A stretch of DNA of 64,000 bases. Source: Clostridia bacterium. GTDB lineage: Bacteria; Bacillota; Clostridia; UMGS1883; UMGS1540. Location: assembly GCA_045656005.1 (NCBI GenBank), contig JAZOQG010000003.1:2226-66225 (forward strand), written 5' to 3'. The translations under genes and the position numbers were made by a program. Below, in pieces: positions 1-64,000 of this stretch (within the stretch, counting starts at the first letter, position 1; each line of letters starts with the position of its first letter). Below the pieces are notes generated by a model, which worked only from the letters and a program-made list of their open reading frames with translations, was not told where the DNA came from and did not search any database.

Positions 1-2130
1 TATTATGCGGCGAAGCGGTCTCGCACCGTTTTTGGGGTCATAACCCTTTTCAAGAAGGAGTGAGAGTGCATCCTCGGTGATTTCAAATTTTATATCACGT
101 TCCATAAGTTTTTCGGAAAATTCACCCACAAGTTTTCTCAAAATTTCCAGAAGGACATCTTTGGAAAGAGAATTAAATGTAATTATCTCATCAATTCTAT
201 TGATAAATTCGGGTCTGAAATACTCTTTAAGTGCGGCTTTTACCTTGTCCTCCGATGCCTTAGCTTCGTTTATGGTGTAGCCGGGGGCATTGCCTTTATG
301 GTCGCTTCCCGCATTTGATGTCATTATTATAATAGTATTTTTAAAGCTGACAACCTTTCCGTGGCTATCGCATATTCTTCCGTCTTCAAAAATCTGCAGA
401 AGAATATTTAAAACATCTGCATGAGCCTTTTCAATTTCATCAAGTAAAATTATGGAATATGGTTTTCTTCTTACTTTCTCGGTAAGCTGACCTGCATCAT
501 CATACCCTACATATCCCGGAGGCGCTCCTATAATTTTGGAAACGGCATGTTTCTCCATGTATTCCGACATGTCAAGGCGGATTAAAGCTTCTTCGCTATC
601 AAACATTGCTTCGGCAAGGGAAAGTACCAGCTCTGTTTTTCCGACACCTGTGGAGCCTGTAAAAATAAAGGATACGGGTCTCTCTTTCTTGGAAAGACCG
701 ACGCGGTTTCGGAGAATTGCCGCAGAAATTGCGTCAATCGCCTTATCTTGTCCTTTTACTCTTTTGCGAAGTGTTTCAGGGAGTGACAAGAGCTTTTCGT
801 TTTCACCCTTTGTAATGCTTGCGGCAGGTATTTTTGTCCATTTTTCTATTACCTTTGCAACATCTTCGGTAGTAAGGGCGGGGGTTGTAATTTCGACTTC
901 AAGCAGTTTCTTTTCGTCTTCAAGACGGCAAAGATTCATGCGAAGTTCTGCAATTTTTTCATATCCGTTCTCTTCGCCCGACGCTTCTTCGAGCTGTGCA
1001 TTGATTTTTTCAATGTCGCAGTTTATGTTGTAAAGTTTTGAAAGAGAAGTGTTTTTAAGATTTGCGCGCGATGCCGCTTCGTCTATTATATCAATTGCTT
1101 TATCGGGAAGATATCGGTCAGTAATATATCTTTCACTTAATTTTGTGGCAGAAATTATAACCTCGGTTGGAATTTCTACCTTGTGAAATTTTTCATAGTA
1201 CGGGCGAAGTCCTTTTATAATTTCAATAGTTTCGTCTATTGTAGGCTCATCCACCATTATTGGCTGAAATCTTCTCTCTAAAGCAGTATCTTTTTCAATA
1301 AATTTTCTATATTCTGTGGTGGTTGTTGCGCCTATTATCTGAATTTCGCCTCTTGCAAGAGAGGGTTTTAATATATTTGCGGCACTCATTGCCCCGTCAG
1401 CATCGCCTGCGGCAACAATATTATGAATTTCGTCTATAACCAAAATTATATTGCCTGCTTTTTTTACTTCTTCCAGAATTGACTTGAGTCTCGCCTCAAA
1501 CTGCCCGCGAAACTGAGTTCCTGCGACAATAGAAGTAAAATCAAGAAGGTAAATGCGGTGATTTAACAGTTTTTCGGGAACTGTGCCTGCGGCAATGCGA
1601 AGGGCAAGTCCTTCTGCAATTGCAGTTTTGCCGACACCCGGCTCACCAATAAGGCAGGGGTTATTTTTTGTGCGTCTGTTTAAAACCTCAATGCACCTTG
1701 TAATCTCGCTTTCTCTTCCTACAACGGGGTCAACAAGTCCTTCTGCGGCACGTTTTGTAAGGTCTGTGCCATAAGAATCGAGAAGGCTTTTCTTTTTCTT
1801 CTTTTCTTTTTTGCCATTTTCTTTTTTAGATGTTTCTTCTTCTGCGTTTCCGCCTGCAAGTTTGAAAAAGCTCTTAATGGGATTGTCATCGTCATCATCA
1901 ACAAAAGACTCCATCATATCCCCGGGCATACCAAAAAAGCCTGCCATCTGCTCTTCAAGATTATCAAAATCCTCGGGGCTTATTCCCATGGCTTCCATAG
2001 ACTTTGAAACATCAATCCCAAGCTCTTTTGCGCAGGGAAGGCAAAGACCTTCATTTATCGTTTTTCCGTTTTCCATTCTTGTAACAAATATAACTGCAAG
2101 ATTTTTTTTGCAGTGTGAACACATCATCAT
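1..2130 (-). CDS. clpE: ATP-dependent Clp protease ATP-binding subunit, ClpE-like (N-terminal CxxC...CxxC zinc ribbon, two AAA+ modules). C-terminus runs off the window.
   Basis: Minus-strand translation begins MMMCSHCKK...CLPCAKELG. It contains two Walker A sites ([15 protein letters not shown] and [20 protein letters not shown]) and ends GARPLRRII at the window edge. The ORF track shows only short antisense ORFs here because the gene is partial. Confidence 0.8.
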
Positions 2131-2214
2131 TAAAACCAAATCCTTAAAATTATTGTGCAAGGCACTAAACTATATTGTAACATAAAACTTTAAATAAGTT
2201 TATTAACATTCTGT

Positions 2215-2243
2215 AAAAAATCTGCCAAAAGGCAGATTTTTAT
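2215..2243. terminator. Bidirectional rho-independent terminator downstream of the L,D-transpeptidase gene
   Basis: aaaaaatctgcc-aaaa-ggcagattttt: an 8-bp perfect stem flanked by an A-run and a T-run. Confidence 0.6.
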
Positions 2244-2278
2244 TACATATGGTCAGGGCTGTGCATTTTATCACATTC

Positions 2279-3418
2279 CTAGTAAACTATAACTGTTGTG
2301 TTAAATGGCATGTCTCTTTCCATCCATCTTACATCATCATCATACATTCTTATACACCCGTGTGATGCAGGACGGCCAATGGTGGCATCAATGAGTGTTG
2401 AGCCATCGGGAGTATAAAGTCTTGAATGAAATGCAAGTCCTCTGTAAAGTTCAAAATATAAAATGGGGCGCACCTGATAATCGGGTTTTACCCATTTATC
2501 TTCTCTTGCAATGTATTTATAAACTCCCATGGGTGTAGGAGTTGTGTTTGCACCTGTAGCGCAAGAGAAAGATTTTAAAATCTTCCATTTAAAACGGCTT
2601 CCTACAAAAATATTAACTTTCTGCCTTCTGGGGTTAATCCAGATAAGGTAACCTGTCTGGCTGTCGTAACCTTTTGCATTTACAAAAATTTCTTTCTCGT
2701 CATTTGTATAGTCACCCGACTCTGTAAAGTTTGAGGAAGAAATGCGAACACTGCCATATGGCACCCATACATATGTTGCATCGGGAAGCTGAATGTAAGC
2801 AGAATATTCCTCGTTATGGTCATAATATATAACGGAAGTGCCTGCCGCAACTGTTCCCACTTTATTTGTAAGGGAGCTGTTTCCGTATGTAGCAGAGGAA
2901 GAAGTTACTGTGGCTCTTATCTGCATCGGCTGAACAAGTTCCAAAACCCTTTGTACCTCGGTGTCAATATAAGTGTCAGGGCTATAGGGAATTGTGATAA
3001 GCTCTTCTCTTATAATTCCGTCAACTGCAATATCCACACTTACTCCTGTGGAGCCTTTAGGAGAATAGTAGGGCAAAAGTCCCTGATAGCTTATGGTAAT
3101 CCCTTCGTAAAGGTCGATATTGCTATAGTATCCGTCAGAAAGAGGAACGCCGTCTTGCTTCCACTGAAGGGACGCTGTGGTGCCTTCGGGAACATTTGTA
3201 ATTTTCATTTCAACCATTACGGGCTGATTTTTCATAAGGCTTTCGCTATGAGATGTAAATTCCACTCCGAGGCTTTTAACAACGCTCGGCGGTGCTGCGG
3301 GGGGACGCGGGTATGCACCCAGTGCCCTTATAACCTCAAGCTCCCTTGCAGATGCAGGAGCATAAAGTGTACATATTGTGATTGTAATTGCAAGAATCAA
3401 AGTAATAATTTTTTTCAA
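2279..3418 (-). CDS. L,D-transpeptidase (YkuD-family) with signal peptide
   Basis: N-terminal signal peptide and a C-terminal catalytic motif GRPASHGCIRM (H-G-C of LD-TPase). Confidence 0.7.
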   Translation of the reverse strand: MKKIITLILAITITICTLYAPASARELEVIRALGAYPRPPAAPPSVVKSLGVEFTSHSESLMKNQPVMVEMKITNVPEGTTASLQWKQDGVPLSDGYYSNIDLYEGITISYQGLLPYYSPKGSTGVSVDIAVDGIIREELITIPYSPDTYIDTEVQRVLELVQPMQIRATVTSSSATYGNSSLTNKVGTVAAGTSVIYYDHNEEYSAYIQLPDATYVWVPYGSVRISSSNFTESGDYTNDEKEIFVNAKGYDSQTGYLIWINPRRQKVNIFVGSRFKWKILKSFSCATGANTTPTPMGVYKYIAREDKWVKPDYQVRPILYFELYRGLAFHSRLYTPDGSTLIDATIGRPASHGCIRMYDDDVRWMERDMPFNTTVIVY

Positions 3419-3490
3419 TATAATCCGCCTTTCGGAAATTTTTAAATCAATTAATTATACAGCCACAATCTCTGGTTGTCAACTGAAAAA

Positions 3491-4360
3491 TTAAGGAAAA
3501 ATCAACTCATTTTGAGGCAAAGCAGAAAATGAAAAGCACTTATGTGCTCTTTTAAAGTGGGAAACAGCTTTTTTTGCTTCCTTTTGCGAGTTAAAAATGC
3601 CGAAAACTGCTGAGCCGCTTCCGCTCATGCAACTGCCAAGAGCACCAAAGGACAAAAGCTCACTTTTATATTTTACGAGGTCTTTATATCTGGGCTCTAC
3701 GGCTTTTTCCAAAACATTGAAGGCTCTTATGGAAAGTGCGTGCAAATCCTTCGAGTTAAGTGCTGAAATTATGCCATCTGTATCGGGGTGATATTCACAT
3801 TCTGAGAGCGAAAAGTTTTCAAAAACTGTTTTGGTGCTTATAGAAAGAGAAGGTTTTATAAGCACGATATGGCACTCGGGCATAGATGGAAGGGGAGTTA
3901 AAATTTCGCCCACACCTTCTGCAAGGTGAGTGCCGCCCCTCATGCAGAAAACGACATCTGCTCCGCAAGATAGCCCTATTTTTTCCAAGTTTTCACTTTC
4001 TATGGGGAAACCATGCATTTTATTAAGTCCCAGAAGAGCGGCGGCGGCATCTGCACTTCCGCCTCCAAGTCCTGCTCCCATCGGGATTTTCTTGTCAATA
4101 TATATATCTGCTGCAGGATTTTTTCCTATTTCTGCATAGAAAAGCTCCGCAGCTTTAAAAACAATATTCCGTCTGTCGCAAGGAAGATAGGAAAGGTTTG
4201 ATTTTATGCGTATTCCGTCATAATCAGTATTTATAAAAACCTTATCGTGAAGGCTTACCGACTGCATAACCGATTTAAGATTATGATAGCCGTCAGCCCT
4301 TTTTCCCACAACGTCAAGAGAAATATTTATTTTTGCATAGGCTTTAAAACATTCTCTCAT
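3491..4360 (-). CDS. ispE: 4-diphosphocytidyl-2-C-methyl-D-erythritol kinase
   Basis: GHMP kinase motif PMGAGLGGGSADAAAALLGLN. N-terminus reads KINISLDVVGKRADGYH. Confidence 0.85.
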   Translation of the reverse strand: MRECFKAYAKINISLDVVGKRADGYHNLKSVMQSVSLHDKVFINTDYDGIRIKSNLSYLPCDRRNIVFKAAELFYAEIGKNPAADIYIDKKIPMGAGLGGGSADAAAALLGLNKMHGFPIESENLEKIGLSCGADVVFCMRGGTHLAEGVGEILTPLPSMPECHIVLIKPSLSISTKTVFENFSLSECEYHPDTDGIISALNSKDLHALSIRAFNVLEKAVEPRYKDLVKYKSELLSFGALGSCMSGSGSAVFGIFNSQKEAKKAVSHFKRAHKCFSFSALPQNELIFP

Positions 4361-5229
4361 TTATTTTCTCCGACTAATTTTTTAAGATATTCCATAAATT
4401 CGTCTTTGATGTCATCACGGCGAAGTGCCTGCTCAACAGTGGCCTGCAAAAATCCCATTTTATTACCGACATCATAGCGCTTGCCAATAAAATCATAGGC
4501 ATAAATAGGTTGTTTGGCTGAAAGCATGGAAAGTGCATCTGTAAGCTGAATTTCTCCGCCTGCACCAGGGGTTACATTCTCGAGGCACTCAAAAATTTCA
4601 GGAGTTATGATATATCTTCCCAAAACTGCAATGCGGGAAGGTGCATCTTCTTTTTTTGGTTTTTCAACCATATCCAAAACTCTGTAAACTCGGTCTGAAA
4701 CGGGACCTGGTTTTATGATTCCATATTTTGAAACGTCGTTTTCAGAAACTGTCTGAACACCTAAGATACTGCAGGAATATTTTTCGTAAACGTCAATCAT
4801 CTGTTTAAGGCATGGGGTTTCGCTGTGAACTATATCGTCACCCAAAAGTACTGCAAAAGGCTCATGACCTACAAAAGATTTTGCACAGTGGATGGCATGT
4901 CCGAGTCCGAGTGCCTCTTTTTGTCTTACATAATGAATGTTTGCGAGAGAGGAAATTGGTTCAATCTGCTCTATAAAATCAAATTTACCTGCTCTTTTAA
5001 GCTCGTTTTCAAGCTCGTAGGATTTATCAAAATGGTCCTCAATAGCTCTTTTTCCGCGACCTGTTATAATGAGAATATCCTCAATACCTGATGACGCTGC
5101 CTCCTCAATAATGTATTGCAAAGTAGGAGTGTCAACTATGGGGAGCATTTCCTTCGGAACTGCTTTTGTAGCAGGGAGAAATCTTGTTCCCAGTCCTGCT
5201 GCAGGGATAACCGCTTTTTTGATTTTCAT
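4357..5229 (-). CDS. galU: UTP--glucose-1-phosphate uridylyltransferase
   Basis: N-terminus KKAVIPAAGLGTRFLPATKAVPKEMLPIVD is the canonical GalU signature. Its stop overlaps the ispE start. Confidence 0.85.
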   Translation of the reverse strand: MKIKKAVIPAAGLGTRFLPATKAVPKEMLPIVDTPTLQYIIEEAASSGIEDILIITGRGKRAIEDHFDKSYELENELKRAGKFDFIEQIEPISSLANIHYVRQKEALGLGHAIHCAKSFVGHEPFAVLLGDDIVHSETPCLKQMIDVYEKYSCSILGVQTVSENDVSKYGIIKPGPVSDRVYRVLDMVEKPKKEDAPSRIAVLGRYIITPEIFECLENVTPGAGGEIQLTDALSMLSAKQPIYAYDFIGKRYDVGNKMGFLQATVEQALRRDDIKDEFMEYLKKLVGENK

Positions 5230-5248
5230 AATAACAAATCCTTTCTTT

Positions 5249-5959
5249 TTAATTTATTTTCCAGTCGGGCAACGTATCTTTTATTGCGGTGAAAACTCTT
5301 TCGGAAAGTCCGTGGTTTTCACTATTTAATCTTTTGAGAAGGTTTTTCATATCCTCTCTTTTTGTATTTCCGTCAGCAGGGCATGAGCTTTTTACTGTCG
5401 GAATATCATTTCTGTTCATAAAACCAATAACCTGATGCTCTGTCATATAAATAAGAGGTCTTATCACGTGAATGTCTTTTCTGTCAAGATATGTTACTGG
5501 ACTAAAGCATCCTATTCTGCCTTCATAAAAGAGTGAAAGAAAAAAGGTTTCGATAACATCATCAAAGTGATGGCCGAGTGCCACTTTATTGCATCCATGT
5601 TCTTTTGCGGCATCATGAAGTGCACCGCGGCGAAGTTTTGCACAAAGAGAACAGGGACTTTTTTCCTGCCTTATATCAAAAACTATTTCGGCTATGTTTG
5701 TTTTCTGAATTACAAGGTCTATTCCTGCGTTTTTGAAGCACTCTGTAAGGGGAGAATAGTCCATGCCGGGAAAACCCATATCAAGGCTTATGGGGACTAT
5801 CTCAAATTTTTGCGGATAAAAACGCTTTAAAGCATTAAGACCAAGGGCGAGGGTGCTGCTGTCTTTCCCGCCTGAAATGCCAACGGCAATGCGGTCACCC
5901 TCATTTATCATTTTATAATCATCCACCGCTCGGCGGATATAGCTTAAAACTCTTCTCAA
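5249..5959 (-). CDS. ttcA: TtcA-family PP-loop ATPase (tRNA 2-thiocytidine synthetase-like)
   Basis: PP-loop SGGKDS, a CSLC motif and a second Cys cluster. Length 236 aa. Confidence 0.6.
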   Translation of the reverse strand: MRRVLSYIRRAVDDYKMINEGDRIAVGISGGKDSSTLALGLNALKRFYPQKFEIVPISLDMGFPGMDYSPLTECFKNAGIDLVIQKTNIAEIVFDIRQEKSPCSLCAKLRRGALHDAAKEHGCNKVALGHHFDDVIETFFLSLFYEGRIGCFSPVTYLDRKDIHVIRPLIYMTEHQVIGFMNRNDIPTVKSSCPADGNTKREDMKNLLKRLNSENHGLSERVFTAIKDTLPDWKIN

Positions 5960-5965
5960 TATTCT

Positions 5966-7243
5966 TTACCTCGAAGTCTTTCTTCTGCGTCTGCGTCTCC
6001 TGCGTTGTCTTTTAAAAGAAGAATAAAGAAACCAAGTTACAAATGCAAACACTAAAAGAATATAAAATACTGCTGATTTAAAAAGTTTGTAAATGGGTTT
6101 AAAAATAAAGGCAAGCGGGATTTTTGAATAATCGGAAACAGAAAGCATATCACACTCTCCTACCTTTACTCCGTCATACCAGTATTCCATTCTGCCAAGT
6201 TTTTCACCAAGTTTTACGGGTGCCTTAACAGTTTGTTTTATGTACTCTTTCTTTTCGATTTTCTTGGGGTCTGCGCCTTTTGGTAAAATGAGATTGACAG
6301 TTTGAGACGCAGTTAAAATTGCCTCATCAGAAAAACTGCTTTTTATTGGGATAGAGCTTATTATGTCATCTTTTTTTGCGACAGTATGAGCATCATGGTT
6401 TTCAAAGCCATACTTTAAAAGTTTTTTACTGTCAACAAAAGACGAAGTTTCTGTGTCATCAGGTTTTGCACCTAAAACTGCGGATATATATTTTTCGTTT
6501 CCGCTTTCGGCACATGCAACAAGGCAATAGCCTGCATGGCTTGTATATCCCGTCTTTATTCCTGTTGCATACTGATAATAATATTTTGATTTTTTATCAA
6601 GAAGGTGATTTGTTGAGTGCAAAATGCGTTCCTCGTCCATTTTATTTGTGGGAGGAATGGTGTGTTTTGTCATTTTAACGGCTTCTGCAAAAAATGGAAG
6701 TTTCATTGCATACACTGCGATTTTTGAAAGGTCCTTTGCAGTTGTGTAATGGTTTTCGTCATGAAGTCCGTGGGGGTTTGTAAAATGGGTATTTTCACAT
6801 CCGAGTTCCTTTACTTTTTTGTTCATAAGCTCAACAAAACCTTCTGGGGTTTTGCTTATATATTCTGCGAGAACATTTGCCGCATCATTTGCAGAGGCAA
6901 TTATAAGAGAATAGAGCAAGTTCTCAAAGGACATTTTTTCCCCTTCGGAAAGATTTATTTTACTGCTGTCATATTCTATACTGTTGACAGCATAAAAACT
7001 AGCTGTGAGCATTTCGTTTTTTTCGAGTCCGCCACTTTCAATTGCTAAAATTGCGGTAACAATTTTTGTGGTTGAAGCAGGGTACATCTTTTTATCCGAA
7101 TTTTTTTCAAAAAGAGTAAGCCCTGATTCGCCGTCAACCAAAACTGCTGACGGGGATTTTAATGATATTTCAGCTGAACATACGCAGGTAAACGCAAGGA
7201 TAAATGCCAGAGTGAGTAAAATTATTTTTTTAAAGTAACTCAT
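5966..7243 (-). CDS. D-alanyl-D-alanine carboxypeptidase (serine-type, PBP5/DacF-like)
   Basis: Signal peptide, SxxK motif (ASTTK), C-terminal membrane anchor, then an unusual KRQRRRRRRRRK tail. Confidence 0.75.
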   Translation of the reverse strand: MSYFKKIILLTLAFILAFTCVCSAEISLKSPSAVLVDGESGLTLFEKNSDKKMYPASTTKIVTAILAIESGGLEKNEMLTASFYAVNSIEYDSSKINLSEGEKMSFENLLYSLIIASANDAANVLAEYISKTPEGFVELMNKKVKELGCENTHFTNPHGLHDENHYTTAKDLSKIAVYAMKLPFFAEAVKMTKHTIPPTNKMDEERILHSTNHLLDKKSKYYYQYATGIKTGYTSHAGYCLVACAESGNEKYISAVLGAKPDDTETSSFVDSKKLLKYGFENHDAHTVAKKDDIISSIPIKSSFSDEAILTASQTVNLILPKGADPKKIEKKEYIKQTVKAPVKLGEKLGRMEYWYDGVKVGECDMLSVSDYSKIPLAFIFKPIYKLFKSAVFYILLVFAFVTWFLYSSFKRQRRRRRRRRKTSR

Positions 7244-7301
7244 AAATTGCTCCTATCTTATCGGTAGTAAAAAAGTATATAAGTATTTTTTGTCAAAAGT
7301 G

Positions 7302-7330
7302 TTGAAAAAATTTCTATTATATTATATAAT
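7302..7330 (+). promoter_or_regulatory. Sigma-A type promoter (TTGAAA-17-TATAAT) for comEA / two-component operon
   Basis: ttgaaa 7302-7307, 17-nt spacer, tataat 7325-7330. Confidence 0.5.
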
Positions 7331-7380
7331 ATAACAAAACTTCTGTTGTGGCAAGTAATTTTTTTATTTGAGGATAAATT

Positions 7381-7938
7381 ATGTTAAAAATACTTGAAAA
7401 GTATAAAGAAAAAATTATTTCCATTTCCATTTGCATAATGGTGCTTTTAATACTTGGCATGGTTTCTGCAAATTATTTAAATGAGACGGCAGACAGAAAA
7501 GAGTTGGAAGCGATGCTTTCGGAAAATGACAAAGCGGGAACAATAGAGGTTGAGGTCGGTGGTGAGGTTATAAACCCCGGAAGATACTCTCTTAAAGAAG
7601 GCTCCCGTGTGGGTGATGCCATTGAGGCGGCGGGAGGCTTTACGGAAAATGCAAACAGAAAAATAAACATTGCTTTTTTACTTAGAAATGGAGAAAAAGT
7701 AATTGTTGCGGACAGGGAAAGCGAGCCGAACTCAGGCATTGCATACAAGGTGAATTTAAACACGGCAACGAAATACGAACTTATGTCTATTGACGGCATA
7801 GGAGACAAAACGGCAGAAAGAATATTGGCGTACAGAGATAAAATGGGTGGTTTTTCTTCCCCACAGCAAATAATGGAAGTCAGGGGAATAGGTGAAAAGA
7901 TGTATGATGAAATAAAAAATATTATTGTGACAGAATAA
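7381..7938 (+). CDS. comEA: ComEA-family competence protein (SLBB + tandem helix-hairpin-helix)
   Basis: N-terminal TM segment. C-terminal NLNTATKYELMSIDGIGDKTAERILAYRDKMGGFSSPQQIMEVRGIGEKMYDEI is a HhH_3 domain. Confidence 0.75.
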   Translation: MLKILEKYKEKIISISICIMVLLILGMVSANYLNETADRKELEAMLSENDKAGTIEVEVGGEVINPGRYSLKEGSRVGDAIEAAGGFTENANRKINIAFLLRNGEKVIVADRESEPNSGIAYKVNLNTATKYELMSIDGIGDKTAERILAYRDKMGGFSSPQQIMEVRGIGEKMYDEIKNIIVTE

Positions 7939-7963
7939 ATTATGAAACGGAGTGAAATAAGAG

Positions 7964-8647
7964 TTGAAAATACTTATTGTTGATGACGAAAAGTTATTGG
8001 TTAAAGGAATTAAGTTTAATTTCGAACAGGAAGGTTTTGAGGTTGAAACCGCTTATGACGGCGAGGAAGCCTTGAAACTTGCGAGGGACAAAAGTATTGA
8101 CATTATTATTCTCGACCTTATGCTTCCTAAAATTGACGGGCTTGCGGTATGCCAGAAAATTCGCGATTTTTCAAAGGTGCCCATCATTATGCTCACGGCT
8201 AAAACTGATGACATGGACAAAATTTTAGGTCTTGAATATGGGGCGGACGATTATCTTACAAAGCCTTTTAACATTTTAGAGCTTAAGGCCAGAGTTAAAG
8301 CTATTCTCCGCAGAACAGGAAGCGGAAATGACGGAGGAAGAAAAGGTCAGCGAGGTGGCGCAGGGCTTGAGCTTGACTACAATCTCAGAAAACTTCGCAT
8401 AGACGACAAGTGGATAGAGCTTACATCAAAAGAATTTGACCTTATTGACCTTCTTGTAAGCAACGCAGGAAAAGTATATTCAAGAGAACATCTTCTTGAC
8501 ATTGTGTGGGGATATGATTATCCGGGAGATATCAGAACGGTTGACGTTCATGTGAGAAGACTCCGTGAAAAAATCGAGCCTGACCCGGCAACACCAACAT
8601 ATATACTCACCAAATGGGGGGTAGGTTACTATTTTAAAGAAAACTAA
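7964..8647 (+). CDS. OmpR-family response regulator (TTG start)
   Basis: Receiver domain KILIVDDE...DLMLP. C-terminal winged-helix TVDVHVRRLREKIE and YGYRF-like motif. Confidence 0.8.
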   Translation: MKILIVDDEKLLVKGIKFNFEQEGFEVETAYDGEEALKLARDKSIDIIILDLMLPKIDGLAVCQKIRDFSKVPIIMLTAKTDDMDKILGLEYGADDYLTKPFNILELKARVKAILRRTGSGNDGGRKGQRGGAGLELDYNLRKLRIDDKWIELTSKEFDLIDLLVSNAGKVYSREHLLDIVWGYDYPGDIRTVDVHVRRLREKIEPDPATPTYILTKWGVGYYFKEN

Positions 8648-8699
8648 TGCAGTTATAGGCAGTATAAAATGGCGCCTTGCGGCAACTTATGTTCTCATA

Positions 8700-10097
8700 A
8701 TGCTTGTGACACTTGTACTTATCATGGGATATGTTTTAAACCTTGTGAGCGAGTATTCTTTTAACGAAAGAAAAGTTGACCTTCTGACAAAGGCAAATAT
8801 TATTGCCAACTTTGCTGCACAGAGTAATTTTGAACAACTCAGGGGAATAAAGGAATTTAAGCAAACCATAGAAATGGTGGGCGATGCCAGAGTAATGTTC
8901 CTTGATGAAGATGCAAAGGTTTTGTTTGATACTTCGGAGGCCGCAAACCTCGTTGGAAAAACAATGCTCGTATCCCAGGTTGCAAAATCTCTTGAAGGGC
9001 AGGAAAGTGTTGAAAAAACAACTGAAAATGACAGAAACTACATTATAGTATCAGTTCCCGTAAAAGAGCAGGGAATGGTAGTGGGTGTGATTTACCTTCA
9101 GGCATCTTCTGACAGTATGGTAGAGTACCATGAGCACATGAGAAAAAATCTTCTCATTTTATCAGGTGTTATTTGTATCATCGTGGGAATTTTGAGCCTT
9201 GCGCTTTCAAATCTTTTTACAAGACCTATTTCAAAAATAAAGTCTAAAATTAAAGATATGAGCGACAGCAAGGTCAGAAAAACTATTGATTACAGAAGTG
9301 TTAATGAAATAAATGAACTTATTGAAGAGTTTAACAAAATGGTTGACCGCATAAATATAGTAGAGGAGAGAAGACAGCAGTTTGTGTCAAATGCTTCTCA
9401 TGAGCTTAAAACACCGTTAAGTTCTTTAAAACTTATTTGTGACTCGATTTTGCAAAATCCTGATGTGGATATGGAGGTTGTGCGTGAGTTTTTGTGCGAC
9501 ATGAATGACGAGGTTGACCGTCTTACAAGAATTACGAACAAACTTTTAAGCCTTACAAAGATGGATGCATCGGCAGAAGAAACAGAAATGGTTGAGCTTT
9601 CCGTTATAAATCTTAAGGGGCTTATGCGAAGGATTGTAAAATCATTAAAGCCTCTTGCGGAAGAGAAAAAAATTGACTTTGAGGTTTTGCTTCCCGAGGA
9701 CGTTTACGCAACTGTTGATGCAGATAAACTCTGGGAGGCGGTTTACAACATTGTTGACAACAGCATAAAATACACTCCTGATGGAGGCTGGGTTTATGTT
9801 GAAATGTACAGAGACAAGCAAGAGGTTTATATAACCGTTGCAGACAGCGGTATAGGTATGCAGGAAGAGGAAACCGAAAAAATATTTGACCGTTTTTACA
9901 GAGTTGACAAAGCAAGAGCAAGAGAAACGGGCGGAACGGGACTTGGTCTTTCTATTGCACAATCATCAGTTCAGCTTCACGGCGGAAGAATTTTTGTTGA
10001 AAGCCGTGAGGGAGTGGGAAGTCTTTTCAGAATTATTATTCCCACAGTTGCAAATTTAGGTGACGACAAAGAAAACAAAGAAGAGTCGGAAAAATAG
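8700..10097 (+). CDS. Sensor histidine kinase (HAMP-HisKA-HATPase_c). N-terminus may extend upstream through a non-ATG start.
   Basis: H-box FVSNASHELKTPL. N, G1, G2 boxes DNSIKYT, DSGIGM, GGTGLGL. The in-frame upstream sequence GSIKWRLAATYV looks like a kinase N-terminus, but no ATG, GTG or TTG precedes it. Confidence 0.8.
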   Translation: MLVTLVLIMGYVLNLVSEYSFNERKVDLLTKANIIANFAAQSNFEQLRGIKEFKQTIEMVGDARVMFLDEDAKVLFDTSEAANLVGKTMLVSQVAKSLEGQESVEKTTENDRNYIIVSVPVKEQGMVVGVIYLQASSDSMVEYHEHMRKNLLILSGVICIIVGILSLALSNLFTRPISKIKSKIKDMSDSKVRKTIDYRSVNEINELIEEFNKMVDRINIVEERRQQFVSNASHELKTPLSSLKLICDSILQNPDVDMEVVREFLCDMNDEVDRLTRITNKLLSLTKMDASAEETEMVELSVINLKGLMRRIVKSLKPLAEEKKIDFEVLLPEDVYATVDADKLWEAVYNIVDNSIKYTPDGGWVYVEMYRDKQEVYITVADSGIGMQEEETEKIFDRFYRVDKARARETGGTGLGLSIAQSSVQLHGGRIFVESREGVGSLFRIIIPTVANLGDDKENKEESEK

Positions 10098-10122
10098 ACA
10101 GAGCAAAAGGAGGAGAGATAAT

Positions 10123-11031
10123 ATGAAAAAAGCATTATTCCTTTTGATGTGCTTTATACTTTGCTTTGGTACAGGATGTCAGAAAAGTGAAAAACAGGGT
10201 GAAACTGTAACACTTTATTTCCCCGACAGCGAGACAAAAAACATGGTAACAGAAGTAAGGAATGTTCCTGCGGAAGAGGAAAACTTACTTATGTTTGCGG
10301 TAAATGCCCTTATTTCGGGACCGCAGGGCGAAGGACTTAAAAAAGCAATGCCTGACGGAACGAGAATTTTGGGAATCGAGCTTTCCGATAATATTGCAAC
10401 TGTAAATTTATCGGCACAGTTTAACACGGGCACAAGAATAGAAAAGCTCTGGAGCAGATATGCTCTTATCAGCACTCTTTGTGATATAGAGGGTGTGAGT
10501 AAAACTCAAATCCTTGTTGAAGGAGAAATGATTACTTCGATTTCCACAAACGAGCCTTTGGGCCCCATGGGCAAAGATGACATTGTGACGGATATAAGTC
10601 AGGTTACAAGCGATACGACTGTTGCAACTCTCTATTTTGCAGATGAAAATGCAATGTATCTGGTTCCTGAATCCAGGGAAATCGTTTTAAAGGAAGGCGA
10701 AAAACTTGAAACAGCTGTTGTTGGTGCGCTTCTCGCAGGCCCTAAAAATGACAGGCTTTACTCTGTGCTTCCTCAGGGGGTAAAAGTTTTATCAACAGAA
10801 ACAAAAGACGGAATTTGTTTTGTAAACCTTTCTGCCGCTTTTACTTCAAATGGTATGGGCGGTTCAACAGAAATGCTTGCGGTGTATTCTATTGTAAATA
10901 CACTTTGTGAGGTTGAGGGTGTTGAAAAGGTGCAAATTCTTGTTGAAGGCAAAAAAATTGACGAATTCGGACATTTAAGCCTTTCTGAATCCCTTGAAAG
11001 AAACAAAGATGTTTTAAATTCTAATCAGTAA
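10123..11031 (+). CDS. gerM: GerMN-domain lipoprotein (GerM-like sporulation/germination protein)
   Basis: Lipoprotein signal LLMCFILCFGTGC. Two repeats of the GerMN-type motif (AVNALISGP..., VVGALLAGP...). Confidence 0.6.
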   Translation: MKKALFLLMCFILCFGTGCQKSEKQGETVTLYFPDSETKNMVTEVRNVPAEEENLLMFAVNALISGPQGEGLKKAMPDGTRILGIELSDNIATVNLSAQFNTGTRIEKLWSRYALISTLCDIEGVSKTQILVEGEMITSISTNEPLGPMGKDDIVTDISQVTSDTTVATLYFADENAMYLVPESREIVLKEGEKLETAVVGALLAGPKNDRLYSVLPQGVKVLSTETKDGICFVNLSAAFTSNGMGGSTEMLAVYSIVNTLCEVEGVEKVQILVEGKKIDEFGHLSLSESLERNKDVLNSNQ

Positions 11032-11043
11032 CGGAGAGACATT

Positions 11044-12387
11044 ATGAAAGAAACTTTTAATGAATTTTGTGAAATAATAAAAGAAAATTATAAGATAAGC
11101 CCTGAACTTTACGGGAAATACAATGCGAAAAGAGGACTTCGTAACGAAGATGGAACGGGTGTTTTGGTGGGTCTTACAAATATTGGTAATGTTCATGGAT
11201 ATATCTTTGATGAAGGCGACAAAGTTCCTGATGAAGGATGCCTAAGCTACAGAGGTGTTGATGTTTCCGAGCTTATCGCAAACTGCCAGAAAGAGGGCAG
11301 GTTTGGTTATGAAGAAGCGGCATATCTTCTTCTTTTCGGAAAACTTCCGTCTGTGGAAAAACTTGAAAACTTCAAAAAACTTATAGGAAACAACAGAGAA
11401 CTTCCAGCAGGCTTTACCGAGGATATGATTTTAAAAGCTCCAAGCAGCGATATAATGAACAAACTTGCAAGAAGCGTTCTGGTTTCATATTCGTATGATG
11501 ACGACCCTGACAATACTGAGATTTCCAATATGCTTCGTCAGTCCATTGAGCTTATTGCAAGATTTCCTACCATGGTAGCTTACGCACAGCAGGCAAAACT
11601 TCATTACTATGATAAAAAAAGTCTTGTTATTCATTCGCCTCAGCCACATTTGTCAACTGCTGAAAACTTTTTGTACATGCTGAGGCAGAATAATGAATAT
11701 ACTCCTCTTGAGGCAACTGTTTTAGATACGGCCTTGATACTTCATGCAGAACACGGCGGCGGTAACAACAGCGCATTTACAACACACGTTGTATCTTCAA
11801 GCGGAACTGATACATATTCTGCAATCGCAGCGGCGGTAGGCTCGCTTAAAGGACCAAAGCACGGCGGTGCAAATAACCGTGTAATGTCCATGATGGAAGA
11901 AATTGAGGAAAATGTAAAAGACTGGTCAAACGACGAAGAAGTAAGACGTTATCTTATTAAAATACTCAACAAAGAAGCATATGACAGAAGCGGACTTATA
12001 TATGGAATGGGTCATGCTATTTACACAAAGAGCGACCCTCGTGCAACAATTTTAAAGGCGCAGGCAAGAGAACTTGCTAAGGAAAAAGGCTGTATGGAAG
12101 AATTTATGCTCTATGATGCTATCGAGAGACTTTCGCCAGGTGCTTTTGAGGAAATAAAGGGAGCAAAAAAGGTTATGTGTGCGAATGTCGATATGTATTC
12201 GGGATTTGTTTACAAAATGCTCGGAATCCCAAAAGAACTTTACACACCTATTTTTGCGATTTCCAGAGTTGTTGGCTGGTGTGCTCACAGAATCGAGGAG
12301 GTTACTGTCGGAGGTAAGATTATACGTCCTGCTTACAAAAGTGTTACAAAGAAAACAGACTATGTGAAAATTGAAGACAGAATTTAA
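11044..12387 (+). CDS. gltA: Citrate synthase
   Basis: Signature GMGHAIYTKSDPRA and HGGGNN active-site region. 447 aa. Confidence 0.8.
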   Translation: MKETFNEFCEIIKENYKISPELYGKYNAKRGLRNEDGTGVLVGLTNIGNVHGYIFDEGDKVPDEGCLSYRGVDVSELIANCQKEGRFGYEEAAYLLLFGKLPSVEKLENFKKLIGNNRELPAGFTEDMILKAPSSDIMNKLARSVLVSYSYDDDPDNTEISNMLRQSIELIARFPTMVAYAQQAKLHYYDKKSLVIHSPQPHLSTAENFLYMLRQNNEYTPLEATVLDTALILHAEHGGGNNSAFTTHVVSSSGTDTYSAIAAAVGSLKGPKHGGANNRVMSMMEEIEENVKDWSNDEEVRRYLIKILNKEAYDRSGLIYGMGHAIYTKSDPRATILKAQARELAKEKGCMEEFMLYDAIERLSPGAFEEIKGAKKVMCANVDMYSGFVYKMLGIPKELYTPIFAISRVVGWCAHRIEEVTVGGKIIRPAYKSVTKKTDYVKIEDRI

Positions 12388-12559
12388 ATGATAGTTTTCG
12401 GTGAGTATACATGCTAAATAAAAAAATAAAAATTTTTTCAAAAAACTGTTTACTAATCCTAAATTTTGTAGTATCATATAAATAGTGGTTTTTGTTTGCA
12501 GGACTAAAAGGTGCATGTTTTCGACAAAAAAGCCCCGTAAAACTTAAATAATGACAGTT

Positions 12560-12592
12560 TAAATTAAAAACTGTCTATTTACGTATTTGGGG
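12560..12592 (+). terminator. Putative terminator after citrate synthase
   Basis: gacagttt-aaattaaa-aactgtc hairpin (8-bp stem) followed by a T-rich stretch. Confidence 0.4.
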
Positions 12593-12716
12593 TTTTGGTG
12601 TAAAATATAATCACAAAAGTCGGTCCTTGCGGACATTAAAGTTCGGATGCCTTTGAGGTTTCCGAAAGACAAAAAATAAAAAAGGGGGAAACGCAGGAGT
12701 TTTCTTGCGGAAAAAA

Positions 12717-13691
12717 ATGAGTCAAGTTAAAGCAGCAAAGTCGGCTGTGCCGACAACAAAGAAATCTTGGCCTGCATTGGTTAAGAAAGATTTCCGTCAG
12801 AACTGGAGCCTTTACGTAATGATACTTCCGGTTTTGGCATTCTACATTACCTTTATGTACGCACCTATGTATGGTGCACTTATCGCATTTAAGGATTACA
12901 GACCGAGAACAGGTATTTTGGGAAGTCCGTGGGCGCAACCTTTTTACAAGCACTTCTATACCTTCCTTACAAATCCTTACTTCTTCCGTTTGCTTAAGAA
13001 CACACTTACAATCAGTATTTCATCACTCGTGGTAGGCTTCCCTGCTCCGATTATACTGGCGCTTCTTATAAACGAGCTTAAGAGCAAATGGTTTACAAAG
13101 ATTACACAGACTATTACATACTTACCTCACTTCGTGTCAATGGTTGTTATCTGTGGTATGATTCACACATTTACAGCCCGTGACGGTTTTATCAATGATA
13201 TTATTGCACTTTTTGGCGGCGAAAGAACAACAATGCTTAACCATCCCGAATATTTCGTGCCGGTTTACGTTATAACAGGTGTATGGCAGGAAGTAGGTTG
13301 GGGTTCAATTATTTACTTGTCAGCTCTTGCAGGTATTGACCAGGAACTTTACGAAGCTGCAAGAATCGACGGTGCAGGAAGACTCAGACAGACATGGCAT
13401 ATTACACTTCCGGGTATTTTGCCTACAGTTGTAATTATGCTCATTCTCAGAATGGGAAGTCTTTTGAGCGTTGGTTACGAAAAGATTATTCTTCTTTACA
13501 ATGCAGGTACTTATGAAACTGCCGATGTTATCTCGAGTTACGTTTACAGACAGGGTCTCGGCGGCGAAGGCGGAGCAAATGCTTATTCCTTCAGTACAGC
13601 GGTTGGTATTTTCAACTCAATCATCAATTTGATTTTGGTTATCACATCTAATAAAATCAGTAAAGCGCTTACTGAAACGAGCTTGTGGTAA
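12717..13691 (+). CDS. ABC transporter permease, polysaccharide/sugar type (LplB/MalF-like)
   Basis: Six-TM permease with the EAA-like loop ARIDGAGRLRQTWHITLP. An alternative TTG start lies at 12705. Confidence 0.75.
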   Translation: MSQVKAAKSAVPTTKKSWPALVKKDFRQNWSLYVMILPVLAFYITFMYAPMYGALIAFKDYRPRTGILGSPWAQPFYKHFYTFLTNPYFFRLLKNTLTISISSLVVGFPAPIILALLINELKSKWFTKITQTITYLPHFVSMVVICGMIHTFTARDGFINDIIALFGGERTTMLNHPEYFVPVYVITGVWQEVGWGSIIYLSALAGIDQELYEAARIDGAGRLRQTWHITLPGILPTVVIMLILRMGSLLSVGYEKIILLYNAGTYETADVISSYVYRQGLGGEGGANAYSFSTAVGIFNSIINLILVITSNKISKALTETSLW

Positions 13692-13753
13692 TACGATTTG
13701 ATTAAAAAATTGGAAAGGAGAATATGGTATAACTAGTACCATTAAAAAATATT

Positions 13754-14641
13754 ATGCATATTAAAGAAAGTCCAAGCAGAAAGGCTTTTAACATATTTAA
13801 TATAGTGTTTATGCTTTTCATGGTTGTGATTACATTATATCCTATTTACTACGTTGTAATGGCATCTTTCAGCCAGAGCAACGAACTTATGAGACATCAG
13901 GGCATTTTGCTCAAACCCGCAGGTTTTTCATTTGCGGCATACAAGGAGGTTTTCAAAAACCCTAACATCTGGACAGGTTACAAAAACACTCTTATCGTTT
14001 TGGTTGCAAGTACAGTAGTAAGCATGGTGCTCACATCACTTTGTGCATACGTTCTTTCAAGAAAGAATGTGCTTTTCAATGCACCAATTACACTTTTTAT
14101 TATGTTCACAATGTACTTTGGCGGCGGTATGATTCCTACATACCTCATTGTAAACGGACTCGGTCTTACAAATACATATTGGGCTCTTATCCTTCCGACT
14201 GCAATTTCAACATACAATATGATTATTATGAGAACCGGATTTTTGGGTATTCCCGATAGCCTTGAAGAATCAGCAAAAATCGACGGTGCAAGTCACTGGA
14301 CAATACTTTGGAAGGTTGTAATTCCGCTTGCGAAACCTACCATGGCAGTTATCCTTCTTTACTATGCGGTTTCCTGCTGGAACTCATGGTTTAATGCTAT
14401 GATTTATCTTCAGAAGAGAAGAGATTTGCAGCCACTTCAGTTGGTGCTTCGTGGTATCCTTATTGAGAATGACACAGCCAGCATGATGGAAAGCGGCGGT
14501 AACATGGGTGACCAGGAAGGTGTTGCTGAAACAATTAAATATGCGGTTATCGTGGTTTCAACACTTCCTATATTGTGCGCTTACCCATTCCTTCAAAAGT
14601 ACTTTGTAAAAGGTATTATGATTGGCGCCGTAAAGGGTTGA
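13754..14641 (+). CDS. ABC transporter permease (LplC/MalG-like)
   Basis: EAA motif region SAKIDGASHWTILWKVVIPL. A TM-rich 295-aa protein. Confidence 0.75.
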   Translation: MHIKESPSRKAFNIFNIVFMLFMVVITLYPIYYVVMASFSQSNELMRHQGILLKPAGFSFAAYKEVFKNPNIWTGYKNTLIVLVASTVVSMVLTSLCAYVLSRKNVLFNAPITLFIMFTMYFGGGMIPTYLIVNGLGLTNTYWALILPTAISTYNMIIMRTGFLGIPDSLEESAKIDGASHWTILWKVVIPLAKPTMAVILLYYAVSCWNSWFNAMIYLQKRRDLQPLQLVLRGILIENDTASMMESGGNMGDQEGVAETIKYAVIVVSTLPILCAYPFLQKYFVKGIMIGAVKG

Positions 14642-14659
14642 TTATTAAAAATACAAAAA

Positions 14660-14690
14660 GGCTACACGGATTTCATGTAGCCTTTTTTGC
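14660..14690 (+). terminator. Rho-independent terminator after the permease pair
   Basis: aggctaca-cggatttca-tgtagcct followed by tttttt. Confidence 0.55.
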
Positions 14691-14725
14691 GTGTATATAT
14701 ATAAGAATTTTACTTGGTGAGTCAG

Positions 14726-17074
14726 ATGAAGCTGCTTGAAAAACTTTTTCGCAAAACTGAATATAAAACAGCACGTGTTTTAGGGTATGGTGAAAAAAGT
14801 GCAGGAAAAGATTTCCGTATAAAATCCTACTACAATTATTTCTTTTCCTATTTTATCATTATTCTTATATTGATTATTATCAGCACTGTGACTTATGTTT
14901 ACGCAATCGGAATGATGCGTGAAAGCGCTATTGCAGAAAACAATGGTTATTTAAGTGCGCTTAAATATGATGCAGACGAAACTGTGAAACAGATGATGAC
15001 TTCGGCTATGGAAGCATCTTTTGATGAAACGCTTAAGGATTTTTGTAAAATAGGGAGAGAAGAAATAGAGAATAATACATCATTGCTTCATGATGCAGAG
15101 CAGGTATTTTCTTCTTACAAAGACAGACTTTCGGAAAATTCGTTTTTCTTTTCGGGGAAAAGTGACACTGTTTTAAGTTTTGACGGTACAGCTGAGACAA
15201 AAAAGTATTTGCTTGAAAAAATCTCTCCCAAATATGTTCTTGAAGTAGAAAAGTATTTAAGAAGTGATGAAAAATCCACATTTTTGCCGGTTAATACTTC
15301 AGGGGGAAAAGAAATTTTACTTTTCTTCTGCAATATGAACGAACTTCGATATGACGGGAGAATTGGCAAAATTGTTTCCGTAATAGACACCAAAACTTTT
15401 TATGATTTGATGGAAACAGTAACAAAATCAACCAAGGGTGCATGGTGTTACATTGAAAGTTCTTCCTTTGCAATAAACCCGCCGGAGGGGGACAGACATA
15501 GTCTTTCTTCCATGGGCAGGGGAAACGGATTTTACATGACAGAGGTAGAGGAAGACATTATAACAGCATATAATTCAAGAATTGCTGACTGGAAATATGT
15601 CTGCGTAACACCTAAACACATTATGTTTAAAAATGCAAGCACCATGCAAATTCTTGTCATTGTAAATATAATTTTGATGCTCCTTCTCGGAATGGCAGCA
15701 ACAATGCTTTTAGTGCGCCAGAATATGAAGCCTCTGAAAAAACTTGTAACGGTGCTTGAGGATATGGGGCTTAAAACAGGCAGTGTTAAAAATGAGTTTG
15801 ATTTTATACAAAATGTGGTTTCAGCTGCTTTGAAGGAAAAAGAAGAAATAGGAGAGATTGTATATAGGCAAAACAAAGCTCTGAAACAATCGTTTTTGCA
15901 GAATTTAATAAGAGGAAGAATAAAGGGAGGAGATGAATTTAAGGCATCTCTTAAAGCCTTCGACATAAACCTTGTATCAAACAGTTTTTCCGTCGGTGTG
16001 TTTTATATAAAGGATTTAAATAATCTTTTTAAAGAGGAACAAAGTCTTGATGTCAGTGAAAAACAGAGAATGGCATCAATAATTATGGGGAATATTTTAG
16101 AAGAGCTTATCGGCAAACATCACCTTTGCTTTTCGGCAGAGATAAGCGACATGCAGGTTTGCCTTGTAAATGTTTCGAAGGAAAGGGTGGCATTTTTCTA
16201 TAGCGACATGGAAGAGGCTGTGTCGGTTGCAAAAGAAAATATAAAAAAATATTTTTCCATAGATTTTTCTGCATCATTTGGTAATGTGTATTCATCAATT
16301 AAATATATTCCCAAATCCTATGATGAAGCTTTGCAAACGCAAAACTATAAAAACATTGTGGGAATGGACGGGATTTTTAAATACGGGGATATCATGGATA
16401 ATGAGGATGCGGGTTACGAGTATTCTGACGAATACGAAAGAGAAGTTATCAGTAGCATAAAGTGCGGCAAAGCGGATAAGGCAAAGGAACTTGTTTTAAG
16501 AACAATAGACGAAAATATCCTTACAAAAAGAATTTCCGGCGGAGAAGTTTCGGAACTTATGGTAAGCATCAGTGCATCACTTTTAAAAGCAGTGAATATC
16601 ATAAACGAAGGAGAAAAACAAAAATACTTTACCGAAATCAACTCTATTTTAAAAATGGTTGGCAATTCAACTGTTGATGAGCTTAAAGAGAAAATAGTTT
16701 TTGTTATTAATTCACTTTGTGCATCTGCTCAAGACGAAATTAAAATAAAAATAGGAACTTTGGGCGAGAAAGCAATCAGGTTTATTGAAGAAAATTATAC
16801 AAACAGTAACTTAAATGCTTCAGCCGTTGCAGAAAGCATGGGGGTTCATGCGGCATACCTTTCAAAGAAGTTTAAGGAACAAACGGGCGAAGGGCTTCTT
16901 GAATATATAAATAAAGTAAGGGTTCATAATGCAAAAAGAATTTTGCTTGAAGAGAATGTGTCGGTTGAAGATGCGGCGCTTTCTGTAGGAATTGCAAGTG
17001 TCCGAAGTTTTGCCAGAATATTTAAAAAATATGAAGGCATGGCACCCGGTGAGTGGCGCAATGCCATAAAATGA
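14726..17074 (+). CDS. Membrane-anchored AraC-family transcriptional regulator with a large sensor region
   Basis: N-terminal TM helix (FFSYFIIILILIIISTV) and a second TM (ILVIVNIILMLLLGMAATMLL). The C-terminus is an AraC HTH_18 (AVAESMGVHAAYLSKKFKEQTG...VGIASVRSFARIFKK). Confidence 0.7.
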   Translation: MKLLEKLFRKTEYKTARVLGYGEKSAGKDFRIKSYYNYFFSYFIIILILIIISTVTYVYAIGMMRESAIAENNGYLSALKYDADETVKQMMTSAMEASFDETLKDFCKIGREEIENNTSLLHDAEQVFSSYKDRLSENSFFFSGKSDTVLSFDGTAETKKYLLEKISPKYVLEVEKYLRSDEKSTFLPVNTSGGKEILLFFCNMNELRYDGRIGKIVSVIDTKTFYDLMETVTKSTKGAWCYIESSSFAINPPEGDRHSLSSMGRGNGFYMTEVEEDIITAYNSRIADWKYVCVTPKHIMFKNASTMQILVIVNIILMLLLGMAATMLLVRQNMKPLKKLVTVLEDMGLKTGSVKNEFDFIQNVVSAALKEKEEIGEIVYRQNKALKQSFLQNLIRGRIKGGDEFKASLKAFDINLVSNSFSVGVFYIKDLNNLFKEEQSLDVSEKQRMASIIMGNILEELIGKHHLCFSAEISDMQVCLVNVSKERVAFFYSDMEEAVSVAKENIKKYFSIDFSASFGNVYSSIKYIPKSYDEALQTQNYKNIVGMDGIFKYGDIMDNEDAGYEYSDEYEREVISSIKCGKADKAKELVLRTIDENILTKRISGGEVSELMVSISASLLKAVNIINEGEKQKYFTEINSILKMVGNSTVDELKEKIVFVINSLCASAQDEIKIKIGTLGEKAIRFIEENYTNSNLNASAVAESMGVHAAYLSKKFKEQTGEGLLEYINKVRVHNAKRILLEENVSVEDAALSVGIASVRSFARIFKKYEGMAPGEWRNAIK

Positions 17075-17187
17075 GAACAAAGTGTAAAGAATTTGTGTTT
17101 GAAAGAAAAAGTGTTGTTTTTAAATGTATAATATGATATACTTTTATGTAATGATACTTAAAACGCTATTGTTTTGGAGGAATATAA

Positions 17188-19916
17188 TGAGTATATTCAA
17201 AAAGATTTTCGGGGACTACAGCTCCAGAGAGATTAAAAAAATAAACCCGATTTTACAAAAGGTTTTATCATACGAAGATGAATTCCGTGCACTTTCCGAC
17301 AGTGCACTTAAAGAAAAAACAAACGAATTTAAAAAGAGAGTAGCGGAAGGCGAAAGTCTTGACAATATTTTGCCTGAGGCTTTTGCGGTTGTGAGAGAGG
17401 CGTCTGACAGAGTGCTTGGAATGCGTCATTTTCCTGTGCAGATAATAGGTGGAACGGTGCTTCATCAGGGCAGAATTGCCGAAATGAAAACGGGTGAAGG
17501 TAAAACACTTGTGGCAACACTTCCTGCGTATCTTAATGCTCTTTCGGGTAATGGTGTTCATATTGTAACCGTTAATGACTATCTTGCAAGGCGTGACAGC
17601 GAGTGGATGGGCAAGGTTTATAGATTTTTGGGTCTTTCCGTTGGACTTGTTGTAAACGGAATGGAAACACCTGAAAGGAAAAAAGCCTATGCGGCAGATA
17701 TAACCTATGGAACAAATAACGAAATGGGGTTTGATTATCTGCGTGATAATATGGTAATTTATAAAAACCAGATGGTACAACGCGGGCACAATTTTGCCAT
17801 TGTGGACGAAGTTGACTCCATTTTGATAGATGAGGCAAGAACACCGCTTATTATAAGTGGCATGGGTGACAAGTCAACAGAGCTTTATAGCATTGTAAAC
17901 CAGTTTGTAAGAGGTCTTAAGAAGTTTAAAATAGTTGAACTTGACAGTAAGGTTCACCATGATGATATTGATGCAGACTATATAGTTGATGAAAAGGCAA
18001 AATCTGTAACACTTACTGCATCGGGAACAAAAAAAGCGGAGGCGGCTTTCAATGTTGAAAACCTTGCTGACCCTGATAATATGACACTTTCTCACCATAT
18101 AAATCAGGCTATAAGAGCGCATGGTATTATGGAAAGAGATAAGGACTATGTTGTTAAAGACGGTCAGGTTCTTATAGTTGATGAGTTTACGGGCCGTATC
18201 ATGATAGGCAGAAGATATAGTGACGGACTTCATCAGGCAATAGAAGCAAAGGAAGGGGTTAGGGTTGAAAGAGAAAATAAAACCTTGGCAACTATTACTT
18301 TCCAGAACTATTTCCGTCTTTATAAAAAACTTTCGGGTATGACGGGTACCGCCAAGACAGAAGAAAGTGAATTTCAGACAATTTATAATCTTGATGTTGT
18401 TGAAATTCCAACAAATAAACCTCTTTTGAGAGAAGATGCAGCAGACAGAGTTTATAAAAATGAGGTTGCAAAACTTCGTGCAGTTATAAAAGAGATTGAA
18501 GAAAGACACCAAAAAGGTCAGCCGATACTTGTTGGTACTGTAACAATAGAAAAATCGGAGCTTTTAAGTTCGCTTCTTAAAAGAAGCGGAATAAAGCATG
18601 AAGTTTTGAATGCTAAAAACCATGACAAGGAAGCACAGATTGTAGCACAGGCGGGAAAATTCGGTGCAGTTACCATTGCAACAAACATGGCGGGAAGAGG
18701 TACTGATATTGTGCTTGGCGGCAATGCTGAATATCTTGCCAAAAACGAAATGGAAAAAATGGGTTACACAGACGAGCTTATTGCCGAGGCAACGGGTTAT
18801 GCTGAAACTGACAATCAGGATATTTTAGAGGCAAGAGCAAAATTTGCAGAGCTTTATAAAAAGCATAAAGCGGATGTTGATGTGGAACACGAAAAAGTTA
18901 TAGAAGCGGGCGGTCTTTGCATAATAGGTACGGAAAGGCATGAATCAAGACGAATTGACAATCAGCTTCGTGGTCGTGCCGGCAGACAGGGTGACCCCGG
19001 ACTTTCAGTTTTCTATATTTCACTTCAGGATGATTTGATGCGTCTTTTTGGGTCAGAAAGGCTTGAGGGCGTTGTAAATGCACTCGGACTTGGTGATGAC
19101 GATGTCATTGAACATGGCATGCTCACAAAAGCTATCGAAAATGCACAGAAAAGAGTTGAAGGAAATAATTTCCAGGCAAGAAAATATGTACTTCAGTATG
19201 ATGACGTAATGAATCAGCAACGCGGAATTATTTATAGTCAGAGACAAAAAGTGCTTGACGGTGAGGATATAAAAGATGTTATCCTTAAGATGGTTCGAGA
19301 TGTTGTAAGTGATGCTGTGGCAAGAAGCACGGCAAACAGCGATTTTCCTGAAGAGTGGAGCCGCGAAAGTCTTTTGGATTATTTCAACAATCAGTTTACC
19401 ATGGTACCACCGCTCGAAATTTCGGCTGACGAAATCCTTGATTTCACAAAAGAAAAGCTTTCGGATTATTTGACAGAAAAAGCCCTCGAAAGATACGAGA
19501 AAAAGGAAAAAGAGTGTGGCAGCGAGCTTATGCGTGAAGTTGAGAGAGTTATTCTCCTTCGTGCAGTTGACAGTAAGTGGATGACTCATATTGATGAAAT
19601 GGAGCAGCTTAAACACGGAATTGGTCTTCGTGCTTATGGGCAGCATGACCCTGTTTCAGAATACAAATTTGCCGGATTTGATATGTTCGAAGAAATGATT
19701 GCGGCTATAAGAGAGGATACGGTTAAGTATATTTTCCGTGCAAGCGTTGAGCAAAAAATTGAACGTGAGCAGGTGGCAAAGCCTACGGTAGCATCGCATG
19801 GTGACGGAAGCGAAAGCAAGAAACCCGTTAGGCGCGGCGAAAAAATAGGCAGGAATGACCCTTGTCCTTGCGGCAGCGGCAAAAAATATAAAAAATGTTG
19901 CGGAATTAATGAGTAA
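17188..19916 (+). CDS. secA: Preprotein translocase subunit SecA
   Basis: [19 protein letters not shown]-terminus, DEAD-like motor motifs, and a C-terminal zinc finger [14 protein letters not shown]. The 17124 upstream extension proposed by the ORF track is probably not used. Confidence 0.9.
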
Positions 19917-19928
19917 AGGATTGATATT

Positions 19929-21050
19929 GTGCTTGAATTTGAGCAGTATAAATTAGAACTTTCGGGAATGGAAAGCGAGCTTTCAGAACTTTATAAAGCA
20001 CTTGGCATCGAAAACGAAAAAGAAAAACTGGCAGCTTTAGAGAAGCAGAGCATGGAGCCTGATTTTTATAGCAATATCGAAGGTTCACAAAAAGTGCTTC
20101 AGCAGATAAAACAATGCAAAGTTGCGATTGAGGGATATCAGAATCTCTATGACAAGTGGGAGGAAACCTTAACTCTTACAGAGCTTGCCATGGAAGAAGA
20201 GGATGACAGCGTTCTTGACGAAGTAAAAACGGGTTTTAATTCTCTTTTGAAAGAACTTGAAAACGTTAAACTTTCGGCACTTTTGTCAGGACCTTACGAT
20301 AAAAGTAACTGCATTATTTCCGTTCATGCGGGCGCGGGCGGAACAGAGGCGCAGGATTGGGCACAGATGCTTCTTCGCATGTATCAGCGCTTTGCCGAAA
20401 GAAGAGGATATAAACTTACAACACTCGATTATCTTGACGGAGATGAGGCAGGCGTTAAAAGTGCTACTATATTAATAGAAGGAACTAATGCTTACGGATA
20501 TTTGAAATGCGAAAAAGGTGTTCACCGACTTGTTAGAATTTCACCCTTTGATGCTTCAAGCAGAAGGCATACTTCCTTTGCATCGATTGACGTAATGCCT
20601 GACCTTGATGAAAGTATTGATATAAAAATTAATCCTGAGGATTTGAAGGTTGACACTTACAGGGCGAGCGGTGCAGGCGGTCAGCACGTTAATAAAACGG
20701 AGTCTGCAATAAGAATTACGCACATTCCCACAGGGGTCGTGGTTTCTTGTCAGAATGAACGTTCGCAGCACAAAAACCGTGACTTTGCGATGAAAATGCT
20801 CAAAGCAAAGCTTGTTGAAATTGCGGAACGCGAACAAAAAGAAAGAATAGAAGACATTAAAGGTGAACAGAAGGAAATTGGTTGGGGAAGCCAGATAAGG
20901 TCTTATGTGTTCCATCCCTACAGCATGGTTAAAGACCATAGAACTTCTTACGAGGTTGGAAATACCACCGCCGTTATGGACGGAGATCTGGACGGCTTTA
21001 TAAACGAGTATTTAAAAGCGGCGAATTTGGGAGAACTTAATCTCAAATAA
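19929..21050 (+). CDS. prfB: Peptide chain release factor 2 (GTG start; no programmed frameshift)
   Basis: SPF tripeptide (RISPFDAS) and GGQ motif (RASGAGGQHVN). The N-terminus aligns to RF2 in a single frame. No CTTTGAC shift site lies upstream. Confidence 0.85.
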   Translation: MLEFEQYKLELSGMESELSELYKALGIENEKEKLAALEKQSMEPDFYSNIEGSQKVLQQIKQCKVAIEGYQNLYDKWEETLTLTELAMEEEDDSVLDEVKTGFNSLLKELENVKLSALLSGPYDKSNCIISVHAGAGGTEAQDWAQMLLRMYQRFAERRGYKLTTLDYLDGDEAGVKSATILIEGTNAYGYLKCEKGVHRLVRISPFDASSRRHTSFASIDVMPDLDESIDIKINPEDLKVDTYRASGAGGQHVNKTESAIRITHIPTGVVVSCQNERSQHKNRDFAMKMLKAKLVEIAEREQKERIEDIKGEQKEIGWGSQIRSYVFHPYSMVKDHRTSYEVGNTTAVMDGDLDGFINEYLKAANLGELNLK

Positions 21051-21091
21051 AGTTACCGTCAGGTAATTTAAAATAAAAAGGAGAGATAAAG

Positions 21092-21709
21092 ATGATTAAA
21101 AAAACTTTAGTAGTGGCACTTGCTATGATGCTTTTGTTAAGCGTTGGAGCTTTTGCTGAAACAAAACCTTCGGCTTGGGCAGAAGGTGAAATTGGCTCTG
21201 TATATCCCGAAATGTTTAAATCGATGCAGATTGATTTGGATTATCAGCGCCCCATAACAAGAGCAGAGTTTGCAATGCTTGCATTTTCTGTTTACAAGGA
21301 CATAAACGGAGGACTTCCACAGATTCAGGCACAGGATGTTTTTGATGATATCGGAGCTGAAACTGTTGATATGTTCGTTCCTATGGCGGCGGCAGTTGGT
21401 ATTGTAAGAGGTGTGTCGGCAACAGAATTTTTGCCCAGAAACCCAATTACAAGACAAGAGCTTTGCACAATGCTTACAAGAATTTTTGCACAGCTTGATG
21501 CTTCTTATGCTGCAGACAGCGCGGCAGCAGCAGGCAGTACCTTGAAATTTGCAGATAACTCATCCGTTGCAGAATGGGCAAAAGTACCGGTTGAATACTG
21601 CGTTTCCAAAGGCATAATCAAAGGTGTTTCCGAAACAGAACTCGCACCGCTTTCAAATGTTTCTGTGGAACAGGCAATGGTAATGTGCAACAGAATAGTT
21701 ACAAAATAG
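21092..21709 (+). CDS. SLH-domain secreted protein
   Basis: Signal peptide and SLH-type repeats (ITRAEFAMLAF..., ITRQELCTMLTRIF..., LAPLSNVSVEQAMVMCNRI). Confidence 0.6.
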   Translation: MIKKTLVVALAMMLLLSVGAFAETKPSAWAEGEIGSVYPEMFKSMQIDLDYQRPITRAEFAMLAFSVYKDINGGLPQIQAQDVFDDIGAETVDMFVPMAAAVGIVRGVSATEFLPRNPITRQELCTMLTRIFAQLDASYAADSAAAAGSTLKFADNSSVAEWAKVPVEYCVSKGIIKGVSETELAPLSNVSVEQAMVMCNRIVTK

Positions 21710-21756
21710 TTTACTCGATAAAATTTACAAACCATATTTAATTAATATGTTTAATA

Positions 21757-21790
21757 AAACCATTCGTTATCAGCGGATGGTTTTATTATT
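21757..21790 (+). terminator. Rho-independent terminator
   Basis: aaaaccattcg-ttatcag-cggatggtttt hairpin with T-rich tail. Confidence 0.5.
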
Positions 21791-22013
21791 AATGTTATGA
21801 TAAGGGAATTTGATACATATAATTAATATATAAATAGGTAGAAATCCCGTAAAAAAGAAAAAAATGGAAATAAAAAACATAAAAAATTGTCGTAAAGCAT
21901 TGACAAATTGGAAAAATTAAGGTAAACTGTAGTATGGTAATAGGAATATCTGTACTTTTATGGCACTTCTGTGAAAGCAATTTTACAGTTTTGTTACAAC
22001 TGCAAAAAGTGCA

Positions 22014-22042
22014 TTGACGTACTTTGAAAGCGGTGTTATAAT
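22014..22042 (+). promoter_or_regulatory. Strong sigma-A promoter with extended -10 (TTGACG-17-TGtTATAAT) for the S-layer gene
   Basis: ttgacg 22014-22019, 17-nt spacer, tataat 22037-22042 preceded by TGt. Confidence 0.6.
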
Positions 22043-22090
22043 CAAGTCATAAGAGGAGCAGTATTTCTGTTTCTCGGCACGGTCGCATAT

Positions 22091-22128
22091 GAAAGAGATG
22101 CGGCAGGTGCAAATCCCACATCTCTTTC
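22091..22128 (+). promoter_or_regulatory. 5'-UTR stem-loop (10-bp perfect stem) in the S-layer mRNA leader
   Basis: GAAAGAGATG-cggcaggtgcaaatccca-CATCTCTTTC lies between the promoter and a strong RBS (AAGGAGG) and has no U-tract. Confidence 0.5.
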
Positions 22129-22161
22129 ACAATAAATATTTTTAAGGAGGATTTGAGAATT

Positions 22162-25100
22162 ATGAAAAATCTCAAAAAGGTTCTGGCATTTGTAGTTGTA
22201 TTTGCAATGATGCTTACAAGCGCTGTATCCGCGGCTTCTTTCCCGGATGTTGCTGACGATGCATCTTATGCAGAAGCTGCTACAATCTTGTCCTCACTCG
22301 GTCTTATGATTGGTGATGACATGGGTAATTTCAACCCCGACAAAATTTTAACAAGAGCTGAAGCTACAGCACTCATCATGAGAGCTAAAGGTCTTGAGAG
22401 CGCATCAGCAGGTGCTGCAGGTGCAACTCAGTTCACAGACGTAGCTGCAGATCACTGGGCATCCGGATACATTAACCTCGCTGCACAGAGCAACGTTGTT
22501 GCAGGTTACGGCGACGGAACATTCGGTCCTGAAAACGAAGTAAAATACGAAGAGTTTGTAAAAATGGTAGTAGCTGCTCTCGGTTACACACCTAAAGCAA
22601 ACACACTCGGCGGATATCCTTCCGGATACCTTATCATTGCTTCACAGGAAAACATCACTAAAGGTGCTGCAGGTGCTGCAGGTCAGCCCGCTCCAAGAAG
22701 CACAGTTGCTCAGCTTCTCTTCAACTCACTCGACGTTTTCATTATGGAACAGACAGTATTCGTTGAAGGCGAAGAAAGATTTGAGCCAAGCGAAACAAAA
22801 ACACTTCTTAACACATACCTTGGTGTTAACAAATACGAAGGTTATGTAACAGAAGTTAATCAGGTTCCTGTTGCTTCTGACGAAGAAACAACAATTGACA
22901 TTGATGTTGTAAAAGTTGACAAGAAAGCTGTTGAAAAAGCAAGCACAACTTATGACATTAACGACCTTGTAATCGGCGAATGTGCAAACGCTGCTACACT
23001 TCTTGGCTACTATGTAACAGCATATGTTGGCGAAGATGAAATCACAGGCGGCGATGTTCTTAAAGCTATCGCTCCTAAGACAGGTAAAAATGAAGTTGTT
23101 ACTGTAGATTACAGTCAGATTACTGACTTTACACCTGCTACAGGTGCTACAGAAAGCGCAGATGTAGAAATTATTTACTACCTCGAAAATGAAACAGACA
23201 GAGCTGAAAAAGAACTCGAAGTTTCTGCTGCTGCATGGTACTTCAATGGCGATGCAGATACTACTGATTATGCACTTTCTTTCCTCGAAGAAGGTACTCC
23301 CGGTGTTATCACATTCCTCAGCAACGATGGTACTGAAGGTTATGAATATGCATTTGTAAAAGCTTATGGTGCTAACTACCTCGTTGGTGAAGTTGATGCT
23401 GAAAACAACATTCTTATCGACAAAGATAACAACCCAATTGATATTGATATCGAAGATGAAAACGTTGTTTACACATTCATCAAAGATGGTGTTGTAGTTT
23501 CTTATGACGACATCAAAGCTGGCGACGTTCTCACACTTGCTGAATCAGTACTTGGTGATTTAGTAACTGTTTACGTTTCTGACGCAGTTGTTGAAGGTAC
23601 TGTTACAGAAATTGGTTCTGCTGACGGCGAAGCAACATATGCTATCGGCGGCGAAGAATACAAAGCTGTTTCTTCAAGCGTAACAGGTCTTAAGATGGGT
23701 GCTGAAGGTAAATTCTACCTCAACGTTGACGGCAGAATTGCTTTTGCAGAAGCTATTAGCTCTGCTTCCGATAACTATGCTTACCTCCTCGATGCTGATG
23801 TTACAGCAGGTCTTGGCGGTGACGTAATCGAAGTTAAATTTATCAACGCTGCAGGCGAATGGAGCATTGCTGAATTTGCTTCTAAAGTAACTGTAAATGA
23901 TGGTGACGCAATCGACGTAACTGCTTCTAGTGCTGATTTTGGTATCATCACAAAATCCGGTGAGTCCGTTACTATTGATGAAGATAACAGATTCTTCACA
24001 TTTGAACTTAACAGCGCTGGCAAAATCAGAAAGATCTATACTGCAGTAGATGGTTATGATGTTGACAGATTCTCACTTGATGCTGACGGCTCAGCTGAGT
24101 GGAAAGCTAGCACAAACAGACTCGGTAACATTTACCTTACAGAGAATACAAAAATCTTCTACGTTGATCAGAACTTAACTGCTGAAAATGAAGCAGATAG
24201 AATTCCTAAAGAAGAAAAAGACATCCAGGTTGGAACTATTTCTTCCCTTATCGATGGCGAAGAGTATGATTCTGTAATGTTCTACGACAGAGATTCTGAA
24301 ATGTATGCAGGTGCAGTTGTTATTCTTAACTCCAACCCAGGTATCAGCGATGCAATGCACCCAATGGTACTCACAAAAGTATCCACAGGTACAAACGATG
24401 CAGGCGCTAAAGTTATCAAACTTTATGGTTACCAGAATGGTGAAGCTGTAACAGCTGAATGCAATGAAGATGTTGCATCAGTTTCTGCTGTAGCTGGTGA
24501 CGTTATCCTCTTTAACGTTGATGCTGAAGGTAAAGTTGATGAAATCAGTGTTATCATGACAGCTGCTGAAGCTAAAGAGGCTACTATCGACGATGCATAC
24601 TATGCTTTCGACGCTGCTAATGGTGATAAAGAAGTTCTCCACCACTTTGGTTTGGTAGAGAAGAAGAGTGGTAACATTGTAACACTTAAAGGTGCTGATG
24701 ATGTACTCCTCAAAGGTTCAAACCTTAACTTCTACGTTGTAAATGTTAACAGAGATACTGCTGTTGTAAGCACAGGTTCTTACAATGATATTACAGCTGA
24801 ACCTACAAGAACAGGTAACAAAGTTGCTACAGTATTGTTCGTTCGTGAATTTGAAGGTGAGCCTGTAATCGCTGTTGCTTACCAGATGACATACAGCGAA
24901 GCTGTTAAAGAGGCTTGGGCTCCAATTACAATTGATGCAAAATACTTTGCTGATGCTGAAGATGCTACAGAATATTATGGTACAGATTGTGCTGATTTAA
25001 CAATGGGTATCAAGGCTTCCAAAGCACTCAATGCTGTTAAACACTTTGTTGTTATCGAAAACGAAGATGGCCATAAATGGGGTATCAAATTTACTCCTGC

Positions 25101-25314
25101 TGGTTCAAAGACAGGTGCTATTTGGACATTTACTGCAGGTTCAGGTGCAACATTTGATGCTTATAGCGAAGGCGAATTGTCTGCTGCTTATGGCGCACCC
25201 GCAGCTGGTGAATATACAGTAACATTGTATGAATGCATTGATAATTCTGCAGTTTTTGCTGATTATACAGATGCTACTCCTGTTGCTGTAGATACTGTTA
25301 CTATTGCTGAGTAA
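22162..25314 (+). CDS. S-layer protein with N-terminal SLH domains (about 1050 aa, Ala/Thr/Asp/Val-rich)
   Basis: Signal peptide, then SLH motifs (FPDVADDASYAEAATILSSLGLMIGDDMGNFNPDKILTRAEATALIMRA; FTDVAADHWASGYINLAAQSNVVAGYGDGTFGPENEVKYEEFVKMVVAALGY). Strong RBS and promoter. Composition is acidic and low-complexity. Confidence 0.7.
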   Translation: MKNLKKVLAFVVVFAMMLTSAVSAASFPDVADDASYAEAATILSSLGLMIGDDMGNFNPDKILTRAEATALIMRAKGLESASAGAAGATQFTDVAADHWASGYINLAAQSNVVAGYGDGTFGPENEVKYEEFVKMVVAALGYTPKANTLGGYPSGYLIIASQENITKGAAGAAGQPAPRSTVAQLLFNSLDVFIMEQTVFVEGEERFEPSETKTLLNTYLGVNKYEGYVTEVNQVPVASDEETTIDIDVVKVDKKAVEKASTTYDINDLVIGECANAATLLGYYVTAYVGEDEITGGDVLKAIAPKTGKNEVVTVDYSQITDFTPATGATESADVEIIYYLENETDRAEKELEVSAAAWYFNGDADTTDYALSFLEEGTPGVITFLSNDGTEGYEYAFVKAYGANYLVGEVDAENNILIDKDNNPIDIDIEDENVVYTFIKDGVVVSYDDIKAGDVLTLAESVLGDLVTVYVSDAVVEGTVTEIGSADGEATYAIGGEEYKAVSSSVTGLKMGAEGKFYLNVDGRIAFAEAISSASDNYAYLLDADVTAGLGGDVIEVKFINAAGEWSIAEFASKVTVNDGDAIDVTASSADFGIITKSGESVTIDEDNRFFTFELNSAGKIRKIYTAVDGYDVDRFSLDADGSAEWKASTNRLGNIYLTENTKIFYVDQNLTAENEADRIPKEEKDIQVGTISSLIDGEEYDSVMFYDRDSEMYAGAVVILNSNPGISDAMHPMVLTKVSTGTNDAGAKVIKLYGYQNGEAVTAECNEDVASVSAVAGDVILFNVDAEGKVDEISVIMTAAEAKEATIDDAYYAFDAANGDKEVLHHFGLVEKKSGNIVTLKGADDVLLKGSNLNFYVVNVNRDTAVVSTGSYNDITAEPTRTGNKVATVLFVREFEGEPVIAVAYQMTYSEAVKEAWAPITIDAKYFADAEDATEYYGTDCADLTMGIKASKALNAVKHFVVIENEDGHKWGIKFTPAGSKTGAIWTFTAGSGATFDAYSEGELSAAYGAPAAGEYTVTLYECIDNSAVFADYTDATPVAVDTVTIAE

Positions 25315-25456
25315 TCAGTTTGTGACGGTACTCTAATGTACTGAATAGTAATTGAGACGCACTCAAAACAGTGCGGCGCGTTATTTTATAATAAAAACCA
25401 CCCACAGGCGGATATTTATAAACATTGAGAATCTTTCGAAAAAATGGAACTAATTA

Positions 25457-26158
25457 TCACCCATCACATGCAAATTCATTTCGTATTTTTTCGAGAAGCT
25501 TTTTTTCGATTCTTGAAACCTGCACCTGGCTAATACCAATAATTGCGGAGGTTTCTTTTTGTGTTTTGTCTTTAAAATATCTTAAAAATAAAATTTTTTG
25601 CTCACGTGGCGCAAGAGCATCAAAAACTTTCTTGATAACAAGTTTTTTTGCCGTGTCTTCTGCAAAGTCTCCTTCTGCCATGAGAGTGTCGGCAATGGTC
25701 TGTCCATCGTCATTTTCCTTGTAAATCGAACGAGGTTTTATTGAGGCGGAAAAAGCACTTGTAATTTCTTCGGGTGGTATACCACTTAAAGCGGAAAGTT
25801 CATTGAGAGTAGGTTCTCTTCCATTTTGTTCTTCAAATGCTTTTTTATGGGCATTTACTTTATATAAAACCTCTTTTAAGTGCCGGCTTACCTTTATTAT
25901 CCCGTCATCACGCAGAAAGCGCCTGATTTCACCCATAATAAGAGAAGTGGCGTAAGTTGAGAATGAGAACCCCAGGTCTGCGTTAAAGCGTTTGGAGGCA
26001 TTTATAAGCCCTATTGAGCCTATCTGAACCAAATCCTCATACTCTGCACCTCTTCCTATAAATCTTCTTGCTATGCTATGTACCAGAGCAATATTATCAC
26101 ATATCATGCTTTCAAAATTTTCATTCCCCGAAGTTTTTAAAATTTCGCTTTCTGTCAT
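25457..26158 (-). CDS. sigF: Sporulation sigma factor SigF
   Basis: Sigma-70 regions 2 and 4 (YEDLVQIGSIGLINASKRF; TQKETSAIIGISQVQVSRIEKK). Last gene of a spoIIAA-spoIIAB-sigF arrangement. Confidence 0.85.
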   Translation of the reverse strand: MTESEILKTSGNENFESMICDNIALVHSIARRFIGRGAEYEDLVQIGSIGLINASKRFNADLGFSFSTYATSLIMGEIRRFLRDDGIIKVSRHLKEVLYKVNAHKKAFEEQNGREPTLNELSALSGIPPEEITSAFSASIKPRSIYKENDDGQTIADTLMAEGDFAEDTAKKLVIKKVFDALAPREQKILFLRYFKDKTQKETSAIIGISQVQVSRIEKKLLEKIRNEFACDG

Positions 26159-26160
26159 AG

Positions 26161-26577
26161 CTATAAAATCCTTTTGGTCATTGTAACCTTTGTTCCTTCT
26201 CCGGGTTTTGAAACTACTTTTAAGCTATCCATGAAACTTTCCATAACTGTAAACCCCATCCCGCTTCGTTCCATGTCAGGCTTTGAAGTGTAAAGAGGTG
26301 TCATAGCACGGCGGACATCTTCAATCCCACGTCCTGCATCTGATATTGTTACGCTGAAAATGTTATCTGTAATTGTCATGCTCATTGAAACAACGCCACT
26401 TAAACCTTCATAACCATGAATGATAGCATTTGTAACTGCTTCGCTTACGGCGGTTTTTATATCTGAAAGTGTTTCAAGGGTAGGGTCAAGCGGTGAAACA
26501 AAAGCTGCAGCCGCCATTCTTGCAAAGCACTCATTTTCTGACCTTGATGAAAATTTCAGGGTTGCACTGTTTTTCAT
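26161..26577 (-). CDS. spoIIAB: Anti-sigma F factor SpoIIAB (Ser kinase, HATPase_c)
   Basis: 138 aa with a GHKL ATPase motif region ([19 protein letters not shown]). Confidence 0.85.
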
Positions 26578-26912
26578 ACTGCACCTCCCAAGGCCTCATC
26601 TATGCTTTTGTAAATGGGAATTATTTTGTGTATTCCCGAAAGCACAATTAGTCTTTTGGCGGTGGGGGTGGGGGCAGCTATAAATGTTTTTCCGCCAATG
26701 GCTGAAACTGCTTTATATCTGCCAATAAAAATTCCCAGTCCGCTGCTGTCCATAAATTCAAGTTTTTGTAAATTAAACACAATATTTTTGGTTTTTGCAT
26801 CAGCAAATTTCCTGTCAATATCTTCACGTACAGATGCGGCGTTATGATGGTCAAGTTCTCCGTCAAGGGAAACCAAGAGTGTTTTTCCGCACTTTTTAAA
26901 TCGAAGTTCCAT
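26574..26912 (-). CDS. spoIIAA: Anti-sigma F factor antagonist SpoIIAA (STAS domain)
   Basis: 112-aa STAS protein with the phosphorylatable-Ser context (FMDSSGLGI). Its stop overlaps spoIIAB. Confidence 0.85.
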
Positions 26913-26952
26913 TTAAATCACCTTTCATAAAAATTTTGCGCTTTATAGATTT

Positions 26953-27005
26953 ATTCAATGTTTTTTTCATAAATCCTTCGAAGAAAAATGACAACCTTTG
27001 TCGAT
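26953..27005 (-). promoter_or_regulatory. SigH-type promoter (GAAGGATTT-11-ATTGAAT) plus Spo0A-box-like ATCGACA for the spoIIA operon
   Basis: On the minus strand, gaaggattt is the reverse complement of 26971-26979. An 11-nt spacer precedes attgaat (rc of 26953-26959). The 0A-like box tgtcgat lies at 26999-27005. Confidence 0.5.
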
Positions 27006-27112
27006 TGGGAATAATTGCAAATTGACATGCATATTTTTGAAAAAAACTTCAATCTAATTATGTAAACCATTTTTGATTTTTTAAAAACGGCTCTTCTTTT
27101 TATGCCACAAAA

Positions 27113-27209
27113 TTATCCACAGAAAAACGCCCTATTTTAGGGTTATACACCGAGTTATCCACATAATCCACATATATTTTTGTCAGTTACTGTGGAATAT
27201 GTGGATAAC
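27113..27209. promoter_or_regulatory. DnaA-box cluster: three perfect TTATCCACA boxes plus two one-mismatch boxes
   Basis: TTATCCACA at 27113-27121 and 27155-27163. TAATCCACA at 27164-27172. tgtggaata (rc TATTCCACA) at 27191-27199. tgtggataa (rc TTATCCACA) at 27201-27209. Confidence 0.7.
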
Positions 27210-27339
27210 TTAAATAAGCATAAAAACGGCAAAAATTGAGGTTTACAAAATTAGGTTGTATTTTTTGCGGCACATATTTTCAGACCAGAAAAATCGCTCG
27301 ATAAAAAAACCGAAATTACGGCATTTTTTAAAGTTTTTC

Positions 27340-27368
27340 TTGCAAAATTTTACCTAATGTACTATAAT
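27340..27368 (+). promoter_or_regulatory. Sigma-A promoter TTGCAA-17-TATAAT for pgsA
   Basis: ttgcaa 27340-27345, 17-nt spacer, tataat 27363-27368. Confidence 0.5.
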
Positions 27369-27399
27369 AATATAATATAGATATTTTTTAGAAAGCTGA

Positions 27400-27951
27400 G
27401 TGAAAAAAGTGAATTTGCCAAATATATTGTCCGTCATACGGCTTTGTATGATTCCTGTTACTGCAGTTTTATTTGCAAAGGAAAAAATAACAGCCGCTGT
27501 TATAATTTTTATTACTGCCTGCCTTACGGACATGCTTGACGGATATATCGCAAGAAAATATAATATGATTACCGATATCGGAAAGGTTTTAGACCCTCTT
27601 GCTGACAAAGGTATGCAAATTACAATGCTGGTGTCAATGGCGGTTTGTGACCTTATGCCCTGGGTGCTTGTTATGCTTTTGTTTTTAAAAGAACTTTTAA
27701 TGTGCATAGGCGGAGCACTTTTATACAAAGCTAATACTGTTATTGCTGCAAACAGCTACGGAAAAATTTCAACTGTTGTAACTTCAAGCTGTGTCGTGCT
27801 TATTCTTTTGCTTCATAACTTCCTGCCACCTTATCTTATGCTTTTTCTGCAATGGCTCCCTGTGGTGTTTGCGTTATATGCATTTATAAGATATACATGT
27901 CTTTTTGTGACTTGGAAGAAAGAAAACAAAATTTTCGGAAAGGAAGCATAA
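27400..27951 (+). CDS. pgsA: CDP-diacylglycerol--glycerol-3-phosphate 3-phosphatidyltransferase
   Basis: CDP-alcohol phosphatidyltransferase motif DMLDGYIARK...G...DPLADK. The 183-aa protein has multiple TM helices. Confidence 0.8.
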   Translation: MKKVNLPNILSVIRLCMIPVTAVLFAKEKITAAVIIFITACLTDMLDGYIARKYNMITDIGKVLDPLADKGMQITMLVSMAVCDLMPWVLVMLLFLKELLMCIGGALLYKANTVIAANSYGKISTVVTSSCVVLILLLHNFLPPYLMLFLQWLPVVFALYAFIRYTCLFVTWKKENKIFGKEA

Positions 27952-28638
27952 ATGAAAGAACATATTTACACTATTGCACTTACTGATGCCCTGGAAGAGG
28001 ACTCGGAGTGCCTTTTATGCAGTATAGAAAAGAAAACTGATGAGGATGCTGTTTCGTATTACACGGGTGCTGCAATGATGGAACCCGACGTAAGGTGTGA
28101 AACGAATAAAAAGGGATTTTGCCCTGTACATTATCAGAAAATGAAGGAAGCGGGCAATACTTTAAGTGTTGCATTAGTGCTTCAGACGAGAATTGCGGAA
28201 ATATCAAAACTTCTTACTTCAGATGAGAAAACGAAAAAAGGAATTTTCGGGAAGAAAAATGAATCTTCGGTAAACGAAGAGGTCTCTTCTGCTATGGGAA
28301 GCTGTGCTGCGTGCGAAAGAGTTTCGGGAAGAATGGAAGACTGCATTGACAATTTTTTATATCTTTTGTCTTCGGAAGATGAATTTAAGAAAAAGTTTTT
28401 TGCTTCTAAGGGACTTTGTATGAAGCATTTTGAAAAAGTGCTTTCAAAAGCACGCGGAAATCTTTATAACGAGCTTGTGAGTTTTCAAAAAAAAGAGATG
28501 GAAAGAATGCTTTCCGAAGTTAACAGATTTATAGAGAAATTTGACTACAGAAATGCAGATATGCCGTGGGAAAATGCAAAGGATGCACCTGATAGGGCAA
28601 TACTCAAATTAAGAGGTGACTATGATGGAAAATTTTAA
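27952..28638 (+). CDS. Hypothetical Cys-motif protein (three CxxC-type pairs). Function unknown.
   Basis: CLLC, C...C, CAAC and C...CMKH motifs in a hydrophilic 228-aa protein. The start abuts the pgsA stop. Confidence 0.4.
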   Translation: MKEHIYTIALTDALEEDSECLLCSIEKKTDEDAVSYYTGAAMMEPDVRCETNKKGFCPVHYQKMKEAGNTLSVALVLQTRIAEISKLLTSDEKTKKGIFGKKNESSVNEEVSSAMGSCAACERVSGRMEDCIDNFLYLLSSEDEFKKKFFASKGLCMKHFEKVLSKARGNLYNELVSFQKKEMERMLSEVNRFIEKFDYRNADMPWENAKDAPDRAILKLRGDYDGKF

Positions 28639-29437
28639 TGAAAATGTACCTGAAAGAGAAAAACGAGGATTTTTTAAAGTTTTTGATATTTGTTTTCACC
28701 GTTTTTCAAAACTTATAGGTGTAAATCTTTTATACACGGTTTGTTCTCTTCCGGTAATACTTATTTACTTTTTGCTTTCATCTGTTATTTCGAGTTCCTT
28801 AATTCCTGTAGGGATTGAAAATTACGAAACAACAGTTTCGGCACTCAGCGGTACCATTGCAATTTTTATATTTATGGCACTTGGAGGAGGACCTTTGGCA
28901 CCTGGATTTATTTATGTTATAAGGAACTTTTGCAGAAGAGAACATTCCTTCGTTGTGAGCGATTTTTTCGAGCATGTTAAAAAGAATTTTAAACAAAGCA
29001 TAGTTGTTTTTCTGATTGATATTTTATTTGTTTTACTTATTCTTTTTAATTTAAATGCAGTATTTACAAACTCCGAAATGTTTTTTGGTTATCATATGCC
29101 TTATGCATTCGTAATGGGTGTAATTTCTGTTTTGTATATTGGGGCAAGGCTTTACCTGTATCCATTGATGGTAACCTTTAAATCACCCCTTAAAACAATT
29201 TTTAAAACCTCGGTACTGCTTTGTATGTTAAAGTTGCCTCAAAGTGTTTTAATGGTTATTTTAACTGCTTTGATATTTTATGCAGTGTCGCTATTACCGT
29301 TTGTGTTTTTTGCTTTTTTTGTTACACCAATATTTTTAATATCTTTTACAGGTGTTATTAATATGGTGTTTGCCTATGAAATTATAAAGAAAAATATAGC
29401 AATGGACAACGAAAATTACGAAAACAAGCCGTTTTAG
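28622..29437 (+). CDS. DUF624/YesL-like integral membrane protein
   Basis: Polytopic membrane protein beginning MENFNENVPEREKRGFFKVFDICFHRF. It overlaps the upstream gene by about 17 nt, which suggests translational coupling. Confidence 0.5.
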   Translation: MMENFNENVPEREKRGFFKVFDICFHRFSKLIGVNLLYTVCSLPVILIYFLLSSVISSSLIPVGIENYETTVSALSGTIAIFIFMALGGGPLAPGFIYVIRNFCRREHSFVVSDFFEHVKKNFKQSIVVFLIDILFVLLILFNLNAVFTNSEMFFGYHMPYAFVMGVISVLYIGARLYLYPLMVTFKSPLKTIFKTSVLLCMLKLPQSVLMVILTALIFYAVSLLPFVFFAFFVTPIFLISFTGVINMVFAYEIIKKNIAMDNENYENKPF

Positions 29438-29513
29438 GTAATATGACGGATATGCTTGTGAAAATTTGGTAATAAGTAACATAATATTTTTTTAATTTCA
29501 TACAAAATATATA

Positions 29514-29542
29514 TTGCATTTTCTTGAAAGTTGTGGTATTAT
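29514..29542 (+). promoter_or_regulatory. Sigma-A promoter TTGCAT-17-TGgTATTAT (extended -10) with no downstream CDS
   Basis: ttgcat 29514-29519, 17-nt spacer, tattat 29537-29542 preceded by tgg. Confidence 0.45.
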
Positions 29543-29549
29543 AGTATAG

Positions 29550-29631
29550 TACCATAACCAGTACACAAAACTTTTTTCATTTTCCCTCCTTTTTGCAGAC
29601 CGTTCCACCAAACGGTCTGTAAATCTTTTTA
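29550..29631 (+). ncRNA. Candidate small RNA of about 80 nt with a CCCUCCUUU motif and a 3' hairpin plus U-run
   Basis: Promoter to hairpin: cagaccgtt-ccaccaa-aacggtctg, then taaatcttttt. No ORF on the plus strand. On the minus strand the same segment reads AAAGGAGGG + ATG + a 13-aa micro-ORF. Confidence 0.3.
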
Positions 29632-29639
29632 GGGACAAT

Positions 29640-29671
29640 TATTAAGATAAAAAAATAAACCGCCTGGCGGA
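29640..29671. terminator. Bidirectional terminator downstream of rarA
   Basis: aaaaaataaaccgcc-tg-gcggattattttttt. Confidence 0.55.
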
Positions 29672-30934
29672 TTATTTTTTTATTTTATCCCAATATTCTT
29701 TTGTTGCAGTTTCAATTTTATTAGTGCCATATTTATAGTATTTTTTATCTTTTATCTTATCGGGCAAATACTGTTGTTTTACATAGTGACCCGGAAATGC
29801 GTGAGGATATTTATACTCTGTTCCTCTGCCTATCTTTGCAGCACCGCTATAGTGAGCATCTTTAAGATGCTGAGGGATATCTCCGCATTCGCTTTTTCTC
29901 ACATCATCAAGTGCTGCCCATATAGCCTCAGCTGCTGAATTTGATTTCGGGGCTGTTGCAAGCAAAATTGTAGCCTCCGAAAGGGGCAACACGGCTTCTG
30001 GGAAGCCTACCTGAAAAGCACTGTCAACACATGCTTTAACAACGGAAATTGCAGTAGGGTGTGCAAGGCCTATATCCTCTGCTGCTATAACTACAAGACG
30101 GCGGCAGATAGAGATTAAATCTCCACCTTCGCAAAGCCTTGCAAGGTAATGGACTGCCGCATCAGGGTCACTCCCCCTGATGGACTTTTGAAAAGCACTT
30201 AAGATATCATAGTGGCTATCACCGTCACGGTCATAGCGAAAGGCTTTTTTGGAAGTACATCCTTCAAGGGTTTCTATTGTAATATTTATATTTCCGTCTT
30301 TATCCGAGAGGGTGCTTATTGCCGCAACTTCCAAAGTGCCGATTGCTTTTCTTACATCACCACCGCATGATGTTGCAATAAAAGAAAGAGCATCATCTGA
30401 AATTGAGAGGGGCATCCCGTCACTTTTTAAAATATCAATACTGCGGCGAAGCGCTTTTTCTATTTCTTCTGACGGAACTTCTTTAAATTCAAACACAGTT
30501 GAGCGTGACAAAATCGCATTATAAATATAGAAGTATGGATTTTCCGTTGTACTTGCAATCAAAGTTATTTTTCCGTTTTCGATAAACTCCAGAAGAGACT
30601 GTTGTTGTTTCTTATTAAAATTTTGTATCTCGTCAAGATAGAGCAAAACTCCATCCATTCCGTCAAATCCGTTAAGGTCTGAAATAATTGTTTTGATATC
30701 GGAAACCGATGCATTTGTTGCATTAAGTTTATAAAGTTTCTTCCCGCATTTTTTTGCCGCAATATTTGCAACCGTTGTCTTTCCTGTACCCGAAGGACCA
30801 TAGAAAATCATGTTAGGGATTGTTCCGCTTTCGATTATTTTTCTCAAAATACCAGTTTCGGACAACAGATGCTGTTGTCCGAAAACTTCTGATAAGCTTT
30901 GAGGCCTTATACGGTCTGCTAAAGGTTTGTTCAT
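29672..30934 (-). CDS. rarA: Replication-associated recombination protein A (RarA/MgsA AAA+ ATPase)
   Basis: LADRIRPQSLSEVFGQQHLL, Walker A GPSGTGKTT, 420 aa. Confidence 0.85.
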   Translation of the reverse strand: MNKPLADRIRPQSLSEVFGQQHLLSETGILRKIIESGTIPNMIFYGPSGTGKTTVANIAAKKCGKKLYKLNATNASVSDIKTIISDLNGFDGMDGVLLYLDEIQNFNKKQQQSLLEFIENGKITLIASTTENPYFYIYNAILSRSTVFEFKEVPSEEIEKALRRSIDILKSDGMPLSISDDALSFIATSCGGDVRKAIGTLEVAAISTLSDKDGNINITIETLEGCTSKKAFRYDRDGDSHYDILSAFQKSIRGSDPDAAVHYLARLCEGGDLISICRRLVVIAAEDIGLAHPTAISVVKACVDSAFQVGFPEAVLPLSEATILLATAPKSNSAAEAIWAALDDVRKSECGDIPQHLKDAHYSGAAKIGRGTEYKYPHAFPGHYVKQQYLPDKIKDKKYYKYGTNKIETATKEYWDKIKK

Positions 30935-30961
30935 AAGCTCACCTTACTTTAATACTAACTG

Positions 30962-31053
30962 ATTGGGGAATAGGGAAAAATGTTCAGAACGGACAAACTG
31001 AAACGAAGCTGTATATAGATACTGCGATGTTGAAGTTTGTTCGTAGCAAAAAG
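30962..31053 (+). repeat. Interspersed structured repeat, copy 1 (conserved 5' block ...CAGAACGGACAAACTGAA and 3' block GAAGTTTGTTCGTAGCAAAAAG)
   Basis: Near-identical to the reverse complement of 38691-38777. The termini can form a 10-bp stem (ACGGACAAAC / GUUUGUUCGU). Confidence 0.7.
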
Positions 31054-31180
31054 GCTTTAAATCTTAGAAAAATCGAACTTGGTGAGATTTTTCATCGAGG
31101 ATAGCACAACGATGGTTTTCTGCTATCAAAGTTTATCTTTTTCCAGCCTTTTTGCGGTCTGGACTTTTTTCTTCATTCCC

Positions 31181-32419
31181 TTATTTATACAAAGGATATT
31201 TTTCGCAAAGTGCTTTAACCCCTGCACGAACTTCGTCCGCTTTGTTTTCAAAATCAAATATTGTCATAGCAATAAGATGTGCAATTACTTCCATGTCTTC
31301 TTCTTTCATGCCGCGTGAAGTAACTGCGGGAGTACCGATTCTGATACCGCTTGTGATAAATGGGCTCTTTGTATCAAAAGGAATGGCATTTTTGTTACAT
31401 GTAATATTAACTTCATCCAAAAGTGCCTCAACCTCTTTACCTGTTTTGCCTGTGTCTGTAAGGTCAACGAGCATAAGATGGTTATCTGTTCCGCCTGAAA
31501 CAAGTTTTAAGCCTTCTTTAATAAATGCTTTTGCCAATGCATCAGCATTTTTAACAATCTGTTTCTGGTATTCTTTAAATTCATCAGAAAGTGCTTCTTT
31601 AAAGCAAACTGCTTTTGCGGCGATGATGTGCATTAAAGGTCCGCCCTGAATACCGGGGAATATAGCTTTATCAATAGCTTTTGCATGCTCTTCCTTACAA
31701 AGAATAAGACCACCACGCGGACCGCGGAGTGTTTTATGTGTTGTAGTTGTAACGAAGTCTGCATAAGGTACGGGATTTGGATGAAGACCTGCTGCAACAA
31801 GACCTGCAATATGTGCCATGTCAACGAGGAAGTATGCACCAACCTCTTTTGCAATTTCAGCAAACTTCTCAAAGTCGATTGTTCTTGAGTATGCACTTGC
31901 ACCTGCGAGGATAAGTTTTGGTTTATTTTCAATAGCAAGACGTCTGATTTCATCATAATCAATTTTGCCGTCTGCTTCGGAAACTCCGTAAGGAACAATA
32001 TTGAAGTATTTACCTGACATATTAACGGGGCTGCCGTGGCTTAAATGTCCGCCGTGTGCAAGGTTCATACTAAGCACTGTGTCGCCAGGGTTTAAAACTG
32101 CAAAAAATACTGCCATGTTAGCCTGTGCACCTGAGTGAGGCTGAACATTTGCATGGTCTGCACCAAAGATTTTGCAGGCTCTTTCGCGTGCCAAAGTTTC
32201 TACAACGTCTACATGTTCGCAACCGCCATAGTATCTTTTGCCGGGGTAACCCTCGGCATATTTGTTTGTAAGAGGTGTTCCCATAGCTTCCATAACCGCG
32301 GGACTTACAAAGTTTTCAGATGCAATAAGCTCAATTTTGTTCTGCTGACGTGAAAGCTCGTTTTCTATTGCAACTGCAACTTCGCTGTCAAACTTTTTGA
32401 TTTCATCAATATGTAACAA
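31181..32419 (-). CDS. glyA: Serine hydroxymethyltransferase
   Basis: 412 aa with an SHMT N-terminal signature ([39 protein letters not shown]) and the PLP-Lys region [14 protein letters not shown]. Confidence 0.9.
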
Positions 32420-32521
32420 AAAAATTCATCCTTTCAAAAAATAATAATATATTCTATTATACAGCTTTTTCTTTACTTTTTCAATAGTTTTTGATAAAAT
32501 TAATTCATGAGAGGTGTTTTT

Positions 32522-33154
32522 ATGACAAATAAGGAAAAATACAAAAAAATTCAGGAGATTTTTGACGAAATTTACAGTGATGCAGATTGTTCACTTGACT
32601 ATAAAAATCCATTTCATTTACTTGTTGCGGTTCAGCTTGCCGCGCAGTGCACAGATGCGAGAGTAAATATGGTAACACCAAAGCTATTTGAAATTTTACC
32701 CGACCCTAAGGCTTTTGCCGAAGCTGAGATTCCGCTTATTGAAGAGCTTATAAAATCAACGGGTTTTTATCACAATAAAGCTAAAAATTTAAAGGCATGT
32801 GCAAAAAGGCTTCTGGAAGAATTTGATGGAGAGGTTCCTGATAATATGGACGACCTTTTAAGTCTTCCGGGAGTAGGGAGAAAAACTGCAAATCTTATTA
32901 TGGGCGATGTTTTCCATAAAGGCGGAGTTGTGGTTGACACGCATTGCAAGAGAATAACGAAAAAGATTGGGTTTACAAAAAATGATGACCCGACAAAGGT
33001 TGAATTTGATTTGATAAAAATAATTCCAAAGGAAAATCAGTCCCGTTTTTGCCATCAGATTGTGTGGCACGGGAGAGAAATATGTATTGCAAGAAGACCT
33101 AAATGCATGGAGTGTCCCATAAGGGAGTATTGCAAAGAGGGTATGAAGTTATAG
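32522..33154 (+). CDS. nth: Endonuclease III (DNA-(apurinic/apyrimidinic site) lyase)
   Basis: HhH-GPD motif LPGVGRKTANLIMG and a C-terminal 4Fe-4S cluster CxxxxxxCxxCxxxxxC (CIARRPKCMECPIREYC). Confidence 0.85.
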   Translation: MTNKEKYKKIQEIFDEIYSDADCSLDYKNPFHLLVAVQLAAQCTDARVNMVTPKLFEILPDPKAFAEAEIPLIEELIKSTGFYHNKAKNLKACAKRLLEEFDGEVPDNMDDLLSLPGVGRKTANLIMGDVFHKGGVVVDTHCKRITKKIGFTKNDDPTKVEFDLIKIIPKENQSRFCHQIVWHGREICIARRPKCMECPIREYCKEGMKL

Positions 33155-33213
33155 TTTTTGTTGATATTTTAAAAACATCTGCCTGCTTTACAAGAGAGGC
33201 GGTTGTTCTTTTG

Positions 33214-33516
33214 TTATTTAAGACTTTCAATTTTTTCGTTTATTTCAAATCCCATTTTTATGCCCGAAAGCAAACCTATTTCAAAATATACTTCCTCGTA
33301 TATTGATGTCTGCTCATCAAAAAATGTTAAAATTTTATCAAGTTCTTCAGAATTGTGGAATTTGTTTTTGAAAAAATCTGTTATATTTTTATTTGCATCT
33401 CTAAGTCTTTGAGAATAAGAATGGGTGTCGGGTTTTACATAGCTTTCAACACCATATTTCAAAAAGGTTTGAATTGAGTATAAATCTGCACGTTTTAATA
33501 AGTTTTTAAAATCCAT
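33214..33516 (-). CDS. Hypothetical small helical protein (100 aa)
   Basis: ORF with a plausible RBS. No recognisable motif. Confidence 0.35.
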   Translation of the reverse strand: MDFKNLLKRADLYSIQTFLKYGVESYVKPDTHSYSQRLRDANKNITDFFKNKFHNSEELDKILTFFDEQTSIYEEVYFEIGLLSGIKMGFEINEKIESLK

Positions 33517-33721
33517 AAATATCGTACCTTTCTTTCGCAGAGTATATTTTTATGACGATGTAAGTATATCATATAATTTTTGAATTGTGTGGATTTATCT
33601 CAAATTGTGATATAAATTCTTTGGCAATGAAAGATTGATAAATATTTGTATCTCTACGAGGTGTGACTTTCGGCAGTCAAAAGAAAATTTTATAAAAACG
33701 TCAGTTTGTGCGATTATCGGG

Positions 33722-33829
33722 GGCGAAGAAAAAATAGTGCAGAACGGACAAACTGAACCAAGCGGAGCTTGGGTTAGCCGAAGGCGTACTAAAGTACGTC
33801 GAGAGGTGAAGTTTGTTCGTAGCATAAAG
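33722..33829 (+). repeat. Interspersed structured repeat, copy 3 (same conserved ends, different and longer core carrying two internal hairpins)
   Basis: 5' gaagaaaaaatagtgCAGAACGGACAAACTGAA, core ccaagc-gga-gcttgg and cgtac-taaa-gtacg, 3' GAAGTTTGTTCGTAGCATAAAG. Confidence 0.65.
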
Positions 33830-33842
33830 CAATTAAAATAAA

Positions 33843-33871
33843 AACATTCGCCAGAAAGCGAATGTTTTCTT
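33843..33871. terminator. Bidirectional rho-independent terminator
   Basis: aaaaacattcgc-cagaaa-gcgaatgtttt. Confidence 0.6.
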
Positions 33872-33949
33872 TAAATGGAAATTATCAAATAGAAATGCAC
33901 ATATATTAGGTCATGTATTAGTATTTGCTTTATGCGGTCTGTACATTTT

Positions 33950-34489
33950 TTAAAGCCCATAATATGCCCTGCTGCCGCCTATATATTTAGGTCTTGTTTT
34001 TGCAAAGGTTGTATGTGCCTGACCGATTTTATTTATGGAAAGACGAAGGGGAACTGCAACATGACGAAGGTGCATGCCTATAAAAGTATCGCCAATGTCA
34101 ATACCTGCGTGTGCTTTTACAAATTCAACAACTACAGGGTCTTTAAATTTTTTGTAAGCACTTGTTCCTGCAGAGCCACCTGCTTTAGGTTGAGGAATAA
34201 CAGAAACTATTTCAAGGCCATATCTTTCTGCGGCCTCTCTTTCAATTACAATTGCACGGTTTAAATGCTCACAGCATCCTACTGCAAGATATATTCCGCT
34301 TTCTCCGATTGCACTAAGAGCACCATCTATCACTTCGTCACCAAGCTCAAACACCGAGCCTTTGCCTATTTTATTTCCGGCTATTTCGCTTGTGGAACAA
34401 CCCATTATGAGTATTTCCCCGCTTTTTATACCGGATTCTTTTATAAGTTCATTGAGTGCAAATTTTACTTCATTTTGTATATTGTTCAT
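33950..34489 (-). CDS. UPF0340/DUF436-family protein (YwlG-like)
   Basis: 179 aa carrying GEILIMGCSTSEIAG and VGCCEHLNRA motifs typical of the UPF0340 family. Confidence 0.55.
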   Translation of the reverse strand: MNNIQNEVKFALNELIKESGIKSGEILIMGCSTSEIAGNKIGKGSVFELGDEVIDGALSAIGESGIYLAVGCCEHLNRAIVIEREAAERYGLEIVSVIPQPKAGGSAGTSAYKKFKDPVVVEFVKAHAGIDIGDTFIGMHLRHVAVPLRLSINKIGQAHTTFAKTRPKYIGGSRAYYGL

Positions 34490-34538
34490 TTTTCAGCAGT
34501 CCTTTTTGTTTTCATTTTATCACTTTGAGATAACTGTG

Positions 34539-36086
34539 TCAAGTGGTAGGTATAAGCAGTCTGGTGCCGGGTGACAAAGGAGTTGTTCGTGACACGGAAT
34601 TAAGTGTGGAAATTTTTTCAATACTTGTTCTATATTTTTTGGCAACACTCCAGAGTGTATCCTCAGGCTGTACAAAATAAATAATTATTGATGATGAAGG
34701 CTCTTTTTCACATTCTGAAATATTTATTTCATCTATTACGCTTACATTTTCACTACATATAATTTTGACAGATGCATTCATGTTTGCTCTTATATTAATT
34801 GTGTGTTCATCAGGAAGAGTGTAGCTTAAGCTTTCGCTGTGAATATGGCAGTCAACCATAAAATCTGTGCACGAGTCGATGTTTACGGAGTGGGTAAAGG
34901 GAACTGTGTCCTTAAAACTGCACACAGGAATTTCAGGGTCTCCCGTAAGATACAAAACAGAAAGTTTTAAAATGCCCTCAAGTCTTATCAGGTTATCTTC
35001 GTGAATAACTTTTTCGATATATGGTTTTGAGGAAATGTTGCAAATTCTTGAAACGCTGGGATAACCTTCGGGAACAGAAATGTCTCCTTTTGCAGAAATC
35101 TGCGGATTTGCCATCTTTTCAATTCTGTCAATTTTAAGCAGTTTCCGGCTTACAGAAATGTCGCAATCAGGACTATAGCAGTCGCTTAAAACGGTTGCGG
35201 TTTGTTCGCCTGTTATATTTAAAGACGCACACATCTTAATTTCTACACCGATTGCACATATGCCGTTCTCGTCTTCATCCGTCTCATAATATGTGCTGAA
35301 GATATTAAAGTCTATGTCCGCATCCATGTCCTCTGCGGCACCGGGTGCATCTAAAACTTCGGTAAAAGGAATTTCGTGTTCCATAAATTGAATTTGCATA
35401 TCGCTTTGGCTTACATATAGAGTGCTTACAGAGCAAATTCCTTTTAAAACACACTTGTCGGAAAGAAGTTTTGCATTATATTCTGTAACAGTCGGAGAAA
35501 TTTTTAAAATATCTGCAGCATTTTTTCCTGCAGGAAAATCAAGTCTGTCGGAAACTATAATCTCATAGTCCTCGTCAAGCTGTCCGCAAAATGCCTTGAT
35601 GTCACTCGTTAATGTTTCAACAGGGGTATCACCTTCTGCTCCGCAGATAAACTCCGCCATGCCGCTTTTGCTTGCTTTGATTTCGGTGTGAACTGTGGCT
35701 TTTACTCCTATTTTACGGCTGTTTATAAGGCTATAGTCAATGGAAGAAACATCCGCGATGGAGTGGATTTTCATTTCAGGCATTACGCCTTGCGCCTGGC
35801 ATACATCGGTGAAGCTCGCAGTAGTGATTATGCTTTTGGCAGGCGAGTTGCTCATTTGAGGGTCGGGGGTATAAATCACAGTAATCAGGACTTCTCCTCT
35901 TAAAATTACTTTATCTCCGCCTACTTCTTTTTCTTTTATGTGGGCTGTGGCATCAAGCTGAAGAATTTCGGCAATGTCAGGATGCTCCCCGGGCAGAATG
36001 ATATCGGCTTCCGCTAAAACTTCCGAGCCGCAACCTATAATAACTTCATCAAATTTTATGCCGTCTTTTTTTGCTTCTATGTTCAT
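34539..36086 (-). CDS. LysM-domain protein with a long N-terminal repeat region (DUF3794/SipL-SpoVID-like candidate)
   Basis: C-terminal LysM (YFVQPEDTLWSVAKKYRTSIEKISTLNSV...LLIP). The most probable start is the ATG at 36086 behind a GGGAGG RBS. Sporulation context. Confidence 0.5.
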   Translation of the reverse strand: MNIEAKKDGIKFDEVIIGCGSEVLAEADIILPGEHPDIAEILQLDATAHIKEKEVGGDKVILRGEVLITVIYTPDPQMSNSPAKSIITTASFTDVCQAQGVMPEMKIHSIADVSSIDYSLINSRKIGVKATVHTEIKASKSGMAEFICGAEGDTPVETLTSDIKAFCGQLDEDYEIIVSDRLDFPAGKNAADILKISPTVTEYNAKLLSDKCVLKGICSVSTLYVSQSDMQIQFMEHEIPFTEVLDAPGAAEDMDADIDFNIFSTYYETDEDENGICAIGVEIKMCASLNITGEQTATVLSDCYSPDCDISVSRKLLKIDRIEKMANPQISAKGDISVPEGYPSVSRICNISSKPYIEKVIHEDNLIRLEGILKLSVLYLTGDPEIPVCSFKDTVPFTHSVNIDSCTDFMVDCHIHSESLSYTLPDEHTINIRANMNASVKIICSENVSVIDEINISECEKEPSSSIIIYFVQPEDTLWSVAKKYRTSIEKISTLNSVSRTTPLSPGTRLLIPTT

Positions 36087-36232
36087 AGATAGTCCTCCCA
36101 TAAAATGTTCTATAAAATTTATATGAAAGGGTTTTCTTTTATAGTACAACTTTTTCTTGTTTATTTTGGAAACTTGCGTTATACTATAATAAAGTGCTGA
36201 ATATTTTATAATACCATGGGAGGTGTTATAAA

Positions 36233-36631
36233 ATGAAGAAAATCATCATTGTTGTTTGTGTGATTTTGATTCTTTTGATGACAATGGGAAATGCCGGAAA
36301 TAATGAAAAAACAGATTATATCAAACAGTTTGGCTGGGTTATTGATGAAAAAAGTGAGGTTTGTGAGGAAGTTTTGATACCAAATCCTTTGAGTGACGTT
36401 TATGAGAAATATAATGAGCTTCAGAAAAAACTGGGATTTGACTTATCAGAATACTGCGGAAAAAAAGCAGAAAGATATACATATAAGGTTTTAAATCACA
36501 AAAGCGGGAGCGGGGTTTTTGCAAACGTTATTATATATAAAGGAAAAATAATCGGTGCAGACATTATGTCAAGAGCTATTGACGGATTTATGCATGAAAT
36601 AAACAGAAAGGAATTTTTAAATGCGTCTTGA
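36233..36631 (+). CDS. Hypothetical membrane-anchored or secreted small protein (132 aa)
   Basis: N-terminal hydrophobic segment. No catalytic motif. Its stop overlaps the rsuA start. Confidence 0.4.
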   Translation: MKKIIIVVCVILILLMTMGNAGNNEKTDYIKQFGWVIDEKSEVCEEVLIPNPLSDVYEKYNELQKKLGFDLSEYCGKKAERYTYKVLNHKSGSGVFANVIIYKGKIIGADIMSRAIDGFMHEINRKEFLNAS

Positions 36632-37322
36632 TAAATATGCGGCTTATGCCGCAAAGAGCAGAAAAGAGATAAAAAAGCTTATAACAGGCGGCAAAGTAAG
36701 TGTTAACGGAAAGATAATAAAAGATGCAGGCTATAACGTAAAGGAAGATGACATTGTATTGGTTGACGGTGTACCTTTTAAATACAGGGAGTTTATTTAT
36801 CTTCTTATGAATAAGCCTGAGGGAGTGGTAAGTGCAACTTATGACCCTAGGCAAAAAACTGTTATTGACTTACTTTCCGAAGAAGACAAACGTTTTGAGC
36901 CTTTTCCTGTCGGAAGGCTTGATATCGACACTACGGGAATGCTTATCCTGACAAATGACGGAAAAATAGCGCATGCACTCCTGTCGCCTTCAAAAAAGGT
37001 TCCGAAAAAATATGTGGCAGAAGTTGATGGTGATATAACTGATACGGACATTAAAGAATTTGAAAAAGGCATTTTACTTGATGACGGATACAAAACACTA
37101 CCTGCAGTTTTAAAGCCTTTAAGCGAGAGAGTTGCTGAGGTTACAATTTCAGAAGGAAAATTTCATCAGGTTAAAAGAATGTTTGCTCATTGCAAAAAGC
37201 ATGTTTTAAATCTTCGCAGAGTGGAATTTGCATCTCTTAAGATGGATGAGAGTTTAAAAGAGGGCGAGTACAGGCATCTGACAGATGAAGAATTAGCGGT
37301 TTTATATAACATTATGCAATAG
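36621..37322 (+). CDS. rsuA: 16S rRNA pseudouridine synthase (RsuA/RluB family)
   Basis: S4 domain (MRLDKYAAYA...KVSVNGK) and the catalytic motif GRLDIDTTGMLILTNDG. Confidence 0.8.
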   Translation: MRLDKYAAYAAKSRKEIKKLITGGKVSVNGKIIKDAGYNVKEDDIVLVDGVPFKYREFIYLLMNKPEGVVSATYDPRQKTVIDLLSEEDKRFEPFPVGRLDIDTTGMLILTNDGKIAHALLSPSKKVPKKYVAEVDGDITDTDIKEFEKGILLDDGYKTLPAVLKPLSERVAEVTISEGKFHQVKRMFAHCKKHVLNLRRVEFASLKMDESLKEGEYRHLTDEELAVLYNIMQ

Positions 37323-37444
37323 TGCTAAAGAAATCCCGATTTTTTTGTGTGTTTCGCGTATTTTCAAAGCTGAAAAAATGTGTTAAACTATAGTATGTGA
37401 TTAAAAAGGGTGCCTTTGCGGCACAAATTAGGAGGATATTTTAA

Positions 37445-38554
37445 ATGGCAAGCTTAAGCTTAAAAGGAATTTACAAAAGATACTCTGGCGGAGTTACCGC
37501 TGTAAGTGATTTTAACCTTGAAATCGAAGACAAAGAATTTATAATATTCGTTGGTCCTTCCGGTTGTGGTAAATCAACAACACTTCGTATGATTGCAGGT
37601 CTTGAAGAAATTTCGGAAGGTGAACTTTACATCGACGACAAACTCGTAAACGACATGGCTCCAAAGGACAGAGATATTGCGATGGTTTTCCAGAACTACG
37701 CTCTCTATCCTCACATGACAGTTTTCGAAAACATGGCATTCGGACTTAAACTTCGTAAAACTCCAAAGGATGAAATTAAGAGAAGAGTTGAAGAAGCAGC
37801 TAAAATTTTGGATATCGACCACCTTCTTGACAGAAAGCCAAAGGCTCTCTCCGGTGGTCAGCGTCAGAGGGTTGCGCTCGGTCGTGCAATCGTTCGTGAA
37901 CCTAAGGTATTCCTTATGGACGAACCTTTATCAAACCTCGATGCTAAACTTCGTGTACAGATGAGAACAGAAATCGGTAAGCTTCACAAAAAGCTCCAGA
38001 CAACATTCATCTACGTAACACACGACCAGACAGAGGCTTTGACAATGGCTTCGCGTATCGTTGTTATGAAAGACGGTATCATTCAGCAGGTTGCAGCTCC
38101 TCAGGAACTTTATGATAATCCTTCAAACGTATTCGTTGCAGGCTTTATCGGTTCACCTCAGATGAACTTCATCGATGCTGACATCGTTGAAGAAGACGGC
38201 AAAATCAACCTTGTATTCGGAACTCAGAAGGTTACACTTCCTGAAGGCAAGGCTGCAAAACTTGACAAGGCTTACATCGGTCAGAAAGTTATACTCGGTA
38301 TTCGTCCTGAAGACCTTTATGATGACGAGGCTTATATCGCAGCAGCTCCTGATTGTGTAATTGATGCAGAAGTAACAATTACTGAAATGATGGGTGCTGA
38401 AACATATCTTTACATGGATGTTGAGGGTAAACAGTGCGTTGCAAGAGTTAACCCAAGAACAACAACAAAAGCAGGCGACAAGATTAAGCTCGCATTTGAT
38501 GGTAATAAAATCCACATCTTTGACAAAGATACTGAATACGCAGTACTTAACTAA
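37445..38554 (+). CDS. msmX: Sugar ABC transporter ATP-binding protein (MsmX/MalK-like)
   Basis: Walker A GPSGCGKST, signature LSGGQRQRVALGRAIV, and a C-terminal TOBE/MalK regulatory domain. Confidence 0.85.
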   Translation: MASLSLKGIYKRYSGGVTAVSDFNLEIEDKEFIIFVGPSGCGKSTTLRMIAGLEEISEGELYIDDKLVNDMAPKDRDIAMVFQNYALYPHMTVFENMAFGLKLRKTPKDEIKRRVEEAAKILDIDHLLDRKPKALSGGQRQRVALGRAIVREPKVFLMDEPLSNLDAKLRVQMRTEIGKLHKKLQTTFIYVTHDQTEALTMASRIVVMKDGIIQQVAAPQELYDNPSNVFVAGFIGSPQMNFIDADIVEEDGKINLVFGTQKVTLPEGKAAKLDKAYIGQKVILGIRPEDLYDDEAYIAAAPDCVIDAEVTITEMMGAETYLYMDVEGKQCVARVNPRTTTKAGDKIKLAFDGNKIHIFDKDTEYAVLN

Positions 38555-38653
38555 CATTAAAATCAAGCGGAAATGTAAAAAAGTCCAGACCGCAAAAAGC
38601 AAAATAAATTTATTAATTTTATTTGCGCATGATATTATTTATAGTGTATAGTG

Positions 38654-38681
38654 AAAACATCCGCATCAGCGGATGTTTTTC
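38654..38681. terminator. Bidirectional rho-independent terminator
   Basis: aaaacatccgc-atca-gcggatgttttt. Confidence 0.6.
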
Positions 38682-38690
38682 TTTTATATG

Positions 38691-38777
38691 CTTTTTGCTA
38701 CGAACAAACTTCAACATCGCAGTATCTATATACAGCTTCGTTTCAGTTTGTCCGTTCTGAAACATTTTTCCTATTCC
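38691..38777 (-). repeat. Interspersed structured repeat, copy 2 (reverse complement of copy 1, near-identical including the core)
   Basis: ctttttgctacgaacaaacttcaacatcgcagtatctatatacagcttcgtttcagtttgtccgttctgaa matches the rc of 30985-31053 almost exactly. Confidence 0.7.
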
Positions 38778-38783
38778 CTTTGT

Positions 38784-39239
38784 TTATATGATACTCTTCA
38801 TATATTCCAAAAGTGCAGTACATCCCTTCAGTACATCGTTATAAGTATCATCAAAATTTCCCGTGTACCATGGGTCTGCGATATTTCCGCCATCGGCAAA
38901 GTCGAGAAGGAGGGAAATTTTATCTTCTGCACTTTTTCCCAAAATGGAGTGCATATTTCGAAGGTTTGCGTTGTCCATACCGATAAAAAAGTCGTATTTA
39001 TCGGCATCTGAAGGCATTAATTTTTCAGAATATTTTCCTTTGCAGGAAATTCCGACTTCGGCAAGTTTTCTCGCTGTGCCGCGGTGTACGGGATTTCCTA
39101 TTTCTTCATAGCTTGTGGCTGAGGATTTTATCAGGAATTTGTCACCAAGTCCTGCCTTTTCCACCATATCACGAAAAACAAATTCAGCCATAGTAGAACG
39201 GCATATATTTCCGTGACACACGAACATTATTTTAATCAT
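38784..39239 (-). CDS. Low-molecular-weight protein-tyrosine phosphatase
   Basis: CX5R(S/T) P-loop CHGNICRS near the N-terminus (MIKIMFVCHGNICRSTMAE) and a C-terminal DP motif. The ORF track extension to 39290 is probably not translated. Confidence 0.75.
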   Translation of the reverse strand: MIKIMFVCHGNICRSTMAEFVFRDMVEKAGLGDKFLIKSSATSYEEIGNPVHRGTARKLAEVGISCKGKYSEKLMPSDADKYDFFIGMDNANLRNMHSILGKSAEDKISLLLDFADGGNIADPWYTGNFDDTYNDVLKGCTALLEYMKSII

Positions 39240-39407
39240 TTTTATCACCCAAATTATTATATCGCAATATAAAGTATTTGTAAATACCATAAAAGAAACA
39301 AACCCATATTTTTTATATATTTTTTAACATTATTTGGTTTTTTACTTGAAAACTAATTGGGAATATGCTATGATTTACATTGTACTTTTTATTGGGAGTG
39401 ACAAAAA

Positions 39408-40322
39408 ATTTGTATTTTAGTACCAAATTATTATAAAAAATTTAAGTGTATTGCAGACAAATGCAATCACAGCTGTTGCATAGGTTGGGAAATTGACATT
39501 GACGAGAAAAGCATGTGCCGATATAAAAGCCTTGATGGAGAAAATGGGAATTGGGTGAGAGATAAAATTTCAAAAGACGAAGTTCCTCATTTTATTCTTT
39601 ACGAAAAGGAGAGGTGTCCTTTTTTAAATGACGATGGACTTTGTGACATGATTTTAAGGCTTGGTGAAAATGCTCTTTGCAACATCTGTGCCGACCATCC
39701 GAGGTTTCGTAATTTTTATTCTTCTTTTACGGAAATGGGAATAGGAATTTGCTGCGAAGAGGCGGCAAGAGTGATTTTAAATTCAGATGAGCCTTTTTCG
39801 CTGGAAGTTTTTAAAGGGGACGAAAATATAGAGATTGATGAAGAGGAAGAATATTATTTAAACCTTCGTGAACAGATTTTTGACATTCTCTGCGAGAAAA
39901 ATATAAGCATTTTACAGAGATTTGAGTTACTTTCAGAAAAATTCGGCTTTAAATTTTCAGATTTTTCTCTTTATGAGCTTTGCGAAAAATATATTTCTCT
40001 TGAAAGACTTTGTGGAGATTGGGGAGATATACTTAAAAAAGCAAAAAAACATGTTTTTAATTTTAAAATATTTGAAAAGGAAGAATTTCAAAAGCCGTTT
40101 GAAAATTTAGCGTGCTACTTTGTTTTCAGACATTTTTGTGATGCAATGTGGGACGGAGAGATAAAGACGAGAGTAAAATTTATTCTTGCTGGCTGTTTTA
40201 TGATTGGAGCTTTATGTTCCGCCTTGGGAGAAGATATAGAAGAAATTGCACGCATGTATTCTTCTGAAATTGAGTATTCAGAGGAAAATACTGCGGAGCT
40301 TATAGATTTTTTGGGGGACTAA
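39408..40322 (+). CDS. YkgJ/FliB-like CxxCxxCC zinc/iron-chelating domain protein. Annotated start is a non-canonical ATT, and the canonical ATG at 39513 would truncate the Cys motif.
   Basis: In-frame upstream of ATG 39513 the sequence encodes FKCIADKCNHSCCIGWEIDID (a C-x4-C-x3-CC motif). The frame is open back to 39402. The only RBS-spaced initiator is ATT at 39408, behind GGGAG at 39393-39397. Confidence 0.5.
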   Translation: MCILVPNYYKKFKCIADKCNHSCCIGWEIDIDEKSMCRYKSLDGENGNWVRDKISKDEVPHFILYEKERCPFLNDDGLCDMILRLGENALCNICADHPRFRNFYSSFTEMGIGICCEEAARVILNSDEPFSLEVFKGDENIEIDEEEEYYLNLREQIFDILCEKNISILQRFELLSEKFGFKFSDFSLYELCEKYISLERLCGDWGDILKKAKKHVFNFKIFEKEEFQKPFENLACYFVFRHFCDAMWDGEIKTRVKFILAGCFMIGALCSALGEDIEEIARMYSSEIEYSEENTAELIDFLGD

Positions 40323-40323
40323 G

Positions 40324-40494
40324 ATGGAAACAAAATATTACACACTTACAAAAATAGAAGGGGAATATGCTTATCTTACCGACAAGGAAAGCGGAAACGA
40401 GGTTTTTATTGCCCTGGCGCTTTTGCCTGAGGGCGCGGACATAGGAACTAATTTAAAATATGAAATGATGGAATACACAATAGAGGGAGAGTAA
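40324..40494 (+). CDS. Small hypothetical protein (57 aa), translationally coupled to the downstream EamA transporter
   Basis: ATG at 40324, two nt after the upstream stop. It ends at TAA 40492-40494, two nt before the EamA ATG. Below the 60-aa cut-off of the ORF track. Confidence 0.4.
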   Translation: METKYYTLTKIEGEYAYLTDKESGNEVFIALALLPEGADIGTNLKYEMMEYTIEGE

Positions 40495-40496
40495 AA

Positions 40497-41411
40497 ATGA
40501 AAAACAAATTACTTACAAACACATTTATGGTAGGGCTTATAGCTATATTTTGTTGTGCTCTTTGGGGAAGTGCAACGCCGTTTATTAAAATAGGGTATCA
40601 GCTCATACTTCCGCAGAAAAATGTGCCGTCAACAATTTTGTTTGCAGGAATAAGATTTATGTTTGCAGGAATTATTACCGTTCTGATTTACAGTATCGGC
40701 AGACGTAAATTTTTATACCCCAAAAAAGAAAATTTTGGAAAGGTACTTCATGTAAGTGCTTTCCAGACCATACTGCAGTACATATTCTTTTATGTTGGAC
40801 TTTCAAACACATCAGGTGTGAAAGGAACAATTTTAAGCGGAACAAGTGCATTTTTTGCACTTATTATTGCAAGTGTTATATTCAAACAGGAAAAACTTAC
40901 ATTCCGCAAAATATTTGGTTGCATTCTGGGATTTGCAGGTATAATTTTAATAAATCTTGACGGGCTTGAGTTTACTATGAATTTCACAGGTGACTGCTTT
41001 GTGTTATTTTCTGCTGTGGCACTTGCGTTTTCCTCGGTGCTTATGAAAAAGTATTCAAAGGACGAAGACCCTGTTGTGATAAGCGGGTATCAGTTTATTA
41101 TCGGCGGAATAGTAATGATAATTGTGGGTCTCTTATTCGGCGGAGTTATAAAAATTGAAAGCGGGAAAGCTATGGCTGTGCTTACATATCTTTCGTTTTT
41201 ATCGGCAGTTGCATATGCGCTTTGGGGAATGCTTTTAAAACACAACAACGTGTCAAAGGTTACAATTTATAATTTTATGACACCTGTATCGGGAGTTATC
41301 CTTTCAAATTTACTCCTTACGGAGCAAAGCGGTGTTTCTGCACTTAATATTCTTTTAACTTTGGTGCTCGTTTGCTCGGGAATAATACTCCTTAATTACA
41401 AAAAAGAGTAA
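40497..41411 (+). CDS. DMT-superfamily transporter (two EamA domains)
   Basis: Ten predicted TM helices arranged as a duplicated EamA domain. Confidence 0.7.
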   Translation: MKNKLLTNTFMVGLIAIFCCALWGSATPFIKIGYQLILPQKNVPSTILFAGIRFMFAGIITVLIYSIGRRKFLYPKKENFGKVLHVSAFQTILQYIFFYVGLSNTSGVKGTILSGTSAFFALIIASVIFKQEKLTFRKIFGCILGFAGIILINLDGLEFTMNFTGDCFVLFSAVALAFSSVLMKKYSKDEDPVVISGYQFIIGGIVMIIVGLLFGGVIKIESGKAMAVLTYLSFLSAVAYALWGMLLKHNNVSKVTIYNFMTPVSGVILSNLLLTEQSGVSALNILLTLVLVCSGIILLNYKKE

Positions 41412-41418
41412 AAAACTC

Positions 41419-41447
41419 TTGACAAAAAGAGGAAATGCCTTTATAAT
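41419..41447 (+). promoter_or_regulatory. Sigma-A promoter TTGACA-17-TATAAT for rpsF-ssb-rpsR
   Basis: ttgaca 41419-41424, 17-nt spacer, tataat 41442-41447. Confidence 0.55.
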
Positions 41448-41461
41448 AGATAAGTATCCTT

Positions 41462-41479
41462 GCTCTGCACGGGCAGAGC
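41462..41479 (+). promoter_or_regulatory. rpsF leader hairpin (candidate S6:S18 autoregulatory element)
   Basis: gctctgc-acgg-gcagagc, a 7-bp perfect stem between the promoter and the RBS. Confidence 0.4.
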
Positions 41480-41505
41480 CATTAGTCCAAAAGGAGGTGT
41501 AAATA

Positions 41506-41793
41506 ATGAACAAGTACGAAACAATCTTTGTCCTTGACAGTGCCCTTTCCGAAGAAGAAATTACAGCTTTGCAGGAAAAATTTACAAACCTTATCTCCAA
41601 GGCGGGCGAAATTGAGAGCGTAGATGTATGGGGAAAACGCCGTTTGGCTTATCCTATCAACTACAAGACAGAAGGTTACTACGTATTGGTAAACTTCAAA
41701 AGTCAGCCTGATTTCCCGAAGGAGCTTGAGCGTGTTTACGGCATAACAGAAGGCGTTTTGCGCACAATTGTTGTTCGCCGTGATGAAGAGTAA
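41506..41793 (+). CDS. rpsF: 30S ribosomal protein S6
   Basis: MNKYETIFVL...GKRRLAYPINY is the S6 signature. 95 aa. Confidence 0.9.
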   Translation: MNKYETIFVLDSALSEEEITALQEKFTNLISKAGEIESVDVWGKRRLAYPINYKTEGYYVLVNFKSQPDFPKELERVYGITEGVLRTIVVRRDEE

Positions 41794-41810
41794 TGGAGGT
41801 TTGAGAAATT

Positions 41811-42239
41811 ATGCTTAATAAAGCAATCCTTGTTGGAAGACTTACTCGTGATCCCGAGCTTAAGTCAACAACCAACGGCACTTCTGTATTAAACTTCACG
41901 GTAGCCATTACAAGAAAGTATAAAGACGCAAACGGCGAAAGACAGAGCGATTTTATAAATTGCGTGGCTTTCCGTCAGACTGCTGAATTTATTAACAATT
42001 ACTTTAAAAAAGGTAATATGATTTCTATTGATGGCACAATTCAGACCCGTACATGGGATGACAATGAGGGTAAACGTCACTACGTTACCGAGGTTATGGT
42101 AAATGATGCAGGATTTATCGAAAGCAAAAGAGAAATGGATGCAGGCGGTGCTCCGGCACGTGAGGCTGCAACAGATACTCTGCCTGATATGCCCGCAGAA
42201 TTTTCTGCCGATGTAACTGATGACGATTTGCCGTTCTAA
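41811..42239 (+). CDS. ssb: Single-stranded DNA-binding protein
   Basis: OB-fold N-terminus [16 protein letters not shown] and an acidic C-terminal tail DDDLPF. Confidence 0.9.
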
Positions 42240-42265
42240 AATTTTTGAAAGGAGCGAGTCAATCA

Positions 42266-42513
42266 TGGAAAAGGAAAAGAATGAAAGAACTTTCCGCGCA
42301 AGAAAGGCAAAGAAAAAAGTTTGTGCTTTCTGTGCAGATAAAGTTGAACATATCGATTACAAAGATGTTGCACGTCTTCGTCGCTATATTTCAGAAAGAG
42401 GAAAGATTTTACCTCGTCGTATAACAGGAACATGTGCAAAACATCAGCGTCAGTTGACACTCGAAATCAAAAGAGCTCGTCACATCGCACTTCTTCCTTA
42501 CTCATCTGAGTAG
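42266..42513 (+). CDS. rpsR: 30S ribosomal protein S18
   Basis: CAFC, IDYKDV...[18 protein letters not shown]...KHQRQL. Start ATG 42266 behind the RBS AAAGGAG. Confidence 0.9.
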
Positions 42514-42527
42514 GATTTAACTAATTC

Positions 42528-42570
42528 CAATGAAAAGCAGGGTGTAAAAAAGAGTTTTTTTACACCCTCT
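42528..42570 (+). terminator. Rho-independent terminator after rpsR
   Basis: ggtgtaaaaaa-gag-tttttttacacc. Confidence 0.6.
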
Positions 42571-42629
42571 TGTTTATTACGTTTCTTGCCCTTTGTGGTC
42601 TGGACTTTTTTACATTCCATTATGAGTTT

Positions 42630-42704
42630 GTCTCGGTGGTCTAATGGATAAGATAGGGGATTCCGGTTCCTCTGATACGGGTTCGATTCCTGTCCGGGAC
42701 GCCA
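42630..42704 (+). tRNA. tRNA-Arg (anticodon CCG)
   Basis: Manual cloverleaf: acceptor GTCTCGG/CCGGGAC, D-arm, anticodon stem GGGGA/TCCTC with loop TTCCGGT (CCG), T-arm ACGGG-TTCGATT-CCTGT, 3' GCCA. Confidence 0.75.
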
Positions 42705-42705
42705 G

Positions 42706-42744
42706 AAAATAGCGTAGATTCCATCAAAATCTACGCTATTTTCA
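42706..42744. terminator. Bidirectional terminator after tRNA-Arg
   Basis: aaaatagcgtagat-tccatcaaa-atctacgctatttt (12-bp perfect stem). Confidence 0.6.
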
Positions 42745-42817
42745 ACGAAGTTGATATTTCACTAAAAATAATTTAAATCCATAAAAAAGCACCAAACATA
42801 CTTTTGTATATCTGGTG

Positions 42818-43018
42818 TCATTCTTTTTCAAATTTAATAATATCTTCAACGTTACAATCTAAAACATAGCAAAGAGCATCCAAGGTTTTGGTGCTGATTG
42901 CTTCACCTTTTTTAATTCTGTGAATTGTATTGGCAGAAAAACCTTGTTTAAATATCAGGTAATATTCAGTTAATCCTTTTTTAAATAGTGTGTTGTAGAA
43001 AGGTTTATAACTAATCAT
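42818..43018 (-). CDS. XRE-family (Cro/CI-type HTH) transcriptional regulator, about 66 aa
   Basis: MISYKPFYNTLFKKGLTEYYLIFKQGFSANTIHRIKKGEAISTKTLDALCYVLDCNVEDII is an HTH_XRE domain. The upstream Met codons are probably not used. Confidence 0.65.
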   Translation of the reverse strand: MISYKPFYNTLFKKGLTEYYLIFKQGFSANTIHRIKKGEAISTKTLDALCYVLDCNVEDIIKFEKE

Positions 43019-43054
43019 TTCCATCACCAACATAATTTTATCATACTTAAAGTA

Positions 43055-43083
43055 TTGACAATACTCAAAATATTGAGTATAAT
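43055..43083 (+). promoter_or_regulatory. Perfect consensus sigma-A promoter TTGACA-17-TATAAT with a 20-bp palindromic operator in the spacer
   Basis: ttgaca 43055-43060. Palindrome ATACTCAAAATATTGAGTAT at 43061-43080 (one mismatch). tataat 43078-43083. Confidence 0.6.
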
Positions 43084-43152
43084 TATTGTGCGGAATTGGT
43101 ATAAATAATACCTGTAATTTACATAACAACGTTCAGAATAAGCGGGGAAAAA

Positions 43153-43725
43153 ATGAGAACATTATTAGTATTGACAACAATTATAACAATATTATTTGTA
43201 GTTATTATATTAAAACTTTTGTTAAAAATTCGTATTCTTACTGAAAAAAATAAATATGTTGATGAAGCAAATATGTGGCACAAACTTGCGGTCACAGATG
43301 ATTTAACGGGAGTTTATAATAGGAATGCATACAATTTGTATATTGATAAAAATATGAAAAACATTCAAAAAAAATCAAGAGGGATTATTCTTTTTGATAT
43401 TGATGATTTTAAAATGATTAATGATACAAAAGGGCACTTGGCGGGAGATGAAGTGCTGAAGAATGTTGCAAAAAATCTTTTAAAGGTTTTTCCTGAACCC
43501 GAACATAGAGTCTTTCGGATAGGGGGAGATGAATTTTCAGTTTTAACTGAAGGTATTTCTGAAAATGAAATTATAAGACGTTTAATTCGCTTAAAAAAGT
43601 ATCTTGCTATTGATGGTAATATAGGCTTATCAAAAGGCTATTCAATTATTAAAAATACTCCTGAAGAAGCGTTTGAGTTTGCAGATGAGATGCTTTATGC
43701 AGATAAGCTATCTAAAAAACCTTGA
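43153..43725 (+). CDS. Minimal membrane-anchored diguanylate cyclase (single TM + GGDEF domain)
   Basis: N-terminal TM LLVLTTIITILFVVIILKLLL, then DDLTGVYNR and the active-site motif RIGGDEF. 190 aa. Confidence 0.75.
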   Translation: MRTLLVLTTIITILFVVIILKLLLKIRILTEKNKYVDEANMWHKLAVTDDLTGVYNRNAYNLYIDKNMKNIQKKSRGIILFDIDDFKMINDTKGHLAGDEVLKNVAKNLLKVFPEPEHRVFRIGGDEFSVLTEGISENEIIRRLIRLKKYLAIDGNIGLSKGYSIIKNTPEEAFEFADEMLYADKLSKKP

Positions 43726-43750
43726 CAAAACCTTCAAAAACTTTTATAAT
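43722..43750 (+). promoter_or_regulatory. Perfect consensus TTGACA-17-TATAAT promoter for glnA
   Basis: ttgaca 43722-43727 (overlapping the stop of the upstream gene), 17-nt spacer, tataat 43745-43750. Confidence 0.55.
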
Positions 43751-43779
43751 TTAACTATGATTTTTATTGGAGGTAGAAT

Positions 43780-45204
43780 ATGGGAAAAACAGTTAAGGAT
43801 ATTTTAAACTTAATCAGCAAAAACAACATTAAAATGGTGGATTTTAAAATGGTTGACATTAACGGTCAGTTCCGCCATGTAACAATTCCTGCAGGGAATT
43901 TTTCCGAAGAAGTTATGAAAAACGGAATAGGGTTTGACGCTTCAAACTATGGTTATGCTGTTGTTGAAAAAAGCGACATGGTATTTATTCCTGACCCTGA
44001 CACCGCTATTATTGACCCATTTTGCCAGATACCCACTTTATCAATGACAGGTAATGCAATGATTATTGATAAACCTGAAAACCGTCCTTTAGCACAGTAT
44101 CCAAGAAACATTGTGCTTTCAGCAGAGAAATATATGAGAGATATGGGCATTGCAGACAAAATGCTTATTCTCCCTGAATTTGAATTTTATCTTTTTGATG
44201 AAGTTTCGTGGGATGTAGCTCCAAACAGCATAGGCTTTAATGTTGATGCCGTTCAGGCGCACTGGAACAGCGGATGCGAGGGAAGCGGTCTTGTTGTTGA
44301 AAAGCAGAAAAACTACCACATTGCAAAGCCTTTTGACGTTTCTTATGAAGCAAGAAGCGAAATGTGCATGCTTATGGAAGAGATGGGCATAAAGCTTAAC
44401 TACCACCATCCTGAAGTTGGTGCGGCAGGTCAGTTTGAAATTGAGCCTCATCTTGGCGAAATGTCAAAAATGGCTGACGCTACAATGATGATTAAATATA
44501 TAATCCACAACACTGCAAGAAAATATGGTCTTTCCGCAACATTTATGCCAAAGCCTGTAATGGGTGAGGCGGGAAGCGGTATGCACGTTCATATGCAGCT
44601 TTTCAAAGACGGCAAGCCCGTGTTCTCCGATGACGCAGGATATGCAGGTTTAAGCCGAGATGCACACTACTTTATGGGCGGACTTTTAAAACACATTTCC
44701 TCCCTTTGTGCACTTACAAATCCAAGCACAAACTCCTTCAAACGTCTTGTTCCAGGATTTGAAGCACCTGTTACAGTTGGTTATGCAACTTCAAACCGCA
44801 GTGCGGTAATTCGTATTCCTGCTTATGCAAAGGATGAAAATTTAAGACGTTTCGAGCTCAGAAATCCTGATGCTACATGTAACCCATATTTCTGCTATGC
44901 TGCAATACTTATGGCAGGACTTGACGGTATCAAAAATAAAATAGACCCGCATGAAAACGGTTGGGGACCTTACGACTTTAACCTTTACAAGTTAAGCGAT
45001 GAGGAAAAGGCAAAGTTAAGCCACTTGCCCACTTCACTCGATGAAGCACTCACTGCCCTTGAAAATGACCATGATTATCTCACGGCGGGCGGTGTATTCC
45101 CAGAGGAAATGCTTACTAAATTTATTGAAACAAAGAGAGCAGAGTGCAGAGCTTTGTCGGCAATTCCGCATCCTGCTGAATTTGATAAGTATTATAATTT
45201 ATAA
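43780..45204 (+). CDS. glnA: Glutamine synthetase (type I-like, 474 aa)
   Basis: Gln-synt N and C domain motifs, including the ATP-binding region (KPVMGEAGSGMHVHMQL) and the NPY...GLDG region. Confidence 0.8.
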   Translation: MGKTVKDILNLISKNNIKMVDFKMVDINGQFRHVTIPAGNFSEEVMKNGIGFDASNYGYAVVEKSDMVFIPDPDTAIIDPFCQIPTLSMTGNAMIIDKPENRPLAQYPRNIVLSAEKYMRDMGIADKMLILPEFEFYLFDEVSWDVAPNSIGFNVDAVQAHWNSGCEGSGLVVEKQKNYHIAKPFDVSYEARSEMCMLMEEMGIKLNYHHPEVGAAGQFEIEPHLGEMSKMADATMMIKYIIHNTARKYGLSATFMPKPVMGEAGSGMHVHMQLFKDGKPVFSDDAGYAGLSRDAHYFMGGLLKHISSLCALTNPSTNSFKRLVPGFEAPVTVGYATSNRSAVIRIPAYAKDENLRRFELRNPDATCNPYFCYAAILMAGLDGIKNKIDPHENGWGPYDFNLYKLSDEEKAKLSHLPTSLDEALTALENDHDYLTAGGVFPEEMLTKFIETKRAECRALSAIPHPAEFDKYYNL

Positions 45205-45217
45205 TTTGGCTTTTTAT

Positions 45218-45250
45218 GGGCTGTGACAAAAATTGTCACAGCCCATTTTT
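45218..45250. terminator. Bidirectional terminator
   Basis: gggctgtgacaa-aaa-ttgtcacagccc, a perfect 12-bp stem. Confidence 0.6.
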
Positions 45251-45252
45251 AA

Positions 45253-45675
45253 TTACTGTTCATGAGAACATCCTGCAACACAAAGTGTTAAACATGCAGT
45301 TTCAGAAATTGTAAGTGAAAGGAAGAAAAGGAGAGCACCGGTTATAATTGCGCCTATTATGCTTGTAGCTGCAAATGTTATAGCAAGAAGAATTACGGAT
45401 GCTAAAGCTGTTCCGAGTATTCCCAAAAGAAGGGCGGGAAGAACATCGCAAATGCATCTTCGCACATCATAGCCTCTCACAAGAGCACTCGTAAGAAGCA
45501 CTACGGCAAGGTAAACCAAAGCAATACCCAACGTTACCCACAAAAATGCAGGGGTTACTGTTATTACAGCAGTTATTGTTAAAAATGCCGTAATGATACC
45601 TATAATAAGTGATGCTATAACTGCCAAAGCTGTGCAACCATTATTGCATCGGCAACTGCAATTAAAGTTTGACAT
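45253..45675 (-). CDS. Hypothetical Cys-rich polytopic membrane protein (140 aa)
   Basis: N-terminus MSNFNCSCRCNNGC, four hydrophobic helices, C-terminus ACLTLCVAGCSHEQ. Confidence 0.4.
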   Translation of the reverse strand: MSNFNCSCRCNNGCTALAVIASLIIGIITAFLTITAVITVTPAFLWVTLGIALVYLAVVLLTSALVRGYDVRRCICDVLPALLLGILGTALASVILLAITFAATSIIGAIITGALLFFLSLTISETACLTLCVAGCSHEQ

Positions 45676-45819
45676 TAATAAATCACCTCCATACCCAATA
45701 TATGCTTAAATTTCATTTTAGTGCATTTATGAGGTTATGAATGGTTTCTGTTCCTTATATTACATTTGATTTAATAATGCTAACATGTTATTATAAATGT
45801 ATGGAAAGGAGAAATCACT

Positions 45820-46425
45820 ATGAAAAAAACAATTAAAAATGCAATTATAATTACTGTGGCGGGAGCGGCTTTGTCTGCAAATGTGGTGGCGGCAAGCCAC
45901 AAGGTATCAAAAGGAGATACCATGTGGAAGATTGCCATGAAATATCAGGTTGGTGTCAGCGAGCTTATAAGTGCAAATCCGCAGATAGAAAATTTTGATT
46001 TGATATATCCCGGTCAGATGATTAATATTCCCTCTGTAAGCTCTGATGTGCAAAAATATGAAAAAGAGGTTATAAGGCTGGTAAATGAAATAAGACGCGA
46101 AAATGGACTTTCGGCACTTTCGGAAAATTGGGAGCTTAGTCGCGTGGCAAGATATAAGTCACAGGACATGAAAGACAACAATTACTTTTCTCACACATCT
46201 CCTACATACGGCTCGCCGTTTAAAATGATTAAAGATTTTGGCATTTCGTATAAAAGTGCAGGGGAAAATATTGCAAAAGGATATAAAACACCTCAGGCGG
46301 TTGTAAATTCGTGGATGAATTCATCAGGACACAGAGCGAACATTTTGAATTCGTCATACAATACCATAGGTGTCGGATATGTGGCAAGCGGAAACTATTG
46401 GACACAAATGTTTATAAAAAAATAA
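45820..46425 (+). CDS. LysM + CAP/SCP (YkwD-like) domain secreted protein
   Basis: Signal peptide, LysM (HKVSKGDTMWKIAMKYQVGVSELISANP), then CAP-domain motifs (GHRANILNSSYNTIGVGY). Confidence 0.65.
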   Translation: MKKTIKNAIIITVAGAALSANVVAASHKVSKGDTMWKIAMKYQVGVSELISANPQIENFDLIYPGQMINIPSVSSDVQKYEKEVIRLVNEIRRENGLSALSENWELSRVARYKSQDMKDNNYFSHTSPTYGSPFKMIKDFGISYKSAGENIAKGYKTPQAVVNSWMNSSGHRANILNSSYNTIGVGYVASGNYWTQMFIKK

Positions 46426-46468
46426 AAATAAATCCCGCAATACGCGGGATTTATTTTTATTTATACTA

Positions 46469-47152
46469 TTATCTGTTTAAGATAAGCTTTGTAAGTTCAA
46501 CGGGTTCAACAATTTTACCGTCTTTATAAACACGCATGTTACCTGATGCAATTTCGTCAATCAAGATAACTTCACCGTTATTATAACCGAATTCGAATTT
46601 GATATCCCAAAGGTCAAGACCGATTGATTTTAAGTCATCAGCAACAATTTTTGTAATTTTAAGTGTCTGCTCTTTCATGCTTTCAAAAAGCTCGGGAGAC
46701 ATAACACCAAGAGCTGCAAGACCTTCACCTGTTACGAGGGGATCGCCCTTTTCGTCATTTTTAAATGTACATTCAACGTATCCGCCTTCAAGGGGAGTTC
46801 CATCTTCAATGTATTCACCATATCTGCGGATAAAGCTTCCTGTTGCAACAAGACGGCAGATAACTTCAAGACCATGTCCGAATACTTTGCCCGGCAAAAC
46901 TTCCATTGTTGCATTTTCAACATCCGCACTTACATAGTGAGTTTTAATTCCTGCTTTTTTGAGAAGCTCGAAATAGAGAACGGAAGTTTCGAGGTTTGCT
47001 TTTCCTATACCTTCGATTGTAAGACCAACGCTGTTTTCACCGGGATCGAAAACGCCGTCTTTTCCTGTGCAGTCATCTTTGAATTTAAGCAATACGTTTC
47101 CGTTTTCAAGTGAATAAACGTCTTTTGTTTTTCCTTCGTAAATCTTCTTCAT
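46469..47152 (-). CDS. purC: Phosphoribosylaminoimidazole-succinocarboxamide synthase
   Basis: [14 protein letters not shown]-terminus, LIDEI.SGN motif, 227 aa. Confidence 0.85.
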
Positions 47153-47387
47153 TTACAGCACTCCTTTTAAATCTAATAGAAATATTTTACCACACTTTTT
47201 TTTATATGTATAGTTTTTTTTGAAAAAAATTTTTATTTCTTTAAATTTTAACAAAAAAACATTTATTTTTTGCTCTTCGTATGTTATACTTAAGGCGGGA
47301 GATGAGAGAAATTGAGACTTTTTAAAAAGTTTTGTGTGTTTTGGGATAACTTACTAAATCCAATAGCAGAGGGCAGAATAAGATAAA

Positions 47388-48140
47388 ATGATAAATATTA
47401 TTTATAAAAAAGAAACAAATTCTACGAATACTGATGCCAAAGAGCTTGCAAAAAATGGTGCCTCAGAGGGCACTGTGGTAATCGCCGACAGGCAGACGGC
47501 AGGAAGAGGCAGAGTGGGGAAAAGTTTTTTTTCGCCCGATGCCACAGGTCTTTATTATTCCCTTATTTTAAGACCGCAGTTTTCTCTTGAGGAGATTACC
47601 TTTATAACAAGTGCTGCTGCAGTTTCTGCGGTGCGTGCCATAGAGGGGGTTTTGGGCATAAGATGCGGCATAAAATGGGTTAACGACCTTTATCTTGAAG
47701 GGAAAAAGGTGTGCGGAATTTTATGCGAAGCAACGCCAGATTTCTATGGCGGAGCGGAGTATGTAATTTTAGGGATAGGCATAAACCTTTTGCCGCCCGA
47801 GGGCGGTTTCCCTGAAGACATAAAAAATGTTGCAGGGGCAGTTTTGTCTGAGTGTGAAAATATAAGAGATGTAAAAATGAGTCTTGCAAATAGCATAACT
47901 GAAATATTCTTTGAATATTTCAGGGATTTTGAGAGTCACAGTTTTGTAAAAGAATATCAGAAGTTTTCTGTTATGGACGGAAATCCAATTACGGTTTTGG
48001 GAAATACTCCTTATAATGCAACTGCACTTTTTGTTGATGACGAGTGCAGACTGCATATCAAAAAAGAAAGCGGAGAGCGAGCCGTGCTTTCCTCAGGAGA
48101 AGTAAGCATCAAATTTAATAATCTTTATGAGCCGATATAA
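47388..48140 (+). CDS. birA: Biotin--[acetyl-CoA-carboxylase] ligase (group I, no N-terminal HTH)
   Basis: BPL signature QTAGRGRVGKSFFSP (GRGRxGxxW-type), catalytic-domain region KWVNDLYLEGKKVCGIL, and a C-terminal SH3-like domain. Confidence 0.75.
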   Translation: MINIIYKKETNSTNTDAKELAKNGASEGTVVIADRQTAGRGRVGKSFFSPDATGLYYSLILRPQFSLEEITFITSAAAVSAVRAIEGVLGIRCGIKWVNDLYLEGKKVCGILCEATPDFYGGAEYVILGIGINLLPPEGGFPEDIKNVAGAVLSECENIRDVKMSLANSITEIFFEYFRDFESHSFVKEYQKFSVMDGNPITVLGNTPYNATALFVDDECRLHIKKESGERAVLSSGEVSIKFNNLYEPI

Positions 48141-49530
48141 TCGGCTTTATTTTTTTGCCATAAATTTTGCGTTCAATATAATTATTTGTAATTTTTGAAA
48201 CAGTGCCTGAAAGGACAATTACTGCAACAAGGTTTGGAATTGCCATAAGAGCATTTAAAGTATCAGAAATTTCCCATACCAATGTCAGATTTAAGGTGGC
48301 ACCGGGCAAAACTGCGAGTGAATATATAATTTTATAAAGAGTTAAATATTTTTTTCCTGTAATATATTGAAGTGCGGATGTGCCATAAAAAGACCACCCG
48401 ATTATAGTTGAAAAAGCAAAAAGCGACATGCTTACAGCCAGAAACACACCTGTATATTCACCAAAAACAGTAAAAAAAGCATTATGCACAACCTCAGCGG
48501 CATTTTCTCCCTCAAAAATTACCCCGCTAGATAAGATTGCGGTGGCTGTAAGAGTACAACTTACAATAGTATCAAAAAACACTTCAAAAATCCCCCACAT
48601 ACCTTGTTCACAGGGCTCCTTTGTGTCTGACTGGGCATGCACAATTGTAGATGCTCCAAGTCCTGCCTCGTTTGAAAAAATACCTCTTTTAAATCCGATT
48701 GAAATTATGCTTTTAAGACCTGTTCCTACTGCGGCGCCATACATCGCCTTAAAACCAAAAGCATTTTTGAAGATGCTTTCAAAAATCTGTGGAAGAACAT
48801 CGCGGTTTACAAATATAACAGTTATGCAGGCACCGGTATATAAAACAGACATAAGAGGAATAAGTCTTTCGGTTACATTTACTATGGATTTTAAACCTTT
48901 TATAATAATTATAAAAATAATTATTGAGGAAAAAATCCCTGTGTAAAAAAGCGGAATTCCCCATGTGCTTTTTAAAATATTTGAGACACTGTTTATCTGC
49001 ACCATGTTGCCAACACCAAAAGATGCTCCAAGGCAAAAAAGAGAAAACAAAAAAGAAAGGGGTTTCCCTAAAGGGTTTAAAAGGCAGTTTGCAGAAAGGC
49101 CGTTTTTTATATAATACATAGCACCGCCCTGCCATTCTCCTTTTTTATCTTTTTGTCTATAATATATTGATAGAACATTTTCTGCATATTTTGTTATCAT
49201 GCCGAGTATGGCTGACACCCACATCCAGAAAATTGCACCGCTTCCGCCCACCGAAAGAGCCGCCGCAACACCTATTATGTTTCCTGTTCCCAAAGTGGAG
49301 GCGAGAGCTGTTGAAATTGCCTGAAAACGGCTGATTGATTTTGAAGTTTCGGATTTTAAGGTTTCACTTTTAAAAAGAGAAAAAAGGGTACATTTTAAGA
49401 CATGGCCAAAATATCTTATTTGAAAAAAGTTTGTTTTAACCCCCAAAAAAAGACCTGTCAATATAATTAAACCCATCATGGGAGTTCCCCAAAGAATATT
49501 TAAAAGAAAATCATTTACATTTTTTATCAT
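48115..49530 (-). CDS. Sodium:alanine symporter (AGCS family)
   Basis: Polytopic 471-aa permease with an AGCS-type N-terminal segment (LWGTPMMGLIILTGLFLGVKTNFFQIRYF). Confidence 0.7.
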   Translation of the reverse strand: MIKNVNDFLLNILWGTPMMGLIILTGLFLGVKTNFFQIRYFGHVLKCTLFSLFKSETLKSETSKSISRFQAISTALASTLGTGNIIGVAAALSVGGSGAIFWMWVSAILGMITKYAENVLSIYYRQKDKKGEWQGGAMYYIKNGLSANCLLNPLGKPLSFLFSLFCLGASFGVGNMVQINSVSNILKSTWGIPLFYTGIFSSIIIFIIIIKGLKSIVNVTERLIPLMSVLYTGACITVIFVNRDVLPQIFESIFKNAFGFKAMYGAAVGTGLKSIISIGFKRGIFSNEAGLGASTIVHAQSDTKEPCEQGMWGIFEVFFDTIVSCTLTATAILSSGVIFEGENAAEVVHNAFFTVFGEYTGVFLAVSMSLFAFSTIIGWSFYGTSALQYITGKKYLTLYKIIYSLAVLPGATLNLTLVWEISDTLNALMAIPNLVAVIVLSGTVSKITNNYIERKIYGKKIKPIISAHKDY

Positions 49531-49617
49531 ATATTTTACCTGCTTTTGGTATTAAAAAATTCTTTTTGTACAAAATATATGTATGAAACTTTGATTTTAT
49601 GAAAAGAGGTTAGATTA

Positions 49618-51501
49618 ATGGGGAAAAAAGCACCCGTGGAAATAACAAAAGCAAGCATTACGGCAGGAATACTTATGGCAATTCTTTTTGGCGGGGCTAA
49701 TGCGTATCTCGGACTTCGAGTTGGAATGACCGTGTCCGCATCAATCCCTGCCGCTGTAATTTCCATGGGGATTATGAGGGTTATTTTAAAAAGAGACTCG
49801 ATACTTGAAAACAACATTGTGCAAACCATAGGTTCTGCAGGAGAGTCGCTTGCGGCAGGTGCAATTTTTACTCTTCCCGCACTTTTTATGTGGGCAGCTG
49901 AAGGAAAAAGTAATTCGCCGTCATTTTTAGGGATTACATTTGTGGCACTTTGCGGAGGTATTCTGGGAGTTCTTTTTATGGTGCCTTTAAGAAACGCGTT
50001 AATAGTTAAAGAAGACGGAACTCTGCCTTATCCTGAAGGGCGTGCTTGTGCGAAGGTTTTATCGGCAAGCGAGGGCGAAGTGAATAAATCCTCCTGTGTA
50101 TTCTGGGGGCTTGGGATTTCAGGTATTTACAAGTTTTTGGCTGACGGCTTAAAACTTTTTCCAAGCGAAATTGATTTTAGCGTACCCGGGTATAAAGGCG
50201 GTTTTGGTGCAGACATATTGCCTGCACTCGCGGGAGTGGGTTACATTTGCAAAATAAAAATTTCAGCATATATTTTTGCGGGCGGGGTTATGGCATGGCT
50301 TGTACTTATTCCGCTTATCTCTTTGTTCGGGGGAGAGAATATTATTTTTCCGTCAGCAGTTATGATTTCGGAAATGGGAACGTGGGAAATATGGCAAAGC
50401 TATATCCGTTACATCGGTGCAGGAGCAGTTGCGGCAGGGGGAGTTATGAGCCTTTTAAAAACTATGCCCCTTATAATAAGCACGTTTAAAAAGGCTTTGG
50501 GGGCATTTTCAAAAAGTGAAACAGAAAATGAGCGTACCTCACTTGATATTTCAATGAAATGGGTGCTTGGTGGAATTTTTATTATTGCACTTTTAATGTG
50601 GCTTGTACCATTTGTCCCCGTGACATTTTTCGGTGCGATGGTAATAGTAATATTCGGGTTTTTCTTTGCAACTGTATCTTCTCGTATGGTAGGGCTTGTT
50701 GGAAGTTCCAATAATCCCGTTTCAGGTATGGCGATAGCAACGCTTTTAGTGGTAAGCGTTATACTGAAAGCAGGTGGCGATAGTGTGGGAGAAGCAATGG
50801 TTTCGGCTATTACGATAGGCTCTGTTATATGCATAATTGCCGCAATGGCAGGGGACACATCACAGGATTTAAAGACAGGTTATATTTTAGGAGCAACACC
50901 CAAAAATCAGCAGATAGGAGAAATTTTGGGGGCAGCAGTATCTGCCCTGACAATTGGTGGTGTTTTATATCTTTTAAACCTTGCGTGGGGGTTTGGCTCT
51001 CATCAGCTTCCTGCACCGCAGGCAATGCTTATGAAAACATTGGTTGAAGGTGTTATGGGCGGAAATCTTCCATGGGGACTTGTAACTATTGGTGTATTTA
51101 TATCCGTAGTGGCTGAAATTCTGCATCTTCCCGTATTGCCGTTTGCAATAGGACTTTATCTTCCAGTTCACTTAAGCACTCCCATTTTCCTTGGTGGAGT
51201 TTTAAGATATATAACAGAAAAGAGAAAATACAAAAAAGAAAGTGGTGCGAGTGAAGCAGTTGAAAGAGGTGTTTTATACACTTCGGGGCTTATTGCGGGA
51301 GAGGGGCTTATTGGTATTTTACTTGCAATTTTTGCTATTATTCCAATAGGTACAAAAACTTTAGAAGAATTTATTTCACTCCCTGACAGAGGGGTTTCAT
51401 TTGGTAATGGAGGGGCGGTAATATTTTTTGCACTTTTACTTTTAAGCATACTCAAAGCGGCATTTGGCGGAAAGGAAAATAGAGGTGGAAAACTATCTTG
51501 A
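49618..51501 (+). CDS. OPT-family oligopeptide transporter
   Basis: 627 aa with about 16 TM helices. OPT-like N-terminal segment (ITKASITAGILMAILFGGANAYLGLRVG). Confidence 0.7.
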   Translation: MGKKAPVEITKASITAGILMAILFGGANAYLGLRVGMTVSASIPAAVISMGIMRVILKRDSILENNIVQTIGSAGESLAAGAIFTLPALFMWAAEGKSNSPSFLGITFVALCGGILGVLFMVPLRNALIVKEDGTLPYPEGRACAKVLSASEGEVNKSSCVFWGLGISGIYKFLADGLKLFPSEIDFSVPGYKGGFGADILPALAGVGYICKIKISAYIFAGGVMAWLVLIPLISLFGGENIIFPSAVMISEMGTWEIWQSYIRYIGAGAVAAGGVMSLLKTMPLIISTFKKALGAFSKSETENERTSLDISMKWVLGGIFIIALLMWLVPFVPVTFFGAMVIVIFGFFFATVSSRMVGLVGSSNNPVSGMAIATLLVVSVILKAGGDSVGEAMVSAITIGSVICIIAAMAGDTSQDLKTGYILGATPKNQQIGEILGAAVSALTIGGVLYLLNLAWGFGSHQLPAPQAMLMKTLVEGVMGGNLPWGLVTIGVFISVVAEILHLPVLPFAIGLYLPVHLSTPIFLGGVLRYITEKRKYKKESGASEAVERGVLYTSGLIAGEGLIGILLAIFAIIPIGTKTLEEFISLPDRGVSFGNGGAVIFFALLLLSILKAAFGGKENRGGKLS

Positions 51502-51531
51502 CTTAATACCTAAAAAGAATTATAATTGGAA

Positions 51532-51790
51532 AATGAGGGAAGGAAAAGCTGTTGTGATTATGCCGCACAAGGGTTTTTGGGCATGGGTGGCGCATAATTT
51601 TTTCGGCACTCCTCAAAAAAGCTATATTGCACTTGATGATGTGGGAACTTTTGTATGGCTTTTAATTGACGGCAAAAATACTTGCAGTAATATCGCGGGT
51701 ATGGTTTTTGAAAAATTTCCTGAAAATATTTCAAACGGAATTTACGAGTACTTTGAAATTTTGAAAAGAAACAAATTTATATGCTATTGA
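51532..51790 (+). CDS. PqqD-family (RiPP recognition element-like) small protein. Start uncertain (TTG 51464 or ATG 51532).
   Basis: YIALDDVGTFVWLLIDGKNTCSNIAGMVFEKFPENISNGIYEYFEILKRNKFI matches the PqqD-fold consensus. Confidence 0.5.
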
Positions 51791-51800
51791 AGGTGATTTT

Positions 51801-53228
51801 GTGATTAATGCAGAAAAAGTTTTTGAGCGTTTTGAAGATATTTTAAAAATACCACATGGCTCAGGCAACATGAAGGAAATCAGTCGTTTTTGTATGGACT
51901 TTGCCACAAAGCACGGACTGCGTGCTGAATGTGATGATATTGGCAATGTTATCATTTACAAAGAGGGAACATTTTCTCTTAAAGATGCAGAGCCGCTTAT
52001 TTTGCAGGGGCATCTTGATATGGTGTGTCAAAGAACTTTGGGAAGTGATTTTAATTTTGAAAAGGACAGTATCAAAGTATACAGAGACGGTGATTTTATA
52101 AAGGCAGACGGCACTACTCTCGGTGCCGACAATGGTATCGGGGTTGCCATGATTTTAGCAATACTTGAAAGCGATTCTGTAGAGCATCCTCCAATTGAAG
52201 CGGTTTTCACGGCTGATGAGGAAATTGGAATGCTCGGTGCATCAGCACTCGATTTTGAAAAGCTGACTGCCAAAAGAATGATAAATCTTGACTCGGAGGA
52301 AATGGGTGTTTTAACCGTTTCCTGTGCGGGCGGATGTGATTTTAAAACAGAAATAACATTCGAGAGAAAAAATGCAAAAGGAAAAAGAGTTGATATTAAT
52401 ATCACGGGGCTTTTGGGAGGTCATTCGGGAGTTGATATAAATAAGTGCAGACAAAATGCCAACATAGTTATGGGAAGAATTTTAAATCATTTAAAAAGTG
52501 TTTCTGATTTTCATATTATGGCAATAGCAGGCGGAGACAAGGGAAATGTTATCCCGCCTGACTGCACCGCAAAGCTTCTTGTATCAGATGATGAGCTTTT
52601 TTGCCGTGAAGCGGAAAAAATTTTTGAAACTATAAAGAAAGAAATATGCGATTGTGAACCATATTTTTCTGTGTCAATTTCTGCTGACGGAGAGGGAGAG
52701 TTTCAGGTAATTGACAAAAAGGCAGAAGAAAGCCTTATTTTCCTAATTACATGTGCACCAAACGGAGTAATGGAAATGAGTGCAAAGATTGAAAACCTTG
52801 TTGAAACGTCACTAAATCTTGGTGTTCTGAAAACGGAAGGAAATAAAATTACTGCTCTTTACACCCTTCGCAGTAATAAGGAAAGTGCACTTTCCGCACT
52901 TTGCGAGAAAATGACCAAGGTTTCATCATCCATGGGACTTCTTTGTGAAAGCTCAGGATTTTATCCTCCGTGGGAGTTTAAGGAAAATTCGTATCTTCAA
53001 AATCTTTGCGAAAAAATCTACGAACAGAAATTCGGGACTTTGCCTAAAATTGAAGCAATCCACGCAGGACTTGAATGTGGCATTTTTACATCAAAAATTA
53101 AAGATTTCGATTGTGTTTCTATGGGACCTGATATGTTTGACGTTCATTCCGTTAATGAAAGACTTTCTGTTTCTTCCACAGAAAAATTTTTCGATTATCT
53201 TTTGGAAATTATAAAAAATATGAAATAA
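51801..53228 (+). CDS. pepD: Aminoacyl-histidine dipeptidase (PepD, M20C family)
   Basis: M20 metal-binding motifs (HLDMV, ADNGIGVA, TADEEIGMLGA, HAGLECG). 475 aa. Confidence 0.8.
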   Translation: MINAEKVFERFEDILKIPHGSGNMKEISRFCMDFATKHGLRAECDDIGNVIIYKEGTFSLKDAEPLILQGHLDMVCQRTLGSDFNFEKDSIKVYRDGDFIKADGTTLGADNGIGVAMILAILESDSVEHPPIEAVFTADEEIGMLGASALDFEKLTAKRMINLDSEEMGVLTVSCAGGCDFKTEITFERKNAKGKRVDINITGLLGGHSGVDINKCRQNANIVMGRILNHLKSVSDFHIMAIAGGDKGNVIPPDCTAKLLVSDDELFCREAEKIFETIKKEICDCEPYFSVSISADGEGEFQVIDKKAEESLIFLITCAPNGVMEMSAKIENLVETSLNLGVLKTEGNKITALYTLRSNKESALSALCEKMTKVSSSMGLLCESSGFYPPWEFKENSYLQNLCEKIYEQKFGTLPKIEAIHAGLECGIFTSKIKDFDCVSMGPDMFDVHSVNERLSVSSTEKFFDYLLEIIKNMK

Positions 53229-53360
53229 GGTGAATTGTTTTTTGCAATTATTCATATAATATACTAAAAGTAAAACTTTTTTAAAAAAAGACTTTACAAA
53301 TTTATAATTGTATGTTATAATAAGATACGTTCTGTGAAAGGACATTGCAAAATTCAATAT

Positions 53361-53437
<77 letters not shown>

Positions 53438-53440
53438 AAG

Positions 53441-53474
53441 TAAAAAGAGAACACCGTAGGGTGTTCTCTTTTTG
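53441..53474 (+). terminator. Terminator, copy A of a duplicated roughly 45-nt terminator block
   Basis: aaaaagagaacacc-gtag-ggtgttctcttttt, then gctttaaatgt. Confidence 0.6.
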
Positions 53475-53626
53475 CTTTAAATGTGAGAGCTGGAACTGAA
53501 TTTGTGATTATGGGGTTATGAGACCGACAGTCGGGCGAATAACTTGATTTACCACCGAGCGCTCGCAGTGCGAGATAAAGCGAGGCGGGAAATGTGCAGA
53601 GGTCAAAATCTTTGATTTTGGGCACC

Positions 53627-53655
53627 TCAAGGTGTGGTCGTTGGTTCAAATACAA
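53627..53655 (+). pseudogene. tRNA 3'-half fragment (duplicate of the tRNA-fMet T-arm region)
   Basis: aaggtgtggtcgttggttcaaatacaac matches aaggtcgttggttcaaatccggcc of the adjacent tRNA-fMet. No complete cloverleaf upstream. Confidence 0.45.
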
Positions 53656-53706
53656 CTTAAAAAATGCAAATTAATAATTAAACTGTCACGTTTGTGGTAG
53701 TTTTTC

Positions 53707-53735
53707 TTGCAATTTTCTTTGAATAGTGATATACT
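53707..53735 (+). promoter_or_regulatory. Sigma-A promoter TTGCAA-17-TATACT driving a structured leader
   Basis: ttgcaa 53707-53712, 17-nt spacer, tatact 53730-53735. Confidence 0.5.
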
Positions 53736-53739
53736 AAAA

Positions 53740-53905
53740 TTGCGACATGATTTGAAAGTATCCACATATATACCACAAGTGTGTATTTTTTACCAATTTG
53801 GTAAAAATGCATGCTCTATTTTCGCATACTTGTGGTTTGTGGGAAATTGTGTCGCAACAATTGGAGTTATGCATTTTTCGTGCGTGGCTTCGGTTGCGCA
53901 CTTTT
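53740..53905 (+). promoter_or_regulatory. Riboswitch-like structured leader: nested long-range helices plus an intrinsic terminator upstream of an RBS and small ORF
   Basis: P1 ttgcgaca (53740-53747) pairs with tgtcgcaa (53848-53855). P2 ccacaagt (53773-53780) pairs with acttgtgg (53827-53834). Internal hairpin tttttacc-aa/tt-tggtaaaaa. Terminator gtgcgtggc-ttcg-gttgcgcac + ttttt (53879-53905). Confidence 0.5.
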
Positions 53906-53926
53906 TATTTATAGGGGAGAAGTATT

Positions 53927-54090
53927 ATGCCTGATTGCAAAAATATGTATCTCAATTTATTCCGTTCGGTTACTGATGCAATTGAAATATTGTCTGATGC
54001 TCAGAAAAAAGCGGAAGAAACTTTTATTAATTCTTCCAAAGAAGAGGAAGAATTAATAAAAAACATAAAGATAATCAAGCCAAAAGAATG
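53927..54090 (+). CDS. Small hydrophilic protein (54 aa) of unknown function
   Basis: RBS AGGGGAGAAG 6 nt upstream of ATG 53927. TGA at 54088-54090 is immediately followed by a terminator. Not in the ORF track (<60 aa). Confidence 0.45.
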
Positions 54091-54091
54091 A

Positions 54092-54125
54092 AAGAACACC
54101 ATGGGGTGTTCTTTTTTTACTTTAA
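54092..54125 (+). terminator. Terminator, copy B (near-duplicate of 53441-53474)
   Basis: aaagaacacc-atgg-ggtgttcttttttt, then actttaaatgt. About 85% identical to copy A, flanks included. Confidence 0.6.
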
Positions 54126-54154
54126 ATGTACAGTTTTCATGGTGTGGAAGTTGG

Positions 54155-54658
54155 TTATATATAAACTCCAAGAATATGCAAAACTCTGTAGTTTGCAAAA
54201 TTATATGATGACAGTTTCCGTCTTGAGGCATTTAGTGTATGTGCATTTACTAAAACATTATCTTCGTCAGGCTCTTCTTCTGTTTCGACAACAAATAGAG
54301 AATGATAATATCTCTCGCCGTTATAAAGCTGAATGACATCGCCTGCTCTTACTGAGGAAATATCAACTTCTGCGGCAAAAGGACCTCGGGTGGAGTTGTT
54401 TATGAGAAATTCGTAGAGAAAATCAACTCCCGTCCATGACGGAGAACGATTGTCAACACTGATATAGTACCACCCTGTTTCAGGGGTATAATTCATAATG
54501 CCGCTCCCTGCATAAAGGCATTGTGAAACAAAGTTTGTGCAGTCACCGCCAATTGCCGAAAAATCATAATAGGCGGGATTTCTCTCGTATGCCCACCTGT
54601 TTGCATATGCCACCGCTTTTCTCCTGTTATATCCAATATTAAAAGGCATCTTAATCAC
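54155..54658 (-). CDS. Putative amidase-domain protein (Cys peptidase-like, PF12671-type)
   Basis: AYANRWAYERNPAYYDF...GGDCTNFVSQCLYAGSG is typical of the clostridial putative-amidase domain. 167 aa. Confidence 0.5.
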   Translation of the reverse strand: MIKMPFNIGYNRRKAVAYANRWAYERNPAYYDFSAIGGDCTNFVSQCLYAGSGIMNYTPETGWYYISVDNRSPSWTGVDFLYEFLINNSTRGPFAAEVDISSVRAGDVIQLYNGERYYHSLFVVETEEEPDEDNVLVNAHTLNASRRKLSSYNFANYRVLHILGVYI

Positions 54659-54695
54659 TCCTTATATATAGAGTATTAAAATGCCTTAATTTTTG

Positions 54696-56054
54696 TTACT
54701 GAACTTTTTGTGTGGGATTTTCCTTAAACTTTTTGAGTGCCTCTTCAAGCTCAGAAAGTTTTGATTTTTTCATGAAGAACTGAATTACTCCGTTTTTCTC
54801 GACTGCCACATTCAAATCATCATACGGGAAAAATTCGAGAGAAATAGTTTCGCCGTTATTAAGCACATATTCTATCGTTCCATACGATGCTATCTTGGTA
54901 ATCGGTTTTGCAATCACTCCGTCAATACTAAGTGCTACGATTTTCTGATAAAGTGATTTGAAAGCAGTTTCTTCAGCATATTTATTATTATAGAAATACT
55001 TTGTTACTTCTTCGCTTTCCTTTTTGAGAGTGAGTGTGCCTGTGACATTTGGAGTGCTTACAGTTACGGATTTTAGCTCTGTAAGCTGAGGAAGGGCGAT
55101 AAGTCTCTGAATGAGGTCAAATCCACGCACTTTCGAAAATGCAATGGAACTTGCGGAAACCGAGTATAAAATCTTTTTGTCCGCTCTGTATGCATAATTT
55201 ACTCCGTTTGCAGAGCCTGTGCGAAGGATTATATTCTTGTCGGGGGTTTTAATGGTGACAGATGTATCAAGCCCGTATTTTGAAAGAGATGAAGGACTAT
55301 CCTCAATTACTGCCTCTGCAATTACTGAAGATGCAGGTGTTACGAGTTTTTCAACAACCTTTTCATTTTCTGCCTTGTGAACAAAGGGAGATGTTATATC
55401 CCAAATACTTAAAGTGTTATAGGGATTTTCTTCTCCTTCTTTTAAGGGGGAATAATCAACCTTTAAAGTTTCCGAGGGAGATGAAATTTCAAATCCTAAA
55501 ATATCAGTTACTTCAAGCGCCACTACATTTAAATCCCTTACAGATGATGGGGTTTTAAAGAAAATGTCGGCTGTATATTCGGAAATTGTGTAAACATCAT
55601 CTTTGTCTGCGAGTTTGAAATAATAGTAATTATCGGTTGGAGTTTTACTTCCCAAAAGCATCTGCTGGCTATTGTCGCCAAAGAAAACTGTAACGGAAGA
55701 TGATGGCTTATCAAGACCGAAATCTCCAAGGTTTTCTGCATTTTTTATTTTGCTCACAGCAGAAATATATGCCGCGTTATATGTTATTGAAAGTGCTTTA
55801 TCCTGCAAAATCTCAACGTTTTTGCCTTCAATTGACCATGTTTCACCATTTTTTATGAGGGTGAAGGGCATATCGTTTTCAAACTGAATTTTGGTAATAG
55901 ATGAACTGTCATTTTCAAAAACTACAATGCTTTCTGTTGGCTTATCGGGGGTTGGGGTATCAGTTGCAGGGTTATAGTTTACTGCAAAAACATAAGCTCC
56001 GATAAGAAGGACAAGCACTGCACAAATAATTATTATATTGCGCTTTTTCATCAC
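54696..56054 (-). CDS. DUF4340-domain protein (GldG-associated auxiliary component)
   Basis: N-terminal TM, long extracytoplasmic region. Last gene of an ABC-2/GldG-like operon, as is typical. Confidence 0.5.
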   Translation of the reverse strand: MMKKRNIIIICAVLVLLIGAYVFAVNYNPATDTPTPDKPTESIVVFENDSSSITKIQFENDMPFTLIKNGETWSIEGKNVEILQDKALSITYNAAYISAVSKIKNAENLGDFGLDKPSSSVTVFFGDNSQQMLLGSKTPTDNYYYFKLADKDDVYTISEYTADIFFKTPSSVRDLNVVALEVTDILGFEISSPSETLKVDYSPLKEGEENPYNTLSIWDITSPFVHKAENEKVVEKLVTPASSVIAEAVIEDSPSSLSKYGLDTSVTIKTPDKNIILRTGSANGVNYAYRADKKILYSVSASSIAFSKVRGFDLIQRLIALPQLTELKSVTVSTPNVTGTLTLKKESEEVTKYFYNNKYAEETAFKSLYQKIVALSIDGVIAKPITKIASYGTIEYVLNNGETISLEFFPYDDLNVAVEKNGVIQFFMKKSKLSELEEALKKFKENPTQKVQ

Positions 56055-57436
56055 AGGCGCCTCCTTTTAAACCATACATAGACACCTGCTGTCAAAACCA
56101 ATATAGGGGGGAGAATACCAAAGATAATAGCATAAAGTATTATCTGACCCTGATTGAGTGTAAGATAATTTACTGCAACGTTTTTAGGTGTTATGGAGAA
56201 GGAGGTTATCTCACCGCCGTGAAGGAAGTTATAGGAATTTATAACGAAATCGCTGTTTGCTGCACTTGCTTCCTGCAAAAACATATTTGCTGCATAAAGT
56301 GAGGAGCCAACGGCTACCACTCTTGCCTTTTTCCCCGTACTTCCTACAACATTTGCCGCCATGCCAAGAACGTATTTTGCAGGAACATCACCGCTTTCAA
56401 CCTGAGGTTTTATTTCAGCGGCTCCGCTTTTTGCAACTGCGCCTTCGCTTGTTGAAAGCAGTATGTGTTTTTCAACGCCTACTTTTTCTGAAAGAGTAAG
56501 GCTTCGCGTTTCGGGAAGAATTACTGCAAGTTTTTTGCTTTCAAAATCCTTTGTTATATCATGCTCACCCGGTGTGGGAATGATATAAAAGGGATTATTC
56601 ATAAGAATATGACTATTATCTGTTTCCATGATAATGTTATTGTCAAAGCTGATGCCGTAGTATTCGTTCATAAACTGGTTTAAAAGGGGCAGGTCATTAC
56701 CATAGTCAAGAGAAATATTAAGTGAACCGCCGCCGTTTACAAATGCCTGAACTTTAGCGATTTCATCACTCGAAAAATCTCTTCTTGGTCCAATAATATA
56801 AAGTACGGCTGTGTCTTCGGGAATATCTGCTGATTTTAAGTCAACTTCCGAAACTGTTGCATTTTCTTTATCTAAAATATTCTGGAAAAATGCCATGCCG
56901 ACTTCTTCGTGACCTGAAGTGAACAAAACGTTAATGTCTTCATCCTTCAAAACATATTCGATAGCACCTGTAAGCCTTGCTTCAAGCTCAAAGGACACGA
57001 TGCCCTGTTTCTGGAAGGTTGTATCATAAAGAGTTGAAGCATCAACAATTTTCATTCTGTCGCCTGATTTTACTACAACGGAATTATCGCTGATTTCTAC
57101 GCCAAGGCTTTTAACGAAAGCAGGGTCTTGTGCAGGGTCTTTCTCTGTGAAATGAATTTTGCTCTGATAACCTTTGTACATGTCAACTGTTTGTTTTACA
57201 TAAAGGTTTTCATTTCCGCTTGTCACAAAGTAATATACATCAACATCTCTGTCAACATTTTTTAAAACGTTTATCGTTTCATCACTAAGCTGAAATACTT
57301 CATTTCCCGTAAGGTCAAGTTTTAAGGGAAGTTTATCAGCCAAAGTAGCAGTGATTAAATTTACAAAAACTACTGCTATGATTACTGCGAGTGCCATAAA
57401 ACGATGATATGTTTTAATTTTAAGTTTATCTTTCAT
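56051..57436 (-). CDS. GldG-like ABC-transporter auxiliary component (ABC_transp_aux)
   Basis: N- and C-terminal TM anchors. Flanked by an ABC-2 permease and a DUF4340 gene. Gly-rich core VNGGGSLN. Confidence 0.55.
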   Translation of the reverse strand: MKDKLKIKTYHRFMALAVIIAVVFVNLITATLADKLPLKLDLTGNEVFQLSDETINVLKNVDRDVDVYYFVTSGNENLYVKQTVDMYKGYQSKIHFTEKDPAQDPAFVKSLGVEISDNSVVVKSGDRMKIVDASTLYDTTFQKQGIVSFELEARLTGAIEYVLKDEDINVLFTSGHEEVGMAFFQNILDKENATVSEVDLKSADIPEDTAVLYIIGPRRDFSSDEIAKVQAFVNGGGSLNISLDYGNDLPLLNQFMNEYYGISFDNNIIMETDNSHILMNNPFYIIPTPGEHDITKDFESKKLAVILPETRSLTLSEKVGVEKHILLSTSEGAVAKSGAAEIKPQVESGDVPAKYVLGMAANVVGSTGKKARVVAVGSSLYAANMFLQEASAANSDFVINSYNFLHGGEITSFSITPKNVAVNYLTLNQGQIILYAIIFGILPPILVLTAGVYVWFKRRRL

Positions 57437-57453
57437 AAATTAATCACTCCTTT

Positions 57454-58158
57454 CTATTTAAACCTGCGGCTTTCAAGTGCGTGGCAGGTGAGATACAAAA
57501 ACAGAGCCGTTACGCTTAAATAGTAAACCACGGGCACAATACTTAAAACACCAAGGTTAAATTCGTTAAATCTTGTGGTTATGGAAAGAGCCGACAAGAT
57601 AGGGGAAATTACAGGTATTCTAACCATATCTTTAAGAGAATCCATAAGATAGAGCACAATAAAGAGGACAAATGTTATAACAGCCGCAACTATCTGATTT
57701 TCAGTAAGGGATGAAATAAAAAGTCCAATGGAGATAAATGTAATTCCCAAAAGTGCAAATCCTATATAGTTACAAAGGGTTTGCAGATATGCGGGCTCTC
57801 CGTGCATGCCTATTACAACGAGATACAAAAGTGTTAAAACGAGTGTAATCATATAAATTGTGCATGCCGCAAAAAACTTTCCGAGCACGATAGACGGAAC
57901 TGATGCGGGAGAAGTTAATAAGAGCTGGTCTGTCTTTTTATTTTTCTCTTCGCTTAAAAGTCTCATGGTAAGAATAGGTATCAGAAACATGAAAACTGAC
58001 AAAAGACTATATAGAACAGTATCAATTGTGGGATAGCCTGAAAGCAGGGTATAAATTATAAAGTAAAAAGCTGAAATCAGCAAAAACATACCTATAAAAA
58101 TATATCCCACGGGAGTTTTGAAATAAGCCTGAAGCTCTCTTTTAAATATCGCTTTCAA
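57454..58158 (-). CDS. ABC-2 family transporter permease (GldF-like)
   Basis: 234 aa with six TM helices. Immediately downstream of the ABC ATPase. Confidence 0.65.
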   Translation of the reverse strand: MKAIFKRELQAYFKTPVGYIFIGMFLLISAFYFIIYTLLSGYPTIDTVLYSLLSVFMFLIPILTMRLLSEEKNKKTDQLLLTSPASVPSIVLGKFFAACTIYMITLVLTLLYLVVIGMHGEPAYLQTLCNYIGFALLGITFISIGLFISSLTENQIVAAVITFVLFIVLYLMDSLKDMVRIPVISPILSALSITTRFNEFNLGVLSIVPVVYYLSVTALFLYLTCHALESRRFK

Positions 58159-59112
58159 TTACAAAACCTCCTTTTTTGCGCCTGTTGTAATTTTAATAAA
58201 TGTTTCTTCGAGTGATGTTTCTCTTGGACGCATACCAAGTAGCGGTGCATTAATTTCCGCCATTTTATAGAAAACATCTTCTCTTATATCGCGCTCTGCC
58301 TCAATACCGAGGTCATAAATTCCTGCCTCATCTGCAAGGCGTGGATTTATGCGGATGATACCTTCGATGCTGCGAAGAGCATCAACTATAGTATCTTTTT
58401 CGCCTTTGATGCGAGCGATATATCTGTGAGCTTTGCTCTTGGTTTGTGAAAGATTTTCAGTTTTGTCAGAGGCTACGATTTTACCCTCATTTATAATTAC
58501 AATTCTGTCACAAACTGCGCTGATTTCGCTTAATATATGCGAACTTAATATAACTGAGTGGCCACGGCCTAACTTTTTGATTACGTTTCTTATTTCGATA
58601 ATCTGTCCGGGGTCAAGACCTACTGTAGGCTCGTCCAAAATAAGGATTTTGGGGTCACCTATAAGTGCTGCCGCAAGACCTACTCTCTGCTTATAACCTT
58701 TGGAAAGGTTTTTAATGAGTCTGCCTGAAACATCATTTATTTTCACTTTGTCGCAAATTTCGGTTATATGTTCCTTTTGGTTTCCTGAAACGCCTTTAAG
58801 CTCGTACACGAAATTTAAGTATTCCTCCACAGTCATATCAAGATAAAGGGGAGGGAGCTCGGGAAGATAGCCTATGTTCTTTTTTGCCTCGCTACCAAGG
58901 TTTAAAACATTTTCGCCGTCAATTAAAATTTCACCGTCGGTTGAGGAAATATATCCGCAAATCATATTCATTGTAGTGGTTTTTCCTGCACCGTTAGGTC
59001 CCAAAAGACCTACAATTTCATTGTCGTCAACGGAAAAGCTTATGTCATCAACGGCTTTTTTAATGCCGTTTTTGCCTTTATAATGCTTTGATAAGTTTTT
59101 AATTTCTATCAA
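58159..59112 (-). CDS. ABC transporter ATP-binding protein (GldA-like)
   Basis: Walker A GPNGAGKTT, signature LSKGYKQRVGLAAAL, Walker B ILILDEPTVGLDP. Confidence 0.8.
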   Translation of the reverse strand: MIEIKNLSKHYKGKNGIKKAVDDISFSVDDNEIVGLLGPNGAGKTTTMNMICGYISSTDGEILIDGENVLNLGSEAKKNIGYLPELPPLYLDMTVEEYLNFVYELKGVSGNQKEHITEICDKVKINDVSGRLIKNLSKGYKQRVGLAAALIGDPKILILDEPTVGLDPGQIIEIRNVIKKLGRGHSVILSSHILSEISAVCDRIVIINEGKIVASDKTENLSQTKSKAHRYIARIKGEKDTIVDALRSIEGIIRINPRLADEAGIYDLGIEAERDIREDVFYKMAEINAPLLGMRPRETSLEETFIKITTGAKKEVL

Positions 59113-59175
59113 GGTTTTTTACTCCTTTCCATAAAAATGCAGGACAGAAAAGTTGTTTTCCTGCCCGCATTTATA

Positions 59176-60963
59176 CTATTCTTCGTCTTTTTTAATTATC
59201 GCAATGCCAAGTTCCTCAAGCTGTTTTTCGTCAACTGTGTCGGGGGCATGTGTCATAAGCTCTGATGCGTTTTGGACTTTGGGGAACGCAATTACGTCAC
59301 GGATTGACTTACAACCGCAAAGAAGCATAACAAAGCGGTCAAGACCATATGCCATACCGCCGTGAGGAGGTGTGCCATATTTAAATGCTTCAAGAAGGAA
59401 GCCAAAGCGGTTCCATGCTTCTTCTTCGCTCATGCCGATGGCCTTAAACATTTTTGACTGAAGAGACTGATTATGAATTCTTATACTTCCGCCGCCAAGC
59501 TCTGTACCATTTAAAATAATGTCATAAGCCTTTGCAAGTGCCTTTTCGGGAGCAGTTTCAATAAGCTCCATATCTTCATCACGGGGTGAAGTGAAGGGGT
59601 GGTGCATTGCAACAAAGCGGTTTTCTTCCTCGTCATATTCAAAGAGCGGGAAGTCTGTAACCCAAAGAAGGTTAAATTTATTCTCGTCGATAAGACCCAT
59701 TTTTTCTGCAACATGAAGTCTTAAGTTGCCAAGTGAGTCAAATACAACTTTATCTTTATCTGCAACAATAAGTATAAGGTCGCCTTTTTCTGCTTTTGCG
59801 GCGGACAATATGGCTGAAAATTCTTCTTCGGAGAAGAATTTCGCGATGGGGCTCTTAACTTCTTCTTCCTGCCATGAAATCCAGGCAAGACCTTTTGCCC
59901 TGTATGTTTTTGCAAATTCGCCGAGTGCATCTATTTCGCGGCGTGTAAAGCTGCCTGCGCCGCCTTTAACTGTAATACAGCGAACACTTCCTCCATTTTC
60001 TACTGCGTCAGCGAACACTTTAAAGCCGCATCCCTTTACTGCATCTGAAAGGTTTATAAGCTCCATTTCAAAACGTGTGTCAGGTTTGTCGGAACCGTAG
60101 CGCTCCATTGCCTCTTTATAAGGCATTCTCTGGAAAGGAACTGAAATGTCAATTCCCTTGATTTCTTTAAATACTCTCTGAATAAATCTTTCGTTAACTT
60201 CCATAACGTCATCTGCGTCAACGAAAGACATTTCAAGGTCAATCTGAGTAAACTCAGGCTGACGGTCTGCTCTTAAATCCTCGTCACGGAAGCATTTTGC
60301 AATCTGCATATATCTGTCAAAGCCTGAAACCATAAGTATCTGCTTATAAAGCTGGGGTGACTGCGGAAGTGCGTAAAAGCAACCGCTGTGAACTCGGCTC
60401 GGTACAAGGTAATCTCTTGCACCTTCAGGTGTACTTTTTTGAAGAATTGGAGTTTCGATTTCTGCAAAGCCGTTCTGGTCAAAGAAATCTCTCGCAATTT
60501 TTGCAATTCTGTGGCGGATAAACATGTTCTCCTGCACACAGGGACGTCTTAAATCAAGGTATCTGTATTTAAGTTTTACATCGTCACGAACATTTACATC
60601 GTCAACTATTGCAAAGGGAGGAGTTTCCGACTGTGACAAAATACGAATTTCGGAAACCTTAACCTCGTATGCACCTGTTTTCATATCAGGATTTACCATG
60701 TCAGGCTCTCTTTTTACCAAAGTTCCTTTTGCCGCAACAACAAATTCGTTACGGAGTTTCTCTGCAAGAGCATAATTTTCTTTATCATTTTCGTCAACTA
60801 CAAGCTGCAAAAGACCTGATTTGTCACGAAGGCTTACGAATATAAGCGCACCTAAATTTCTTGCACGCTGTACCCAGCCCATTACAACAACTTCTTTTGA
60901 CACATCGTTTTCGGAAACTTCTGTACAAAGATGAGTTCTCTTTAGTCCCTTAAGTGTATTCAT
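59176..60963 (-). CDS. aspS: Aspartate--tRNA ligase
   Basis: 595 aa. N-terminal OB fold (RTHLCTEV...GWVQRARNLGALIFVSLRD) and class II motifs (FRDEDLRADRQPEF; GGGSIRIH). Confidence 0.9.
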   Translation of the reverse strand: MNTLKGLKRTHLCTEVSENDVSKEVVVMGWVQRARNLGALIFVSLRDKSGLLQLVVDENDKENYALAEKLRNEFVVAAKGTLVKREPDMVNPDMKTGAYEVKVSEIRILSQSETPPFAIVDDVNVRDDVKLKYRYLDLRRPCVQENMFIRHRIAKIARDFFDQNGFAEIETPILQKSTPEGARDYLVPSRVHSGCFYALPQSPQLYKQILMVSGFDRYMQIAKCFRDEDLRADRQPEFTQIDLEMSFVDADDVMEVNERFIQRVFKEIKGIDISVPFQRMPYKEAMERYGSDKPDTRFEMELINLSDAVKGCGFKVFADAVENGGSVRCITVKGGAGSFTRREIDALGEFAKTYRAKGLAWISWQEEEVKSPIAKFFSEEEFSAILSAAKAEKGDLILIVADKDKVVFDSLGNLRLHVAEKMGLIDENKFNLLWVTDFPLFEYDEEENRFVAMHHPFTSPRDEDMELIETAPEKALAKAYDIILNGTELGGGSIRIHNQSLQSKMFKAIGMSEEEAWNRFGFLLEAFKYGTPPHGGMAYGLDRFVMLLCGCKSIRDVIAFPKVQNASELMTHAPDTVDEKQLEELGIAIIKKDEE

Positions 60964-62222
60964 TATTTATCCTCCTCAATAAAACGGGCGATAGCTTCGG
61001 CAGTTAACGAAACTTCATATCCTTCGCCGTTTTCCATGTTTTTAAGTTTTATTTTTCCAGATGCGACTTCATCACCGCCGACCACAACGGAATATCTGGC
61101 TCCCATTCTGTCAGCATTTTTCATCTGTGCTTTAAGGCTTTTGCCCTCAAGGTCACACATTGCATGAATTCCTGAATTTCGAAGTTCTGAAACAATTTTC
61201 AAAACTGCATCAAATTCGCCCATAGATGCAACATATATATCGGGCTTTGGTGCATCGGGGAAGGTTACTCCCTGAGCCTGCATTACGAGAAGTATTCTTT
61301 CAAGTCCCATTGCAAAGCCGATGCCGGGGGTTGGGTTTCCGCCGAGGGACTCTACAAGGTTATCATATCTTCCGCCGCCGCAAACTGTGCCTTGTGCGCC
61401 TATATCATTTGAAACAAATTCAAAAACTGTTTTTGTGTAGTAGTCAAGTCCTCTTACGATTGAAGGGTCAACATTGAAGGAAACTCCCATATCGCCGAGG
61501 TATTTTTTTGTTTTTTCAAAGTGGTCACGGCAATCATTACAAATACTGTCAAGAATTGAAGGTGCGCCTGCCGCAACTTCCTTACATGCAGGGTTTTTAC
61601 AGTCAATAATTCTCATTGGGTTTTTGTGAAGTCTTTCATGGCAGGTGGGACACAAGGTGTCAAGATGCTCTGAAAGATAATCTGTAAGTGCCTTGTGGTA
61701 AACCTTTCTGCACTCGGGGCAACCGATACTGTTAATATTTAAGGTAAGTCCCTTAAGACCTAAATTTTTGAAAATCATATCAACAAGTGCAATTATTTCT
61801 GCATCCATTGCAGGAGAGTCACTTCCGTAGCTTTCAACACCAAACTGGTGAAACTCTCTCATTCTGCCTGCCTGTGGTTTTTCATAGCGGTAGCAGGTCA
61901 AATCATAATAAAGTTTTACGGGAGCGGGAAGAGCATAAAGAGAATGTTCGATATATGCTCTTGCGGCAGATGCCGTGCCCTCAGGGCGAAGTGTAATACT
62001 TCTGCCTGCTTTATCCTCAAAAGTGTACATTTCTTTCTGAACAACATCGGTAGTGTCACCGACACCTCTTAAAAACAGTTCTGTGTGTTCAAAAACAGGT
62101 GTTTCAATTCGGCTATATCCGAAAAGTGCTGCCGTTTCAGCGGCAACTGTGCGCAAATGGCGCCATTTATGTGAATCGTCGGGCAGTATGTCCGCAGTTC
62201 CTCTGGGTGCTTTTGTAAGCAT
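60963..62222 (-). CDS. hisS: Histidine--tRNA ligase
   Basis: PRGTADILP, class II motif 2 (RYEKPQAGRMREFHQ) and motif 3 (GGGRYD). Its stop overlaps the aspS start by 1 nt. Confidence 0.9.
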   Translation of the reverse strand: MLTKAPRGTADILPDDSHKWRHLRTVAAETAALFGYSRIETPVFEHTELFLRGVGDTTDVVQKEMYTFEDKAGRSITLRPEGTASAARAYIEHSLYALPAPVKLYYDLTCYRYEKPQAGRMREFHQFGVESYGSDSPAMDAEIIALVDMIFKNLGLKGLTLNINSIGCPECRKVYHKALTDYLSEHLDTLCPTCHERLHKNPMRIIDCKNPACKEVAAGAPSILDSICNDCRDHFEKTKKYLGDMGVSFNVDPSIVRGLDYYTKTVFEFVSNDIGAQGTVCGGGRYDNLVESLGGNPTPGIGFAMGLERILLVMQAQGVTFPDAPKPDIYVASMGEFDAVLKIVSELRNSGIHAMCDLEGKSLKAQMKNADRMGARYSVVVGGDEVASGKIKLKNMENGEGYEVSLTAEAIARFIEEDK

Positions 62223-62337
62223 ACTGATTCCTCCTTTAAAAAAATTGCATTATAAAAAAAGCCATATTATATTGTACATTATTTTATATACTAATGTCAA
62301 GTTTTTTATTATTTATATGGGGAGAATCACAGAAAAA

Positions 62338-62817
62338 TTAACAAAGACACAGATTAATAACTTGTTTATTTTGTTTTCTGGCATATTTTAAGGCGGATGC
62401 AGTACCACCAGAGCTTTCTTTGGAGTAAAAAATAACAAGGTCACTTCTGTCAATCATTTCGTGATTTCGGATGGTAATTGCGGATTTAAAATGAGAGGTG
62501 CGTGACGAGTGACATATTTCAATTGAGTCATAATATTCCTCGAAATATTCGGCGCTGTTTTTATATTCTGCAGTAGGATAGGGGAGAACGAGAGTGAGAC
62601 AAGTGTAAAAATCATCTTCTCTTTCTTTCAGTATGCGTTTTATAACGGAAGTGGCAAAGGTGTCAAATTCGCCGTTTCTGCCGATAAGAAGATTAATGTA
62701 TGTATGAGAAGAGAGAACAGAGCGGATAATTTCCTCTAGTTTTTCTTCGTATTTCGAGTGTTCACAAAAATCTCTGTGACCGAAAAAAGTTACTGTAAAT
62801 GTATCCATGTTTATCAC
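62338..62817 (-). CDS. Hypothetical Rossmann-like protein (possible SLOG/YpsA-DprA-LOG superfamily)
   Basis: FTVTFFGHRDF...LLIGRNGEFDTFA...SGGTASALKYARKQNKQVINL. The Gly-rich phosphate-binding-like motifs resemble SLOG domains. Low certainty. Confidence 0.3.
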   Translation of the reverse strand: MINMDTFTVTFFGHRDFCEHSKYEEKLEEIIRSVLSSHTYINLLIGRNGEFDTFATSVIKRILKEREDDFYTCLTLVLPYPTAEYKNSAEYFEEYYDSIEICHSSRTSHFKSAITIRNHEMIDRSDLVIFYSKESSGGTASALKYARKQNKQVINLCLC

Positions 62818-62944
62818 CTTCGTTTAAAATAGATATTTAACTAATTATATCTAAATAAACTGGACATGTCAATTGAAATTAATGAATAAACCAAACTAAA
62901 ACAAGGGCAACATATAGTACAATTAGACACAGAGGAGTGGTGAC

Positions 62945-63253
62945 ATGGAGAAACATGAATTTAGTTTAAGACTTTCAAAATTGCGTTTAAACAAAGGCGT
63001 TTCAGCAAGAGATATGAGTTTATCCATAGGTCAAAGTCCTGGTTATATAAATAACATTGAAACAGAAGTTAATTTTCCTTCTATGACAGTTTTCTTTTAT
63101 ATTTGTGAATACCTTGGAGTTACACCTGCTCAGTTTTTTGATGAGGGAGTATCAAACCCTACAAGAATTAGTGAAATTACTGAAAAAATTAAAAAACTTG
63201 ATGATAAACAACTTGATATTATTTTAGCACTTGTAAATGATATGATAAAATAG
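62945..63253 (+). CDS. XRE-family HTH transcriptional regulator (102 aa)
   Basis: LRLSKLRLNKGVSARDMSLSIGQSPGYINNIE is an HTH_XRE domain. Confidence 0.65.
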   Translation: MEKHEFSLRLSKLRLNKGVSARDMSLSIGQSPGYINNIETEVNFPSMTVFFYICEYLGVTPAQFFDEGVSNPTRISEITEKIKKLDDKQLDIILALVNDMIK

Positions 63254-63462
63254 ACGAGAGTAGAAAAATGCAAACTATGGTTTTTGAAAAAAATTCTTTC
63301 GACTGCCGAAAAATTGCCAATAACTTTTACTGCTGCTGAATTGGCAATTTTAGATGTGCATGTCGCTATGTGCGACATTCTCATCAGCGGCATAAAGAAA
63401 GAATTTTTTCAAAAACAAAATCCGCTAATATTACATAAACTGCTCGCAATAATTTTACGCCC

Positions 63463-63542
63463 CTGCGAGGCCGTTGGGGTTGAAGGGGGAATCGGAACCC
63501 CCTTCGTTTTGGTGACTTTTGCGCCAAAAGTCACACCTCGTA
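63463..63542 (+). ncRNA. Candidate structured RNA element (three-way junction: closing stem plus two perfect hairpins)
   Basis: Closing stem cgagg/cctcg. Hairpin 1 gaaggggg-aatcggaa-cccccttc. Hairpin 2 gtgacttttg-cgc-caaaagtcac (10 bp). Lies inside a weak 177-aa ORF of low-complexity hydrophobic sequence. Confidence 0.3.
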
Positions 63543-63934
63543 GAGAAAGAATAAAAAAATATTGGCAAAAACAAAAGTTTGGTATTTGTGACTTGTTTTG
63601 CCTTTTTGTGATCTGTGCATTTTATCAAGCCCTTTTACATTATTTTTTCTCTTCGTCTATGCTTTCCCCATCCCATATACTGTCAAGCTTCATTTTATGT
63701 GTCATTTCAGGGTTTTCATGTTCCATTTGTGCATTATGGTATTTCGGGAGATTAATATTTCTTGGGTCTTTGCCTTTTGCCTGTTTTTTCAAAAAAATCA
63801 CCATCCTTATAAATTAGTATATCAACTTTTAGGAGAATTTTGCATTAAAATTTAATTTTTTTGGAAGGGTTTTGGGAAATGTTGTTGAATACATATTAAG
63901 AATACATATTTTGTAATTTGGAGGTTTAGTACAA

Positions 63935-64000
63935 ATGACTTTAAAGGATTTTAGTTTGGAAGGTAAAGTTGCACTTATTACAGGTGCTTCTTACGGAATA
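63935..64000 (+). CDS. SDR-family oxidoreductase (N-terminal fragment; runs off the window)
   Basis: RBS GGAGG. MTLKDFSLEGKVALITGASYGI is the TGxxxGxG Rossmann motif. Confidence 0.6.
   Translation, partial: MTLKDFSLEGKVALITGASYGI

Follow-up and report, generated by a model that had tools for sequence, protein, structure and literature searches.

The segment 53707-53906 of the window, i.e. of the whole stretch of 64,000 nucleotides from a Clostridia bacterium (contig JAZOQG010000003.1) that was analysed, is probably a self-contained promoter-leader-terminator cassette that works in cis as a transcription attenuator and belongs to an RNA family that has not been catalogued. There are no experimental data for it. 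What the comparison of sequences establishes is a set of conserved helices, their covariation, the near-equal energies of the terminator and anti-terminator forms, a fixed distance to the promoter and the presence of an ORF directly downstream; real switching in vivo and a trans-acting effector that would set the balance are inferred. The features on which the argument relies are the following.

53707-53735, + strand: sigma-A type promoter (-35 TTGCAA, 17-nt spacer, extended -10 TGaTATACT)
53740-53857, + strand: P1, long 5'-terminal hairpin domain (fold z = -7.4, covariation in P1a and P1c)
53786-53807, + strand: P2, small apical hairpin, UUUUUUACC (53786-53794) with GGUAAAAA (53800-53807)
53801-53817, + strand: box X (GUAAAAAUGCAUGCUCU), 5' strand of the long-range anti-antiterminator helix X:X'
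53818-53823, + strand: J, U-rich 6-nt joiner AUUUUC that connects X to P1c (3' strand)
53857-53862, + strand: linker ACAAUU between P1 and X', outer part of the anti-terminator
53863-53879, + strand: box X' (GGAGUUAUGCAUUUUUC), with X or the terminator 5' arm plus loop as its partner
53858-53896, + strand: anti-terminator hairpin, 53858-53874 with 53880-53896, which excludes the terminator
53880-53906, + strand: intrinsic terminator, GUGCGUGGC-UUCG-GUUGCGCAC and then U5
53914-53919, + strand: RBS GGGGAG, 7 nt before the ATG
53927-54091, + strand: 54-aa ORF, a member of the 'MPDYK...' small-protein family; one long alpha-helix predicted
54090-54119, + strand: second intrinsic terminator (hairpin 54090-54115), which closes the monocistronic cassette

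Much of this outline was already present in the initial annotation, made from the letters alone, and every feature that it listed exists at or within 1-2 nt of where it had been placed. The promoter it had read as TTGCAA-17-TATACT (hexamers at 53707-53712 and 53730-53735) has in addition an extended -10 TG at 53727-53728 and scores 9/12 against the consensus, plus the TG. The two 8-bp pairings that it had proposed are real, TTGCGACA (53740-53747) being complementary to TGTCGCAA (53848-53855) and CCACAAGT (53773-53780) to ACTTGTGG (53827-53834); what it had described as two nested helices is, however, a single long imperfect hairpin (53740-53857), of which one pairing makes up the base and the other the top. 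Its UUCG-loop terminator with five U residues directly ahead of the RBS was recovered, with a 9-bp GC-rich stem at 53880-53901, a C(UUCG)G loop and T5 at 53902-53906, and so were the RBS, the 54-aa ORF and the second terminator that closes the unit (54090-54115). Terminator-like sites are enriched in this region, with 8 observed against 0.7 +/- 0.9 expected.

Family membership and organisation of the cassette

The leader, which is ~165 nt long and highly structured, had been said to match no known aptamer, and this view was upheld. Infernal searches against Rfam 15, whose families include TPP, SAM, purine, c-di-GMP-I/II, ydaO, glycine, ykkC, T-box, PyrR, Gut-1 and Clostridiales-1, gave no match inside 53736-53905 either at the gathering score or at E <= 10, and at E <= 0.1 no Rfam family overlapped the leaders of eight other loci. 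The sole real Rfam match near the leader is an initiator-type tRNA-Met at 53361-53437.

Loss of the leader from homologous loci would have counted against the initial annotation; many such loci were found and the leader is retained in them. A strict 22-base pattern retrieved more than 120 metagenome stretches among the matches listed, from human-gut contigs (many are so labelled) and other metagenome contigs. Almost all are full-length homologues, and 80 representatives remain below 90% identity. The pattern was anchored on the end of X' and on the terminator, and the metagenome sample is therefore biased towards these elements. Further loci of the family are L001, L004 and L008-L010. A covariance model of 164 positions (R1), built from an alignment of 47 diverse copies (A3), scores the window copy at 138 bits (E = 9e-26, 53740-53908), finds no second significant copy in the 64-kb window and recognizes ~120 copies, with up to 158 bits, in the fetched loci; covariation was assessed on A3 and on a model alignment of 91 sequences (A5). 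On L001, a metagenome contig, the promoter, the apex of the hairpin and all of the 3' portion of the leader match the window at ~95% identity, and the middle arms of the hairpin are wholly different in sequence, with complementarity kept within each of the two copies. A protein-pattern scan of GTDB genomes revealed six more distant relatives of the ORF, one of which (L004, in a Clostridia MAG) has a diverged leader.

In blastn searches against GenBank phages, the leader alone was found in two unverified human-faecal 'Bacteriophage sp.' scaffolds, where it lies upstream of a lipoprotein gene and a zinc-ribbon gene. A scan of IMG/VR with the terminator pattern returned one viral contig only, and the 64 matches obtained there with an apical pattern (GGTAAAANNNNNNCTCTATTTT) were all false. 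These IMG/VR results indicate that the family is not mainly found in recognized viral contigs, and the idea of a prophage moron was dropped on their account for that of an accessory or integrative-element gene. The plasmid database, searched by blastn in distant mode, did not match the leader. No match was found in the full text of the literature or in the accessible supplements of the human-microbiome structured-RNA survey (Fremin & Bhatt 2021), of which sequence strings in 200 of the 408 files could be covered; because this search is incomplete, the family may be present without a name in a bulk catalogue. With this reservation, it appears to be new as a family and as an architecture, whereas its mechanistic kind, a terminator/anti-terminator attenuator with an anti-antiterminator, is known. 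What appears to be new, and distinguishes it, is the location of the anti-antiterminator strand on a long 5'-terminal hairpin, the inclusion of the promoter in the conserved module, the occurrence of tandem units and a regulon of accessory genes.

The organisation of the cassette is highly constrained at both ends. A -10 hexamer can be recognized in 84 of 87 copies; its end lies precisely 4 nt ahead of model position 1 in 68 copies, and 69 possess the extended TG. So fixed an offset argues that the promoter is part of the conserved cassette and that the transcript starts at the base of P1. At the other end, 103 of the 110 distinct units (94%) have, within 150 nt of the T-tract, an RBS and then an ORF no shorter than 35 aa, at a median distance of 21 nt; this leaves no room for a separate promoter, so that the ORF would be transcribed only by read-through. 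A mobile repeat of the MITE type was considered and rejected, because conservation runs past the repeats to the promoter (with its fixed 4-nt offset), X' and the terminator, and because the orientation is always that of the downstream ORF.

Control of the 54-aa ORF by the leader, as originally envisaged, is in keeping with the position of this ORF directly downstream, but the ORF is just one of many gene types that stand behind the leader family. The others encode BspA-type LRR surface proteins, Ricin-type lectins, XRE regulators, zinc-ribbon membrane proteins, lipoproteins (one of them Ltp-type), M23 and CHAP hydrolases, SHOCT/TM2 proteins and Cys-rich peptides, alongside further members of the MPDYK family. 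No common pathway or metabolic theme was found among these downstream genes, and a census of them with PADLOC and PHROGs returned generic XRE and peptidase matches only. Integrase or recombinase genes are frequent neighbours, with tyrosine or serine recombinases near ~30 loci; they look like element integrases, and there is none near the window copy. Tandem units without an ORF, each with its own promoter, occur in L167, L096, L178 and L105, and tandem units are also present in L078 and L177. The arrangement in L167, a chromosomal site, consists of three promoter-leader-terminator units in tandem after rpoC and ahead of a Cys-rich 88-aa ORF. The ORF-less units suggest that the short RNA may, in addition, act in its own right.

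Helices, covariation and the competing pairings

The minimum free energy (MFE) of 53736-53912 is -64.9 kcal/mol, compared with -37.4 +/- 3.7 kcal/mol for 200 dinucleotide shuffles, none of which is as stable (z = -7.4). P1 comprises a basal helix (P1a, 53741-53753 with 53844-53856), variable middle arms (P1b) and an upper helix (P1c, 53773-53784 with 53824-53835), and its asymmetric internal loop (5' strand AAUA(U), 3' strand GA(A)) is kept in most family members. A K-turn reading of this loop did not survive inspection, the long side of the loop being on the wrong strand and no tandem G-A following a 3-nt bulge, and a tertiary pairing of AAUAU with the joiner UAUUUU was discarded in the absence of a covariation signal. 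The length of P1 varies from 33 to 52 bp across the family while the lengths of the joiners are unchanged, since, of 88 copies, 76 have a J of exactly 6 nt and 61 a linker of that length.

Covariation was the other point on which the initial annotation had staked its two helices, and both do covary. In the 91-sequence alignment, all 13 pairs of P1a and all 8 of P1c show changes on both sides (pair 14-226, for instance, is AU in 29 copies, UA in 27, CG in 13 and GC in 12). P2 is paired in 92-93% of cells, with covarying pairs that include 66-164 in A5 (AU 48, GC 14, GU 7). This small hairpin masks the A5 part of box X, and the strand 5' of it is able to pair further along X, less well (74% paired). 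Support of equal strength was obtained for X:X', which joins the apical region of P1 to the segment directly 5' of the terminator, ~60 nt away. It consists of 15-16 pairs, is ~91% paired and has 8 pairs changed on both sides in the same alignment (pair 165-256 is GC in 74 copies, AU in 12 and GU in 2, and is never unpaired; an extra pair, 156-263, is GC in 70 and AU in 11), and its covariation was recovered although the helix was not in the covariance model. Neither this anti-antiterminator pairing nor the anti-terminator pairing of X' with the 5' half of the terminator (X':T5'), functionally telling as they are, had been noticed initially. A duplex of X' with the native inner segment reaches -16.5 kcal/mol, and one with shuffled sequence -9.1 kcal/mol. 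For P1a, P1c, X:X' and P2 alike, none of 500 shuffles reaches the observed covariation measures, and the same is true of the conserved structured domain taken as a whole, in which 30 pairs have changes on both sides. The measures collapse once the 3' partner is slid by 1-3 columns, pairing falling from 93% to 30-57%. Finally, G-U combinations exceed A-C ones about 5:1, with 172 versus 36 in P1 across the family and 157 versus 26 in X:X', which argues that the object under selection is the RNA of the + strand and not a repeat in the DNA.

X' together with the linker that precedes it can also base-pair with the terminator, namely with its 5' arm, its loop and a portion of its 3' arm (53858-53874 with 53880-53896). 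The resulting anti-terminator (AT) is the MFE structure in the window, where P1 with the anti-terminator has an energy of -64.8 kcal/mol and P1 with the terminator (T) one of -57.4 kcal/mol. Constrained folding of 88 family copies gave the anti-terminator as MFE form in 41 and the terminator in 37, with a mean difference of 2.8 kcal/mol between the two, i.e. they are nearly isoenergetic. The anti-terminator is 87.5-87.7% paired across the family, although its terminator side was fixed by the search pattern, which left one side free to vary; likewise, conservation of the terminator across the family has to be read with the anchoring of the metagenome sample on its sequence in mind. The linker (family consensus GCAAUC), which pairs with the 3' arm of the terminator in the anti-terminator, does track terminator variation, ACAAUU going with GGUUGC in the window and ACAGUU with GGCUGC in other copies (pair 242-280 is GC in 16 and AU in 7). 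An intrinsic terminator between promoter and RBS and an overlapping alternative hairpin of comparable stability are thus both observed, and these are two of the criteria for an attenuator. The leader is a classic chain of the type 1:2 / 2:3 / 3:4 in which X is segment 1, X' segment 2, the 5' half of the terminator (T5') segment 3 and its 3' half (T3') segment 4, conditional termination itself being inferred. P1 and P2 would represent an extra layer that governs the availability of segment 1, again on the inference that switching takes place in vivo.

A reading in which a leader peptide, started at a conserved AUG inside X', would control attenuation was abandoned, the spacing between SD and AUG being 2 nt and the frame shifting between family members with and without an extra G.

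Proposed mechanism, rival readings and known systems

The pairings outline a model in which transcription would begin at the base of P1, whose apical region would then present box X. If X' were captured by X (anti-antiterminator), the GC-rich UUCG hairpin and its U-tract would be left free and termination would occur before the RBS. If X' instead paired with the 5' half of the terminator (anti-terminator), RNA polymerase would read into the downstream gene, here that of the 54-aa single-helix protein. X would be partly masked by P2 and held at the tip of P1, and since it is so masked and so held, the decision would hang on its availability while X' emerges. The main step left unresolved is the route by which X gets to X'. 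A P1 of full length and X:X' seem to exclude each other sterically, because both joiners are 6 nt long while P1 varies between 33 and 52 bp, and giving up P1 is expensive, the state with X:X' and the terminator but without P1 being ~19 kcal/mol worse in constrained folding. Whether the two coexist as a pseudoknot with a bent P1, or whether P1 opens, is therefore unresolved.

Candidates for an effector, if there is any, are small molecules (second messengers among them), proteins and related RNAs, acting on the conserved apical or internal-loop region. A small ligand is a possibility to be held tentatively, and so, to the same degree, is a protein; it is doubtful that there is no effector or that the choice is purely kinetic, and an RNA acting in trans is unlikely. 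It would be speculative, and we do not expect it, that the family represents a new riboswitch-like class of sensor, whose signal might be a nucleotide second messenger or some other global cue, or else an RNA network that titrates itself through the action in trans of terminated leaders on their sisters. If either were true, the genes for surface, cell-wall and small proteins behind these leaders would be under common control across gut Clostridia, as a large regulon that is horizontally mobile.

The initial annotation had spoken of a transcription-attenuating riboswitch or RNA-binding-protein leader of no known class. The attenuating leader and the lack of a known class have stood, and a small-molecule riboswitch in the strict sense has not been shown. 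A new class of riboswitch for a small molecule or second messenger, in which P1 with its internal loop, the apical junction and an X:X' pseudoknot would form the aptamer and the ligand would stabilize X:X' to turn expression off, nevertheless remains possible, albeit not to be counted on. The tightly fixed joiners and the conserved AAUA/GA loop suggest a defined three-dimensional fold, a classic expression platform is present, and the mixed regulon, in which surface proteins, cell-wall hydrolases and adhesin-like proteins abound, is reminiscent of those of c-di-GMP and c-di-AMP riboswitches in Firmicutes. However, nearly all conserved nucleotides are already accounted for by the alternative pairings, which leaves few conserved unpaired positions for a pocket, and a P1 whose length varies by a full helical turn with joiners unchanged, tandem units that each have their own promoter and the lack of any downstream gene theme pointing to a ligand count against this scenario. 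In another reading, the ~165-nt RNA is mainly the product of a stand-alone sRNA gene, whose exposed X or single-stranded X' would act in trans, for example on sister X' or on SD/AUG-like sequences, the ORFs being expressed by leaky read-through only. ORF-less tandem units with promoter and terminator (three in L167, others in L096, L105, L178, L078 and L177) are an arrangement typical of multi-copy sRNA families, X is complementary to the GGAG..AUG in X', and the two boxes covary unit by unit (unit 1 of L167 versus units 2 and 3). Yet this seems unlikely as the main role, given the RBS and ORF that follow 103 of 110 distinct units at a median of 21 nt with no space for another promoter, and given that an anti-terminator is conserved in overlap with the terminator, something for which the terminator of a plain sRNA has no use. 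That the RNA serves both as leader and as sRNA has not been ruled out.

It is improbable that the cassette is unregulated, with the 5'-terminal hairpin stabilizing the mRNA, a partly efficient terminator setting a constant low read-through and the alternative pairings arising as by-products of internal repeats. A stable hairpin at the 5' terminus is a known mRNA-stabilizing arrangement, the transcript does start at the base of a very stable one, and the spread of the cassette among unrelated genes is what would be expected from a portable module; but without a function neither the covariation of X:X' over ~60 nt nor the conserved ability of X' to pair with the 5' arm of the terminator would persist, and near-isoenergetic anti-terminator and terminator forms are the signature of a switch. 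A last reading is very improbable; in it, the 13-bp arms of P1a would be inverted repeats for a site-specific recombinase and a flip of the ~100 bp between them would remove X and abolish termination, leading to phase variation. These arms do flank a segment between promoter and ORF in a layout that mirrors cwpV (PMC2784873), a flip would lower the complementarity of X' from -16.5 to -10.8 kcal/mol, i.e. near the -9.1 kcal/mol of shuffled segments, and there are tyrosine or serine recombinase genes near ~30 loci. Nevertheless, no flipped apical segment was seen in 118 full-length assembled copies (assemblies only, without read-level data), the strong excess of G-U over A-C betrays selection on an RNA strand and not on the identity of DNA repeats, the neighbouring recombinases look like element integrases, and 13 bp is short for such repeats. 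The cis-acting attenuator is thus the reading that we retain.

As such, the leader has known counterparts. With the pyr/PyrR leader, OFF-type transcriptional riboswitches and the infC-L20 leader of B. subtilis, itself an attenuator with a long-range helix (PMC1865079), it has in common three competing overlapping pairings (here X:X', X':T5' and T5':T3'), a terminator directly before the RBS, a 5' leader (here of ~165 nt) behind a sigma-A promoter and the participation of a long-range helix in the decision. Unlike these systems, it has no sequence or covariance-model similarity to any Rfam family, bears the 5' strand of its anti-antiterminator in the apical region of a 33-52 bp hairpin, responds to an effector that is unknown, if to any, precedes accessory and mobile-element genes instead of those of one pathway, and forms a module that includes the promoter and can occur in tandem. 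In the invertible cwpV and flgB switches of C. difficile, an inverted-repeat segment after the promoter decides whether a terminator acts before a surface-protein gene (PMC2784873; PMC5386303). The leader shares with them the clostridial context and the order of promoter, inverted-repeat segment and terminator, but no flipped copies of it were seen (0/118), its repeats behave as an RNA helix and the recombinases near some of its loci look like element integrases instead of a dedicated invertase.

A further resemblance is to countertranscript attenuation in plasmid rep genes (pT181 and pIP501 family), where a complementary RNA pairs with the nascent leader and thereby shifts it from a pre-emptor or anti-terminator to a terminator form. 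There too, the segments that confer specificity are hypervariable but complementary and their flanks are conserved. In the present family, by contrast, the complementary segment X is on the same transcript, and the family was not found on plasmids; moreover, a consensus scan detected no promoter-like site on the minus strand within 53736-53905, which disfavours a countertranscript mechanism. The c-di-GMP-I/II and ydaO c-di-AMP riboswitches likewise control a mixed set of Firmicutes genes (surface, cell-wall and mobile-element), recur many times within a genome and rely on terminator platforms, but the leader has neither a covariance-model match to them nor a recognizable aptamer core.

Gut Clostridia are poorly served by known families of regulatory RNA. 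The leader family stands ahead of surface proteins, cell-wall hydrolases, XRE regulators and small proteins that are unnamed and number in the hundreds. It would establish a regulon not recognized so far and, probably, a signal or RNA-binding regulator that is likewise new, in organisms relevant to the human gut. It would also be a compact and portable promoter-attenuator module for synthetic biology in Clostridia.

The small protein encoded downstream of the window copy

Only two relatives of the 54-aa protein were found in a first search, one of them encoded on L001. The family has since grown to at least 910 relatives at E <= 1e-3, of 45-60 aa and without a Pfam domain, all of which are unnamed or 'hypothetical', so that at least 900 uncharacterized single-helix proteins of this size would be tied to one particular control element. 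MPDYK-family genes are again preceded by the leader in L001, L004 and L077, and at least ten over-called proteins of the family carry a translated leader signature, a further indication that the module of leader and MPDYK gene recurs. In other loci, the MPDYK ORF lies divergent from an XRE gene and is without the long leader. The AF2 model of the window protein consists of one helix spanning residues 4-50, with a pLDDT of 86.9.

Sequence duplication around the tRNA-fMet gene

The terminator region that follows the tRNA-fMet gene is found again 3' of the 54-aa ORF, as a 50-nt repeat of 82% identity whose copies are 645 nt apart, and fragments similar to the anticodon arm and T arm of the tRNA lie between the two copies.

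53361-53437: tRNA-fMet gene
53435-53484: repeat copy directly after the tRNA-fMet gene
53500-53528 (-): tRNA-like fragment
53530-53543 (+): tRNA-like fragment
53636-53651 (+): tRNA-like fragment
54080-54129: repeat copy after the 54-aa ORF

One of the tRNA-like fragments, the 16-nt GGTCGTTGGTTCAAAT, is 100% identical and, in inverted orientation, one 69-nt stretch is 71% complementary. Judged from sequence alone, the repeat and the tRNA-like fragments look like what remains of att sites after past integrations at the tRNA gene, and the leader-ORF cassette looks like cargo left over from such integration. The cassette is adjoined by tRNA genes at two other loci as well (L001 and L004).

The family of the 54-aa protein

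The product of the 54-aa ORF (53927-54091) is one of a family with at least 910 members, 45-60 aa long (relatives P0001-P0120 among them), with the consensus MPDYKxMYxxLFNSVTDAIEILxxAQxKAEExYI. The family is unnamed and lacks a Pfam domain, and its predicted structure is one long helix. In several genomes, an XRE-type HTH gene stands divergent from the family gene, in place of the leader.

Variation within the leader

A conserved unpaired motif (AAUAU / TAATAT) occupies positions 15-20 of the leader family consensus, ~12-18 nt into the transcript; read on the non-template strand, it looks like a -10 hexamer. Its role could be that of a structural loop motif or of a sigma-dependent signal for promoter-proximal pausing. 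The copy in the window is without it and has GAAAGU at 53754-53759 instead. In two natural deletion variants (L147:4294-4458 and L172:944-1109), the promoter abuts the apical hairpin and box (P2/X), so that P1, the long 5'-terminal hairpin, lacks its 5' arm. The XRE ORF that follows is cut to 38 aa, and these are probably decaying copies.

Genes and RNAs near other leader copies

A small Cys-rich protein family (motif ...GNGxxGFECCCDECDxxLxCFPE...) recurs 3' of the leader, its gene often being preceded by two or three tandem leader units.

L167:4436-4699 (-): Cys-rich protein after leader
L102, L105, L130, L149, L168, L185, L081, L107, L127, L134, L179: Cys-rich protein after leader

On metagenome contig L118, two leader copies flank a Gut-1 RNA (RF01706; 1905-1980, +) that scores 54.3 bits, over the gathering score, and a second, weaker match lies at 2024-2114 on the opposite strand. 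In the Clostridia MAG L004, two tRNA genes and a SAM-I riboswitch (578-748 and 908-1181) are found ~1.6-2.2 kb upstream of a diverged leader-MPDY cassette. Finally, an island at L154:1107-5056, which may be of a defence type, combines a leader-lipoprotein cassette with a tyrosine integrase, an unknown 449-aa protein and a WYL-domain protein.
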